Shown here in pieces: positions 1 to 64,000 of a stretch of DNA of 64,000 nt. The DNA comes from Heterodontus francisci (lineage: Eukaryota): positions 26,612,262 through 26,676,261 of the forward strand of contig NC_090413.1 in the NCBI RefSeq assembly GCF_036365525.1, in the 5' to 3' direction. The translations under genes were made by a program, and so were the position numbers. A model generated the notes under the pieces. That model did not search any database. It was not told the DNA's origin and was given only the letters and a program-made list of their open reading frames with translations. Numbering within the stretch: the first letter of the stretch is position 1; the number at the start of each line of letters is the position of its first letter.

Positions 1-1433
1 GTATAACACTGGGGTACCGTACTGGTGGGTACAGGTCTGTCACTGTACAACACTGGGGTACAGTACTGGTGGGTACAGGTCTGTCACTGTACAACACTGG
101 GGTACAGTACTGGTGGGTACAGGTCTGTCACTGTACAACACTGGGGTACAGTACTGGTGGGTACAGGTCTGTCACTGTACAACACTGGGGTACAGTACTG
201 GTGGGTACAGGTCTGTCACTGTATCGCACTGGGGTACAGTACTAGTGGATACAAGTCTGTCACTGTATAGCACTGGGGTACAGTACTAGTGGGTACAGGT
301 CTGTCACTGTATAACACTGGGGTACAATACCAGTGGGTACAGGTCTGTCACTGTATAACACTGGGGTACAGTACTAGTGGGTACAGGTCTGTCACTGTAT
401 AACACTGGGGTACAATACCAGTGGGTACAGGTCTGTCACTGTATAACACTGGGGTACAATACTGGTGGATACAAGTCTGTCACTGTATAACACTGGGGTA
501 CAACACTGGTGGATACAAGTCTGTCACTGTATAACACTGGGGTACAACACTGGTGGATACAAGTCTGTCACTGCATAACACTGGGGAACAGTACTGGTGG
601 GTACAGGTCTGTCACTGTATAACACTGGGGTACAATACCAGTGGGTACAGGTCTGTCACTGTATAACACTGGGGTACAATACTGGTGGATACAAGTCTGT
701 CACTGTATAACACTGGGGTACAATACCGGTGGGTACAGGTCTGTCACTGTGTAACACTGGGGTACAATACCAGTGGGTACAGGTCTGTCACTGTATAACA
801 CTGGGGTACAGTACTAGTGGGTACAGGTCTGTCACTGTATAACACTGGGGTACAATACCAGTGGGTACAGGTCTGTCACTGTATAACACTGGGGTACAAT
901 ACTGGTGGATACAAGTCTGTCACTGTATAACACTGGGGTACAACACTGGTGGATACAAGTCTGTCACTGTATAACACTGGGGTACAACACTGGTGGATAC
1001 AAGTCTGTCACTGTATAACACTGGGGTACAGTACTAGTGGATACAAGTCTGTCTGTATAACACTGGGGTACAATACTGGTGGATACAAGTCTGTCACTGC
1101 ATAACACTGGGGAACAGTACTGGTGGGTACAGGTCTGTCACTGTATAACACTGGGGTACAATACCAGTGGGTACAGGTCTGTCACTGTATAACACTGGGG
1201 TACAATACTGGTGGATACAAGTCTGTCACTGTATAACACTGGGGTACAATACCGGTGGGTACAGGTCTGTCACTGTGTAACAGTGGGGTACAATACTGGT
1301 GGATACAGGTCTGTCACTGTGTAACAGTGGGGTACAATACTGGTGGATACAGGTCTGTCACTGTATAACACTGAAGTACAGTACTGGTGGGTACAGGTCT
1401 GTCACTGTGTAACAGTGGGGTATGGTACAGGTC
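1..1433. repeat. 44-bp minisatellite array (~32 copies, truncated by window start) in a GIPC1 intron
   Basis: Unit GTATAACACTGGGGTACAGTACTGGTGGGTACAGGTCTGTCACT recurs every 44 nt (1, 45, 89...). ORFs 25..270 and 1343..1534 are translations of the repeat. Confidence 0.97.
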
Positions 1434-3436
1434 TAGCACCCTCTAACACTATGGTGAAGTATGTGTTCTCTGCAGCTCTAACACTGGTGGTGGCATCAAC
1501 CCAACCTCTTGTAATAATCTTGTTTCATATATAACACCTCCATCTAGTGCCAGAGTGCAGTATCACTGCACAATTTACAAACAGCCTGAAACAGCTGAGA
1601 TTTGAACTATCCTGTTCAACTCTACGTCTACATAATGATCCACTGTCATTTCCCACCAATTTGGGCAATCGACTCCCTAGCCCAGTTAAGTCCGATCCTT
1701 GTTACTTGTTCTTGCAATCCCCCCTTACCACAAGCTGCATTACCTCAGCAATTCCACTCCGGGGGAAAGTGAGCTGAGGCCAGGTGAGTTTCTGCAGACA
1801 GAAAAGAGCTATGTGAATCAGGGATAGTCACTCTGGCACAACTCAAAGCTGGTGAAGGGGACGGGGATTACAATGCAGGAGAGCATCAAAGTAGGAAAGA
1901 ATAGGAGATAAATTAAGTTGCGGCAAGGCAATGGGTTTTAAAAAGCTTGTGGATTGTACTTGGAAGGGAAGAGGGGTGGTGAGGCAGGTGCACAGTTCTC
2001 CAATTTTAAGCAGAGGACGAATGATTCAGCATGGAAGATAGTGCACTGGACCCCCTTCTTTAAAACTCAGAGGATACGGGTGGTAGAAGAGCACATTGAG
2101 ACAAACATTGAGACAAACAAACATTGAGACAAAGATTTTGAGGCAGTTCCAAACTTACTCCCCCAAAAGGTTGTGGATGCTGAGGGTCAACTGAAATTTA
2201 AGACAGAGATTATAGATTTTCTTTGTTGGGTAAGGGTATCAAAGGATAAATGGGGTTAAGATAGGGGTCAGCCATTATCTAATTGAATAGCGGAACAGGC
2301 TCGAGCGGCTGAATGGCCTTTTACAGTTCCTAAATTCAACGCAGCAATGGCTGAGGTTTGGGAGAAGCAAATGTACTGGCCCAGGAACAGGCATTGTTAT
2401 TCTAAACAGATCTTGGCTGCCATAATTTAGACTAAACTCGTAGGTGAGCCTTAACTCCTGTATACTCTTAAGTGTGGCCTAAGATAGCAAACAGAGAAGG
2501 ATTCTTTGGCTGCTGGACCTACTCTGTGCCTCCCTGTGCTCAGAAGCAGAAGAGAAGCAGAACTCATGACAGCCCCAACAACCAAGGCTACGTATCTGTG
2601 ATTACTGAAGGAGCTAACTAGTTTGACTGAAGCTCTACACAGCTCTGAAACAAAACTGTTGGAACAGCTGACTGACAGCTATCGAGATTTATGAATTTGG
2701 ATAACTGCCAGCTACATTCAGAAGAAGCTAACTAGCCACATACACGGCTGAACAAATCCCATGGTATATTTTTGTTTTAAATATGTGGCTTGACTCCTCT
2801 CTCAATGCAACAGCCTTAGTGACTAGTAGTGCTTGTGACATAGCATTGAGTTAGGCTGGTGATGATTAACTTGCATTTCATAGAATATAAACACTGAAAA
2901 GGCCATTTGTCCCTGGTCTGGCTCTTTGAAAGAGCCATCCAATTAGTCCCACTCCCCTGCTCTTTCCTCATAGCCCTGCAAATGTTTTCTTTTCAAGTAT
3001 CTATCCTATGCCCTTTTGAAAGTTACTATTGAATCTACTTCCACTACCCTTTCAGGGAGCACATTCCAGATCACAACAACTCACTGCATTAAAAAAAAAC
3101 TCATCTTCCTTCACTCCGTTGCCAATTATCTTAAATCTGTGTCCTCTCAATTGTGACTGAAGAAGGAAGAAGCCTTCCTTGGCTTTCGGGATCGGATGGG
3201 AGGTAGCAAATCCACTTCAGACATATTAACAGCCCCTCGGGACAGGTTAGAGAAGAGTTACTGTTTCCGGTGTTATTTTTTTTTTAAATCTAAAAGGCTG
3301 CTTCACCCTTCCTAACCCTGCCCCAGAAATATCAGTACCAGTTAGGCCTGTGAAACCTGCATGACTGCTCCCTCTAACTCTGGGTGGGTTCCCATGATCA
3401 ATGTTAGTGCTGGGGAATTCACTCCTGCTGTCAGTT

Positions 3437-3592
3437 GTGGCTCAGCTGGTAGCACTCTCGCCCGAAGTCAGAAGGTTGTGGGTTCAAGCCCCACTTCAGA
3501 GACGGGCACAAGATCCAGGCCGACACTTCCAGCCCTGTACTGAGGGAGTACTGCACTGTCGAAGATGCCACCTTTCAGATGAGACAACAAAC
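3437..3592 (+). mobile_element. tRNA-derived DeuSINE (SacSINE1-like), 5' fragment
   Basis: A/B-box head TGTGGCTCAGCTGGTAGCACTCTCGCC...GGGTTCAAGCCCCAC followed by the Deu-domain start (GTACTGAGGGAGTACTGCACTGTC). Confidence 0.75.
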
Positions 3593-3881
3593 ACAGCTGC
3601 ACCTCAGCAGCAAAATACTACTACAAAGGAGCGCGACACCAACTTACTTGAATAACAGGAGACCCACAGGTGGGTATAAACTAGTTATCCACCCCAATTA
3701 ATGCTGTACAATGAGGACATTTGCATACACTAGAAGCTAAATGCCCAAGCTCATAGTCCATGGGTTTCATACACATAGCTAATTTGATCACTCTGGGTTG
3801 CGTTCCAATGTGAGACTTAAACTGACAAGAGGACAGTGCACTAACTCCACTACTTCACTCAAAGACGCCTCCAAGACCTAC

Positions 3882-4067
3882 CTTGATAAAAGCATAGCCT
3901 GCGCCATTATCAGTGATGGTCAGTCCCAAAGCATCTTCCGATTTGTAGATCTCCACTTCTTTCCTCTGCCCTTTGATGTGAGCAAAGATGAAATCTTCGA
4001 GGCCAATCTGCCCACCCAGCAGTTTGTCCATGTCCACTTTGTGGGTGTTCAGAGTGCAGAACATGAT
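3882..4067 (-). CDS. GIPC1: GIPC PDZ domain-containing protein 1, coding exon 2 (end of GH1, start of PDZ); gene continues beyond window start
   Basis: [62 protein letters not shown] is near-identical to vertebrate GIPC1. Boundaries are cag|ATC acceptor and AAG|gtaggt donor; 186 nt, phase 0/0. Confidence 0.95.
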
Positions 4068-5555
4068 CTGTGGAGTAACATGGGAAGACATGCACGGTTA
4101 GGCTGGATCATAGCGACCAAATGCTTGTGCAGGATATTGTCTTGGGGGGAGGGGGGCACACTTCTCCACAACTGGGGGAGAAAATTAAATCAATCAACAA
4201 AAAAAGGAGATTAATATGAGACGCTACAGGCCAGGGCAGGACTCCTTCTATCCTGGGGTTACATCAGGCCGGCTGAGGTTTTGGTTAAATTGTACTCCAT
4301 ACGAGCAAAACGAATTTACAGACCAGAAACAGGCCATTCAGCCCAACAGGTCCATGCTGGTCTTTATGCTCCACACGAATCTCCTCTCACCTTACTTCGT
4401 CTCACCCTATCAGCATATTCCTCTATTGCTTTCTCCATCGTGTTTATCTGCTTCCCCTTAAATGCATCTGTATTATTCACCTTAAGTACTCCCTGTGGTA
4501 GCAAGTTACATATTCCAAATCACTCTCGGGGTGAAGAAGCTTCTCCTGAATTCGTTATTGGATTTGTTAGTGACTATCTTATCTTTATGGCCCCTAGTTC
4601 TGGTCTCTCCCCACAAATGAAAGCATCTCTATGTTTACCCTATCGAACCCTTGCATAATTTTAAAGAGTACATGAACTGATTTGCTCACTTTTACTACAA
4701 GCTTTTAATGAACCACATACTTTATCTAGCTTTCCAGAATTGTTTCCCCACTCAACGCCCCCTTAGTAAGTTTAGTACAAAGGATAAAGGAAAGGATAAA
4801 GCTCCCACACCAGGCTGCAACACTGAAGTCAACGCTGGGATGAAAAGCAAAGTAAGAATGGGTAATTATACAGCACCTTTAAAACCATCAGCATGGCCCA
4901 AAGCCCCTCTCAGCCACTGAAGTATTACTGGAAGTTACTCAATTTGGCCTAGGCAAATGCAACATCCAATTTTGTACTGGCTGAGGGATACACAGACCGA
5001 AACAAGGGGAGAACGCCCCTGCTCCAGGAGGGCAGGCAGGGCTTCAGTTTAACATCACCTGCAAAATGGTTCACTGCTCTCTAGTTCAGCTGAGACGATG
5101 TGCTTAAATTCAGGAGTGGGGATCGAGCCAAACTTACAGCCACAGAAGACGACCCAAGGTCAACATTAGGCCAGCCATCTGAATGTGGGAGACATGAACT
5201 GACAACTTTGCGGTTTGAGGCAATCAAACAACATTAATTTGTTTCATTCCGTCGCCAAGGCTCCCAGGGATTATAAGGCTGCTTCTATACTGTTCTTTTC
5301 AGTTGGATTCCAGTGTATTTGATGAAGGGAGTCCAGAACAAGTCGCTATAATCTCAAAATTAGAGCCAGGCCATTCAGCGGTGATGTCAGGAAGCATTTC
5401 TTCACACAAATGGTATTGGAAATCTGGACCTCACCCCTGCAAAAAGCTGTTGAGGCTGGGGGTCAATAGAAAATTTCAAAACTGAGATTGATAGATTTCT
5501 AGGCAATGTTCTGAAGGGATATGGAACCAAGGTGGGGAGATGGAGTTAAAATAAA

Positions 5556-6348
5556 TACTGCGTTTGCTGACAACACAACCACTAGGTGGCACAGTACTAG
5601 CACATATGCAAATGCAGCCTCATGCACTGAAGCGTCACTGTCTGCGACGACTCAGGCAGCTGCCAGGAGTAAAGATGGCGCTGCTCAATTTATCACAAAA
5701 TCAAATGACGCTCAAATCCCCAGTTATGCGAATGCCGCCTCCATCCCACCCCCCAACCATACCCTGCTCCCGGGCTTCTCTTCGCCGCTGCCTCCTGCGC
5801 CCATCTGCTCACCACTCGCTCCCCACCCCCACCTTGCCACTTCTCCACCCCCCCTCCCCCCAGCCACTCGCCACTTCCCCACCCACTCGCCTCGCTGCTT
5901 CCTCCCCCTCTGCTCAGCTCCCTACTCCCTTCTGCTTGCAGTCTCCCTCCCTTCCCTATCCTGTCTCTCTCTCTCTCCCTCCATGCGGGGAAGAGAGATG
6001 GCAACCGCGGGAGGGAGCGGGGAGCAGAGGCAGAGCAGGGGGAGAAGTGGCGAAGCGGGGAGCAAGTGGCCAACAGGTCAGTGGGGGGGGGGGGGGGTGG
6101 GGGTTGAAGTGGGGAGCGAGTGGCTGAGGGGGGACAAGTGGCTAGGATAGGAGGGGTGGTGAGCAGGCGTTGCAGGACGGGATGACTTTTTCGCGCGCAT
6201 GCGCAAATTAGTCCTACGAGTCAGGTGCTGATGTAGGCTGCGCATGCACAGCATCATACGGATGGCAAGAGTCCAATCTGCACATGTGCGAAGCTGGGAG
6301 TGCTCTGATGAACGTCAGCGCTGGGCTGTGCTGTCAGGAGTCACTTTG
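5556..6348. mobile_element. 793-bp GC-rich non-autonomous insertion (foldback/MITE-like) with 9-bp TSD, inside an older CR1 3' fragment
   Basis: TAAAATAAA at 5547-5555 and 6349-6357. Removing the insert restores the CR1 tail ggagttaa..ata..gatcagcc. Degenerate terminal and internal inverted repeats. Confidence 0.65.
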
Positions 6349-9329
6349 TAAAATAAAGGATCAGCCAAGATCTAATTGAATGGCGGAACAGGCTCAAGGG
6401 GTTGAATGGTCTCCTAGTCCTAGTATTGTGAACCTGGCAGATTTTCATATTAAATACAGGGCTGAGCACATCTGAGTTAAGAGTCTGCCAGAACAAAACA
6501 AGTTTAGCAGCAGCAGAGGTGGGAGTGGTCACACCCACAGTAAGCTTCAGGAATCCAAAGTAAATGATGATATAAACGTTTAAAATGTCTTGATGCTGAT
6601 CCTCTGGGATGGAGCACAAAGAACACATGGTCCCTGACCCACAACTGCACGAGGTGGAGCAGGATTCCTATTCCAAAAGGAATCTTCAAAACACTAACTG
6701 CTGAAAGTCTGTTGAGAGTGCTGGTGTCACCAAAATAACCACCTCACCCCTCCCCATAACACAGCACCATCTTTGGTGCATTTCTTGTCCAGAAACCAAC
6801 TCTCCCTCCTCAAGCAAATAGTTATCCACTGAACTAAACTCAACGAGATCTTACTCCAAAGTAAACGTTACTGGGGTTTATTCAGTAGCACAAAACTCTC
6901 AATTTACCCACGTTGCACAAATCTTTCCTCAAACAGTTTTTATTTTGGCTTTTGTTTTGGCTCCACAACCCCCCGCCCCCCCACCAACCCCTTTCCAAAA
7001 AATAAATGATCAGGACCAACAAAACTCCAGGCATATTTGCCTCTAACTGCACTGCAGAAGTTATTCACCCGCTGGGAAGTGTTTCAAGAGGCCCTGAGGA
7101 CATGAAAGGAGCTACATAAATGCACGTTCTTACAGATTGTGCTCACCAAGAGTCAATCCTCTCATTTTTCTTTCGTTCCTTTTCCTCATCATTTTCCCCT
7201 TCCCACCTGAAGATATTTTTGGGAAATGGTTCCAGAGCACCGGGACAATCTCTGGTACTTGCCCAACTAGTCCATGTGCAAACCTCAACCTGCCCGCAAG
7301 TTATTTGGCGGTAGCATCATTGTAGTAGACTCCTTGTTGCTCGAGTATGTTCAAGCTGTAAATAATTTCGCCTTCTGTGGATCCTCTACTGTAGTATACA
7401 ACCAGGACAAACTTAAAAGCCTATCTTTGTCTTGACAATTTTAACCAACCCAGGGCATCCACAGCTTTTTGACAGAGTGTGTTCCAGATTTCCACTACCC
7501 TTTGTGTGAAGAAATGCTTCCTGATTCCACTCCTGAGCAGCTTAGCTCTAATCTTAAGGTCTGCCCCCTTGTTCTGGATTACTCCCACCAGAGAAAATAG
7601 TTTCCCTCTATTAACTCTACATGAACAAATTCAATTATCATGTAAAACAACTCAATTAGATTACCCCTCAACCTTTGAGACTCCCAAGGAATACAAGCCA
7701 CGTTAATCAACACATCCCCATTCAACCTGAGTTCCTATTCAGCATGGGATCCCCACACCATTTGCCCCTGTCTAGTCCAGGAACTGAGACCATTGTAGCA
7801 GCCCCAGCAATGTCACTGCCGAAATTCACAACCCCCGGATAAACCAAGGATACAAGCAATTGTTCTGTTGATCAGTATCTAATCTGCGGACCAACTCCAC
7901 TGTTGTTTGTGTGTTTCTTACCAGCTTTCCCTTAGGATTTTAATCTCCTCTGCCGCATCTCTGAAAAGACACTCAGTGCCACAGTACAGCAGCTGCACTC
8001 CAGAATAAGCAGCAGCCTTGCAAACTGCCTCACTGAATAAACACACTGTGCGAGCTCAGCCAACAACCAGAAATAAATGTATAAAGAGTGTCATTGGCCA
8101 ATATCAGCTTCAGTGGAAAAATAGATCAGATCAGTAAGTCAGATCTGACATATAGTAAACGATAGAAAAAAGTAAAAGAATGAACAGGATTCCAAGAAAA
8201 CTTCATAGCTAGATGATACAGATCGCAACATCCTACAACCAAAATCCCTGCGCTCCTCCAATTCTCTCACACATCCCTGATTGTCATCACTTCATCATTG
8301 ACAGCCTTGCCTTCAGTTGCTAAGACCCTGAACTCTGATATCCCTCCCTAACCTTCTCTCACACTCTCTCCCCTCCTCCCTTCATATGCTCCATAAAACC
8401 TACCTATTTGACCAAATTGTCCTAATTCCTCATATGCCTCAGTGCCAATCTTTATTTGATGATCACTCCTGTGAAGCACCCTGGGATATTTTACTACACA
8501 AAAGGTGCTGTATAAGTACAAGTTGTTGTTGTGAAGGCAGCAAGATGGAGCACTACATGCTACGCTGCAGCAAGATCCAGTAAGACTGTTCCTAATAACG
8601 GATCTATTTTCAGTGTATAGATTACAGCTACTTGTTCAAACAGGCAAAAAACCCAAATAATTCAAACTAGCACTCAATCCACTGGAAGTCTGGCACAGCA
8701 GGTTGTCACCCACTTTACATCCCAGGTTGGTGCAATGTTTTTTGGGAGATGCGGTTGTTGTTCCTCTTGCTCTCTTGGGATAGTCAAATCTAAAGGTTTG
8801 CTCTCTCACTTGTTGCGAAAAAGATCAACACAGCTCACTTGCACCTGAGGCAGTTTTGATCTGCAGCCCTTTCACTCAACAGGCACAAGGCATGTTCTCC
8901 AATCCGATTCTGGAAGTTCAGAATTATTTTTTCATCTTTCCTCATAATTTTGGAAGTCATGTTGCATTTGTCGTGAAGAGTGAGCATGTCTCCACACTCA
9001 GTTTTTGCAGGGCCAGGATATCCAAACCAACATTCCCACAAGAATGTCCCATTTAAAAATGTTGCTTTGGCAGGCTGGTTTGAGGCTGAATTCCACTGAT
9101 ATCCAAACAGCAACCCTTCCATTTACATTGATGATGCTGTGACATCATTCTTCTGGACAAGCCCTTCTCCCTTGCAGGATTGATGCTGAGAGGCAGTTTC
9201 CCCTGGATGGCGAGCCTAGAACCAGGAACATTATCTCAGGATAAGGGGTCGGCCCCTTAGGACTGAGATGAGGAGCAATTTCTTCACTCAAAGTGTTGTG
9301 AATCTTCAGAATTCTCTTACCCCAGAACA

Positions 9330-10268
9330 GTCATTTTTATAAATGACCTGGAAGAGGGTGTAGAAGGGTGGGTTAGCAAATTTGCAGATGACACTAAGGT
9401 CGGTGGAGTTGTGGATAGTGCCGAAGGATGTTGTAGGGTACAGAGGGACATAGATAGGCTGCAGAGCTGGGCTGAGAGATGGCAAATGGAGTTTAATGCG
9501 GAAAAGTGCGAGGTGATTCACTTTGGAAGGAGTAACAGGAATGCAGAGTACTGGGCTAATGGGAAGATTCTTGGTAGTGTAGATAAACAGAGAGATCTTG
9601 GTGTCCAGGTGCATAAATCCCTGAAGGTTGCTACCCAGGTTAATAGGGCTGTTAAGAAGGCATATGGTGTGTTAGCTTTTATTAGTAGGGGGATCGAGTT
9701 TCGGAGCCACGATGTCATGCTGCAGCTGTACAAAACTCTGGTGAGACCGCACCTGGAGTATTGCGTGCAGTGCTGGTCACCGCATTATAGGAAGGACGTG
9801 GAAGCTATGGAAAGGGTGCAGAGGAGATTTACTAGGATGTTGCCTGGTATGGAGGGAAGGTCTTACGAGGAAAGGCTGAGGGACTTGAGGTTGTTTTCGT
9901 TGGAGAGAAGGAGGAGGAGAGGTGACTTAATAGAGACATATAAGATAATCAGAGGGTTGGACAGGGTGGATAGTGAGAGTCTTTTTCCTCGGATGGTGAT
10001 GGCAAACACGAGGGGACATAGCTTTAAGTTGAGGGGTGATAGATATAGGACAGATGTGAGAGGTAGTTTCTTTACACAGAGTAGTAGGGGCGTGGAACGC
10101 CCTGCCTGCAACAGTAGTAGACTCGTCAACTTTAAGGGCATTTAAGTGGTCATTGGATAGACATATGGATGAAAATGGAATAATGTAGGTCAGATGGTTT
10201 CACAGGTCGGCGCAACATCGAGGGCCGAAGGGCCTGTACTGCGCTGTAATGTTCTAATTCTAATAAAA
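9330..10268 (+). mobile_element. Young CR1-clade (HER1-like) LINE, 5'-truncated; RT C-terminal region largely open
   Basis: FADDTK motif upstream of ORF 9411..10145 (LQSWAERWQMEFNAEKCEVIHFG...LYKTLVRPHLEYCVQ); 3' UTR ending GGCCTGTACTGCGCTGTAATGTTCTAATTCTAA. Nested in an older CR1 fragment. Confidence 0.92.
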
Positions 10269-11395
10269 AAGTAGAGGATGCTCTGTCATTGAGCATATTT
10301 AAGACCAAGATTGACAGACTTTTGTACACGAGGGGAATCGAGAGTAGGGTGGTAGATGATCAGCCACGAACCTTATAAATAGCTCAAAGAAGCATATGGC
10401 CTACTCCTGCTCCTATTTCTTAAGTTACCCCAAGCTCCAGATACATCATCTGAGAAACTCTTCCTTTTCCTCCTGCCATCCTCACTGCTTTTGAAATAGA
10501 GGCTCATTTATACTGTCTCGTGGAGTAACTCCTTCTTTCCCTGGGACTTTTAAGATGTGTGTGTGTTAAAACCCTGAGCTCTCTCGGTCTTCCTACAATT
10601 TGAAAACCCAACACCACAAATCATTTCTTCAGAACTGATCGGGTCCATGTGCCTCGATCTGGCACTATATGGGCTTTATCACGTCACCTAGATTTCTGAA
10701 TGGAAACTTTTTTTTAAATGTAGTTATTAAGATGCAGCAGCTGTAGTACATTGTCAAGGCAGCAATACAGACTTTAAATAAACACAGCACCAAAACAAGC
10801 CATTCGCCCAACTAGTCCATACTAGTGTTTCTGCTTCACACGAGCCTCATCCACTCTATTTCATCTCACCCCATCAGTATACCCTCCGTCCAGGTACCAC
10901 ACGCCCCTTCTCAGGGCACCATCTTTGCTCCTCCTGCAGGGTGCCCCACCGCCCCATTGCTACCCTTGCCCCCCCAGGTGCCAACCTCACCCCTCCAAGG
11001 TGCCACCTTCCCTCAAGCGTGCACCCCCATGCCCTTGCATCTCGGGTGCCCTTCCCCCACAGTACAACCTCACACCACATCCCCCCTTTGTTCAACCCTC
11101 AAGTTGCCCCCCCCCCCAGAGTGCCCCCTTCTCATTCCCCTAGGGTGCCCCCTTACCCCTCCCCCAGAGTGCCCTCCCCCTTGCCCATCCCCCAGTGTGT
11201 CATTCCTCCCCCAGCCCTTCCACCTTACATACCACCAGGGTGATGCCCCTTGCCCTCCCAGGTGCCCCTCACCCAGAGTGCCACCTTGGCCCTTCCACCT
11301 CGAATGCCCTCCTCCCATAGTGCAACACTGTACCTGCTGCTCCCTCGCCCCGCCCCCCTCCACACCTCCCACCCTGCCTGCCCCCCAACTCTAAC

Positions 11396-11659
11396 CTCTG
11401 ACGGGTGTAGGCCGAACGCCTCCCCGAGCTTGGCGTACAGCTCCCGGACGTTGCAGAATCCCTCCACGCGGCCGGTGGCGCTGCCGTGCGCCAGCTGCGT
11501 GTGGAAGACGAGGCGCGGCCGAATCACGGGGCGGGTGGTGACGGGCCCGGACCCCGGCTCGCCGGCCGCCTCCCGCTCCAGCCAGCGCTCCCTGGACGCC
11601 GCATCCGCCTCATCGTTCTCCACCAGCGGAGCGGCCTTCTTCCAGCGGCCCAGCGGCAT
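11396..11659 (-). CDS. GIPC1: GIPC1 coding exon 1 (N-terminus and GH1 domain)
   Basis: [18 protein letters not shown]...[42 protein letters not shown] matches the GIPC1 N-terminus (PLVEN motif). Donor GAG|gttaga; CpG-rich; 264 nt, in phase with exon 3882-4067. Confidence 0.93.
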
Positions 11660-11764
11660 CGACCCGGCTCGGCGGCAGCTCAATAGCCGGCTCCCCGGGC
11701 TTCGGCTCAGGGGAACGTCCCCTCTCGGGGGCGGGATCATTGCCAGGGCGTGATGGACAGCATC

Positions 11765-11945
11765 GACAGCCAATCGAGAGTCAGCATCAAGGGCCTACTT
11801 AATAATTATTCTACCAATAATAAATCCGGCTTTCTCAACCAATCAAAACGGGGTATGCAAATTGTCTGAATCTTAATACGGCCAATAAACGTGCAATTCA
11901 ATATTAATGACAGGTTTCACCAATCGGAAGAAGAAATTCAAATTA
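11765..11945 (-). promoter_or_regulatory. Putative GIPC1 promoter: five CCAAT boxes plus an octamer
   Basis: CCAAT at 11770, 11814, 11839, 11882 and 11920 (+ strand) and ATGCAAAT at 11855-11862, immediately upstream of the CpG-rich first coding exon. Confidence 0.7.
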
Positions 11946-11977
11946 TATGAATATATAATTAATTTTAAGATTCACGT

Positions 11978-12710
11978 GTGTGACTCAGTTGGTTGCATGC
12001 GCCTTCTGAGTCAGGAGGTTGTGGGTTCGCGCCCCGCAATGTAGATTGATATCCCCAATGCAGTACTGAGAGAGTGCTGCACTGGCAGAGGTGCTGGCTT
12101 TTTAAAAATTCATTCATGGGATGTGGGCGTCGCTGGCCAGGCCAGCATTTATTTCCCATCCCTAATTGCCCTTGAGAAGGTGGTGGTGAGCTGCCTTCTT
12201 GAACCGCTGCAGCCCATGTGAGGTAGGTACACCCACAGTGCTGTTAGGAAGGGAGTTCCAGGATTTTGACCCAGCAACAGTGAAGGAATGGCGATTATAG
12301 TTCCAAGTCAGGATGGTGTGTGACTTGGAGGGGAACTTGCAGGTGGTGGTGTTCCCATGTATTTGCTGCCCTTGTCCTTCTAGTTGGTAGAGGTCGCGGG
12401 TTTGGAAGGTGCTGTCTGAGGCTGTCTTTCAGCTGGGACACTCTCTTAGGGGGTCGTAAAAGATCCCACAGCACAATTTCAAAGAAGAGTGTGTTCTCTC
12501 CAGTGCCCTGCCCAATATTTACTCCTCAACCAATACCTTAAAAACAAATAATCTGCCCACATTTACATGAATGTTTGTGGGAGCTTGCTGTGCGAAATAT
12601 CAGCTGCTGCGTTTCCTGCAACCGTGATTAAACATCAAAAGTACTTCATTAGCTCTAAGTGTCTTGGGATGACCCAAGTTTGTGAAAGGCACTATATGAA
12701 TGCAAATTTT
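11978..12710 (+). mobile_element. DeuSINE (SacSINE1-like) interrupted by an antisense LINE 3' fragment (~12100-12418)
   Basis: tRNA head at 11978 and Deu domain resuming at ~12420 with tail GAAAGGCACTATATGAATGCAA. The insert matches the 3' end of the 35131-38277 LINE. Confidence 0.8.
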
Positions 12711-13159
12711 TGGGGGTTTTTTTAAAGTAAAAGACAGGGTCATTGCCAGAGGTGAGGGATCTGATCCATTGTAACAAACAAGTGCTACACACCCAACATC
12801 TGAGTGAGTCATTCTCACTTTCCAGCAAATTCCATTCTATAGAATGCATTATACACAATACTTCACGTGAAAGTACAGGGAGTTTCGGTATTCTCATACA
12901 TCTGACTTTCTTCATAGTGCCCTGTCAGCATAGATAATTTATACTGAGTTCAGCCATTACGTTTTGTTAAAAGGTTATCATTTTATTGCTGACTAACCAC
13001 AATAATGTGTATTATATTCTCTGCCATTCCTTGATGCTAACTCATTGCTTTTGTAAGTCAGCAGGAGATTATTGCCACACCAATTCACTTATTTCTCAAA
13101 GTAAAATTAAATGGCTGTCTGGCGGATGTTGCTTTTAAATATTTGTCAAACTGAACTGG

Positions 13160-13697
13160 TCGCCACACTACCAGAAGGACGTGGAGGCTTTGGAGAGGGT
13201 ACAGAAGAGGTTTACCAGGATGTTCCGAAGAAGGGTCACTGACCCGAAACGTTAACTCTGCTTCTCTTTTCACAGATGCTGCCAGACCTGCTGAGTGGTT
13301 CCAGCATTTCTTGTTTTTGTTTCAGATTTCCAGCATTCGCAGTATTTTGCTTTTATTTACCAGGACGTTGCCTGGTCTGGAGGGCATTAGCTATGAGGAG
13401 AGGTTGGATAAACTCAGATTGTTTTCATTGGAACGACGGAGGTAGAGGGGCGACATGATAGAGGTTTACAAAGTTATAAGCGGCAGGTGGTGAGTGCCTG
13501 GAACTTGTTGCCGGGGGAGGTGGTGGAAGCAGGTACCATAGAGACGTTTAAGAGGCATCTTGACAAATACATGAATAGGATGGGAATAGAGGGATACGGA
13601 CCCCGGAAGTGCAGAAGGTTTTAGTTTAGGCAGGCATCAAGACCGGCGCAGGCTTGGAGGGCCAAATGGCCTGTTCCTGTGCTGTACTGTTCTTTGA
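13160..13697 (+). mobile_element. CR1-clade LINE 3' fragment containing a Penelope pLTR insertion
   Basis: WSPHY..DVEALERVQKRFTRMLPG-coding sequence and CR1 3' UTR (GGCCTGTTCCTGTGCTGTA). Confidence 0.8.
13225..13355 (+). mobile_element. Penelope-like pLTR fragment with minimal hammerhead-ribozyme-like motif; 14-bp TSD
   Basis: CCGAAGA-A-GGGTC-ACT-GACCC-GAAACGTT-AACT. Flanked by TTTACCAGGA(T/C)GTT at 13211-13224 and 13356-13369; matches the 3' end of the Penelope at 58170-58260. Confidence 0.8.
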
Positions 13698-15072
13698 ATA
13701 GCACTGCTGATCTCCTTGTCATCCAAAACTAGGGGCCATAAATGTAAAATGGTGACTAATAAATTCATTAAGGACAAACTTCCTTCACCCAGAGAGTGGT
13801 AAGAATGTGGAACTTGTTGTCACAGAGAGTAGCTGAAGTGAAGGAGGTGGTGGATAAACATGAGGGAGAAAGGAATAGGATATGTTGATAAGGTGAAATG
13901 AAGTAGGGTGGAAACTTATGTGGAGCCTAAACACCACCATGCACTAGTTGGGCCAAATGGTCTGTTTCTGCAATGCACATTCTATGTAACATAAATGTAC
14001 TAAACTAGTTCCCCACATTTACTTTACATGAACAGGCAGGCTCAACTAGGTGGTGCATTAGAAGAAAGCAATGCTGTTGGTTCGCTGAATGTCAGCCAAT
14101 TTACATCGAGGAGTGCAGCCAAGAGCAAACTGTGTGTGTCATCGCCACAACCCTGTAATGGAAATCACCCTTCAAATCTCTGAAAAGGGTGATGGAAGCA
14201 GATTCAATCGTAACTTTCTAAGTGGAATTGGATAAATACTTGAAAGAAAAATTTGCATGCCTGTGTGGAACTAATTGGGTAGCTCAGAGGTGGCAGACAT
14301 GATGGGCCATCTCTTGTGCTATGCAATTTTATGATTCTATCCCTCAAAGGTAGTATTCGCCTTTCTTTTGGCTTTATGTGGCATTCCTCTTAGACTCTCC
14401 CAGTTACTTTTTCTTTTCTCAGCCCTCACTGGCACAGGAAGAAACAGACCTTGAAACACACCATGTCGATGACTGAACATAAACTTTTATGTACTTTAAT
14501 TCCAAGTCTCTGCTCGATAGCTACTATTGGTGAAGCATTCCACTATTCAATAAACCAACTTTGAAAAATATTTCTTCCAACTTTCCCCACTTGTTCTGTT
14601 GATTATGCACTGATTGTAATCCTGTTCATCACACTGTTCGGGCAGTCTGAGAGAGACCAACGATACAGGGATATATCTGAAGTTTCTGTGGGCCATTTGT
14701 TTCAGATGTTAGGCTGGATATCAGCCTACCTTTGTATCGGCTCATAGAAGGAATTAAAAGCTTTTTCATTAAAAAAAAAACTTCTAAAGCATATTTAGGG
14801 GCGAGCTTACAGAATAAAATGCACCACCTGAATTCTGCCTGTTACACTGCATTAAAGTGCCCACTATACAGTAGTTCATTTTGTATAGATGATCTTTTTC
14901 CAACTTGCCCCCACTTTAAACAAGGCAAGTGTCCGCAGACAGATCTGAAAACACTAACATTCGACTGCTGGCATTGAACAGAGCAGCTTATTTCAAGGAG
15001 GTTCATATAATAGAGTATCAATGCAGTCTTGTCTGTCAAACATTACAATTCCTGGATAACGTTCAGTCAACA

Positions 15073-15412
15073 GGGCGGCACAGTGGTTAGCACCGCAGCC
15101 TCACAGCTCCAGCGACCCGGGTTCAAATCTGGGTACTGCCTGTGTGGAGTTTGCAAGTTCTCCCTGTGTCTGCGTGGGTTTCCTCCGGGTGCTCCAGTTT
15201 CCTCCCACATGCCAAAGACTTGCAGGGTGATAGGTTAATTGGCCATTATAAATTGCCCTAGTATAGGTAGGTGGTAGGGAAATATAGGAACAGGTGGGGA
15301 TGTGGTAGGAATATGGAATTAGTGTAGGATTAGTGTAAATGGGTGGTTGATGGTCGGCACAGACTCGGTGGGCCGAAGGGCCTGTTTCAGTGCTGTATCT
15401 CTAAAAAAAAAA
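15073..15412 (+). mobile_element. HE1-type V-SINE (tRNA head, V domain, CR1 tail)
   Basis: GGGCGGCACAGTGGTTAGCAC head, V-domain GTGTGGAGTTTGCAAGTTCTCCCTGTG, tail GGCCTGTTTCAGTGCTGTATCTCTAAA; near-TSD CAG(T/A)CAACA. Confidence 0.9.
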
Positions 15413-16184
15413 CAGACAACACAAAATAAAGCGGCTGTAGTTCGTGTTTAGAATCTACTCTTAAAATTTATTAAAATAGATAAGGAAGGAATTAGAAGGA
15501 TTCGATTAGTACACGTGGTAGAATGGAAGGATGTACAGTCTCTCTCTTCTACATTGGAAGAAATTATCACTATTTTTAAAAAAGGCCATGAACACATGGG
15601 ATGCATGACAGGATCCCCTTGTTCTGACAAAGTACACAGAATTGTACTGGTTACATGAATCCCTCTTAACACCACTACTGCCAGATGTGAACTTGTGCAG
15701 AAAAAACATTGAGTCAACTTCTGCTAGCACAAATAGTTCAGGATGAACAAGAGGTTAGAGAAACATAACTTTTAAAGTAGTTATTTCCAGTTACATTGAT
15801 TTTGTCGTCTATCCAGAGTTGCCAAGAGATGATAATAGTGGACCTCCTGCTAAGCTTCCTTGGGCACGTATGTTGTGAGAGACTTTCAGTTGGATATGCA
15901 AGATCACATGATGCTACACACAGGAGAGTGGAGCAGTTGTCCTGGTCAACAAATCTCTCAAAATACCTCTTCCCTCACCACCCCTTAAAACAAATTATCT
16001 GGTCATTTGCCTCATATCTATTTTTGAGATCTTGCTACTTATAAATTGGCAGCCATGTTTCCCTTCAATTCTTCCTTTCGTTAGAAAAAAACCTTAATGA
16101 AAACCAAGAAATTGTAGCATTCTTTGCATTGTAAAGAAACAAAAACATCTAGCATTTGTATAACACCTTTAATGTAGCTTATAT

Positions 16185-16680
16185 CTTGAGGTCAGAAGCT
16201 GGGTATTCTGTAGTGGGTAACTCAAACATTTCATAATCTTTCCACTACCTACAAATCAGGAGTGAAGGAATACTCTCCACTTGCTTGGATGGATGCAGCT
16301 TCACCACCACTCAAAAAGTTCCCACTTCCTCCAACAGTGACACACCATGCCTGCAGTGCATACCATTTACAAGATGCACTGCAGCAACTCGCCAAGTCTC
16401 CTTCGACATCACGTCCCAAACCCACAGCCTCCACCCCTTAGAAGGACAAGGGCAGCAAGTGCATAGGAACACCAACTCCAAGTTACACACCATCTTGACT
16501 TGGAAATATATCACTGTTCCTTCTTGGTTGCTGGCTCCAAAATCCTGAAACTTCCTCCCTAACAGCACTGTGGGAGCACATTCACTACACTGACTGCAGC
16601 GATTCAAGAAAGCAGTTCACAACCACCTTCTCGAGAGCAAATAGAGATGAGCAATAAATGTTGGGCTTGCCAGCGTGTCC
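16185..16680 (+). mobile_element. Decayed 3' fragment of the LINE family seen at 35131-38277
   Basis: Shares TACCAT.TACAAGATGCACTGCAGCAAC and the GCAATAAATG.TGG.CTTGCCAGC 3' end. Confidence 0.7.
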
Positions 16681-16782
16681 AAGAGTTTCCCCACCCTCCC
16701 AAAAGGTAAACCCATTTTTGATTCAGAGCTTTGGTACAGGTCTGCAAAATCAGTACAATATTGAGAAAATGAAGAAAAATGA

Positions 16783-16788
16783 TTTATT
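16783..16788 (-). terminator. Candidate DNAJB1 polyadenylation signal AATAAA
   Basis: AATAAA on the minus strand ~375 nt downstream of the stop codon, at the end of the unique 3' UTR before repeats resume. Confidence 0.55.
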
Positions 16789-17162
16789 GTTTTAACAAAG
16801 AGGTAATGAGCCACATTACAGACAGACAATATTTGAATAGAATGGCCAATACTATTTATGCATCGCATATTATTTTTGGTTACAAATGGGTGCATTATTT
16901 ACACTGAACAACAGAGCATACAGGGTTGAACAGTTGGTGCTGCAGTGTTCTGAAGGTAGTCTGTATACCAACAGTTCCCAATTATGTAAAGACTGGAATA
17001 TATATTTTTTAAAAAGCCCATTAAGCAACTTGCTCAATAGTAAGTGTCCAAGTTGGGGTGGCTACTTTAAGACCACAGCCTAGCAGTTACAGTCCACTAC
17101 AATACAATTTCTTTCCTTTCCCCACCCACACAATCACTGGACTCCCAAGATTTCCATAACAG

Positions 17163-17393
17163 TTACAGTGGCAGGAGTTCCTTGAGTTTTTCCTTTGTTG
17201 CGTTTGATAGAGATTCTGGAAAACGCACGTGAAACTCGATTACCAAATCACCACGGCGGTCTGGTTGCTTTGGCAGTGGCAATCCTTCAGCTGATATCCT
17301 TCTCTGTGAGCCTGCCTGAATGACATCCTTGAATGCCATCATATGGGTTTTCTTATCCAATGTCGGTATAGATAATGTGCAACCGCATAATGC
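17163..17393 (-). CDS. DNAJB1: DnaJ homolog subfamily B member 1 (Hsp40), coding exon 3 (C-terminal domain, stop)
   Basis: ALCGCTLSIPTLDKKTHMMAFKDVIQAGSQRRISAEGLPLPKQPDRRGDLVIEFHVRFPESL...LLPL*; acceptor cctag|GCA; 231 nt. Confidence 0.93.
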   Translation of the reverse strand, partial: ALCGCTLSIPTLDKKTHMMAFKDVIQAGSQRRISAEGLPLPKQPDRRGDLVIEFHVRFPESLSNATKEKLKELLPL

Positions 17394-17999
17394 CTAGGTA
17401 GCAAAAGGAACAGATGTGTTAGTAGACCTAGCTGCCATCACAGAAGCATGTAGGAATAGCCTCAACAACTTGCATTTATATAACTCAGCCAACGGAGTAA
17501 GACATCCTAAAGTGCTTCACTGGAGCATGTTCAGACAAACATTTGAGAGTTTACCCAAGGTGATATTAGAACAGGTGACCAAAAGCTCGATCAAAAGATA
17601 TATTTTAAGAAACATCTTAAAAGGGAGGGTGAGGTGGAGAAGCAGAGAGATTTAGGGAGGGAATTCCAGAGCTTAGAGCCAAGGCAACTAAAGGCGTGGC
17701 CACCAATGGTTGAGCGATAAAAATCAGGGATGCATAAGAGGCCAGAATTGGAGGAGCGCAGATAAAATGACTAAAATGTCATTTTAAAATAAAAATCATA
17801 GAATACAGCACAGGAGGCCACCATTCGGCCCATCGTGTATGTGCTAGCATCCAATTAGTCCCACTAAGCCTCCTCCCTCACCCTGCCCACCGCCCAAGAA
17901 ATTGTGACCTTTTTAAGTAGAGATCCAATTCCCTCTTGAATGTTACTATGGAATCTGCTTCCACCCCCCTTTCAGGCAGTGCATTCCAGATCACAACAT

Positions 18000-18333
18000 A
18001 GAGTCATAGAGCAATACAGCACTGAAACAGGCCCTTCGGCCCACCGAGTCTGTGCCGACCAACAACCACCCATTTATACTAATCTGACATGAATCCCAAA
18101 TTCCCTACCATATCCCCACCATTCTCCTCCCACCTACCTACACTAGGGGCAATTTACAATGGCCAATTTACCCATCAACCTGCAAGTCTTTGGCCGTGGG
18201 AGGAAACCGGAGCACCCAGCGGAAACACACGCGGTCACAGGGAGAACTTGCAAACTCCACACAGGCAGTACCCAGAATCGAACCCGGGTCGCTGGAGCTG
18301 TGAGGCTGCGGTGCTAACCACTGCGCCACCCCT
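18000..18333 (-). mobile_element. HE1-type V-SINE in the DNAJB1 intron between coding exons 2 and 3
   Basis: Reverse complement of the same head, V domain and tail as 15073-15412; nested in a CR1 fragment. Confidence 0.9.
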
Positions 18334-18651
18334 TGAAATTTCCTCCTTTCATGTTTCATCAAAAAAATTCTTATCTCCCTATCTGTTTATTTTACCAATT
18401 TTAAATGTATCCTTTGGTTACCTCCAGCGTAAACAGCTTCTCATTTCTTACCCTACCAAAAGTGGTAAGTTTTGAAAACCTCTTAAAATACCCTTAACCT
18501 TCTCTACTCTAAAGAGAGCAATCCCAGCTTCTCTAGTTTCGCCACAGAACAGATAACCTTTCATTCCTGGAACCATTGTAGTAAAACTCTTCTGCACTCT
18601 CTCCACAGCCTTCACATCTACACCACTTAAACAAATCAAATGAGCACTTGC

Positions 18652-19250
18652 CTCTCGGAGGCTGATCTTTGCTTGGTAGATGATATCGGACCCACTCCGC
18701 TTAAAGATTGGATGTGGCTTGTCCTTTAGGACGAAAATGATATCTGCTGGAATGTTGTTGGCAGTTTCATCCCCTTCCTTGGGGAAGGTGATCTTCGTAC
18801 CTTCTTTCCAACCCTTCTTGATTTCGATGGTGAGGATGGTGTCCTCCTGTCTCGACGTACGCCGGTCGGGGTTCAGCCGCTTCCGCCGGATCTTCATCTT
18901 CTTGGTGCAGCCGATAAAAATTTCTTCCAGGGAAACTTTCAGCTCATGAGTGACGGGAGGGTCCTGCTTTTTGGCAGACCCCCGCGGTCGGTGAAACCCA
19001 GACACACCACCCATGTTGCCCATACCTCCCATGTTGCCCATACCTCCCATGCCGCCCATGCTAAATCCACTGAAAGAGCTCAGGGGATCATCGTCGATCT
19101 CCATGTCTTCCTCGCCATTTCTTTGTCCAAAGAACATATCGAATGGATTCCTCCCGCCAAAAAATTCGGCAAACACAGCGTGTGGATCTCCATGGAATGT
19201 GTACTGGAAGTTGGTGCCATTGGGACCAGCAGATCCACCACCTTTTAACC
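18652..19250 (-). CDS. DNAJB1: DNAJB1 coding exon 2 (G/F region, G/M repeat, CTD)
   Basis: GLKGG...YTFHGDPHAVFAEFFGGRNPFDMFFGQRNGEE...KKQDPPVTHELKVSLEEI...KISLRE; FAEFFGGRNPF/QRNGEE favour DNAJB1 over DNAJB4/5. Acceptor tctcag|GG, GC-type donor GAG|gcaagt; 599 nt. Confidence 0.95.
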
Positions 19251-21566
19251 CTGAGAGAGAGGGGGAAAACAATGGGATTAGTTTGGAAAAACAATGAGAA
19301 TTAACAGTGATATTTTTCAGCTACCAAAACGGTGAATTCGCTGATCCCGACAAGACCAACAAGAGCACACGGGAGAGATCAAGTTTCAATACTGAATGTC
19401 CAACTGCAGGCTCCGTGAGGGGGCAGGGAAGGGAAATGCAAAGTTGTTAAATTGTCAGATAAAATATGGGGTTCAACCGTTACTTCCCAAAGAAACAGCA
19501 TTTATTTATTTAGAGTCTTTAATGAAGGGAAACATCCCAAGGCATTTCACAGGAAGTGAATATTAATCCTGGCTCACAGGAGATATCAGGGTGGGTGACG
19601 AAAAGCTTGGTTTAAGGCGCAACTTAGCAGTGAAGGTAATCAGGGATGTGCAAGTGGCCAGAACTGGAGGAACACAAGAGTCCTTGGAAGATCGTAAAAT
19701 GGAAGCTGGGCTGCTCAGGGGTGATGTCAGGAAGCACTTCTTCACACAAAGGGTAGTGGAAATCTGGAACTCTCTCCGCCCACAGAAAGCTATTGAGGCT
19801 GCCGGGGTGGGTCAACTGAAAAAAAAAAACTGATCGATAGACTTTTGTTAGGAATATGAAACCAAGGCAGGTAAATGAAGTCAAGATATAGATCAGCCAC
19901 AAGCTAATTGAATGACAGAACAGGCTTGAGGGACTGGGGGCTGAATGGCCTCATATTGCTCCCATGTTCCCAAGTGGCTGCTATTAGCATGCAGACTCGA
20001 GATGAATGTTGTCCCATGTCAGGTGCAATACACACTGAACGTACAGACGACTTCTTGGTAGTTTCACATGCTTTGACTTATGAAAGGAGGGAGCTCGAGT
20101 GAAACAAGACTTCACATCCAAGCGATACGAGTTACGATAACAATATTACTGTAGCAGGATGGAAATTATTCACACATTCAGCTGATATCAACTAGAACCT
20201 TCCCGGAAATCATTTTCTTTTTGTTCCCAAGTGCTGACCAGTACAGGACAAAATGGATTCATCAGCATCCAACAATGATCATTCAGAGAGAGGCTCATGC
20301 GGATAAAGCTGGTGGATAACTCTGGTAGCCGAGTGGGTCAATACAATGCTTGTGGAGCTAGAAGGTCAGAGAGCAGGAAAGTTACAGGTTTGATTTCAGG
20401 TCAGTGCTAAGTTAGCCAATCTCAGCCAGGGCAACATTAAGAGCTCTGCTATTGGTTTCAGCCATTCTAGCACTGGGAAGAGAGTCAAAGAAAGAACTTG
20501 CATTTATATAGCACCTTTCACACCCTCAGGACATCCTGAAGTGCTTTACAGCCAATTGTAGCTGAATGCACAGCTGCCAACGGTGGAGCCATGAAAAATA
20601 TCGGGGATGTACGAGATGTCAGAATTGGAGGAACACAGGGGGTTGGAGGGCTGGAGCAGATTACAGCGATAGGGAAGGGTGAGGCCATAGAGGGATAAGA
20701 ACAGAAGGATGAGAATTTTAAAATCCACTTGTGTTGGACCAGGACCAGCAAGCACAGGGATGATGGGTGAGCAAAACTTTGTGCAAGTTAGGATACAGTG
20801 AGAAACATTTCACTCCAATTGTTCGGGACGAGAAGATTTAAGCCCAGTCCTTTATTAGAAGACTTTTACTCAAGTATAGCTGGTAACCTGCTTTTACCAG
20901 AGTAAATGCTTTATTACTGAATTCAGCCCCAAGAAGAAAGTTACGTCTGTTCATTGACCCAGAGGATTTCTGTTTATTTGCCACTTGGTTTGCATTTTAA
21001 TTCAGCTCTGCAGTGAATCACTATCTTCAGCCAGCTCTGTCAACATACAATGTCTAACAAACTCAAAAGTAGCAATTAAAAGTGACAAATAAAGCCTTTT
21101 ATCACTATTTTGGGTTACAAAGTGTATGGATGCAATTCTTCAGTGGTACTAAACTTAATAAAAACGTACACATCCATTATTTTGAAAGCCGTAGCAAAGT
21201 TCGAGATGGAAATATCTAACAGCTCATTCCTGTTGCTAAGACAGCACAATTACCGCAGTTAGTTTCCATGCTGGCTTCCTCACAATATCCCAAGAAAGGG
21301 GTGGCTTCAATCCAGAATGGGGACAGAACATATCCTCCCTAATCAGAAGAGGGACTATAACTGGAAGCCACAAGATAATTGTGAATGAGGAAAGATATTT
21401 TGCCCATCTTCAATTACTCATCCAGAAATAGATACCCCAACAGTGCTATTCCTCCCCTCCACTGCAGCATCTAATAGTTTTAGTTTTACAGCTCCACTAC
21501 TCTATCTGGCAGTCCATTCTAAGTGTTATCTACTTTGTGTGAAGGAGAACCACTCTATCACACATT

Positions 21567-21985
21567 AAGAAGGTTGTAGGTACAAGTCCCATTCTAGAGA
21601 CTCAAAATCTAGGCCGACACTCCCAGTGCAGTACTGAGGGAACACTGCAGTGTCTATTGTGCCTTTTTTTTTTGGATGAGACGTTAAACCCTGCCCGGCC
21701 TGTCAGGTGGACGTAAAAGATTCCATAATGCTATTTTAAAGAGGAGCATGGAAATTCTCCCCATGTCCCGGCCAATATTTATCCCTCAACCAACATCCCT
21801 AAAACTGATGATCTGTTCATGATCACATTTCTGTTTGTGGGAGCTTGCTGTGTGCAATTTGGCTACAATGTTCCTACATTCCAACAGTGACTACACTTCA
21901 AAAAAAAAGTACTTCATTGACTGTACTTTGAGACATCCTGAGGTTGTTAAAAAAAAATACAAAGAGAAATGCAAGTCTTCCTTTC
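21567..21985 (+). mobile_element. DeuSINE (SacSINE1-like)
   Basis: Deu domain (GCAGTACTGAGGGAA...GGATGAGACGTTAAACC...GTCAGGTGGACGTAAAAGAT...GGCCAATATTTATCCCTCAA) and AAATGCAAGTCTT tail. Confidence 0.8.
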
Positions 21986-22386
21986 TTTAAAAGCTTATGG
22001 CAATTTCTTTCATTGTGAACCTCTTTATTTTGTGTGAGTTAATGTCTGCAAACGGTGTTAAGCACTCAAATGTCAAACAATATTAACTCCAGGATAGTCT
22101 GTAATACCCAGTAAATTCTTCTTTACAATAGGAGCACAGAGCATAGTAAAGTACCAAGATTTTTTTTAAAGAATCAAAAAGGAGTTCATCTTAGTTGGTA
22201 CCTTCAATATGCAGTACAGCATTACACTGGGGTAGGAAATTCTCATATCATGACCACTCAAACTAGATTGATTTATGCAACGTCTACAGCACAGGAACAG
22301 GCCATTCAACCCAACTGGTCCCTGACGTCGTTTATGATCCACACGAGCCTCCTCCCACCCCTCCTCAACTCACCCTATCAAGATAT

Positions 22387-22716
22387 GGGCAGCACAGTGG
22401 CGCAGTGGTTAGCACCGCAGCCTCATAGCTCCAGCGACCTGGGTTCGGTTCTGGGTACTGCCTGTGCAGAGTTTGCAAGTTCTCCCTGTGACCGCGTGGG
22501 TTTCCGTCGGGTGCTCCGGTTTCCTCCCACAGCCAAAGACTTGCAGGTTGATAGGTAATTGGCCATTGTAAATTGCCCCTAGTGTAGGTAGGTGGTAGGA
22601 GAATGGTGGGGATGTGGTAGGAATATGGGATTAATGTAGGATTAGTATAAAACGGGTGGTTGTTTGTTGGCACAGACTCGGTGAGTCGAAGGGCCTGTAT
22701 CTCTAAAATAAAATAA
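22387..22716 (+). mobile_element. HE1-type V-SINE in the DNAJB1 intron between coding exons 1 and 2
   Basis: Full tRNA head, V domain and (TAAAA)n tail; inserted into an antisense CR1 3' fragment (~22280-23100). Confidence 0.9.
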
Positions 22717-23611
22717 ATATCCTTCTATTCCTTTCGCCCTCATGTGTTTATCTAGCTTCTCCTTAAATGCATCTATACTATTCACCAACTACTCCCTGTG
22801 GTAGCGAGCTCCACATTCTCACCACTCTCTGGGTAAAGATGTTTCTCTTGAATTCCCCAATGGATTTCTTAGTGACTATCTTATATTTATGGCCCCTAGT
22901 TTTGGTCTCCCAAGTAGAAACACCTTCTCTACATCTACCCTATCAAACCCTTTATTGTCCTCTATCATGTCAACCCTTTAGCCTTCTCTTTCCTAGTGGA
23001 GAGAGCACCAGCCTGTTCTTCTATTACTGATAAGTACAACCTCTTAGTTCTGATATCATCCTTATGAATCTTCTTTGTACCTTATCCAGTGCCTCTCTAT
23101 CTTGTTTTGGAATAAACCCAGATTCTGTCCTTCCAAATAGGGGTTACATGTAGAGTATTTAAGCTGTCTAACAATGGGGTGAAGTGCAGGTCTAGCATTG
23201 GTGACGGGTACACTTTAAAGCTTCCAAGCTTTTTGTTCTCATGTGTCAATAGGCATGGACTATAAATCCACATTCCCAGTAATGTGCCACTGATACCAAC
23301 TGATTTAGGATCCATCCATCAATGAGGCAATAACACTAAAACCAGCCTCCCCCGCCAAAGGTAATAGGTAAATCCCTCCTCCCTCACCTCAAATCTCCAA
23401 CTACAAATTCAGGACAGACAAATTAGGTATTAAAATAACAGACGCACAAACAGGTCTGGGTAAAGTCACCAGATGTCCCAATTTGCATATTGCTCATGGT
23501 TTGAGCACTCCAGCTTTTTCAGAATCATACAAGTGTGATATTTCACAAAGCACGTTGATACCTGGTACAGACAATGAGATTTCAGATTAAATCTCCATTT
23601 TCCTTTCTTAC

Positions 23612-23822
23612 CTTCCTCTCCAAATTGGTCGTAGATTTCCCGTTTCTTGGGGTCGCTCAGTACATCATATGCCTCAGCAATTTCCTTGAACTTATCCTCT
23701 GCATCTGGAGATTTGTTTTTGTCAGGATGGTATTTAAGGGCTAGTTTCCTATATGCTTTCTTGATATCTTCTTCTGCTGTTCCTTTATTAATGCCCAGGA
23801 TTTTATAATAATCCTTCCCCAT
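23612..23822 (-). CDS. DNAJB1: DNAJB1 coding exon 1 (J-domain with HPD)
   Basis: [10 protein letters not shown]...KYHPDKNK...IYDQFGEEG; 211 nt, donor G|gtaaga. ATG preceded by 7 nt and a splice acceptor (tttttatag|, exon starts 23829). Spliced CDS is 1041 nt = 346 aa. Confidence 0.96.
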
Positions 23823-24044
23823 TTTATACCTATAAAAAGGTAGGAAAAAGAGATCACATGAAATTGGTTGAGCATTCAAAGCTCACTCTCAGCACTACAG
23901 GAATATACCATTCACTTCTCTCCTCCACCAAGGCAGCCAAAGACAATGAGGTATTTTTCCACTAATCACCCACTTGCACCCTGGTCAATGTAGCATTCTC
24001 TTCACACGCAAGCCTAGACTGAGTGTTGTTAGGTAGGTCTCAAC

Positions 24045-24485
24045 TGTGGCTCTGTGGGTAGCACTCCCATCTGAGTTACTAGGTCACGGGTTCAAGCCCC
24101 ACTTCCCAGACTTGAGCCTGTGATCTAGGCTGAGGCTCCAGTGCAGCACTGAGGTACTGACGGGGATGCTGTCTTTCCAATGAGACGTTAAACCAAGAGC
24201 TTATCTTCCCTCTCAGGTAAGTGTAGAAGATCTCAGTCGCTATTTTGAAGAACAGCAGGGGACTACTTCTGGCCAATATTTATCCCTCGATCAACATCAC
24301 TAAAAAAAAAAACCGGATGATTTAGTGAAAATCATATCGCTGTTTATGGGAGATTGCTGTATGCAAATTGACTGCCACATTTCCTAATTTATAACTGACT
24401 ACAGGTCAAAAATGTTTAATTTTACTGGAAAGTGCTTTGGGACATCTTGGGGTCCTGCAAGGTGCTACAGAAATGCAAGTCTCTT
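24045..24485 (+). mobile_element. DeuSINE (SacSINE1-like), near full length
   Basis: TGTGGCTCTGTGGGTAGCACTC head, GGGTTCAAGCCCC B-box, Deu domain and L2-type tail. Confidence 0.8.
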
Positions 24486-25476
24486 ATTTTTTCACGTGAC
24501 GAACTGCAATCTCAGACAGGGACCAGAACAGGATGAATCTCTCAAACTTGATCTCATTCTTGTCCGATAGCCATACACACATACTTTTGAGATGGAGTCA
24601 CTCAGACTAGGAGAAGCCTGGCTGTTTGTTCTGCTTCCCAGACCTGGCTCTCTGAGGTGAACTGCAGTACCCTGGTTAAGATCAGCTAACCTGGGAACTT
24701 CAATCCGCCTGGGTCTGTGCCACCCCCAGCTGATATATTTACTCAACAAGCTATTGGGAAGCTCCATTCTTATGTTTAAGATCCACTTGAGCCTCCTCCC
24801 ACCCTACCTCATCTCACCCTTTCTCCCTCATGTACTTAACTTAGCATCCGCTTAAATGCATCAATGCTATTCACCTCAACTACTCCATGTGGTAGCAAGT
24901 TTCACACTCACCACCCTGTGGAAAAGCAGTTTCGTCTGAATTCCTTACTGGATTTATCAGTAACTATATTATTTAGGACTCCCCTACAAATGGAAATATA
25001 TCAAACCCCTTCATTATTCTAAAGACTTTATTAGGTCTCACCTCAGCTTTTGTAAAGAAAAGAGCTCCAGCTTGCTCAATCTTTCCTAATAGCAATAACA
25101 GCTCCGTTCTGGTGTCTTTTCAGCCATGAACTTATTGAATGGTGTAGCAGGCTCAAAGGGCCGAGTGGCCTACTCCTGCTCCGTGATTGTATGTTCATGT
25201 AAGTTTTTCTTGCACCTTTTCCAGTTCCTCTCTACATCTTTTGTTTCTATTACCACAGTTTCTCTCCACCCACCGAGTTCAGGATAGATTAAAAATACAG
25301 TCACACAGAACACTTTTGCCTGACCAATAATCTTACTCTCTTACAGCATTCCAGAAATATTGACTCTTCCTCTCGGTCAGGCAATAACATGAACTTTATT
25401 TTCACTCTGCAAGCCTACAGGATAACTGCCTCCGTCACATGTGCACCAACACTTAGTTTAATTTTATGCCCAGCAT

Positions 25477-26372
25477 TGTCAGAAGTGGGGATGTTCGCTG
25501 ATGATCGCACAATGTTTAGCACCATTTGCGACTCCTCAGATACCGAAGCAGTCATTGTAGAAATACAGCAAGACCTGGACAATATCCAACCTTGGGCTGA
25601 TAAGTGGCAAGTAACATGCACACCACACAAGTGCCAGGCAATGACCATCTCCAACAAGAGAGAATCTAACCATCTCCCCTTGACATTCAACGGCATTAAG
25701 ATTGTTGAATCCCCCACTATCAACATCCTGGGGATTAACATTGACCAGAAACTCAACTGGAGTAGCCATATAAATACCGTGGCTACAAAGGCAAGTCAGA
25801 GGCTAGGAATCCTGCAGCGAGTAACTTACCTCCCGACTTCCCAAAACCTGTCCACCATCTACAAGGCACAAGTCAGGAGTGTGATGGAATACTCTCCAGT
25901 TGCCTGGATGGGTGCAGTTCCAACAACACTCAAGAAGCTCGACGCCATCCAGGACCAAGCAGCCTGCTTGATTGGCACCCCATCTACAAATAATCATTCC
26001 CTCCACCACAGACGCACAGTGGTAGCAATGTGTACCAAAGATGCACTGCAGCAATGCACCAAAGCTCCTTAGATAGCACCTTCCAAACCGACAACCTCTA
26101 CCAATGGTGGGACAAGGGCAGCAGATGCATGGGAACACCACCACCTGCAAGTTCCCCTCCAAGGTCACACACCATCCTGACTTGGAACTATATCGCCGTT
26201 CCTTCACTGTCGCTGGGTCAAAATCCTGGAACTTCTTTCCTAACAGCACTGTGAGTGTACCTACCCCACATGGACTGTAGCAGTTCAAGAAGTCTGCTCA
26301 CCACCACCTTCTCAAGGGCAATAAAATGGTGGCGTAGCCAGCAATTCCCACATCCCATGAACAAATAAAAAT
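25477..26372 (+). mobile_element. 5'-truncated copy of the 35131-38277 LINE family (RT C-terminus and 3' UTR)
   Basis: SEVGMFADD...WADKWQV...IYKAQVRSVMEYSPVAWMG; 3' end CCCACATCCCATGAAC. Confidence 0.9.
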
Positions 26373-29304
26373 AATAATTTTTTTGAATCAGTCCAGGTGA
26401 ATTTAAAAGAATCTGAAGTAGTCCCTCAACCAACACCATTAAAACAAAATTTGAATTAACTTGGACACTGATCGGATTGCTGGTTGTGGGAGCTTACTGT
26501 GCACAGACTGGCATCTGCAGAAGCTGACAAAACACAGACCACACTTCGAGAAAATTAACAACCCTGGCACTTTTTTGGGACAGCTCGAGGACATACAAGG
26601 TGCTATATCAATGCCTATATTTAATTCTTATGTTGTCCACTTCAGATCCAAACAGTCCAGGTACAATCTCCTCATTCATATACCTCCAGAACACCCAATG
26701 GCAAACACTTACAACCGTCTTTCAAATAGAACCGGACTCAGGATTATATCACTGAATCAACAAATAGGGAAGGTACAAGTTTCTTTTTGTACCTCATTGA
26801 ACTAGTGCAGGATGCTTATAGGCTAAGAAGGGATCTCAAATCTGAAAGGCAGGCCTCCATTGGTCTAAAAACAGAAATAATCTTTCAGATAAGGCAAGAG
26901 ACTGTTGTGCTTGTTTTTGTTTAGGCAAGACAGCTGTGAGAAGCACTTTGTACAGACAGTAAACTCTCCCTTTGACCTTCCTTCCAGCAAATTCAGTATC
27001 AGAATAGAGAAGTGTAAAAGAAAGGTGAACAACTGGACTTCAATTTTACAACAGTTTTTGTAGAACCCTCAGTTTTTCTTTTGAATTTTTCCTTGTGAGC
27101 AACGGGAGAGAGATCCACTTGTCACTCGTCACTACTTACTCAAAGTCAGCTGCTCTCCAACGACAGGTGCCTTGAGGCCTCAATTTCACACCTTAAACCA
27201 ATTTCCCTGTTCCTCTCACCTTCTCTAATATTTCCCCCAGAAATCGTTTGCTTTCAAAATTAAACTTAAAATAAAATCGAATTAGAATGAGGAAAGACAC
27301 TGTCTGCCTATGCTCTTCCCTCACGTACACCCCCACCTCTCAGAGAGGAATACAAATGAAATCTACCTCAGTTAGCCTTTTGAAATTTATGCACATATGA
27401 AAATGAAGGGCAGGAATGGTTGGTTTATCAAGCCTACCCCCACCCTGATAACGGCAGCAGTGTCACAACTAGAGACGTCCTCATCCCCACCCTGGCCCTC
27501 GTGTTCATTAAAATTATCTGAAGGAAAACCACTGGGCAGAAAGCATTATCCCCTGAAGTCAAATATTGTTTCATACAACTGACCCATACCATAGCATCTT
27601 GGGGAATTACACTGCACGTGCTCAGACTGTACAACCCCAATCTCAGCAGTCAAAATATCAACCTGAAATCATACAGTCTTACAGTCATCCAGGCTGAGAA
27701 GTGGAAATCTTCAATTAAAAGAAAATTCTATGTATATATTTCACAATAGCTTGATGAGATTTATAATTTAAGATTTAAAATTCTTTAAAAAGCTTATTTT
27801 AGGCCTGAAAATTTCGATTAAAGCAGGGAAAAATACAGAATGCAATTTGTGGGAACCCAGTCACCATGTTCAGGAAAACGCGTTATAAATGTGGACAGAG
27901 GAATGCAGAAGGCGGCAAAAGGTTAACACGAAACAGCGATTAAAAATTCAACAGGAAGCATGGACAGACATTAATTTTTTTTCATCAACTAGAAATACAA
28001 GCCAATCTCCTTGGTGTTACACATGGGAATTCAAGAATCAGGGGAAGGCGGTTAAGGGGCAGGGGATATTTTGGCCAGTGTGCGCGCAAATGTTATTCAG
28101 GAAATTCTATGTCAACATTGGGTTGGATAGGTGGATGGAGGAAGAGAGGTTAAAGGGTAAAGGGATACGGAAGCATGGTGGGTAAATGTCATAGGAATTG
28201 TGTGTTCCCAGGGCAGGATAAAGTCCAACATGGACTGGTTGGGCTGAACGGCCTAAGACCATGTTGCAACCTCTCTTGTATCTACAACAGTTTTCTTGGG
28301 TCAAAGTTTAGTTTTGCTTACACCAACTAAAATACAACTTGACTACTTTTATCTGATTTTTACAATGTCTGGGTTTTGTAGTCCAAAGAATATTTAACTC
28401 TCTGGTGTTCAATACAATTTACTATCCGATCCTTGATAATGAATCTGGTCACCAGCTGGACTTGGATCTCTGTCTAGGGAGCTTAGTAATCAAAATTTCC
28501 ACTGCAATTCCACTCTCTCTCACCTCACCCCCATTCCCCGCCCCCCCCCCCCCCCCCCAAAAAAGAATCTCGCCATTAAAATAGTTTTTTTTGGGGGGGG
28601 TGGGGTGCAGGTAAATCACATTATCTGCATATGCTGAGAGCTGCATCAGGTAATCTAAAATCAAAAGCTTTCCAAACCCTACAGGCTATGTGGGGATCTC
28701 AATAGGTTCTTGGTAATTTCAACAGTTGATGACTTTTTAAACATGTTGTTGCTGTTAACTAATAGTTTCGGCAACTACAGCACTTTTTCTTCCTTTGTGT
28801 AGTTGACGGCCATCCAGAGGTTATGGACGGTGTGTGCCAATATTTGCAGGAAACACCCACATAGAATACTTGAAAACTATTCCCAAATATATTGTATGTA
28901 CAAGGCGAAAGATAAAACTCACCCTGTCAGACTAAGTACAGGGATCTCTCAATTACCCACAATTGAATGCTCCTCCTTTCAGAGCACCTCCACAGCCAGG
29001 GGAAGTATATTGTGTGTCACCCCATCAGGTGCAGATATAGACTTAGCTACAGCATTTAACTACCCTTCAAACCAAAAGAAAGGGCAGTCCTGTCTGCTTA
29101 TTTCACATTGCAAAGAGACTCCTGTGAAAAGAATAGTGCATGCATCACAGAAAGGGGAATTAATTTGTGCTAATTTTAGCTGCATCAACAGGCTGATTAC
29201 ACAATAGCCCTCACCTCCATACAAGAGCTAGCTGAAAGTTTGACAACATTTTAATTGTTTAACAAAATTTCAAACTTGCAGCCATTGACTGATCACAACA
29301 CAAG

Positions 29305-29740
29305 AAGCTCAACATCATCCAGGACAAGGTACCCCATTTACCACCTTAAACATTCACTCCCTCCACCACCGACACAGTGGCAGCAGTGTGTACCATCCAC
29401 AAGATGCAGCACAGCAACTCGCCAAGGCTCCTTCGACAGCACCTTCCAGACCCGCAACCTCTACTGCTGAGGAGGACAAGGGCAGCAGGTGCATGGGAAC
29501 ACGAACACCTGAAAGCTCCCCTCCAAGTCACCCACCACCCTGACTTGGAACTATACCACCATTCCTTCACCGTCACTGGATCAAAACCCTGGAACTCCCT
29601 TCTGAACAACAATGTGGGAATGCTTTCAAAACATGAACTGCAGCAGTTCAAGGCAGTAGCTCAACACCACCTTCTCAAGGGCAATTAAGGATGGGCAATA
29701 AATGCTGGCCTTGCCAGTGATGCCCACATCTTGTGAAAAA
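29305..29740 (+). mobile_element. 3' fragment of the same LINE family
   Basis: ACATTCACTCCCTCCACCACCGAC...GGGCAATAAATGCTGGCCTTGCCAGTGATGCCCACATC. Confidence 0.8.
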
Positions 29741-29799
29741 TGTTTGAAAAAAACCTTGGCCGTGCCAATGAGTCATTAATTTATAGAGGCCAGAAGATC

Positions 29800-30085
29800 T
29801 CAAGTTCTGACCTCCTACACATCCCCAATTTCCTTTGTGCCTCCATTGGCAGCTATGCCTTCAGCTGCCTGGGCCCCAAGCTCTGGAATTCCCTCCTTAA
29901 ACCTTTCCACCTCTCCCTCCTCCTTTAAGTCTCTCCTTAAAACCCACCACATTGTCCAAGCTTTTGGTCACCTGTCCTAATAGCTCATGTGGCTCAGTGT
30001 CAAATTTTGTTTGATAATGCTCCTGTTATGGGAATTGGGACTTTTTAACCAAGTTAACAGTACTATATAAATGCAAGATGCTGTT
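29800..30085 (+). mobile_element. L2-type LINE 3' fragment
   Basis: GCCTTCAGCTGCCTGGGCCCCAAGCTCTGGAATTCCCTCC...CTATATAAATGCAAG. Related fragments at ~8235-8530, 17405-17760, 20490-20800, 40160-40530 and 47222-47600. Confidence 0.7.
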
Positions 30086-31895
30086 GTCAAAGCATCAGAA
30101 ATAATGAATAATAAATATTTTCAGCTGAATAGGGAAATGGGTTGGTATGATCCAAAAGTGTTCAATGTACAAACGGGAACAGTTCAACTGCAGAGCTGCA
30201 CTCTCAGACTTCTGAAAATACAAGAATGGAAGGAAAGTCAGGGCGAGAATAAGGACCATTCACCCCATCGACTTTCAGCTACTACCCCAACTCTCCAATT
30301 GTAATTATCTACCTATATTTTCAGCATCACAAGTACCTTTACCTCGACTGCCCAAATCGAGCAAATTATTCCAGGCATTTATTCACTGTTGGGTAAAGAT
30401 TTCCTTTTCTGCTTCAAATTTACATCATCTGGTTCAACTTATCACTTCCCAGCTCTGTCTTTTGAGCAAGACCCTGGGAATGTAAACAATCCATGCCACT
30501 ATTACGGGAAAGAACAGGGGGGTTTTTCCCCCAGTGTCCTGGCCAATATCTCGCTCTCAATCAACTTCTGTGCCATAATCATTCTATAATATTTTTTAAA
30601 AATCTGGTCATCACATGCTGTTTGTGGGAGCTTGCTGTGCACAAATCAGCTGTCCACATTTCCTACAGTGACTACACTTCATTGGCTGGTCATGAAAAGC
30701 ACTATATCAATGCAAGTCTTTCTTTTCTTCTTTCTTTCTGTGCCCATCCCTCCATTGGTTCTGAGACTCTCCAATCCAGACCTGCCCACAGCATTGACAC
30801 TAATATTCTTCATCACCTGAGGATCATTGGCTCTTCCTGCCCTCTTCAATCTGACTATTCACATACCTTCATTCTGCTCCATTGCCCTGTCTAGGCTGTA
30901 GACCTCACATTCCCCTCTTTCTGAAAGAAAGTACAGCTCAGCCTTAATGTTACTTGCATATTACTAATACACCAATACAAAACTGCAATGGGAGTGGAGA
31001 GACAGTACTTAGCAGGAAGCACTACTGCAACCTTCTGTTGTTGGTGAGATGGAGAAGGCTGGACCCAATGAAAATCACAACAGTTTAACCTTCACCCCAC
31101 AAAACTGAAATCATAGGCTTGAGTCTTGAATCAATTTCTTGTTCAAACAAGCTGGCCAGTTTCTTTTTTTCCCCCTTGTTTTTTTGGGGGGCATACAACT
31201 CTTGCAGCTGATCAGTCAGTACCTGGTGAGGAAGGGAGTGAGAGGAGGAGTGTGTGTTCCCAGGTTGGAGACCCCTGAACCCGAGATGTCAGAGCAAAGT
31301 GCTCTGGTTTGTTGCCGGAATTGGAGAGAAAGAGAGAGCTGGAAAAAAAAAACTGCTTGCTTTTCTCAATGCTGAACTGGAGGTTGAGCTGAAAGTGCCT
31401 CAGGACTCACCTTCCACTCATTGGGCTCCTTTCTACTCTTGGAAGCCTCCCTCCACCCTTTTTCAAAGAATTATATTTTGGAAACAAACCCCCTCCTCAC
31501 ACTCACTCACACACACACCCCTCTCCGGACACCCAGTGCTCCTCCTACCACAAGCTGCCTGTCACAATAGAGGGGAGGGAGACAGTTTTATCAATACAGA
31601 GCCAGTGGCACAATAATACGCAGGCAGGAAGACTCACCTCTCCTGCACATAATAAAACACCTTAAACCCACCTCACTGCACCCACCATTGATACAATAGC
31701 AAGAAAAACAATGTATCCAAATCATCATTGATAAAAAGGATACAATAAAGCCCCGCCAGTGTATCGAATAGGGGTTTCCCTCCCTTCTCCAGGATACAAT
31801 GTATCCTCATCATCCCCCACCAAAATCAGCTTTAATATCACTCACCAGGCCCACACTCTCTCACCGTCCCTCCGCAACACTTAGAACAAATTGCT

Positions 31896-31915
31896 CGAAC
31901 TTTCAGGAACATTCC
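31896..31915. promoter_or_regulatory. Perfect four-unit heat shock element (HSF1 site), putative DNAJB1 promoter
   Basis: cGAAc tTTCa gGAAc aTTCc = four alternating nGAAn pentamers. Nearby are a GC box (31968-31977) and minus-strand donors CTG|gtgagt (31846/31845) and GAG|gtgagt (31638/31637). Confidence 0.85.
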
Positions 31916-31987
31916 ATCCCTCGTCACTTCCCCTTCACCCGCCCCCCCTACAAACTCCTCCCACCAAGGGGCGGGGCGTCACATCCC

Positions 31988-32000
31988 GTCGCCTAGCAAC
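31988..32000. promoter_or_regulatory. RFX X-box
   Basis: GTCGCC-T-AGCAAC fits GTNRCC-N(0-3)-RGYAAC; adjacent to the GC box and a CGTCA half-site. Confidence 0.65.
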
Positions 32001-32604
32001 GGATTCAGCCGCCTCTTTAGAATTGCCAAGTGTCATCCATGAAGAGATTGGCACAAGGGCAGCAACAATACAGCTTCCAAATGAGAAGGAGAAGCAAAGG
32101 ATATTTATCACATGAAAGCAAGTGCACTGTGTAGATTTACCTGCACTCCAAGAGCTAAATTACGAAGGGAGATTTTACAAACTAGGGTTGTGTTCCCTGG
32201 AATTTAGAAGGTTATAGGATGGTTTGATCAAAGTTTTCAAGATATTAAGGGGAATAGATAGGGTAGATAGAGAGAAACTATTTTCACTAGTTGGGGAGTC
32301 TAGAACTAGGGGGCAGAGTCTATAAAATAAAGCTCAACCTTTCAGAAGTGAAATTAGCAAAGGGTGTTAGAAGTTTGGAACTCTCTTTTGCAAATGGCAA
32401 TTGATCCTAAATCAATTGTTAATTTTAAATGTGCTAAATTTTTGTTAACCAAAGATATTACGGGATATGGGTGGGGTATAGGCAGGATAGATGGATTTAT
32501 GGAGTTGAGCCATGATCTCATTGAATGCTGGAACAGGTTTGAGGGGCTCAGTGGCCTCCACCTGTTCCTATGCTCCTGACAGAGATGTTGTTGTTGCTGT
32601 CCTT

Positions 32605-32810
32605 TTTGTACTGTGGTCCCCACAGTGCCCACCTCTCACACGATGCCTCGAGGGTATACCTGCAGACACCCCATGCTTCCTCTCCAGGGACACCTGGGCA
32701 TGGGTATAGTTGTGGAAGAGAGGTGGGCAGTCAGGTCAAGTGACCCCCTCAAGCATGCGATACCCGGGACATGTGGATGGCCACCTTGGCCAGGCCCAGG
32801 AGCAGTCACA
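32605..32810 (-). mobile_element. Tx1/L1-like non-LTR element C-terminal fragment
   Basis: Minus strand encodes LLGLAKVAIH, typical of Tx1-type ORF2 ends; related to 51985-52300. Confidence 0.5.
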
Positions 32811-33664
32811 CAAGGAAGGGCAATTTGATAATGGTGTTCAAAATTATCAAGGGGTTTGATAGAGCAAGTAAGGAGATACTGTTTCCAGTGGCATGGGGGG
32901 TCAGTAACCAGAGGACACAAATTTAAGGTAATTGGCAAAAGAACCGGGGGGGGAGATGAGTAGATTTTTTAACACAGTGAGTTGTTGTGATCTGGAATGC
33001 GCCCCCTGAAAGGGTGGTGGAAGCAGATTCAATAGTAACTTTCAAAAGGAATTAGAGAAATACGTGAAAAAGAGCAGGTTGCGGAGATATTAGCAAAAGG
33101 TAAGGAAGTGGGAACAATTGGACAGCTCTTTCAAAAAACCGGCACGGACGCAATGGGCCAAATGGCCTCCTGCACTGTATGATTGCATGATTTCATTACC
33201 AATAACTCAGCATTAAACATTCCAGAGCTGCTTTTATCTGGACAGGGAAATTTTGGAAATGCACAGCAGGTCTGTCAGTAATATGAAATATGGAAACAGA
33301 ACTTTCTGGAAATACAAAATGGGTCAGCATCTAAAAGGACAATCTTTTAGGTTGTGTTCCTTTCAAATCTGCTTCTCCCACTAACTGCACCCCCAACCCA
33401 CCCCTACTTGCAGTGCATTTCTATCAGTTTGTATTTTTATTTCAGAATTTCTATCAAGCCCAGTTTATTTATTTTTAAATCTCTGACGATTGGGTGTCCC
33501 GCTACACTGCCCAAAGTGTATTGATATTGATTCACTATTGTCATTTGATCCTTTAGGGTCACCCCTACTAATAAGCAAATCTAGATAATTGTAGATCCAG
33601 ATAATTGTAAAGGTTACTCTGCAGGCAGTTTACCTGCTTGTACATGTCAGGCTCCAGGTTAATA

Positions 33665-34295
33665 AGAGCATAAGAAATAGGAGCAGGAGTTGACTATATG
33701 GCCCATCGAGCCTGCTCTGCCATTCAATACGATCATGGTTGATCTTGGGCTTCAGCTACACTTTCCTGCCCACTTCCCATATCCCTTGATTCTCTGAGAG
33801 ACCAAAAATCTGTCTATCCCAGCCTTAAATATATTCAACCTTAGAGCATCCACAACCCTCTGGGGTCGAGAATTGCAAAGATTCACAACCCTTTGAGTGA
33901 AGAAATTTCTCCTCATCTCAGTCCTAAAAGATAGGCCCCTTATCTTGAGACTGTGTCCCCATGTTCTAGATTCCCCAGCCAGGGGAAAACACCCTTTCAG
34001 AATCTACCCTGTAAAGCCCCTTCTGAATCTTGTATGTTTCAATGAGATCACCTCTAAACTCCAGATCCAATCTACTCAGCCTCTCATCTTCGGACAATCC
34101 TCTCATCTCAGGGACCAATCTAGTGAACCTTCCCTGTATCGCCTCCAAGGCAAGTATATCCTTCCTTAAATATGGAGACCAAAACTGCACACAGGTGTGG
34201 TCTCACCAAAGTCCTGTACAATTGTAACAAGACCTCTTTATTCTCGTACTCCAAGCTCTTTGTAATAAAGACCATTTGCTTGCTTTACCTGCATT
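33665..34295 (-). mobile_element. CR1-clade LINE 3' fragment
   Basis: QFWSPYLRKDILALEAIQGRFTRLVP...RGDLIETYKI on the minus strand plus CR1 3' UTR ending CTCCTATTTCTTATG. Confidence 0.85.
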
Positions 34296-34395
34296 AAAGA
34301 TTTCCCTGCCTATATAGTAAAGTGTGAAATTTGGAGGTGTGATATCTGGTGGATGATATCTGGAATCTAATGGATGCTTCACACACTCGTACACA

Positions 34396-34567
34396 NNNNN
34401 NNNNNNNNNNNNNNNNNNNNNNNNNNNNNNNNNNNNNNNNNNNNNNNNNNNNNNNNNNNNNNNNNNNNNNNNNNNNNNNNNNNNNNNNNNNNNNNNNNNN
34501 NNNNNNNNNNNNNNNNNNNNNNNNNNNNNNNNNNNNNNNNNNNNNNNNNNNNNNNNNNNNNNNNNNN
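34396..34567. other. Assembly gap (N run)
   Basis: About 172 N characters. Confidence 0.98.
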
Positions 34568-35130
34568 GAAACACCAACAGTTACCTTAAAAATAGACAAT
34601 TGGTGTGTATGGGTTACCAGACCTTTTACCACTAGGCATGTTTTATGGGCGTTTTAAGAGAGATTACATTTTCTTCCTAAGAACAAAAAGTACTAAAGAT
34701 TGATATTGAAATCAGAAATTATGGGCATGGGCATGTTAGGGATATACTGAGCAGCAAAGTACTTGTGCAGGAAACCTGTTATTCAAGAAAAACTGCGGGA
34801 TTCTGGTAGAGGTTTAGACTTGTATCATGCTGATTCAGAAGCAATCCTCAGAAGAAACACTCTCAGAGTTGAACTATGTTCTATTGTAGCATGTTTGACA
34901 ATCTGAGAAAATGAATGTTTCATATTGGTGGTTGCTCAGACTTCTGAAAATACAAGAATAACTTGTCATTTATCTCATTGTTATTTGTGGGATCTTGCTG
35001 CACAAATTAGCTGCCTGTGATGACACCTCAAAAGTGACTAATTGGGTGTGAAGCCCTTTGGGATGTCTTGAGGGCAGGAATGGCAATATTAAAATGGAAG
35101 TCTTTCTGTTGTTCTACATTGAAGGTGAAT

Positions 35131-38100
35131 TTTTTTTTTTCATTCATGGGATGTGGGCATCGCTGGCCAGACCAGCATTTATTGCCCATCCCTAATTGCC
35201 CTTGAGAAGGTGGTGGTGAGCTGCCTTCTTGAACTGCTGCAGTCCTTGTGAGGTAGGTACACCCACAGTGCTGTTAGGAAGGGAGTTCCAGGATTTTGAC
35301 CCAGCGACAGTGAAGGAACGGTGATATCGTTCCAAGTCAGGATGGTGTGTGACTTAAATGGGAACTTGCAGGTGGTGATGTTCCCACGCATCTGCTGCTC
35401 TTGTCCTTCGAGGTGGTAGAGGTCATGGGTTTGGAAGGTGCTGTCTAAGGAGCCTTGGTGCATTGCTGCAGTGCATCTTGTAGATGGTACACACTGCTGC
35501 CACTGTGCGTCAGTCGTGGAGGGAGTGAATGTTTGTAGATGGGGTGCCAATCAAGCGGGCTGCTTTGTCCTGGATGGCGTCGAGCTTCTTGAGTGTTGTT
35601 GGAGCTGCACCCACCAGGCAAGTGGAGAGTATTCCATCACATTCCTGATTTGTGCCTTGTAGATGGTGGACAGGTGGGGAGTCAGGAGGTGAGTTACTCA
35701 CCGCAGGATTCCTAGCCTCTGACCTACTCTTGTAGCCACGGTATTTATATGGCTACTCCAGTTCAGTTTCTGGTCAATGGTAGCCCCTAGGATGTTGATA
35801 GTGGGGGATTCAGCGATGGTAATGCCATTGAATGTCAAAGGGAGTTGATTAGATTCTCTCTTGTTGGAGATGGTCATTGCCTGGCACTTGTGTGGCTTGG
35901 GAATGTTACTTGCCACTTAGCAGCCCAAACCTGGATATTGTCCAGGTCTTGTTACATTTTTACCCAGACTGCTTCAGTATGTGAGGAGTCGTGAATGGTG
36001 CTGAACATTGTTCAATCATCAGCGAACATCCCCACTTCTGACCTTATGATTGAAGGAAGGTCATTGATGAAGCAGCTGAAGATGGTTGGGCCTAGGACAC
36101 TACCCTGAGGAACTCCTGCAATGATGTCCTGGAGCTGAGATGATTGACCACCAACAACTATCTTCCTTTTCACTAGGTATGACTCCAACCAGCAGAGGGT
36201 TTTCCCCCTGATTCCCATTGACTCCAGTTTTGCTAGGGCTCCTTGATGCCATACTCGGTCAAATGCTGCCTTGATGTCAAGGGCAGTCACTCTCACCTCA
36301 CCTCTTGAGTTCAGCTCTTTTGTCTATGTTTGAACCAAGGCTGTAATGAGGTCAGGAGCTGAGTGGCCCTGGTGGAACCCAAACTGAGCGTCACTGAGCA
36401 GGTTATTGCTAAGCAAGTGCTGCTTGATGGCACTGTTGATGACACCTTCCATCACTTTACTGATGATTAAGAGTCGACTGATGGGGTGGTAATTGGCCGG
36501 GTTGGACTTGTCCTGTTTTCTGTGTACAAGACATACCTGAGCAACTTTCCACATTGCAGGGTAGATGCCAGTGTCATAGTTATACTGGAACAGCTTGGCT
36601 AGGGGTGCGGCAAGTTCTGGAGCACAGGTCTTCAGTACTATTGCCGGAATATTGTCAGGACCCATAGCCTTTGCATTATCCAATGCCTTCAGTTGTTTCT
36701 TGATATCACGCGGAGCGAATCGAATTGGCTGAGGTCTGGCATCTGTAATGCTGGGGACTTCAGGAGGGGGCCGAGATGGATCATCAACTCGGGACTTCTG
36801 GCTGAAGATTGTTGCAAATGCTTCTACCTTATCTTTTGCACTGATGTGCTGGGCTCCCCCATCGTTGAGGATGGGGATATTTGTGGAGCCACCTCCTCCA
36901 GTTAGTTGTTTAATTGTCCACCATCATTCATGACTGGATGTGGCAGGACTGCAGAGCTTAGATCTGATTTGATGGTTATGGGATTGCTTAGCTCTGTCTA
37001 TTGCATGCTGCTTATGCAGTTTGGCATGCAAGTAGTCCTGGGTTGTAGCTTCACCAGGTTGACACCTCATTTTGAGGTATGCCTGGTGCTGCTCCTGGCA
37101 TGCCCTCCTGCACTTTTCATTGAACCAGGGTTGGTCTCCTGGCTTGATGGTAATGGTAGAGTGGGGGATATGCCGGGCCATGAGGTTACAGATTGTGGTT
37201 GAGTACAATTCTGCTGCTGCTGATGGCCCACAGTGCCTCATGGATGCCCAGTTTTGCATCACTAGATCTGTTCGAAATCTATCCCATTTAGCACGTTATC
37301 CTCAAGGTGAAGGTGGGACTTCGTCTCCACAAGTACTGTGCGGTGGTCACTCCTACCAATACAGTCATGGACAGAAGCATCTGCGGCAGGCAGATTGGTG
37401 AGGACAAGGTCAAGTATGTTTTTCCCTCGTGTTGGTTCCCCCACCACCTGCCACAGACCCAGTCTAGTAGCTATGTCCTTTAGTACTCGGCCAGCTCGGT
37501 CAGTAGTGGTGCTACCGAGCCACTCTTGGTGATGGACATTGAAGTCCCCCACCCAGAGTACATTTTGTGCCCTTGCCACCCTCAGCGCTTCCTCCAAGTG
37601 GTGTTCAAAATGGAGGAGTACTGACTCATCAGCTGAGGGAGGGCGGTAGGTGGAAATCAGTAGGAGGTTACCTTGCCCATGTTTGACCTGGTGCCATGAG
37701 ACTTCATGGGGTCTGGAGTCGATGTTGAGGACTCCCAGGGCAACTCCCTCCCTACTGTAGACCACTGTGCCGCCACCTCTGCTGGGTCTGTCCTGCCGGT
37801 GTGACAGGACATACCCAGGGATAGTGATTGCAGTGTCTGGGACATTGTCTGTAAGGTATGATTCCGTGAGTATGACTATGTCAGGCTGTTGCTTGACTAG
37901 TCTGTGGGACAGCTCTCCCAACTTTGGCACAAGCCCCCAGATGTTAGTAAGGAGTGCTTTGCAGGGTCGACAGGGCTGGGTTTGCCGTTGTCGTTTCTGG
38001 TGCCTAGATCGATGCCGGGTGGTCCATCCAGTTTCATTCCTTTTTATTGACTTCGTAGCGGTTAGGTACAACTGAGTGGCTTGCTGGGCCATTTCAGAGG

Positions 38101-38277
38101 GCATGTAAGAGTTAACCACATTGCTGTGGGTCTGGAGTCACATGTAGGCCAGACCAGGTAAGGACAGCAGATTTCCTTCCCGAAAGGACATTAGTGAACT
38201 AGATGGGTTTTTAGAAATACCCTTGGTCTCTGGGTTACTAGTCCAGTGATAATACCACTATGCCACCACCTCCCCCA
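35131..38277 (-). mobile_element. Full-length but decayed CR1/L2-group LINE: tRNA-like 5' head, APE endonuclease plus RT, no ORF1, poly(A) tail
   Basis: EN motifs (TNIWGL, PDIVILTES, WVGDFNVHH, LDLVLTN, SDH); RT motifs (QFGF, LDIKAAFDRVWH, GVPQGSVLGP, FADD) broken by frameshifts. TGAAT on both flanks (35126-35130, 38278-38282); joining the flanks restores a host CR1 fragment. Confidence 0.9.
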
Positions 38278-38659
38278 TGAATGGCAAAAGAACCAGAGGC
38301 GGCATGAGGGAAAACTTATTTATGCAGCATATGGTTAAGATCTGGAAAGTACTGCCGGAGCATGTGTTGGAGGCAAATTCAATCGAGGCTTTCAGAAGGG
38401 AATAGGATAATTACAGGGCTGCGGAGAAAAGGCAGGGGAGTGGGACTAGCTGAATTGCTGTTGCAGAAAGCCAGCATAGACATGATGGGCTGAATGGCCT
38501 CCTTCTGTGCTGTAATCATTCTATGATTCTGTGCATGCTAATCTCAAATAGAGAGCTCACACTTCATAGTTTAAAGGCAATTTTCATTAAAATAAGAAGT
38601 ACTTTATATGTCACTGATAAAATAGCCTCAAAGTGCCAGAATACTACAACTACATACTA

Positions 38660-39096
38660 CTTCTTTCTTTGGCCTCCTTATCTCGAGAGACAATGGGTAA
38701 GCACCTGGAGGTGGTCAGTGGTGTGTGGAGCAGCGCCTGGAGTGGCTATAAAGGCCAATTCTGGAGTGACAGGCTCTTCCACAGGTGCTGCAGAAAAATT
38801 TGTTTGTCGGGGCTGTTACACAGTTGGCTCTCCCCTGCGCCTCTGTCTTTTTTCCTGCCAACTTCTAAGTCTCTTCGACTCGCCACACTTTAGCCCCGCC
38901 TTTATGGCTGTCTGCCAGCTCTGGCGAACGCTGGCAACTGACTCCCACAACTTGTGATCAATGTCACAGGAATTCATGTCGTGTTTGCAGATGTCTTTAA
39001 AGCGGAGACATGGACGGCCGATGGGTCTGATACCAGTGGCGAGCTCGCTGTACAATGTGTCTTTGGGGATCCTGCCATCTTCCATGCGGCTCACAT
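38660..39096 (-). mobile_element. RTE-clade LINE 3' fragment
   Basis: HVSRMEDGRIPKDTLYSELATG.RP.GRP.LRFKD.CK..M is the typical RTE ORF C-terminus; short repetitive tail. Confidence 0.85.
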
Positions 39097-39501
39097 GGGA
39101 TTAATCTGACTGGTCATAATTTGAGAATGAGGTTAGAACAAGCCAGGACTGATACTACCAACATCCAAACATCTAATTTCTTCGAGTGTTAATGAAATTA
39201 AATTATTACAGCTATGTACAAGAACGAGCTTCTATATTCCACATACAGCTTTATTTTGTACTCTAAATTGGCAATCTCAGGTTGCTATAGTTTTCACTGA
39301 CACCAAACCAGGGAAGGGAGATCACAGGACAAGTCACCGACTTACACAGAATTTACAGCCCAGAAACTGGCCCTACACTGGTGCTAATGTTCCATGAGAG
39401 CCTCCTCCCACCATTCTTCAACTCATCCTATCAATCTTTAAGAATTTAAAAATTCCTTTTTCAGAACATATTTATTATGCAGTCCAATAAACTTCAAGGC
39501 T

Positions 39502-39598
39502 GATGAAGGGTCATCGACCTAAAATGTTAACTCTGTTCCTCTCTCCACAGATGCTCCCAGACCTGCTGAGTATTCTCAGCATTTTCTGTCTTTATTTC
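39502..39598 (+). mobile_element. Penelope-like pLTR fragment starting at a hammerhead-like core; 13-bp TSD
   Basis: (CT)GATGAAGGGTCATCGACCTAAAATGTTAACTCTG...; AAACTTCAAGGCT at 39489-39501 and 39599-39611. Confidence 0.75.
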
Positions 39599-40729
39599 AA
39601 ACTTCAAGGCTACTTAATATGGCATTTGTAAGTGGGTCAAGTGACCCTTCTCATGTTCAGACAGTGCAGGGAAATTGCATTGATGCCAACTCACAATATG
39701 AGAATCCAGCCAAGAGCCCAGGATTTGGGACAGGGTCAGGGCACATCTGTGGGCAAGTTTGACAAATCTCAAATCTACCCAGTAAATGAAGCCAATGGAA
39801 TATTTGGACCTGGGTATTTACTCATCAAAAATGTCAATGTAGATCTGATGATGATGTATTTTAACAAAAAACTGACCAAAGTAAATGGAGTCCTTTACGA
39901 GTACAATTATATATTTATTTTATAAATCACTTCCCTCTACTAATATAGAGAGCTCTTTAATAGCTGGTACCAGGAAGCCTAACACCACCCAACTGCATCT
40001 TTCCCTACACTCTCTACTGCAGTGACCCAATCTACTTCCTTCTGGGAGAGTTTGTTCCATTTTTTCTGTGTTTCCAGAAATTATGTTTAAATACTTGATG
40101 CTGTCCCATTCACTCAGCTCTTGTCCAGCATCCTGAACAGTAACTGAAAGCAATGAGGCTTGATCCTTGTGTTCAAATCTGTCCCTGGCCTCTCGCCTCC
40201 CTTGCTCTGTAACCTCCTCCAGCCCTACAACTCTCTGAAATCGCTGCGCTCCTTCAATTTTGACCTCTTATGCATTCCCAATTTCCATTGTTCCAATATT
40301 TCCAGCTGTGATTTCAGCCGCCTGGGGCTAAATACTGGAATTCCCAGTTCCCTCCCTAAACATCTCTCCCTCTCTACCTCTAAGATGCTCCTTAAAACCT
40401 ACTTCTTTGACTAAGGTTTTGATCACCTGTCCTAACATCTCTTTATATGGCTGCGTCAAATTGTGTTTGATTAGTGTCCTGTAAAGTAGTTTGGGACATT
40501 TTGGTACACGTTTCATAAATAAAAGTTGTTTTTGACCTGGCAGTGCTTGCTGCAGATATTGTCTCATATAGTCTGATGCTTGCTGGTCTTCCCATTAGGC
40601 CTTCATTTATATTCCACTTCAACCATGAAATACTGGATTTGAGGTATTTTAAATATAAAAATTGTCCAACTCCATCTCATCCTTGCCTAATATCAAAATC
40701 TCTAACCTAATTCCCACCCAAATCTCACC

Positions 40730-41215
40730 ATCATCTAATCTCATTCCCAATCTAATATCAAGTCCCAATCCCAATCTAATATAAAATCCCATTCCCAATC
40801 TAATATAAAATCCCAATCTCAATCTAATATAAAATCCCAACCTAATATAAAATCCCATTCCCAATCTAATATAAAATCCCATTCCCAACCTAATATAATA
40901 TTCCATTCCCAACCTAATATAAAATCCCAATCCCAATCTAATATAAAATTCCATTCCCAATCGAACATAAAATCCCAATTCCAATCTAATATAAAATCCC
41001 AACCTAATATAAAATCCCATTCCCAATCTAATATAAAATCCCAATCCCAACCTAATATAAAATCCCAATCTAATATAAAATCCCATTCCCAACCTAATAT
41101 AAAATCCCATTCCCAATCTAATATAAAATTCCATTCCCAATCTAATATAAAATTCCATTCCCAATCTAATATAAAATCCCAATTCCATTCCCAATGTATT
41201 GATAATAAAATCCCA
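40730..41215. repeat. 24-bp/18-bp minisatellite (CCCAATCTAATATAAAATCCCATT)n
   Basis: About 20 units with 18-nt deletion variants, directly upstream of the CpG-rich C19orf67 promoter region. Confidence 0.95.
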
Positions 41216-41259
41216 GACTCTGTTCTCTGGGGGGGGGGGGGGGGGAGGGGCAGTTCTGA

Positions 41260-41413
41260 TTCGCGCGCGTGCACCGTTCCCCTGGTAACGCGCGCCTTTT
41301 CTGAATTGAAACCCTCCTGGGGCGCGTGTCCGCCAGGCTGCGCGGGAGCGCGCCCTGTGTTGATATTTGAACAGGAGCCGCAAGGAAGAGGCTGAAGCAA
41401 CAGCTTGGGACAA
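41260..41413 (+). promoter_or_regulatory. CpG-rich putative C19orf67 promoter and non-coding first exon with RFX X-box
   Basis: GTTCCCCTGGTAAC (41276-41289) is an X-box-like palindrome flanked by CGCGCG runs. Donor CAA|gtgagc at 41413/41414; the ATG exon is preceded by an acceptor (ttacag|, 44801). Confidence 0.6.
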
Positions 41414-43438
41414 GTGAGCAAAATAAACTTTACACATACTCAAGCATTATCTAAAAAGAAAAAGGTTGCTTTTGCAGAAATTTAAAATATTAATCTTTCT
41501 TTCCTCTGTTTTTAAGAAGTTACAGTCATCAAAACATTTTTGTCACAGCTTTAATGCTCTGTTTTTAAGATTGTTCGTGCTTTTTTAAAAAAATTGGCGA
41601 TACCACAATTGAAAGTTTACTTTTTCTCAATTATTTCCTCATGTCATAAAGTTTTCTAAGTCTTGATACTTTTTAAAATCAATTTTTAACAGAAATTAAG
41701 GGCGTATTGCTCCCAAGAAGATAAATTACAAAGAGAAACTGTTAATTTGTAATAAAAAACACACAGGAAATGTTGAAAATACACCGCAGAAATTGATAGG
41801 GAAAATTAGTTTAATCTTTCACGTGGGTTCTAAGTTCTGAAGAAGGTTCTGTATCTAAAACATCGATTTTTATTTTCTCTTTCAGATTCTAAAGGATGTG
41901 TGATCTGCTTGCAGCATTCTCTGTTTTTACTTTGTTGATAGCTTGTTCATTTCATATAGTTTAGTATTCCCTAAATTTAGGCTGCTTTCTAAATTTTCTT
42001 CTTTCCTTCAGTTTTTATTTTTTTTCTATTATTTCTCCATTAATTTAAGGCTCTACTTTTCTAATGTAGATTAAATGAGCCCCCTCACCTTGCTTGGAAT
42101 TAAGAAACCAGACATTGTTACTGGACAACTTCTCTGAGCCACTTTATTGAAACTTTTTTTTTTAATAATACCATTGCAAAAATTTAATTTTATTTCAATA
42201 TCACAGGAACGTAGGAATTGCTGGGTGAGGAAAGACCAAGGTCCAAGTTCACCTTCTACCATCCTGGTCGTCATATGATGCAACGATAATGGAGTTATTG
42301 ACTAATCACAGTGATCAATCTCTATCAGTGTGTCAACAACAGACCCAGACACGGAAGCGAGGGAAAACCTCCCAGTTGGTGGAGAGCTTTGGGAAGCGTA
42401 GGTCCAAAGTCACCTGTTCCTCCCAAGCACGCTTCATTCATCACACTTGACATCCCAAATTATTTATATACTGGATCCCAAATAGCTGGCTCTGCATCCC
42501 TTCATTTCAACTGGAGTGACTGGCAGGCTGACTGGGAAACTGGACCAGCTGGATATATACAGGTGTAGTCTGTTCAATACAGCCAGTTCTTAAGTTCTGT
42601 ACATATTCCTAGCAACAATGTTGTTGTGATTTCCCCCCCACCCCTCCAATATTGCCTTGGAATATTCCACCTTGTCTTCCTAACATGCAGTTATTGGGTG
42701 CTGGTTTCCGAATTAAATCCCCCTCCATTTATTCATAAATTTATGCACACTCTGTATTTGCTCCTTCATTCCTTTATCCCTCATTTGGAAATGAACTTCA
42801 CAAATATTGCGACAGATTTTAGATGCTGACTATTTCCCCCCTGTGTTGTAGTACAAAGCTGTAGAGATCAGGGTCGGACATGCTCAAGTTCCGGTCTGTC
42901 TTTAATTAACCAATGTCGGGCTACAATTGACCTCCGTTGCCTAGGCTAGGGAAAGGAAAAATCTGCCAGGGTTCCTGGCATCTCATTGGTATTGAGTGAC
43001 TGAAACGTGTTTGAACCCAATAGTGAAGTCCCATGAATAGTTCATAGAATCGTACAGCATAACAGGAGGCCATTCGGCCCATCATGCCTGTACCAGCTCT
43101 GTGAAAGAGCTATCCAATTAATCCCACTCCCACTGTTCTTTCCCCACAGCCCTGCAAATGTTTCCTTTTCAAGTATTTTGCCAATTCAGTTTTGAAAGTT
43201 ACAATTGAATTTGCTTCTACCGCCCTTTCAGGCAGATTCACAACATTCCGGATCACAACAATTCTCTGCATTAAAAAAAAATCCCTCATCTCCCCTCTGG
43301 TTCTTTGGCCAATTATCTTTTGACAATACACTCAAATATCCTGCTCACGTTCACCGTCTAACTTCATATTAGAAATAGCCGCTCGGGTGACTCAATCCCA
43401 ATTAGAACCCGGCTAATTTTTCCTTTCCCTAGCCTAGG

Positions 43439-44325
43439 TGTTATGACCAGGTGAGAAAAGGGTCTAGGGATCCCTCTCAGCCTTCACCTGGTCTTACCGT
43501 AACAGGGTTTAATTTTAAACACACCGTGTTTTTAGCTCCCCCTTGGTGAATCCTTGTTCACCGCTTTCCAATTATAAGGCAAAGAAACCAGCACAAACAG
43601 GCTTTCTTAGGTTTAAAGAAGAAAAGTTGAAATTTATTAAACTTGAACTTAAACTCTAATTCGGTTGACGCCTACGGATACACGACGCACCCATGCTATC
43701 ATGCATACGTGATACACACATGCAAATAGAGACAGGAAAGAGCAGAAGGAAAATAAAGTGGAAAAGTTTGAGGCAACATCTGAAGAGTTGTTATTACGAT
43801 TCTTCGAGCTCACTGTAGAGTCCTTGATTGTAGGTAGATCTTGCTTTTCATTGGGGCCCAGTCATCTTGTTAAACCTTGTTGCTGTAGGAGGCTTTTCTC
43901 TCTTGGGGTTCAAGTGTCTTCAGTGGATTCAGAGGCTTGTGAGAAACAGATGGGAGCAGACAGGAGAGATCTTCTCAGTCCAGCAGCAAACAAACAGTCT
44001 CTGAGTTCAAACTATTTGTACAATTCAGAAAAACCCAGGTTGCCCAGCAGATTAGTCATGTGACTAACTGGTCTGACCATGTCTTGGATTGTATCACCTT
44101 AGCAGTCCCTGAAATGCTCCTCTTACACACAATACCTCGTGATCAAGGTCCATTGTGGGTTGAATGTGTCAGAGAATGGTCCTTTGTCCTTCCAATCACC
44201 GTCTGTTAATATGCGAATGTCTTTTCCAGCCACGGCTGATCTGTTTAACAAGTAACAGTTTAAAATCAGTGTTCATGACAAAATTAATGTGCCTCATTCT
44301 TGGCAGGTGGGGGCCTAGCATGAGA
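43439..44325. mobile_element. Solo LTR (887 bp) with 5-bp TSD CTAGG
   Basis: Begins TGTTATG, ends CATGAGA (degenerate TG...CA); CTAGG at 43434-43438 and 44326-44330; homologous to 49697-50601. Confidence 0.85.
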
Positions 44326-44802
44326 CTAGGCAACCGAAGTCAATTGTAGCCCTTCAACTAACATCGGCTAACTAAAGACAGACTGGAGCTTGAGCATGTT
44401 CGGCCCTGATCTCTGCGGCTTAGTATGACAACAGAGGGGAAAATACTCAGTGTCTAAAATTAGTATTAGAGAACTGCAGATACTGAGAATCTCAGTGTGT
44501 GGCTCTGTAAAAATAAGGGGAAATAAAATAGTTGGGGAATACTTTCAAAAATTAGTAGTTATAATCTTTATTATTGTCAGCTTGTTTCCCCCCTCCTTCC
44601 TGATGCCCTATAAAATTCCATAGCTGAGTGGGAGAGCAGGAGATTTAGTTTCCAATCCTATACTCTTTACTTAGCTGCTTGAAGTCTGATGAGGCAACTT
44701 GGTTGGCAGCATAATGCCAACTTGGATAGAGTTTGTTGTTGCATAGGAAGCCAGGCTGGCCAAGGAATAATTAATATTCAGGGTTTCTTCATTACTTACA
44801 GA

Positions 44803-45224
44803 ATGGAGGAAAATGTTATCAATGGACATGATGTGGTGGCGTATAAGAGGAGAGATAAGCCAAAGTGCTCCTGCTCAATGGAGGTGGGCAACATGGAAGC
44901 ACAAGGGTCCCACTGGTCAGAGACAGAATTGCACCAGTTGATGGGGCAAGAAAAACAGAGGAAGGACAACCAAGTCTTTCTCCCTGCCTTGGCCTACTCC
45001 AGCTCGTCAACCATCCAGGCGGCACAGGCTTCTGCTGCACAAATCCCGAGCAGCGACACATTCCCGCCGCTGCACCAGGGGAAGGAGGAGCAGCCACGTG
45101 GGCTGGAGGATGAGGTACCTCAGTATGACATCACACTAATGGAAGAGAAGCTTCAACCAATAGAACAGCAGCTTCAATACCTGCTGAAGAAGGCAGAGGA
45201 GTTCCAGACACACCTGGTCTACAG
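44803..45224 (+). CDS. C19orf67: UPF0575/DUF3314 protein C19orf67 orthologue, coding exon 1
   Basis: MEENVING...LQPIEQQLQYLLKKAEEFQTHLVY resembles human LQYLLKKADDFQSYLLY; donor AG|gtattg. The start codon is inferred from the preceding acceptor. Confidence 0.85.
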
Positions 45225-45732
45225 GTATTGGCCCAGCTCACTTCCATTTATACTCTTTCTCACAGAGGTAAAGTCTCATCCTATTCTTTTTTCCTATAAT
45301 TTCTTTCTGCCCAATTCTTCGTCTAGCTGGCTTTATCCTTCTGCAGCTGAGTCCATGAGCAATGGATGTTTTTTTGCCTCTTGCAGGAGATTATATGGCT
45401 GAAAGGGCAGGAGTAGTTTATGGTTGGAACTATGATGGCATCTGATAGTTGGCCTAGATTTTGCTGACAAAATCACGGCCAGTTTAAAGATGCTCGCAAT
45501 GAGTAAATCATGCAGCAATCTGTGATGAGGGAAGGGAGAGGTACCAATGAATTGTGAATCACCACAGGTTGCTGGATGATTTATGTCTCTCCGCCATTAG
45601 CCTCATGAAAATGGCAGCTCATCTTCAACCGCCCTGTGAGTTTTACGAAATTGCTGCATTTATGCATTAATTGTCCGTTAAACTCATCACAGAAAGTTAG
45701 GGCTGGAATTTAACAGTAAAAGTACCTTTCTT

Positions 45733-46070
45733 AGTCATAGAAAGATACAGCACTGAAACAGGCCCTTCGGTCCACCGAGTCTGTGCTAACCAACAACAAC
45801 CCATTTATACTAATCCTACATTAATCCCATATTCCCTACCACATCCCCACCATTCTCCTACCACCTACCTACACTAGGGGCAATTTACAATGGCCAATTT
45901 ACCCATCAACCTGAAAGTCTTTGGCTGTGGGAGGAAACCAGAGCACCCGGCAGAAACCCACACAGACATAGGGAGAACTTGCAAACTCCGCACAGGCAGT
46001 ACCCAGAACTGAACCCGGGTCACTGGAGCTGTGAGGCTGCGGTGCTAACCACTGCACCACTGTGCTGCCC
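45733..46070 (-). mobile_element. HE1-type V-SINE
   Basis: Reverse complement of the full head, V domain and tail. Confidence 0.9.
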
Positions 46071-46464
46071 CAAAGATGAGATTTATGTTCCTGCCATGCT
46101 ACTCAATCTCTCCTGCCCAGAAAAGGAACAGTTTAAACTGTGGAGCCTCATTCCTACTGATATAAAAATTGTTGTTAGAGATTTTAAAAACATTTTCTTA
46201 CTTTTCCTTCTATCCCTATTTTCTCTCTCCCTCTTAATCCAATTTTTCTTTGTCTCTTTATTTCTTTTTCTGAACCTGATTTGGCGCTAATTCACACTAT
46301 TTTCTTCTCCCTCGTTCATCTGTTTCTTGCTCGATCCGAAAGTCTAACGGGGCACTCTGTGACATGCCCACTCCAGCACATTTCTGGGCCACTATTGTTA
46401 CAGGTCAAACAACATCTCAGGTGTCTGCCACTTGATGCTCTTCAGTTTGCTTCCCTCCCTGCAG

Positions 46465-46609
46465 CAGAGACCGAATCCACAATGAGGAGTTTGCCAGGGC
46501 CGTCCCGATCTTTGTGAAAACCTGCCAGCCATACTTTGCCTACCTGGAGTCCACGGCACGCAGCATCCATTCCGACAGGAAGCCTCTTCCTGAATATATC
46601 CAGAAACGG
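46465..46609 (+). CDS. C19orf67: C19orf67 coding exon 2
   Basis: SRDRIHNEEFARAVPIFVKTCQPYFAYLESTARSIHSDRKPLPEYIQKR; ctgcag| acceptor, CGG|gtaatg donor; phase-compatible. Not shown in the ORF track. Confidence 0.88.
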
Positions 46610-46729
46610 GTAATGCTTTAGGAATAAGATTGAAAAGCGCTTTGACAAAGGTTCCAGAGCTGGTCCTGCCCACTCTATTTGCAGGAAAGTTTTAGCAGCG
46701 CAACATAATCCAGGCAGACACTCCCGGTG

Positions 46730-47070
46730 GCAGTCCTGAGGGAGTGTTACACTACTGGAGTTGCCGTCTCCTGGATGAATTGTTTAATCAAGGCCCCGTC
46801 TGCCCTCTCACATTGGCATAAAAGATCGAAGAAGAGCAGGGGAGTTTTCCCCGGTGTCCTGGTCAATATTTACCCCTCAATCAACATCACTAAAACAGAT
46901 TATCTGGTCATCGTCACATTGCTGTTTGTGGGAGCTTGCTGTGCACAAATTGGCTGCCATGTTTCCTACATTACAACAGGGACAACATTTCAAAAGTACT
47001 TCATTGGCTAGACAGCACTTCAGGACATCCTGAGGTCACGAGAGACATTATATAAATGCAAGGTCTTTCT
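46730..47070 (+). mobile_element. DeuSINE (SacSINE1-like), 5'-truncated
   Basis: Deu domain and TATATAAATGCAAG tail. Confidence 0.8.
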
Positions 47071-47887
47071 CTTGGAAGTTTCAGGATTCAGTTTCCAGTC
47101 TGGTATCTGGGACAGCAATAAGATGCTATAAGTGTACCTGAAAATTGGCAGGATCTTCATTACTATACAGTGGCTCCTGTTGGAAGTGTGTTTGCATGTA
47201 CTGATGCTGGGTGAGGAGAACAACAACTAATTGTATTTATGTAGCGCCTTTAACATAGTAAAACAACCCAAGGCGCTTCACAGGAGCATTGTCAAAGTTT
47301 GACACTGAGCTACAGAAGGAGATATTAGGATAGGTGACCAAAAGCTTGATCAAAGTGGTCGCTTTTAAGGTCAAGAGAGAGAGGTGGAGAGGTTTAGGGA
47401 GGGAATTGCAGAGCGTAGGGGCCAGGCAGCTGAAGGTATGGCAGCCAATGATGAAGTAATGAAATTGGGGGATACTCAAGAGCCAGAAGTAGAGGAGGGC
47501 AGAGATCTTGGAGGGTTATGGGGCTGGAGGATATTACAAAGATAGGGAGGGGTTGGCCATGGAGGGATTTGAAAACGAGGACAAGAATTTTATACTAAGT
47601 GTATTTGAGGAAACAAACTTCAGGTGTAAAATTAAAATCAGTGTTGAAGTTCTGCACCAGGGTTCAATTGGACTGGTGGAACCTGTGAATGATTAGCACC
47701 TCCCCTTTCTTAGCTTCCGCTTTTATCTGTGAGAATCCTGTGTATATTCTGGGGACGCCAGGCTTTCCCTGGCCTGCAGCCTATTTTTTTTGTCAGTAAC
47801 TTTGCTTATCAAGGAAGTTGGCATAGGCTTTGAGACAAACCAGGCAAACGCAAACCTCTACGCCGTTTTATTTCTGGTGCTATTTGA

Positions 47888-48067
<180 letters not shown>

Positions 48068-48898
48068 TAATGGGGACCCTGCCCCGTCACCATCGCTGTC
48101 CAATAGGAAATGAAATCGCAATCCAAGAAAGTATCAGACTGTATAAACTTAGTCGTCTCAAACTGCCAACTAGCTCAAGGAGACCAGACGGTCTGGTTCA
48201 TTAGTGATCTGGCTCTGGACTGAGCTGGTCTGCCTAGTCTGGTACTGAGCCCCACAGACCAGGATGGTTCCAGGCTCTGGTTAGTGTCGGCACTTCCTAA
48301 GCTTGCAAAGGGAAAATGACCTAAACTGTATTGCAAATAAAAGTCCAATGAGGATGTGATCAGGCTTGGAAGTGTTGCCACCCCCTTCTCAAATGTCCTG
48401 TTGTCTTGACTCAAAGATGAAGAAAGACCATTTGAACAAGGCCTCATAGGACCAACTCCCTTTTGAAAGGTCCTACTGAATCTGTTTCCACCACCCATTC
48501 AGGCAGCACATTCCAGATCACAACAACTAGCTGTGTACAGTTTCTCCTTACTCTATCAAAAACACTTTGCCATTTTGAATTCCTCTATTAACTTCCTCTG
48601 ATCCGAATAGAACAACCCCAGCTTCTCTAGTCTCTCCACATAACCGAAGTTCCTCATCCCTGGTACCGTTCTAGTAATTCTCCTCTCCAAGGCTTTGACA
48701 TTCTTTCTAAAGTGTAGGGCCCAGAATTAGACACAATACTGGGGAGAAACCTTTGTCAAACTGGAATGGGTAGAGACCGTAAACACTACTTTTTTTCCTG
48801 GAGCCTGGGAGGTGAGATGTACAAATAAATCAGAGAATCGTAATGATTTCCCCCTGCTACACTCGATCTCTCTCCTTTCTTTAATCCTGGTGTTCCAG

Positions 48899-49087
48899 TA
48901 TCTGTTACTTCTACAGAGGAGAGTTCCGCCTCGGCCACTGGTTTCGTGTTTCCATCTTCCGGTACTGTATGCCCGTACCATACACAGCCGCAAAGGAGCC
49001 AACCCTGCTATTCAAGAAAATCCGGTGGAATGTAGATATCAGCGAAGGAACTTCCTTTGGGGATGCGGCAAAGCCCTGTACAGAATA
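48899..49087 (+). CDS. C19orf67: C19orf67 coding exon 4
   Basis: SICYFYRGEFRLGHWFRVSIFRYCMPVPYTAAKEPTLLFKKIRWNVD...; ttccag| and TA|gtaagt. Confidence 0.9.
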
Positions 49088-49124
49088 GTAAGTATAGATA
49101 TACAGGGTAAAAGGGTGTGAAGGC

Positions 49125-49615
49125 TTTAAAGAGAGTGCAGAAAAGAATGACGAGAATGGTTCCAGGGATGAGGGACTTCAGTTACGTGGATAGATTGGAG
49201 AAGCTGGGCTGTTCTCCTTAAAGAGAAGGTTGAGAGGAAATTTGATAGGTGTTCAATATTATGAGGGGTCTGGAGAGAGTAGATAGGGAGAAACTGTTCC
49301 AGTTGGCAGAAGGGCCGAGAACCAGAGGACACTGATTTAAAAAGTGATTGGCTAAAAGAACCAAAGGCGACATGAGGAAAAGCTTTTTGACCCAGCAAGT
49401 TGTTACAATCTGAAATGCACTGCCCGAAAGGGTGGTGGAGGCAGATTCAATCGTGGATTTGAAAAGGGAATTGGATAAGCACCTGAAGAGAAAAAAATTT
49501 GCAGGGCTACAGGGAACAGGAGGTGGAGTGGGAATAGCAAAATTGCTCTTGCAGAGAACTAGCACGGACTTGACAGGCCGAATGACCTCCTGTGCTATAA
49601 CCATTCTATGATTCC
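49125..49615 (+). mobile_element. CR1-clade LINE 3' fragment
   Basis: ALKRVQKRMTRMVPGM-like coding remnant and 3' UTR CCTCCTGTGCTATAACCATTCTATGATTC. Related fragments at ~2880-3150, 14180-14340, 32825-33190, 38283-38530, 43043-43320 and 48425-48740. Confidence 0.8.
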
Positions 49616-49696
49616 ACGGTAGCCAAACAACCTTCCCCTGTGCTATACAATTCTAACCATGAATGCTATTTTACCTGTTATTATATGGATTTATAT

Positions 49697-50601
49697 TGTT
49701 ATGACCAGGTGAGACAGGGTCTAGGGGTTCCCTTTCAGCCTTTGCCTGGTTTAACAGTACAGGGTTTAATTTTTAAAAACATGGTGTTTAAGCTCCCCCT
49801 TAGTGAATCCCTGTTCACCGCTTTCCAAATGTAAGACAAAGAAATCAGTTCACACAGGTTTTCTTCGATTTTCAACAGGAAAGGTGGAAGTTTATTAATC
49901 TTAAACTCTAATCTGGTTACCGACTACAAATATGTGACATGACCACGCTAGCATGCATACGTGATAAACACACACGCAGATAGAGACAGAAAAGTAGAAA
50001 ACAATAAAGGGGAAAAGTTTGAGGCAATAGATGGGTTTATGTTTTACTGTCCTCTGGTTGCTGGTCAGATTTGCAAATTCGTTGGGGCCCAGTGCACACT
50101 TGAACTTGTTTCGACGTCAGAGTTTTTTCTATCTTGAAGGTTACATGTCTTCTGTGGGTCCAATGGCTTGTGACTAGCTGGTTTGGCCACTTCTGTTTGT
50201 GGATTCTGCCATCTTAGCAGTCATCCTGGAATGTGAGCTGCCTCACCTTCAATGTCTGCTGATCAAAGTCCATTGTGGGTTAAGTGGACTAGGGAATAGT
50301 CCTTTGTCTCCACAAGCACTGTCTGTTAGTATGCAAATGTCCTTCCGCCCAAGTGTCTGGTGATTTTTTTAACAAGTCCTTTCTTCACTCCAGCAATAGT
50401 TTAAAATCAATATGTCTGGCAGCATCTGTGTAGAAATCTCTCCACAGATGGTGCCAGATCTGCTGAGTATTTCCAGCATTTCTTGTTTTTATTTCAGATT
50501 TCCAGCATCTGCAGTATTTTGCTTTTATTTTAGTTTAAAATCAATGTTCATATGATAAAATTAATATGCCTCATTCTTGGCAGATGGGGGTCTGCACGAT
50601 A
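49697..50601. mobile_element. Second solo LTR of the 43439 family, carrying a Penelope fragment (50412-50530, 15-bp TSD)
   Basis: TGTTATGACCAGGTGAGA start and colinear similarity through CCTCATTCTTGGCAG; TAGTTTAAAATCAAT duplicated at 50397-50411 and 50531-50545. Confidence 0.85.
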
Positions 50602-50736
50602 GTTTACCTGGTCTAAGTATTGCTGGTTGAGTTGTATCACCGGGAGTTGTATTGCCAATGTTGGTTGCATTTTTCTACATAGCTTCTTCTGTCCTTCAGA
50701 ATTGCTTCTTTACTGTCCCATTCTATTGTTGTACAG

Positions 50737-50892
50737 TTACTTCCTGTGCTTCAAGGAGGCAAGTCAAGTGATGGAAAACAGCCAGGCTGGCTCCAAAAGT
50801 ACAACTGCCACTGCTAAAAGCAGGCGCCTGTGGTCTATTGGTCGCTGGATTCAGGTAGAACCAGCTCCAGGGGAGCCAGATCTCCTTTGCTG
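50737..50892 (+). CDS. C19orf67: C19orf67 coding exon 5
   Basis: YYFLCFKE...RRLWSIGRWIQVEPAPGEPDLLCW (family motifs YYFLC and LWSIGRW); gtacag| and TG|gtaact. Confidence 0.9.
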
Positions 50893-51260
50893 GTAACTGC
50901 TGCCAATATTGAGCTTTATACTGCATAGATTTACATAGAACGTACAGCACAGAAACAAGCCATTCAGCTCAACTGGCCTATGCTGGTGTTTATGCTACAC
51001 CCACCTCCTCCATCTCACCCCATCAACATATCCTTTCACCCTCATGATTATCTTCTGCTAAATGCATCTATCTTGAACTTGTACTTTTCAGCAGGGGCAC
51101 ACCAGATAGCGAAGATATTTGCCATGTCCAATCCCATTCATCAGACATGCTCTCTGACTTCCTACAAAAGAACATTTCTTTAATCAAATATCAGTTCCCA
51201 AAGTGGTGGTATAAGGCACTTTGGTTACGTGGTTATACCAATGGAAATATGGTCGTAGCT

Positions 51261-51409
51261 TGTAGGTAGGTGGTAGGAGAATTGAGGGAAGGTGGGGATG
51301 TGAGAGGGAAATAATGGGATTAATGTAGGATTAGTATAAATGGGTGGTTGATGGTCGGCGCAGACTCGGTGGGCCGAAGGGCCCGTTTCGGTGCTGTATC
51401 TCTATGACA
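51261..51409 (+). mobile_element. HE1-type SINE 3' half
   Basis: GTAGGTAGGTGGTAGGAGA...GGCCGAAGGGCCCGTTTCGGTGCTGTATCTCTATGAC. Confidence 0.8.
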
Positions 51410-51984
51410 TAGATCTTTATTGGATAAGGTAATGCTATAAGTACAGGGCCTGGAGACACTCCAAAATAAACCCTCTACAGCCATCATATTCTCAGCTAAG
51501 TGTACTTTTCTATCACTGAAACCTTAAATCACTTCCATACATACCTCATGGCCTTTACACAGCTTGACTGGCACTAATGCCAGAGAGGAAATCAGCAAAG
51601 TTAAGGAGATATAATTTTGTGTGTGTGCTCCAGCTAGAGCTAGATACAAGATAGAGGGGAAGAGGAAAGAGAGGGGCATTGACATATAGCAGATTAACAA
51701 ACCTTGTTTCTGAATCACATATTGCAGTGATCTACCCTAGACATTGCATTTTAACACACATTTTATCCATCTGCAGCTTTCCCTTCACTTCTCTTCTCCC
51801 CTGCCCAAAAATAAAGGAAAGCACACCTGGATATTTAACGTGAGTTGCTTTGTAGAACTGAATTGTCTTTTAGGGCTGTGCTTGTGCTGGGTGAAGGACG
51901 AGAAGGAAGAATTCAGAACTGTACCAATAAAGTAATAGCTTGCAAGAATTGTTCAAAACTGCAAATGGCAACTTAAATTACTGA

Positions 51985-52300
51985 TCCCACAATGGGAGCC
52001 GCAGGGGCTGCTACTCAACCTCTGGCTGCACTTCAGTCCCATGCACGTGATCTTTGACTGCCTAAGAGGGATGGGGAAGGGCAGGTCAGAGGACCTCGTG
52101 GGTCTGCTCCTGGACCTGACCAAGGTGGCCATCCACAGGGCCAAGTTGGATGTGGCTCATTGGGGTAAAGGAGGTGGTCCCTCTGGCTGCCCGCTTCTCT
52201 TCCCTGATTCTGGTCCTGGGTGGCCCTGGAGGGGGAGCATATGGTGTCTGCTGGTAGGCTTAAGACCATCTGTGGTGGATGCAGAAAATATTTAAGTTAG
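51985..52300 (+). mobile_element. Tx1/L1-like non-LTR fragment
   Basis: EDLVGLLLDLTKVAIHRA resembles the Tx1-type ORF2 C-terminal LLLGLAKLAIHRSR motif. Confidence 0.5.
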
Positions 52301-52463
52301 TAGTTTCCTTTGTTTTTGTTTGGGTTTTTTTAAATTGGTCATGTCCCTTTTAAAACAGGTGGTACTTTTTGTTAAGTTTAATAGTTTGATTTTATCTTTA
52401 TTTAAAAAAAATCACATGGGCCTCTGGTGCTATATCTGATGGGAAAACTTTAGTCCATAATAG

Positions 52464-52823
<360 letters not shown>

Positions 52824-55800
52824 CCCGTTCTCGCAGTAGAGGTTCCAGTCCAAATATATCCACAGCCGATTTCCTAGGAACAGCTGTTGACTCAGTGAGT
52901 GGCAGTGGAATACAGGACACCCATTTATCTTGACGCACCCTCATACCAACTTCCACAACAGAGCAGAGTTGTGTTTATGCACTTTTTCACAAGGTCACAT
53001 TTCAAAGAATTAAACTGTTTATTCTGACCAATTTATTGCGTAGAGAAATTGATGTATTAAAAGTGGTAATATTTCTGCTTGGTGGGGAAGTGTTTGCAAA
53101 TGGGCTTTTAAATTCATAGCCTATTATGGTGCAGAGGGAGTGGTAGTTCTTTCAGAAGCTGACGACTGATCAGAGTATTACTCGTGATCGATGTGTTGGA
53201 GTAAAAGCAAAGTATCCTGAAAACTCATAATATGCCTGAGCTGCAGCAGCAAGGGTAGAACGTGCGTACAGAGACTTGTCTTACCATAGAAACGTTATAA
53301 CTAAGTTCAGCATTTTTTGAGGGCATGATGTTCTCCACTACTAGCTTAACATTTTGTAAAATTCCTCAGAATGGATAAGGATTTAACTCCAGGCACAAGT
53401 GGCAGGTTATGGGCAGAGGCAGCTCACACAGGTAGCCCGGTACATTGAATTAAAAGGTAACCTGGCATTGTGCACTTCAGCCAGAGTAATGTGCAAAAAT
53501 TAGCAAGTGACCAGAAGTAAATTGATGCTGGCATCAGCCCATTCATATTCGGTTTTTTTGAAAACATGTGAGGCTTACTGGTGGGGCTTTAAGAGCAAAG
53601 TCAAACTGATTAGGAATAATTTGACAACACAGTTTTTTGACAATTTTTTTTTATTTTCATTACACCTTCACAAAATCATGCAAGGGAAGCCCCACGTCAT
53701 TTGTAAAGGATAGAAACAGATCAGCACAAAAGGCTAATTAAAAGTGGAATGAAGTCTTTTCACACTAAAGTTAAGCGGTTCTTTGCAATGACTTAATTTC
53801 TTTTAAAAATTCTCACTTTCTGGGTGTTTGAACAATAACTTTTACATCAGCTTTAAGTTCTATGTATTGCACGCTGATCAACTTTTTTGCCAAGGCGTAC
53901 GAGTACATGCTGGACTTTGTACTTATGTGGAGGTAGCTTTCCACACGAAGGAAAAGGTAGCATGTGAGCTCCAACATGCAAGAATAGGCTGAGATCTACA
54001 AAGTTTCAGTGGACAACTGCTGTTCTTTGCACTTTTTATTTTGGAAAGTTGGTGCAAAGAAACTAAGCACTATGTGTCTAGGCTTTTTAGCCATTTGAGG
54101 GAGATGCTAAGCTAGAATTTAAGTTTGTGGGGGGGGGGGGGGGGGGTGGTGCTCAATCGAGATGGTGAATAATTTAACCCTTGTTGCACTCGAGAAAGTA
54201 GCAATAGCTTCAGCTCAAGGACTGCTGTGGCTGAAAGAAAACCTAATATTGTTAGGGATTTCCAGCATCATGATAGAGATAAAGGTTGCAGGGGTAACAA
54301 GAGGCAAGAGTAGGGGATTGGGAAAAGAGGAAAGTTTGGACTAGGGTGCAAGTTCAGTTTAATAGTTGAACAGGATATGAAAATAATAAGAGTTTGGGCT
54401 CAACCATTTATAGCCAGCTATTGAAGGCAAAATTTGTGCAAAAGACTGGGTAGCTGCCAACAGATTTCCTCTATAGTGTGGATCATAACCCCTGTTATTT
54501 GAACATGCAATACCTAAACTCTCCTCTGGCCAGGAGGATGAATTGGAGCTTAGAAAAATAAGCTGAATGTACTGTTTGTGTAATCATTTTGTAAATTTAT
54601 AGTTGGTTTGTGACAAAATTCAATGATTCCACTATAGCAACTGGTAGTTTATTAATTGAAGGATGAAATTCTGCTGCAAGTGAATAGGATAAACTTGTTT
54701 GGGATTTGACAAGTTTGTAGAAATTGTAAACTACATCTGTGGTTCCTACTCTGAGCATCCAGGACATGTGGAAATCACTTCCATACACACGACCCTTATA
54801 CCCATTACTAACCAGACATTACTAGAATGTTGATGGCAGAGACATTTAGCCAAACTATTGTACCCAGAAACATTATTATAAACCAAAAGAATTACATGTT
54901 AATATGGTCTTGGTTAACAGTTCCTTTATCTGCAGGTTCCATGCCAGTTCAACAAGGTGTGGGGGGGGGGGGGGGGGTGGGGGGGAGAATTGATAATATA
55001 CCACTTTAAAAGCATCATATAAAAGGGCATTAGAAATTTAACACTCAAAATAACTTGGTAGCAACTAGGAGACAATTGGAAAAGTCAGAACTGAGGGGGA
55101 GGTTGGTATTAGACAGGGATGTTATGGGATATAGAACCAAGATGGTTAGATGAGTTAAGATACTGATCAGCCACAACAAAATGGCCTTTGCCTTTCCTTT
55201 TTCAACTTTTGGGCAAAAATGAGTCAGTCATGTCATCCAGCACCCATCTTTCCAAGTGCTGCCTTCAACTGGGAGGCAGGAAAGTATAGTAGTGGACTGT
55301 AGAGAATTAGTATGCAGTATTGTTTGGTGTGGCTGGTGAGCAAACAATTAGTAGCACTTTCTCACTCTTACCAGGAGATGAAAAAGCTATGGATATACTA
55401 AAAGCACAAATGAAGTTTGGGTTCTTTACATCAGCCAAGCCTTTATATTAGGTATGTTGCTGACTGATTTTCATTAGTCTATGAAACTCAGCATTTGATT
55501 CAGAGACTTGAAAAAAAAAAGCTTAGAATCACTCATGCAAAGACATTAATTCAGCACAATCTCAACTGTGCTGGCTTATCAAGTGAAAAAGTGTCAAATT
55601 CTTTGACCTTAAAATCTGTTGCTGCCAGCTATAGCAGAATTTGTTGTGGCCATAAAATGGTTTAACAGTTCCATCAGATATATCCTGTCTGCTTCAGGTC
55701 TTAAACAGGCAACAGGATTCCATGTTTAGAATTGAGTGTCTGAAATTAGCAATACACTTTTTTTTTCACACAAAAACCCATTCAGCAGTCAAATAAAGTT

Positions 55801-56269
55801 AAATTCAAATTAACTGGCTATCTAATGTAAACAAATCCATCTCCAGAATTAAGTTAGTTAAGCATTGTACAGCCTTAATCTTGATAACTTATACAGCAAC
55901 ACATTTCTGTACAGCTTTTCCACATTTCTGGCAAAATAGCAGATATGATCTTTACGTAGTCAGATGGGACATTGAAACATCTGCCAGAAATTTAAAACTA
56001 AATCTGCTTCAGTGTTATAGAAAAAAAAATCAACCCAGCAGCAAAAAAATGACATTTAGGTTAGTGTGTCATCTTCATGTAGTCATGTACACTCAGACAG
56101 TCTACACCAGCCCAGTACACAGTGTCCCATGGAAATTCTTGTGATTACCCAATTGAATACATAATGGTCAAGAATATAGTTAATTTCTTCAGCCCAAGCA
56201 GTTAGTAGGAACATTTTAGAGTGAAAACCCCAGTTCACTTCATTAAATGGCATCACACTTAAAGCATGT

Positions 56270-58262
56270 TTCCAAATCTGCAGACAAGGGTGGTGCTGTT
56301 ATCTGGCATACCGACCTCTACCGTGCAGAGGCTGTGCACCAACTCAGTCACTTCTTCCTACCTCCCCAGAGGATGACCCCACCACCGAACATCAAGCTAC
56401 TGTCTGCTGACATCTCCTCCAGAGATCTTCCCTCTACAGCTTCCAACCTCAGTCCCGTAACCCCAGACAGCCCGCTTCTACCTACTTACCAAAATCCACA
56501 AATAGGACTGTCCTGGCAGAACCGTTGTTTCAACCGGTTACTGGCCTTCCGAACTTATCTTGACTATCTTGACTATCTTTTCTCGGCTAGTCCAGTCTCT
56601 CCCCACCTACATCTGTGACTCAACACCCTATGTCATTTTGACAATTTCCAGTTTCCTGGCCCTAACCACCTCCTTCACTATGGACGTCCAATCCCTCTAT
56701 ACCTCCATCCACAACCAGGACAGTTTGTGGTTTCTCCACTTCTTCCTTGGAGAGGCCCAACTAGTCCCCATCCACCACCACCCTCCTCCACCTGACTGAA
56801 CTTGTCCTCATTGAAGACTTCAACTCCACTCACTTCCTTCAAGTGAGAGGTGTTGCTATGGGTACCCGCACACATCCTAGTTATACTTGTCTTTTTGTGG
56901 GATAAGTTGAACATTCCTTGTTCCAGTCCTACTCAGGCCCCCTCCAAATATTTCTGGTACATTGATGACTAGTTTTCCAGTTCAGGGCAGGAAACAATCA
57001 ATTTTGCTTCCAATTTCCAGCCTTCTCATCTTTACATGGTCTATTTCCAACACTTCCCTTCTTTGACTTCAGTCTCCATCTCTGGGGATATTCTGTCCAC
57101 TAATATTCAATTTCAGCCTACCAGCTCCCACAGCTACCTCGACTACACTTCTTCACACCCTGCCTCCTGTAAGGATTCCATTCCATTCTCCTAGTTTCTC
57201 TGTTGCCAACACATCTGCTCTGATGATGCAACCTTCCACAACAGCACCTCCCATATGTCTTCCTTTTTCCTTAACAGAGGATTCTTCCCACTGTGGTTAA
57301 CAGGGCCCTCAACTGTGTCCAGCCTATTTCCCACATCTCTACCCTCCCAGGACAGGTTTCCTCTTGTCCTCACTTTCCACCCCACCAGCCTCCACATCCA
57401 GAGGACCATCCTCTGCCATTTCCACCACCTCCAGCATGATGCTAGACACATCTTCCCCTCCCATCAGCATTTCGAAGGGATCGTTCCCTCTACGACACCC
57501 TGGTCCACTCTATTTCCGCCCCCCTCACAAAAACACCTCGTCCCCTTCCCATGCAAATCACAGGTGGTGTAATACTGCCCTTTTACCTCCTCTCCTCACT
57601 ATCCAAGGCTTCAAAACACTTTCAGGTGAAGCAGTGATTTACTTGTACTTTCAATGTCGTATACTGTATTCGTTATTCACAATGTGGTCGTCTCTAAACT
57701 AGGGAGACCAAATGCAGATTGGGTGACCACTTTGTGGAACACCTCCACTCAGTCCAAAAGTATGACCCCCCAGCTTCTGGTTGCTGGCCATTTCAACACC
57801 CTGCAGCATGCTCACATCTCTGTCCTGGGATTGCTGCAGTGTTCCAGTGATCAATACAAGCTCGAGGAACAGCATCTCATTTACCGATTAGGCACACTAC
57901 AGCCTGCCGGACTGAACATAGTGAATTCACTAACTTCAAAGCATGACTGGCCTTTAAAATTTTATTTTTTAACCATGTATCTGTTTTTCATAGTCAGAGC
58001 TGATTATTCCATTGTTAACACTCTCTGGACTAATGCTCTTTCACCACAAGCATTGACACACACTTTGCCTCAGGACAGCTTTATTTAATCTCCCTCTGCC
58101 CTATCAAACACCTTCCCAGTTCTCTCCCCCCACTTGCTCAAAATCTAAAATTCTTTTCTAACCTTTGCCAGTTCTGATGAAAGGTCATGGACCCAAAACG
58201 TTAACTCTGCTTCTCTGCAGATGCTGCCAGACCCAGAGTATTTCCAGCACTTTGTTCTCTTT
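56270..58262 (+). mobile_element. Decayed Penelope-like retroelement (RT plus GIY-YIG-type endonuclease region) with 3' pLTR
   Basis: ADKGGAV, MDVQSLYTSI, GVAMGT, YIDD and KLEEQHLIYRLGTLQPAGLN motifs across frameshifts; 3' end with GTTCTGATGAAAGGTCATGGACCCAAAACGTTAACTC hammerhead-like motif. Confidence 0.88.
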
Positions 58263-60056
58263 CAATACTGAATATGGATTTAAACCAGTAAATAGAATCT
58301 TAATATGCAAGCCAAGGAAGAGAATGCGAAAGCCTGGATATTTAGTGACAGCAAATTGGCAAAAATCAGGATATGGACCAAAAAAACACTGGGAAAGCCA
58401 ACCTTTAGTGCTCAGCCCTAGTTACCTCCAATAACATGACAGTGGATCACCATGAATTTATTTAACGGATGCATGTTGGATTATGTACTACACTGCCTCA
58501 GAACAGCGAAGAACACTTTCATCTGATTAACCGGTTTATGGATACAGGAGACGACGTGTACTCCAGATCCAGAGTTAAAATATTAGTAGAGCAACAGCTA
58601 ATTTTGGGAAATGCCTATATAGTGTGCAGTTTGAGTACATTGAACTCCAGCATACTTTCAAGTGAAATACCATTTAAAGAAATAGGTTTACCATATCTGG
58701 TAGTCATTGATAAGCTCATTGCAGGCACAAATTGGGAGTGATAGACATGTTAATGTCCAATTTGGAGTTACCTGTTCAACATATGGCCCATCCTAACACT
58801 TATTCAGATTTAAAATAGAATGACTGGTGTGCACAAGCCAGCATCTGCAGGTAAGGGACATTCTGCAGTAGTTTACTAGTAACAAGTCAATCTATATAGT
58901 TAAGCAGCTGTAGACTAGTCAAGGACAATGGAAATTTTGACAGTTTAGATGAGATTTACCTGCAGCATTCTTACTTGCAAGTGCAAGGCTATGTAAAAGG
59001 TTGATTTATAAACAGGTTCCCTGCATATTTGTATAATTCACTACAAAGGACACTTTAAAATTTACTTGCTTATCCAGTGGCATCTCCTTGAAGAAAAAAA
59101 ACTTCCACGTCAAGTTGGAGATGTGCACCAAAACACCTGTGGAATATTTCTCCAGGCAAACATCTTTATTTGTGGACACCTCACTAGACTAATCAAGGAG
59201 ATTTATACACAAGTCAATGTTATGGCTTCCAAAATGTTCGCATGTAAAAAAAAACACAGCACCAACCTATTCAAAGTTGAAGTTTGCACTTGTAACCAAA
59301 GCAGATACAATTCCACCTTGAAGTAACTAGAGCTCTCTGCTCCCCTTTTAAGCTAGGTGCACAGCTAGAAGCCAAAACTTTCAAATAGCTAGATGCTATT
59401 AACTAATTATGTACACAGGCTTGGATCGCCATGTCAACTTGGACCTTGTTCAAAAAATAAAATCATTGGTCAGATTCTGTAAAAACTGTTTTTAAACCAG
59501 CATTCAAATGATTATACACCCCCCAACTCAAGATTCAGATCAAACAGACCACCCAAAATGGGACACTGAGCAGAAGTTGCAAGAGGGCAGCTTTGAAAAA
59601 TCTGTTCATAGGTAAACTCTGGCCAGTTTCTAAAATAAAACCTGGCCAAACTGGCACAAGAGGCAGACAAGTATAGAACACTTCAAATTTCAGGGAATAT
59701 ACAAAGTTCTTGTCAGATTAAGTATCCAGATAAAAACTTTTGGATTGTGAACAGCTCTTAAGCTACTTGAATGCATTCAAACAGATCAGACTTTTTTAAA
59801 AAATGCAAGGAAGCAAATTTGTTGTTATCTGATCTTGAACCTGGAAGTTGAAGTTATGACAACATATTGGGGAGGAATAGAAATATCTTCACACCTCAGT
59901 CTTTAAAAGGCTCATCATTGACAGTATGGCCATCTTAAAGTTTGCAAATCTGTGCAAAAGCCACTAGAAAGTGTGGCATCCCAACTCGGACTTCAATATT
60001 TAATTGGCCACCTGATCCAACTGCCATTTCAGGCAAGAGTGTGCAAGCCATGTGCT

Positions 60057-60529
60057 TTAATGATGAGTCTCTAACTCTACCACTGTCCATTCCCCTTGTG
60101 AAGAGGAGATATCTTCAGGTGAAAAGCTGGTTACAGATGTGATACTGGCTGTGGAGTCATCTAGTGGCGATATAAGATCTGTCCATTTACTCAGCTCTGC
60201 TTTGTCAACCATTACCTTGCTTTGCAATTTGACCCCATCTCCAGAAAGTAGCAATGTCTGGTTGATCAATTGCTGCACCACTTCCACTGGTTCAATCTGT
60301 AGAGTCAAGACCTTGTTGCTGGGATCTTCAATGAGTTCAAGACATTGCCAGTCTGGTTTCTGCAGTTCCCCTTTTTCAAAGTCATCTTCCAACCTAGTCT
60401 CCTCTGCTGTTTCTACTTCATAGATGGTTGAAAGGATAGGAGGTAGCAGCGGTGTCATCCAGGGTACACAAGCATGTGTCTGTAGTGTTTTATCGCCCTC
60501 ACTCAAGATGCCTGCAACAGTTGACAGCA
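60057..60529 (-). CDS. PRR36: DUF4596-domain protein (PRR36 / KIAA1107-BTBD8 family), last coding exon
   Basis: Ends ELSKWTDLISPLDDSTASITSVTSFSPEDISSSQGEWTVVELETHH*, the DUF4596 C-terminus. PRR36 is preferred over BTBD8 from the ASITSVTSFSP motif and 19p13-type neighbours. Acceptor ttcaag|TG (phase 1) is inferred. Confidence 0.65.
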
Positions 60530-62475
60530 CTTGAAGATTTGGAAAAAAGTTCAAGAAGCAAAAACCCCATTTTTGCATGCATATCTACAACTAATACTGG
60601 ATGGAATTGTTTGCAGAGTAAATGTGAACACAAGATAGTTTGAGCACAAGTATGTTTCTAATGATTTTCATTTTCCCCAGAAACACTTGTCTATCAATTT
60701 AGAGCAGGCCCAAACTAAACAAGGGCACAAAAGGGAAAGTGATTTGAAACTGCAGGTAAAATTTCATCTATATATTTTTCAATTTCGGTTGTTTCAAGTG
60801 ATAAGTTGGCAGACAAACTGCCAACTTAATTAAAATGGGAACACCAAGAGTATCCATTGCGTGTCTTCAGGAGTCAGTTAAGTATACACCGACAAGCCTT
60901 GCAGGCCATATTTTAAGCTTCAATAGTCCCATTAATTCACATCCATTTTATCTTTGTTCAGTTTAGGATGTACGCAGTAATAAGACATGCGACACAGCCC
61001 CAAGCAGACAATGAAATGGGACAAGCTACAAATACAAGTGAAAATAGAACATTTGTCTGGGTTGGATGGCCAGAGCTTATGGGCTGAAATTTGGACACTC
61101 CTGCATGTTCATTTCTCAACCCATTAACTGCCAGTGGCTTTGCTTGCTGACAGTTTCCAATCTAACAGTGTCAATGTAGCAGTGTCATGAATGTTCTGCG
61201 GTTGATAGTCACTGCTGCAAAACATTAACAGGTGATTTGCTTTTAAAAAGTCCAGGCTCCAGGTCAATAGCGAGATGTGACATTTGGTGCAGGACAGACA
61301 TTAGACAAGACAGATCTATCCCAGATGGACCGTTAAACAGACCACCTCCATTACAATAGTAATTTGTAGACATAACAGCAGAGTATTTCATTTGACCTGG
61401 TAAGTGTATTACTGCCACACTAGCTGCAGAGACTGCTAACTACCTCTTAAAACCCTCAGCTGGTCAATATTGCAATGTGGTAATCTAGAGAGATTATGTG
61501 GAAGGAAAGAAAAGCACTTGGCTGTTCCCAACTAGGAACTCAGCATGCAGACCACAAATGCAAACCACACTACCCAGTACCCCATAAGCCCCAATCCAGA
61601 ATATTCCAGAAGAACACTGCTGTACTTTGATGCCAATTCCATGTAAACTTAGGACCACCCACCTGATCAATTCCTGCAATTTAAAAAAAAAAGAGAAACA
61701 AAGGATAAAAATGCCCTAGTGTCAAATCCTGCCCAGTGTTTAAAAAATGATGAAAAGCACCAATGTGCTGCAGCAGTAGCTTTCCCAAGGACAGCTATAA
61801 GAAAAAGCAATACTTGTTTTTTTTTTAAAAAAAGGGTTATGTTACAAAACGCATTGTCCATTGCTCTTTGAAAGGCTGCATTTTATCCACACTAAATTCA
61901 CAAAAAAGGGCCAGATCTCAAATCAGTTCAAATCCAAGATTTATTATAAGTGACAGCTCATATCAGCAGCTAGTGTTACACATTTAGAGAAACGCTAATC
62001 GTCATTTCAGCCACTTCCTTCAATTCCACACAGAAATATGTTGGGGTTGACTTGGAAAGGGGGGGTGAAAAAGGGGGCTGAAGACACAAAATTGCACCTA
62101 CCCAGCATCCTACTGCAAGGTACTATAGTGATCTAAAAGAAAACCTTGTATGATATGGGCAGTTCCAAAACATTCCACACAACTTTATTAGTCAAATGTC
62201 AAACCAAAAAAAAAAAAGAGGATTTACATATTCTAGTTGCTTTCTGCAAGTTCATTAAGAATCTAGCAGCACAGATACAAAAAAAAAAGTTACTGAATTG
62301 GGTAAAAAAATTCATAGGCATGCAATCTATATCAGTGCAGGATAGTTTTGCTCCACAGTCCAAGCCATAGGCTCATGTATCCACTATTAACATCTATTGC
62401 ACTTGGACTTCACCCTCAAGACTTGGTGTGCTTACTTTTAAACAATTAGTATTTTAGCCAAGCTCTATACATTAC

Positions 62476-64000
62476 CTGTCAATATGCTATCATTCTTTTC
62501 ACTAGAGCAGTACTGCTGCACGTGACCGCCATTTGGATCAGTGGTAGGACTGTTCAGCTTCTGGACATTAGTCAAGTCCCCATCAAGGCAGTCTATTGGA
62601 TAACTTGCAACAATTTCCTCTACATTGCATGACTTTGGTTGATTAGACTCCGAGCTATCTTCTGCCAGGTCCCCCTCATGGTCCGCAACAGTCACTACAG
62701 CAACATCTTTCAAGCACTCATTTTGAGGAAAACAGTGGTTCTGAATGGAAAGGCTTGCATTGGGTCCAAAGGAATGCTGGCCAATCATGGCAGTAAGTTT
62801 TTCTTGGCTTGCAATCTGCTCACTAGTGGGATCTTCCTGTAAAGATCCCGTACCTGACAGCACACAATGTTGAGCAGCAAGGGAGTCAGAAGTAGCACGA
62901 CCACGTCCAAGGCATGGAAGGGTCTCCGCTGTTGCAAGTTCTTCTCCCTCATCCACAGCATGTAGAGTTAAGGGTTTGAAATGGGGAGAACATGAAGCAA
63001 GGGACAGCACTTCAGAATTTGATTCAGTTTTGTCCTCAAATACTGGGTTGTCAATCCCCTCTAATCCACATTGGATATGTTCTCCAGTCACACTTTCATG
63101 ATCAGCCTCGAAGTGATCATCCTCCTCTGAAGACACAACAGACTCTGTTGGAGGATCACCATGCAGATCATCTGCTGCAAGTGTCTCTGGTTCTTCATCA
63201 CCCCTTTCCAAGTGAATCCCTAAATCTTGATCCAAGAGATCATCCAGTGGTCTCAGTTCATCAGTCTGACGAATGCCAAGATCTGCAAATTCTAGTTTCT
63301 CATCAGATTTTGACTCTACTCCCGAACTACTATCATAGTCCTTCAGTTCTTCAGGAGTGCTAGTGGTACTACTGCTTTTCCCTGCCAAATCAGGACCACT
63401 AAGTGTACTTGACTTGGACACGCCCGGATCTTCACGTGAATCTTCGGGTGAGATTCCAAGCTTCTCTCCAGATGACTGGTTTCCAACAGGACATTCTGTC
63501 TTGGAAGATATTTGCATGGTCTCCACGAGTAGGTTGTGAGGTTCAAAGACAAGGTCTCTACTTTGAAGTGTTTCTGGGCAAACCTCAGTAGGAGATTCTT
63601 CAGTATCTGCCTCTTCAGAATACTCATACATGGTGAGCTTAACTTTCTCTACATTAGATACGTTGCTATTTGTCTCAGGAGAACTCTCATCTTCAAGAGA
63701 ACTTCCCAAGGTAGGCTCTTTAGGATCTACCAGATCCAACATTGATACAGGGACAACATTGCCACCTTTGGTTGCAGATACATTATCCACCTGTGACCCA
63801 TCCATGGCAGGATTTAGAGACTCTTTCTCTTCAGAGCTTGAAGTAGATTCATGAAGTACATATTGGCTCTGCAAGTCTTGCACTTCCAGACTTTCACTGT
63901 TCAAGTACATCTTTCCATCAATACCAGCAACTTTTTCATTCATATTCTGTTCCGCTTCAATTTGGTTTAAATCCACTTTTATTACCTTTGCTGCATAGTA
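62476..64000 (-). CDS. PRR36: DUF4596-family gene, large acidic/Ser-rich exon (open to window end)
   Basis: Stop-free for more than 500 codons; contains STPEELKDYDSS resembling a KIAA1107 motif. Donor ACAG|gtaatg (phase 1) joins 60529 in frame. Confidence 0.7.

Follow-up and report, generated by a model that had tools for sequence, protein, structure and literature searches.

A 3.3-kb LINE family, present at high copy number in this shark genome, carries a tRNA-like head joined to its one ORF, which encodes an endonuclease and a reverse transcriptase, and the family is depleted in T-runs on its sense strand. T-runs stop RNA polymerase III (Pol III); to our knowledge a tRNA-like promoter head is normally confined to short non-coding SINEs. 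The combination of a tRNA promoter head on a coding element with avoidance of T-runs therefore suggests a protein-coding retrotransposon that is likely made by Pol III. Judged from sequence, it is rather probable that the family is an autonomous shark LINE that is transcribed by Pol III and whose RNA is translated without normal cap-dependent scanning. Features of the copy at the locus and of its relatives within the window (the whole stretch of 64,000 nucleotides analysed) are listed in Table 1.

Table 1. Positions in the window of the tRNA-headed LINE, its parts, its target duplications and related copies.
Feature	Position	Strand	Remarks
Decayed full-length copy of tRNA-headed single-ORF LINE	35131..38277	-	3147 nt
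TGAAT target duplication, left copy	35126..35130	+	5 bp
TGAAT target duplication, right copy	38278..38282	+	5 bp; then older CR1 3' fragment to ~38530
5' half of tRNA-like head	38213..38277	-	~111-nt deletion at about 38215
A box	38255..38265	-	
Anticodon arm, AGT loop	38230..38246	-	stem like tRNA-Ser(AGA), loop like tRNA-Thr(AGT)
Conserved non-coding core, common to partner SINE	38066..38215	-	majority 176-325; candidate translation element
Predicted hairpin, 7-nt anticodon-like loop	38072..38097	-	loop holds ATG 38092-38090 and codon 38086-38084
Single ORF, broken in locus copy	35192..38092	-	majority: 975 codons after amber position
APE-type endonuclease domain	37343..37945	-	PF03372, PF14529 (Pfam)
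Reverse transcriptase core	36015..36509	-	PF00078 (Pfam); FADD motif 36026-36015
3' tail, common to partner SINE	35131..35205	-	last codons, stop, AATAAA 35183-35178, A-tail
5'-truncated copy of LINE family	25478..26372	+	87% to element positions 2236-3145; no T4
Short 3' fragment of LINE family	12109..12421	-	92%
Older 3' fragment of LINE family	29295..29730	+	80%
Older 3' fragment of LINE family	16251..16675	+	77-85%

An earlier, sequence-only reading described the locus as a single 3.15-kb insertion with TGAAT on both flanks whose removal restores a host CR1 fragment, and the coordinates agree. When the empty site is joined with one TGAAT deleted, 20 of 27 CR1 matches run 8–16 nt over the join, and when both TGAAT are retained no CR1 match spans it at a 15-nt cut-off. 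Among 37 family copies no consistent target duplications were seen, just scattered matches of 4–9 nt. The locus copy shares 95.7% identity with the majority sequence of the family, and its ORF is disrupted by stops and a 28-nt deletion. Its A box and anticodon arm lie where that reading had placed them. The missing B box it had reported is a real absence from this copy but not a trait of the family: a copy-specific deletion of ~111 nt (majority positions 64–174) took away the B box, the 3' side of the long variable arm and an AT-rich spacer, and other copies retain the B box GGTTCGAATCC, which is exact in 24 of 38 aligned rows.

The joining of the tRNA head to the ORF is confirmed as a family trait and is not unique to the locus copy. 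The junction of the body with the ORF has 10,018 exact matches in the host genome (against 41,908 for the 3' end) and is found in two subfamilies, 24 of 29 copies recovered from the endonuclease interior extend to the common head, and head and ORF are united at 21 of 30 loci chosen by position. Copies are anchored at the 3' end, truncated at the 5' end and carry a simple tail, as expected of a LINE; the four truncated copies in the window accord with this, the tail being an A-tail. The family also has an APE endonuclease and a reverse transcriptase in one frame, as an autonomous LINE should. In contrast to two-ORF CR1/L2 elements, no copy examined has an ORF1 upstream of this frame, and no longer, ORF1-bearing copies were found; as had been claimed, there is no room for an ORF1, with ~300 nt ahead of the frame, 5' ends within ~5 nt of one another and unrelated upstream flanks in all distinct loci. 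Searches of the published literature found no description of a tRNA-headed LINE family.

Comparison of the head with the tRNAs of the host genome gives 57 identities with tRNA-Ser(AGA) and 52 with tRNA-Thr(AGT), and its proposed likeness to tRNA-Thr is thus based on the AGT anticodon, the whole head being equally near tRNA-Ser. ARAGORN calls no tRNA within the window but does call one in 12 of 37 family heads and in the young majority sequence; because about one in three intact heads is taken for a tRNA-Thr gene, counts of shark tRNA genes may be inflated. An Rfam search of six loci returned only three weak tmRNA T-arm matches, all below cut-off. A tRNA-derived SINE (SINE2) is defined by a 5' head that is related to tRNA and contains A and B boxes, as the head of the family does, but such elements are also short and non-coding, which is true of the 400-nt partner SINE alone (the LINE without its ORF; 3,754 exact matches to the same-head junction) and not of a 3.3-kb LINE with a selected frame. 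In the tree of SINE and LINE heads, which bears on which of the two gave rise to the other, only 5 of 48 branches are starred, and 6 of the 14 rows labelled 'old LINE' are really young copies. The body of the family was also considered as a Deu domain like that of SacSINE1 and this was rejected: published Deu motifs are absent, and alignment to the body of a host Deu-type SINE is no better than shuffles (247/1000). The tail gives 136/1000 shuffles, and the host Deu-type SINE is a separate family. No resemblance to UCON3 or Meta domains was seen by eye.

T-run depletion was assessed against shuffles and against other LINEs. The majority sequence has no TTTT and four TTT. Within the frame there are four T3 against 12.9 expected, and none of 5000 synonymous shuffles preserving codon usage has so few; in the same shuffles 2.1 T4 are expected against none observed (P=0.08), and the lack of T4 on which the earlier claim rested is thus a weak signal alone, while that of T3 is strong. 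At codon boundaries, none of 44 NTT codons is followed by T and none of 28 TTN codons follows a T. Degenerate terminators number 1 on the sense strand against 6.5 expected, and 30 against 31.4 on the antisense strand. The older subfamily likewise has no T4. None of 64 control LINE frames is without TTTT, and the host CR1 has five T4 and one T5; among the comparisons, one AT-rich control frame has a T3 z of -3.16, and degenerate terminators are mildly low in host CR1 as well (16 vs 23.2, 11/1000 shuffles). The depletion is strand-specific, goes beyond base and codon composition, is present in two subfamilies, and exceeds that of the controls. Counts given earlier for the sense strand of the locus copy (one TTTT, about ten TTT, many A4+) compare well with ours of one T4 (37610), 11 T3+ and 16 A4+, with 10 C4+ and 8 G4+, and the 5'-truncated second copy is free of TTTT as claimed.

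At the 3' end, the majority sequence has AATAAA at position 3244, and copies other than that at the locus have a run of T1–T5 ahead of the A-tail; T4–5 is present in 11 of 61 LINE ends, ~40 nt past AATAAA, and T1 in 38 of 61. AATAAA, a variable terminal T-run and an A-tail form the pattern of T+ SINEs, but mutation of the tail could give the same result, and a SINE subfamily that has no consensus terminators likewise grows T-runs in its short A-tails (PMC8466645, in the part of the text available).

The start of translation is less simple. RNAs made by Pol III are uncapped and poorly translated, and eight ATGs ahead of the in-frame ATG make this a poor leader for scanning. The statement that there is no obvious ATG is wrong for the locus copy, in which an in-frame ATG (GAAATGG) is followed by CAG in the hairpin loop and is open; in most other copies this codon is TAG, two codons past the ATG (27 of 38 aligned copies, and 16 of 30 in a separate set chosen by position). 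Subfamilies differ by only 2.8% in the core but by 11% at fourfold sites, and the leader keeps its frame at 17 of the 22 loci that could be measured, and also where the subfamilies differ by a 3-nt indel. The core is strongly conserved and a hairpin lies where the ORF begins, but shuffled sequences fold as well as the core does (z +0.46), which gives no structural support for IRES activity. Two other starts were rejected: an out-of-frame ATG at majority position 354, as a frameshifted start, is missing from the older subfamily, and an in-frame ATG in one old copy (L012) is private to it.

In a rival reading labour is split: Pol III makes the RNA that is copied, and capped transcripts that Pol II makes by reading through the same or sister copies supply the protein. 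The eight upstream ATGs would hinder capped read-through RNA too, and purifying selection in copied lineages, seen among copies as 39 synonymous and 29 non-synonymous shared non-CpG variants, needs a linkage of RNA to protein; we think this division fairly unlikely, even though it accounts for T-run avoidance and sharp 5' ends without translation of uncapped RNA, ~10,000 headed copies provide many chances of host read-through, and stop-free variants of the amber codon recur (non-T in 17 of 74 LINE loci).

A different possibility is that Pol II transcribes an ORF1-less LINE that has acquired a tRNA or SINE head as a passive leader, Pol II promoter or processing signal, with T-poverty of other cause. 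The sense strand is indeed T-poor overall (20%), but 11 control frames with less than 24.5% T still carry 2–13 T4 runs each, and the loss of T-runs is confined to one strand and in excess of composition. Processing is argued against by the 5' ends of copies, which lie ~5 nt before the predicted acceptor stem, and by G.A mismatches in that stem, neither of which fits release by RNase P; AATAAA at majority positions 119 and 343 is awkward for Pol II. Weighing the other way are the existence of single-ORF CR1-group LINEs of ~3.3 kb (Zenon, in the available text of PMC6740152), faster divergence of the head between subfamilies (17%) than of fourfold sites (11%), and the good Kozak context of the ATG at majority position 299. 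We regard Pol II transcription of this kind as unlikely.

Whether the protein matters to the element can be judged from its ORF. Between subfamilies pN/pS is 0.18, with differences at 12 of 876 second codon positions against 45 of 409 fourfold sites, and catalytic motifs are intact in the majority sequence. The ORF is under purifying selection, which supports autonomy and largely refutes a non-autonomous 'long SINE', in which a LINE body that has been fused to the head of a SINE is carried in trans by another LINE, with the ORF as passenger. The amber codon right after the ATG in most copies, the lack of ORF1 and the failure to recover an intact copy (there are stops in all 38 aligned copies, and a 993-aa open frame in copy C23 was not reproduced from its sequence) would suit such an element, but the maintained frame of the leader would not, and the host CR1 protein is just 26% identical to that of the family and has a different tail; we consider it very improbable. 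That a SINE merely happens to lie beside a truncated LINE at the locus, for all the abundance of same-head SINEs, is refuted by 10,018 identical junctions in two subfamilies and has next to no probability. The suggestion of a candidate Pol III-driven autonomous LINE is thus upheld in part, through the union of head and ORF, the lack of ORF1, T-run depletion and the selected ORF, and needs correcting as to Thr identity and lack of an ATG. Each of the three findings that the earlier reading had said would refute it was looked for, and none of them was obtained.

In the reverse transcriptase tree the family lies outside the branch, supported at 99/99, that holds the host CR1 and is thus not a canonical vertebrate CR1; the family groups weakly (92/90) with invertebrate-type proteins P0001–P0004 in this tree without named clade references. 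The host CR1 resembles the family in its APE endonuclease and reverse transcriptase, interspersed distribution and similar age, but differs in protein sequence, branch and its ordinary T-run content. Matches in a search of solved structures were limited to L1 ORF2p and the R2 reverse transcriptase. R2 too is a non-LTR element with a single ORF, and, as is proposed for the family, its RNA differs from a normal capped Pol II mRNA and requires unconventional translation; but Pol I transcribes R2 together with rRNA, and R2 is site-specific and has a restriction-like endonuclease. Among 80 metagenome loci of distant relatives there were four ARAGORN calls, none at the 5' end of the ORF, and at one locus (L253) an A/B-box match ~1 kb upstream.

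Several described elements share parts of this organization. Zenon, like the shark family, is ~3.3 kb long with a single EN-RT frame and an A-tail, and it has a short partner, Persaeus, that combines its 5' and 3' ends, but Persaeus, which bears the 5' end of Zenon, is described in the available portion of PMC6740152 as having no tRNA homology or Pol III promoter. The bipartite SINEs Bov-tA, SINE2-1_ACar and CoeSINE4 combine a tRNA head with LINE-derived 5' and 3' parts, as does the 400-nt partner SINE; in these it was a LINE with an internal deletion that received the head, and the autonomous LINE is headless, whereas the shark protein-coding element is itself headed (PMC5786205, PMC4494074, as far as the available text goes). 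The T+ SINEs B2, Dip and Ves have a Pol III head, AATAAA, a variable terminal T-run and an A-tail as the shark family does, but are short, non-coding and mammalian (PMC8466645, available part). SacSINE1 and other Deu-SINEs are like the partner SINE in being from shark, with a tRNA head, ~400–460 nt length and a LINE-type tail (PMC5499810, available part).

For an autonomous LINE transcribed by Pol III, a pathway can be proposed. TFIIIC would bind the A and B boxes, and Pol III would start ~10 nt upstream of the A box, cross 3.3 kb because nothing stops it, and terminate either in the final T-run or in flanking DNA, with the RNA perhaps polyadenylated as in T+ SINEs. Ribosomes may enter via the 150-nt core, which is conserved, and begin translation at the ATG hairpin or immediately after it, through amber readthrough, stop-free source copies or a non-AUG codon. 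By target-primed reverse transcription the protein would then copy the RNA that encodes it, and it could also mobilise the partner SINE.

In the working split between these classes, LINEs code and use Pol II, and SINEs use Pol III and cannot encode protein (PMC5786205, available text). On the evidence of its sequences we lean slightly towards the broader view that the shark family is the first autonomous protein-coding Pol III retrotransposon, in effect a self-mobilising SINE, with an uncapped 3.3-kb RNA translated via the core and the anticodon-like hairpin, codons purged of terminators, and a history of repeatedly swapping 5' ends with, or spawning, its own SINEs across sharks and rays. If true, this would break the split of coding Pol II LINEs from non-coding Pol III SINEs and would provide a natural route from Pol III RNA to protein. 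It would also let a SINE arise directly from its own LINE through deletion, and would be a case in which the shaping of codon usage by avoidance of terminators can be tested.

Deleting one of the flanking TGAAT copies restores an older CR1 fragment around the copy in the window, and 20 of 27 CR1 matches span the repaired join by 8–16 nt, in agreement with the single insertion proposed in the sequence-only reading. The copy contains an APE endonuclease and a reverse transcriptase (RT) by Pfam, although its ORF is broken. Its sense strand has one T4 and 11 T3+ runs, with 16 A4+, 10 C4+ and 8 G4+ runs, close to the one TTTT, about ten TTT and common A4+ runs counted by eye. ARAGORN finds no tRNA in the whole window because this copy is deleted for positions 64–174 of the family majority sequence; the loss includes the B box, of which that reading had seen no clean example. 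A 330-bp repeat elsewhere in the window has A and B box-like sequence at one end and is probably another SINE, possibly of HE1 type.

Features of the window and of the family majority sequence (about 3.3 kb)
Feature	Coordinates	Strand	Remarks
tRNA-headed LINE copy	window 35131-38277	minus	TGAAT on both flanks
44-bp minisatellite	window 1-1422		32 copies, 93% matches
24-bp tandem array	window 40737-41195		~19 copies
330-bp repeat	window 15073-15403, 18002-18329, 22387-22701, 45733-46060		4 copies, 87-92% identity
RT fragment of another LINE	window 9336-9947		distant, 25% to family protein
A box	majority 11-21
B box	majority 75-85
Body	majority to ~325
975-codon frame	majority 308-3232
3' UTR and A-tail			3' UTR 60 nt

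Searching the H. francisci assembly (6.0 Gb, 2,306 contigs) with the endonuclease interior gave 2,306 candidates, and the best 30 of 40 scored loci include 29 besides the window copy. Among these 29, 23 have their 5' end no more than 5 nt from where the head starts and one more has it at position 25; the other five are truncated, and three of these five represent a single duplicated insertion. Upstream of the head, no sequence is common to any two distinct loci in this set, so an ORF1-bearing extension was not seen, as expected from the earlier view that there is no room for ORF1. The head was reached in 26/29 loci from a 5' query, and majority position 30 or less in 21/30 loci sampled by position rather than by score. 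The body–ORF junction has 10,018 exact matches and the LINE-specific 3' end has 41,908, and short internal-deletion forms make up 2/30 junction loci sampled by position. L398 and L401 are internal-deletion forms of the LINE whose breakpoints differ again (majority 335/3155 and 359/3141). The tRNA head is thus a trait of the family and not of one copy, and the element is real and unusual. Forty copies were fetched, selected for having the head, and the 37 of full length (3,040–3,653 nt) were combined with the window copy in the majority sequence, to which copies are 93.8–97.5% identical; all 38 have stops. An older subfamily shares this layout, with about 80% identity per copy.

The description of the head as tRNA-Thr-like holds only in part. 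In 12/37 heads and in the young majority, ARAGORN calls a 91-nt tRNA-Thr(AGT) whose variable arm is long and whose acceptor stem contains G.A mismatches, but in alignments to the Thr, Lys and Ser tRNAs of this genome only, Ser(AGA) scores 66 and Thr(AGT) 63. The same assembly carries about 50 tRNA-Ser(AGA)-type genes in tandem with a 2.15-kb period (G000:C34:12636732-12762173). In a metagenome contig, a stretch that resembles A and B boxes (L253, 183-236) precedes a LINE frame by about 1 kb.

The ORF has evolved under constraint. Between the young and old majorities non-CpG pN/pS is 0.18 (32/1,137 versus 50/327 sites), differences occur at 12/876 second codon positions and 45/409 fourfold sites, and non-CpG variants common to at least four of the 38 young copies are synonymous in 39 cases and non-synonymous in 29. 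The majority protein has catalytic motifs, and together these comparisons indicate that source elements required the encoded protein.

Contrary to the impression that there is no obvious start, majority 299 (window 38092) holds an ATG that is in frame with the ORF and has a favourable context, with eight ATGs upstream of it. It is followed by GCC and then by a third codon that is TAG in 27/38 copies, TAG in 16 and GAG in nine of 30 positional loci, and CAG in the window copy. The first base of this amber codon is non-T in 17/74 LINE loci and neighbouring bases vary in 0–4, which shows that stop-free lineages recur. The leader frame is kept in 17/22 measurable loci, also over a 3-nt indel between subfamilies. 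Within the core (majority 176–325) 4/144 sites differ, four times below fourfold sites, and its end is a predicted hairpin whose 7-nt anticodon-like loop holds the amber codon; overall, the core folds no better than shuffles. Readthrough, stop-free source copies or a non-AUG codon are each possible routes to initiation.

A partner SINE, essentially the LINE without its ORF, gives 3,754 exact matches to the body end-to-tail join. Its majority (20 loci) is identical to the LINE at 313/321 positions over 1–321 and 76/77 over 3222–3298, and its junctions are of several types. We placed 51 5' regions in a tree, in which support is mostly low and six rows are mislabelled. SINEs join LINEs of their own age in it, among the young (99/97) as well as among the older (97/94 and 98/95). 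This pairing by age points to repeated derivation or exchange, in a direction that the tree does not give. The body is not a Deu domain, its alignment to the Deu-type SINE of this genome not exceeding that of shuffles; that SINE (L408–L432) is a separate family with 3,250 exact motif matches.

At the 3' end AATAAA occurs at majority 3244, about 40 nt short of the element end. Over the 16 nt that lead up to and into the A-tail, 38 of 61 LINE ends have T1 as their longest T-run, eight have T2, four T3 and 11 T4–5, and 4/11 SINE ends have T4–6. This is consistent with the AATAAA, T-run and A-tail pattern of polyadenylated Pol III SINEs, but is supportive only, because short tails in general also gain T-runs (both described in the accessible text of PMC8466645).

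Depletion of T-runs is pronounced. The majority frame has four T3+ runs versus 12.9 +/- 2.5 in synonymous shuffles (0/5,000 equally low), with normal A, G and C runs, and TTT crosses a codon boundary in 0/44 and 0/28 chances. The sense strand has one degenerate terminator where 6.5 are expected, and the antisense strand has 30 where 31.4 are expected. The old majority (3,329 nt) has no T4 and five T3. Among 80 metagenome LINE loci 64 have a frame of at least 450 aa, and all 64 contain T4, including 11 with less than 24.5% T (2–13 T4); T3 observed/expected is 0.54–1.72 in these controls and 0.22 in the family. In the majority sequence of host CR1, built from 25 loci and coding for 869 aa, there are 26 T3, five T4 and one T5. 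The proposed avoidance of T-runs is therefore borne out for T3 and against other LINEs, but T4 by itself (0 versus 2.1, P 0.08) differs clearly only when third positions are drawn freely (0 versus 4.3, P 0.008). Against a Pol III interpretation we count that CR1 degenerate terminators are also mildly low (16 versus 23.2), that one control reaches z -3.16 (family -3.57), that the controls are mostly AT-rich and distant, and that T4 per kb is 1.4 in raw old copies, insertions included, versus 0.18 in young ones.

The most likely explanation, which we hold with moderate confidence, is that the head drives Pol III transcription of the entire element, that the RNA would be translated by internal entry, and that the protein would copy its own RNA in cis and the partner SINE in trans. 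Architecture, selection on the frame and T-run depletion are observed here, and the polymerase, the route of translation and polyadenylation of the RNA are inferred. Alternatively, Pol III could make the template and Pol II transcripts the protein, which seems unlikely; a LINE transcribed by Pol II, in which the head is a relic and the T-poverty has some other cause, is about as unlikely. Given the constraint on the frame, an ORF carried as a passenger is very improbable, and with so many body–ORF junctions a chance adjacency of SINE and LINE can be dismissed.

Shark and ray gene models (Heptranchias, Mobula, Pristiophorus, Heterodontus) match element protein fragments at 71–83%, and a 1.1-kb piece of the element is present in 23 of 24 listed runs (seven organisms and one metagenome). 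Contigs of other organisms cross the body–ORF junction, and the SINE junction appears as a loose end in two runs. The protein shares 43% identity with a metagenome protein, 38% with P0002 and 26% with host CR1; in an RT tree the family stands apart from host CR1 and weakly with the invertebrate-type proteins P0001–P0004. No description of a tRNA-headed autonomous LINE or its motifs was found in the literature searched, including accessible parts of PMC5499810, PMC5786205, PMC7245038, PMC4824008, PMC3747384, 10.1101/2025.06.08.657570, PMC6740152, PMC11481361, PMC1845163, PMC8466645 and PMC4494074; Repbase, Dfam and subscription papers lay outside this search, and a database entry may exist.

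Intact heads, such as L006 1332-1422, are scored as tRNA-Thr(AGT) genes by ARAGORN. Sharks are reported to have high tRNA locus counts (10.1101/2025.06.08.657570, in the part accessible), and heads called as tRNA genes may swell such counts. If Pol III transcription together with translation were confirmed, the element would be categorically new.
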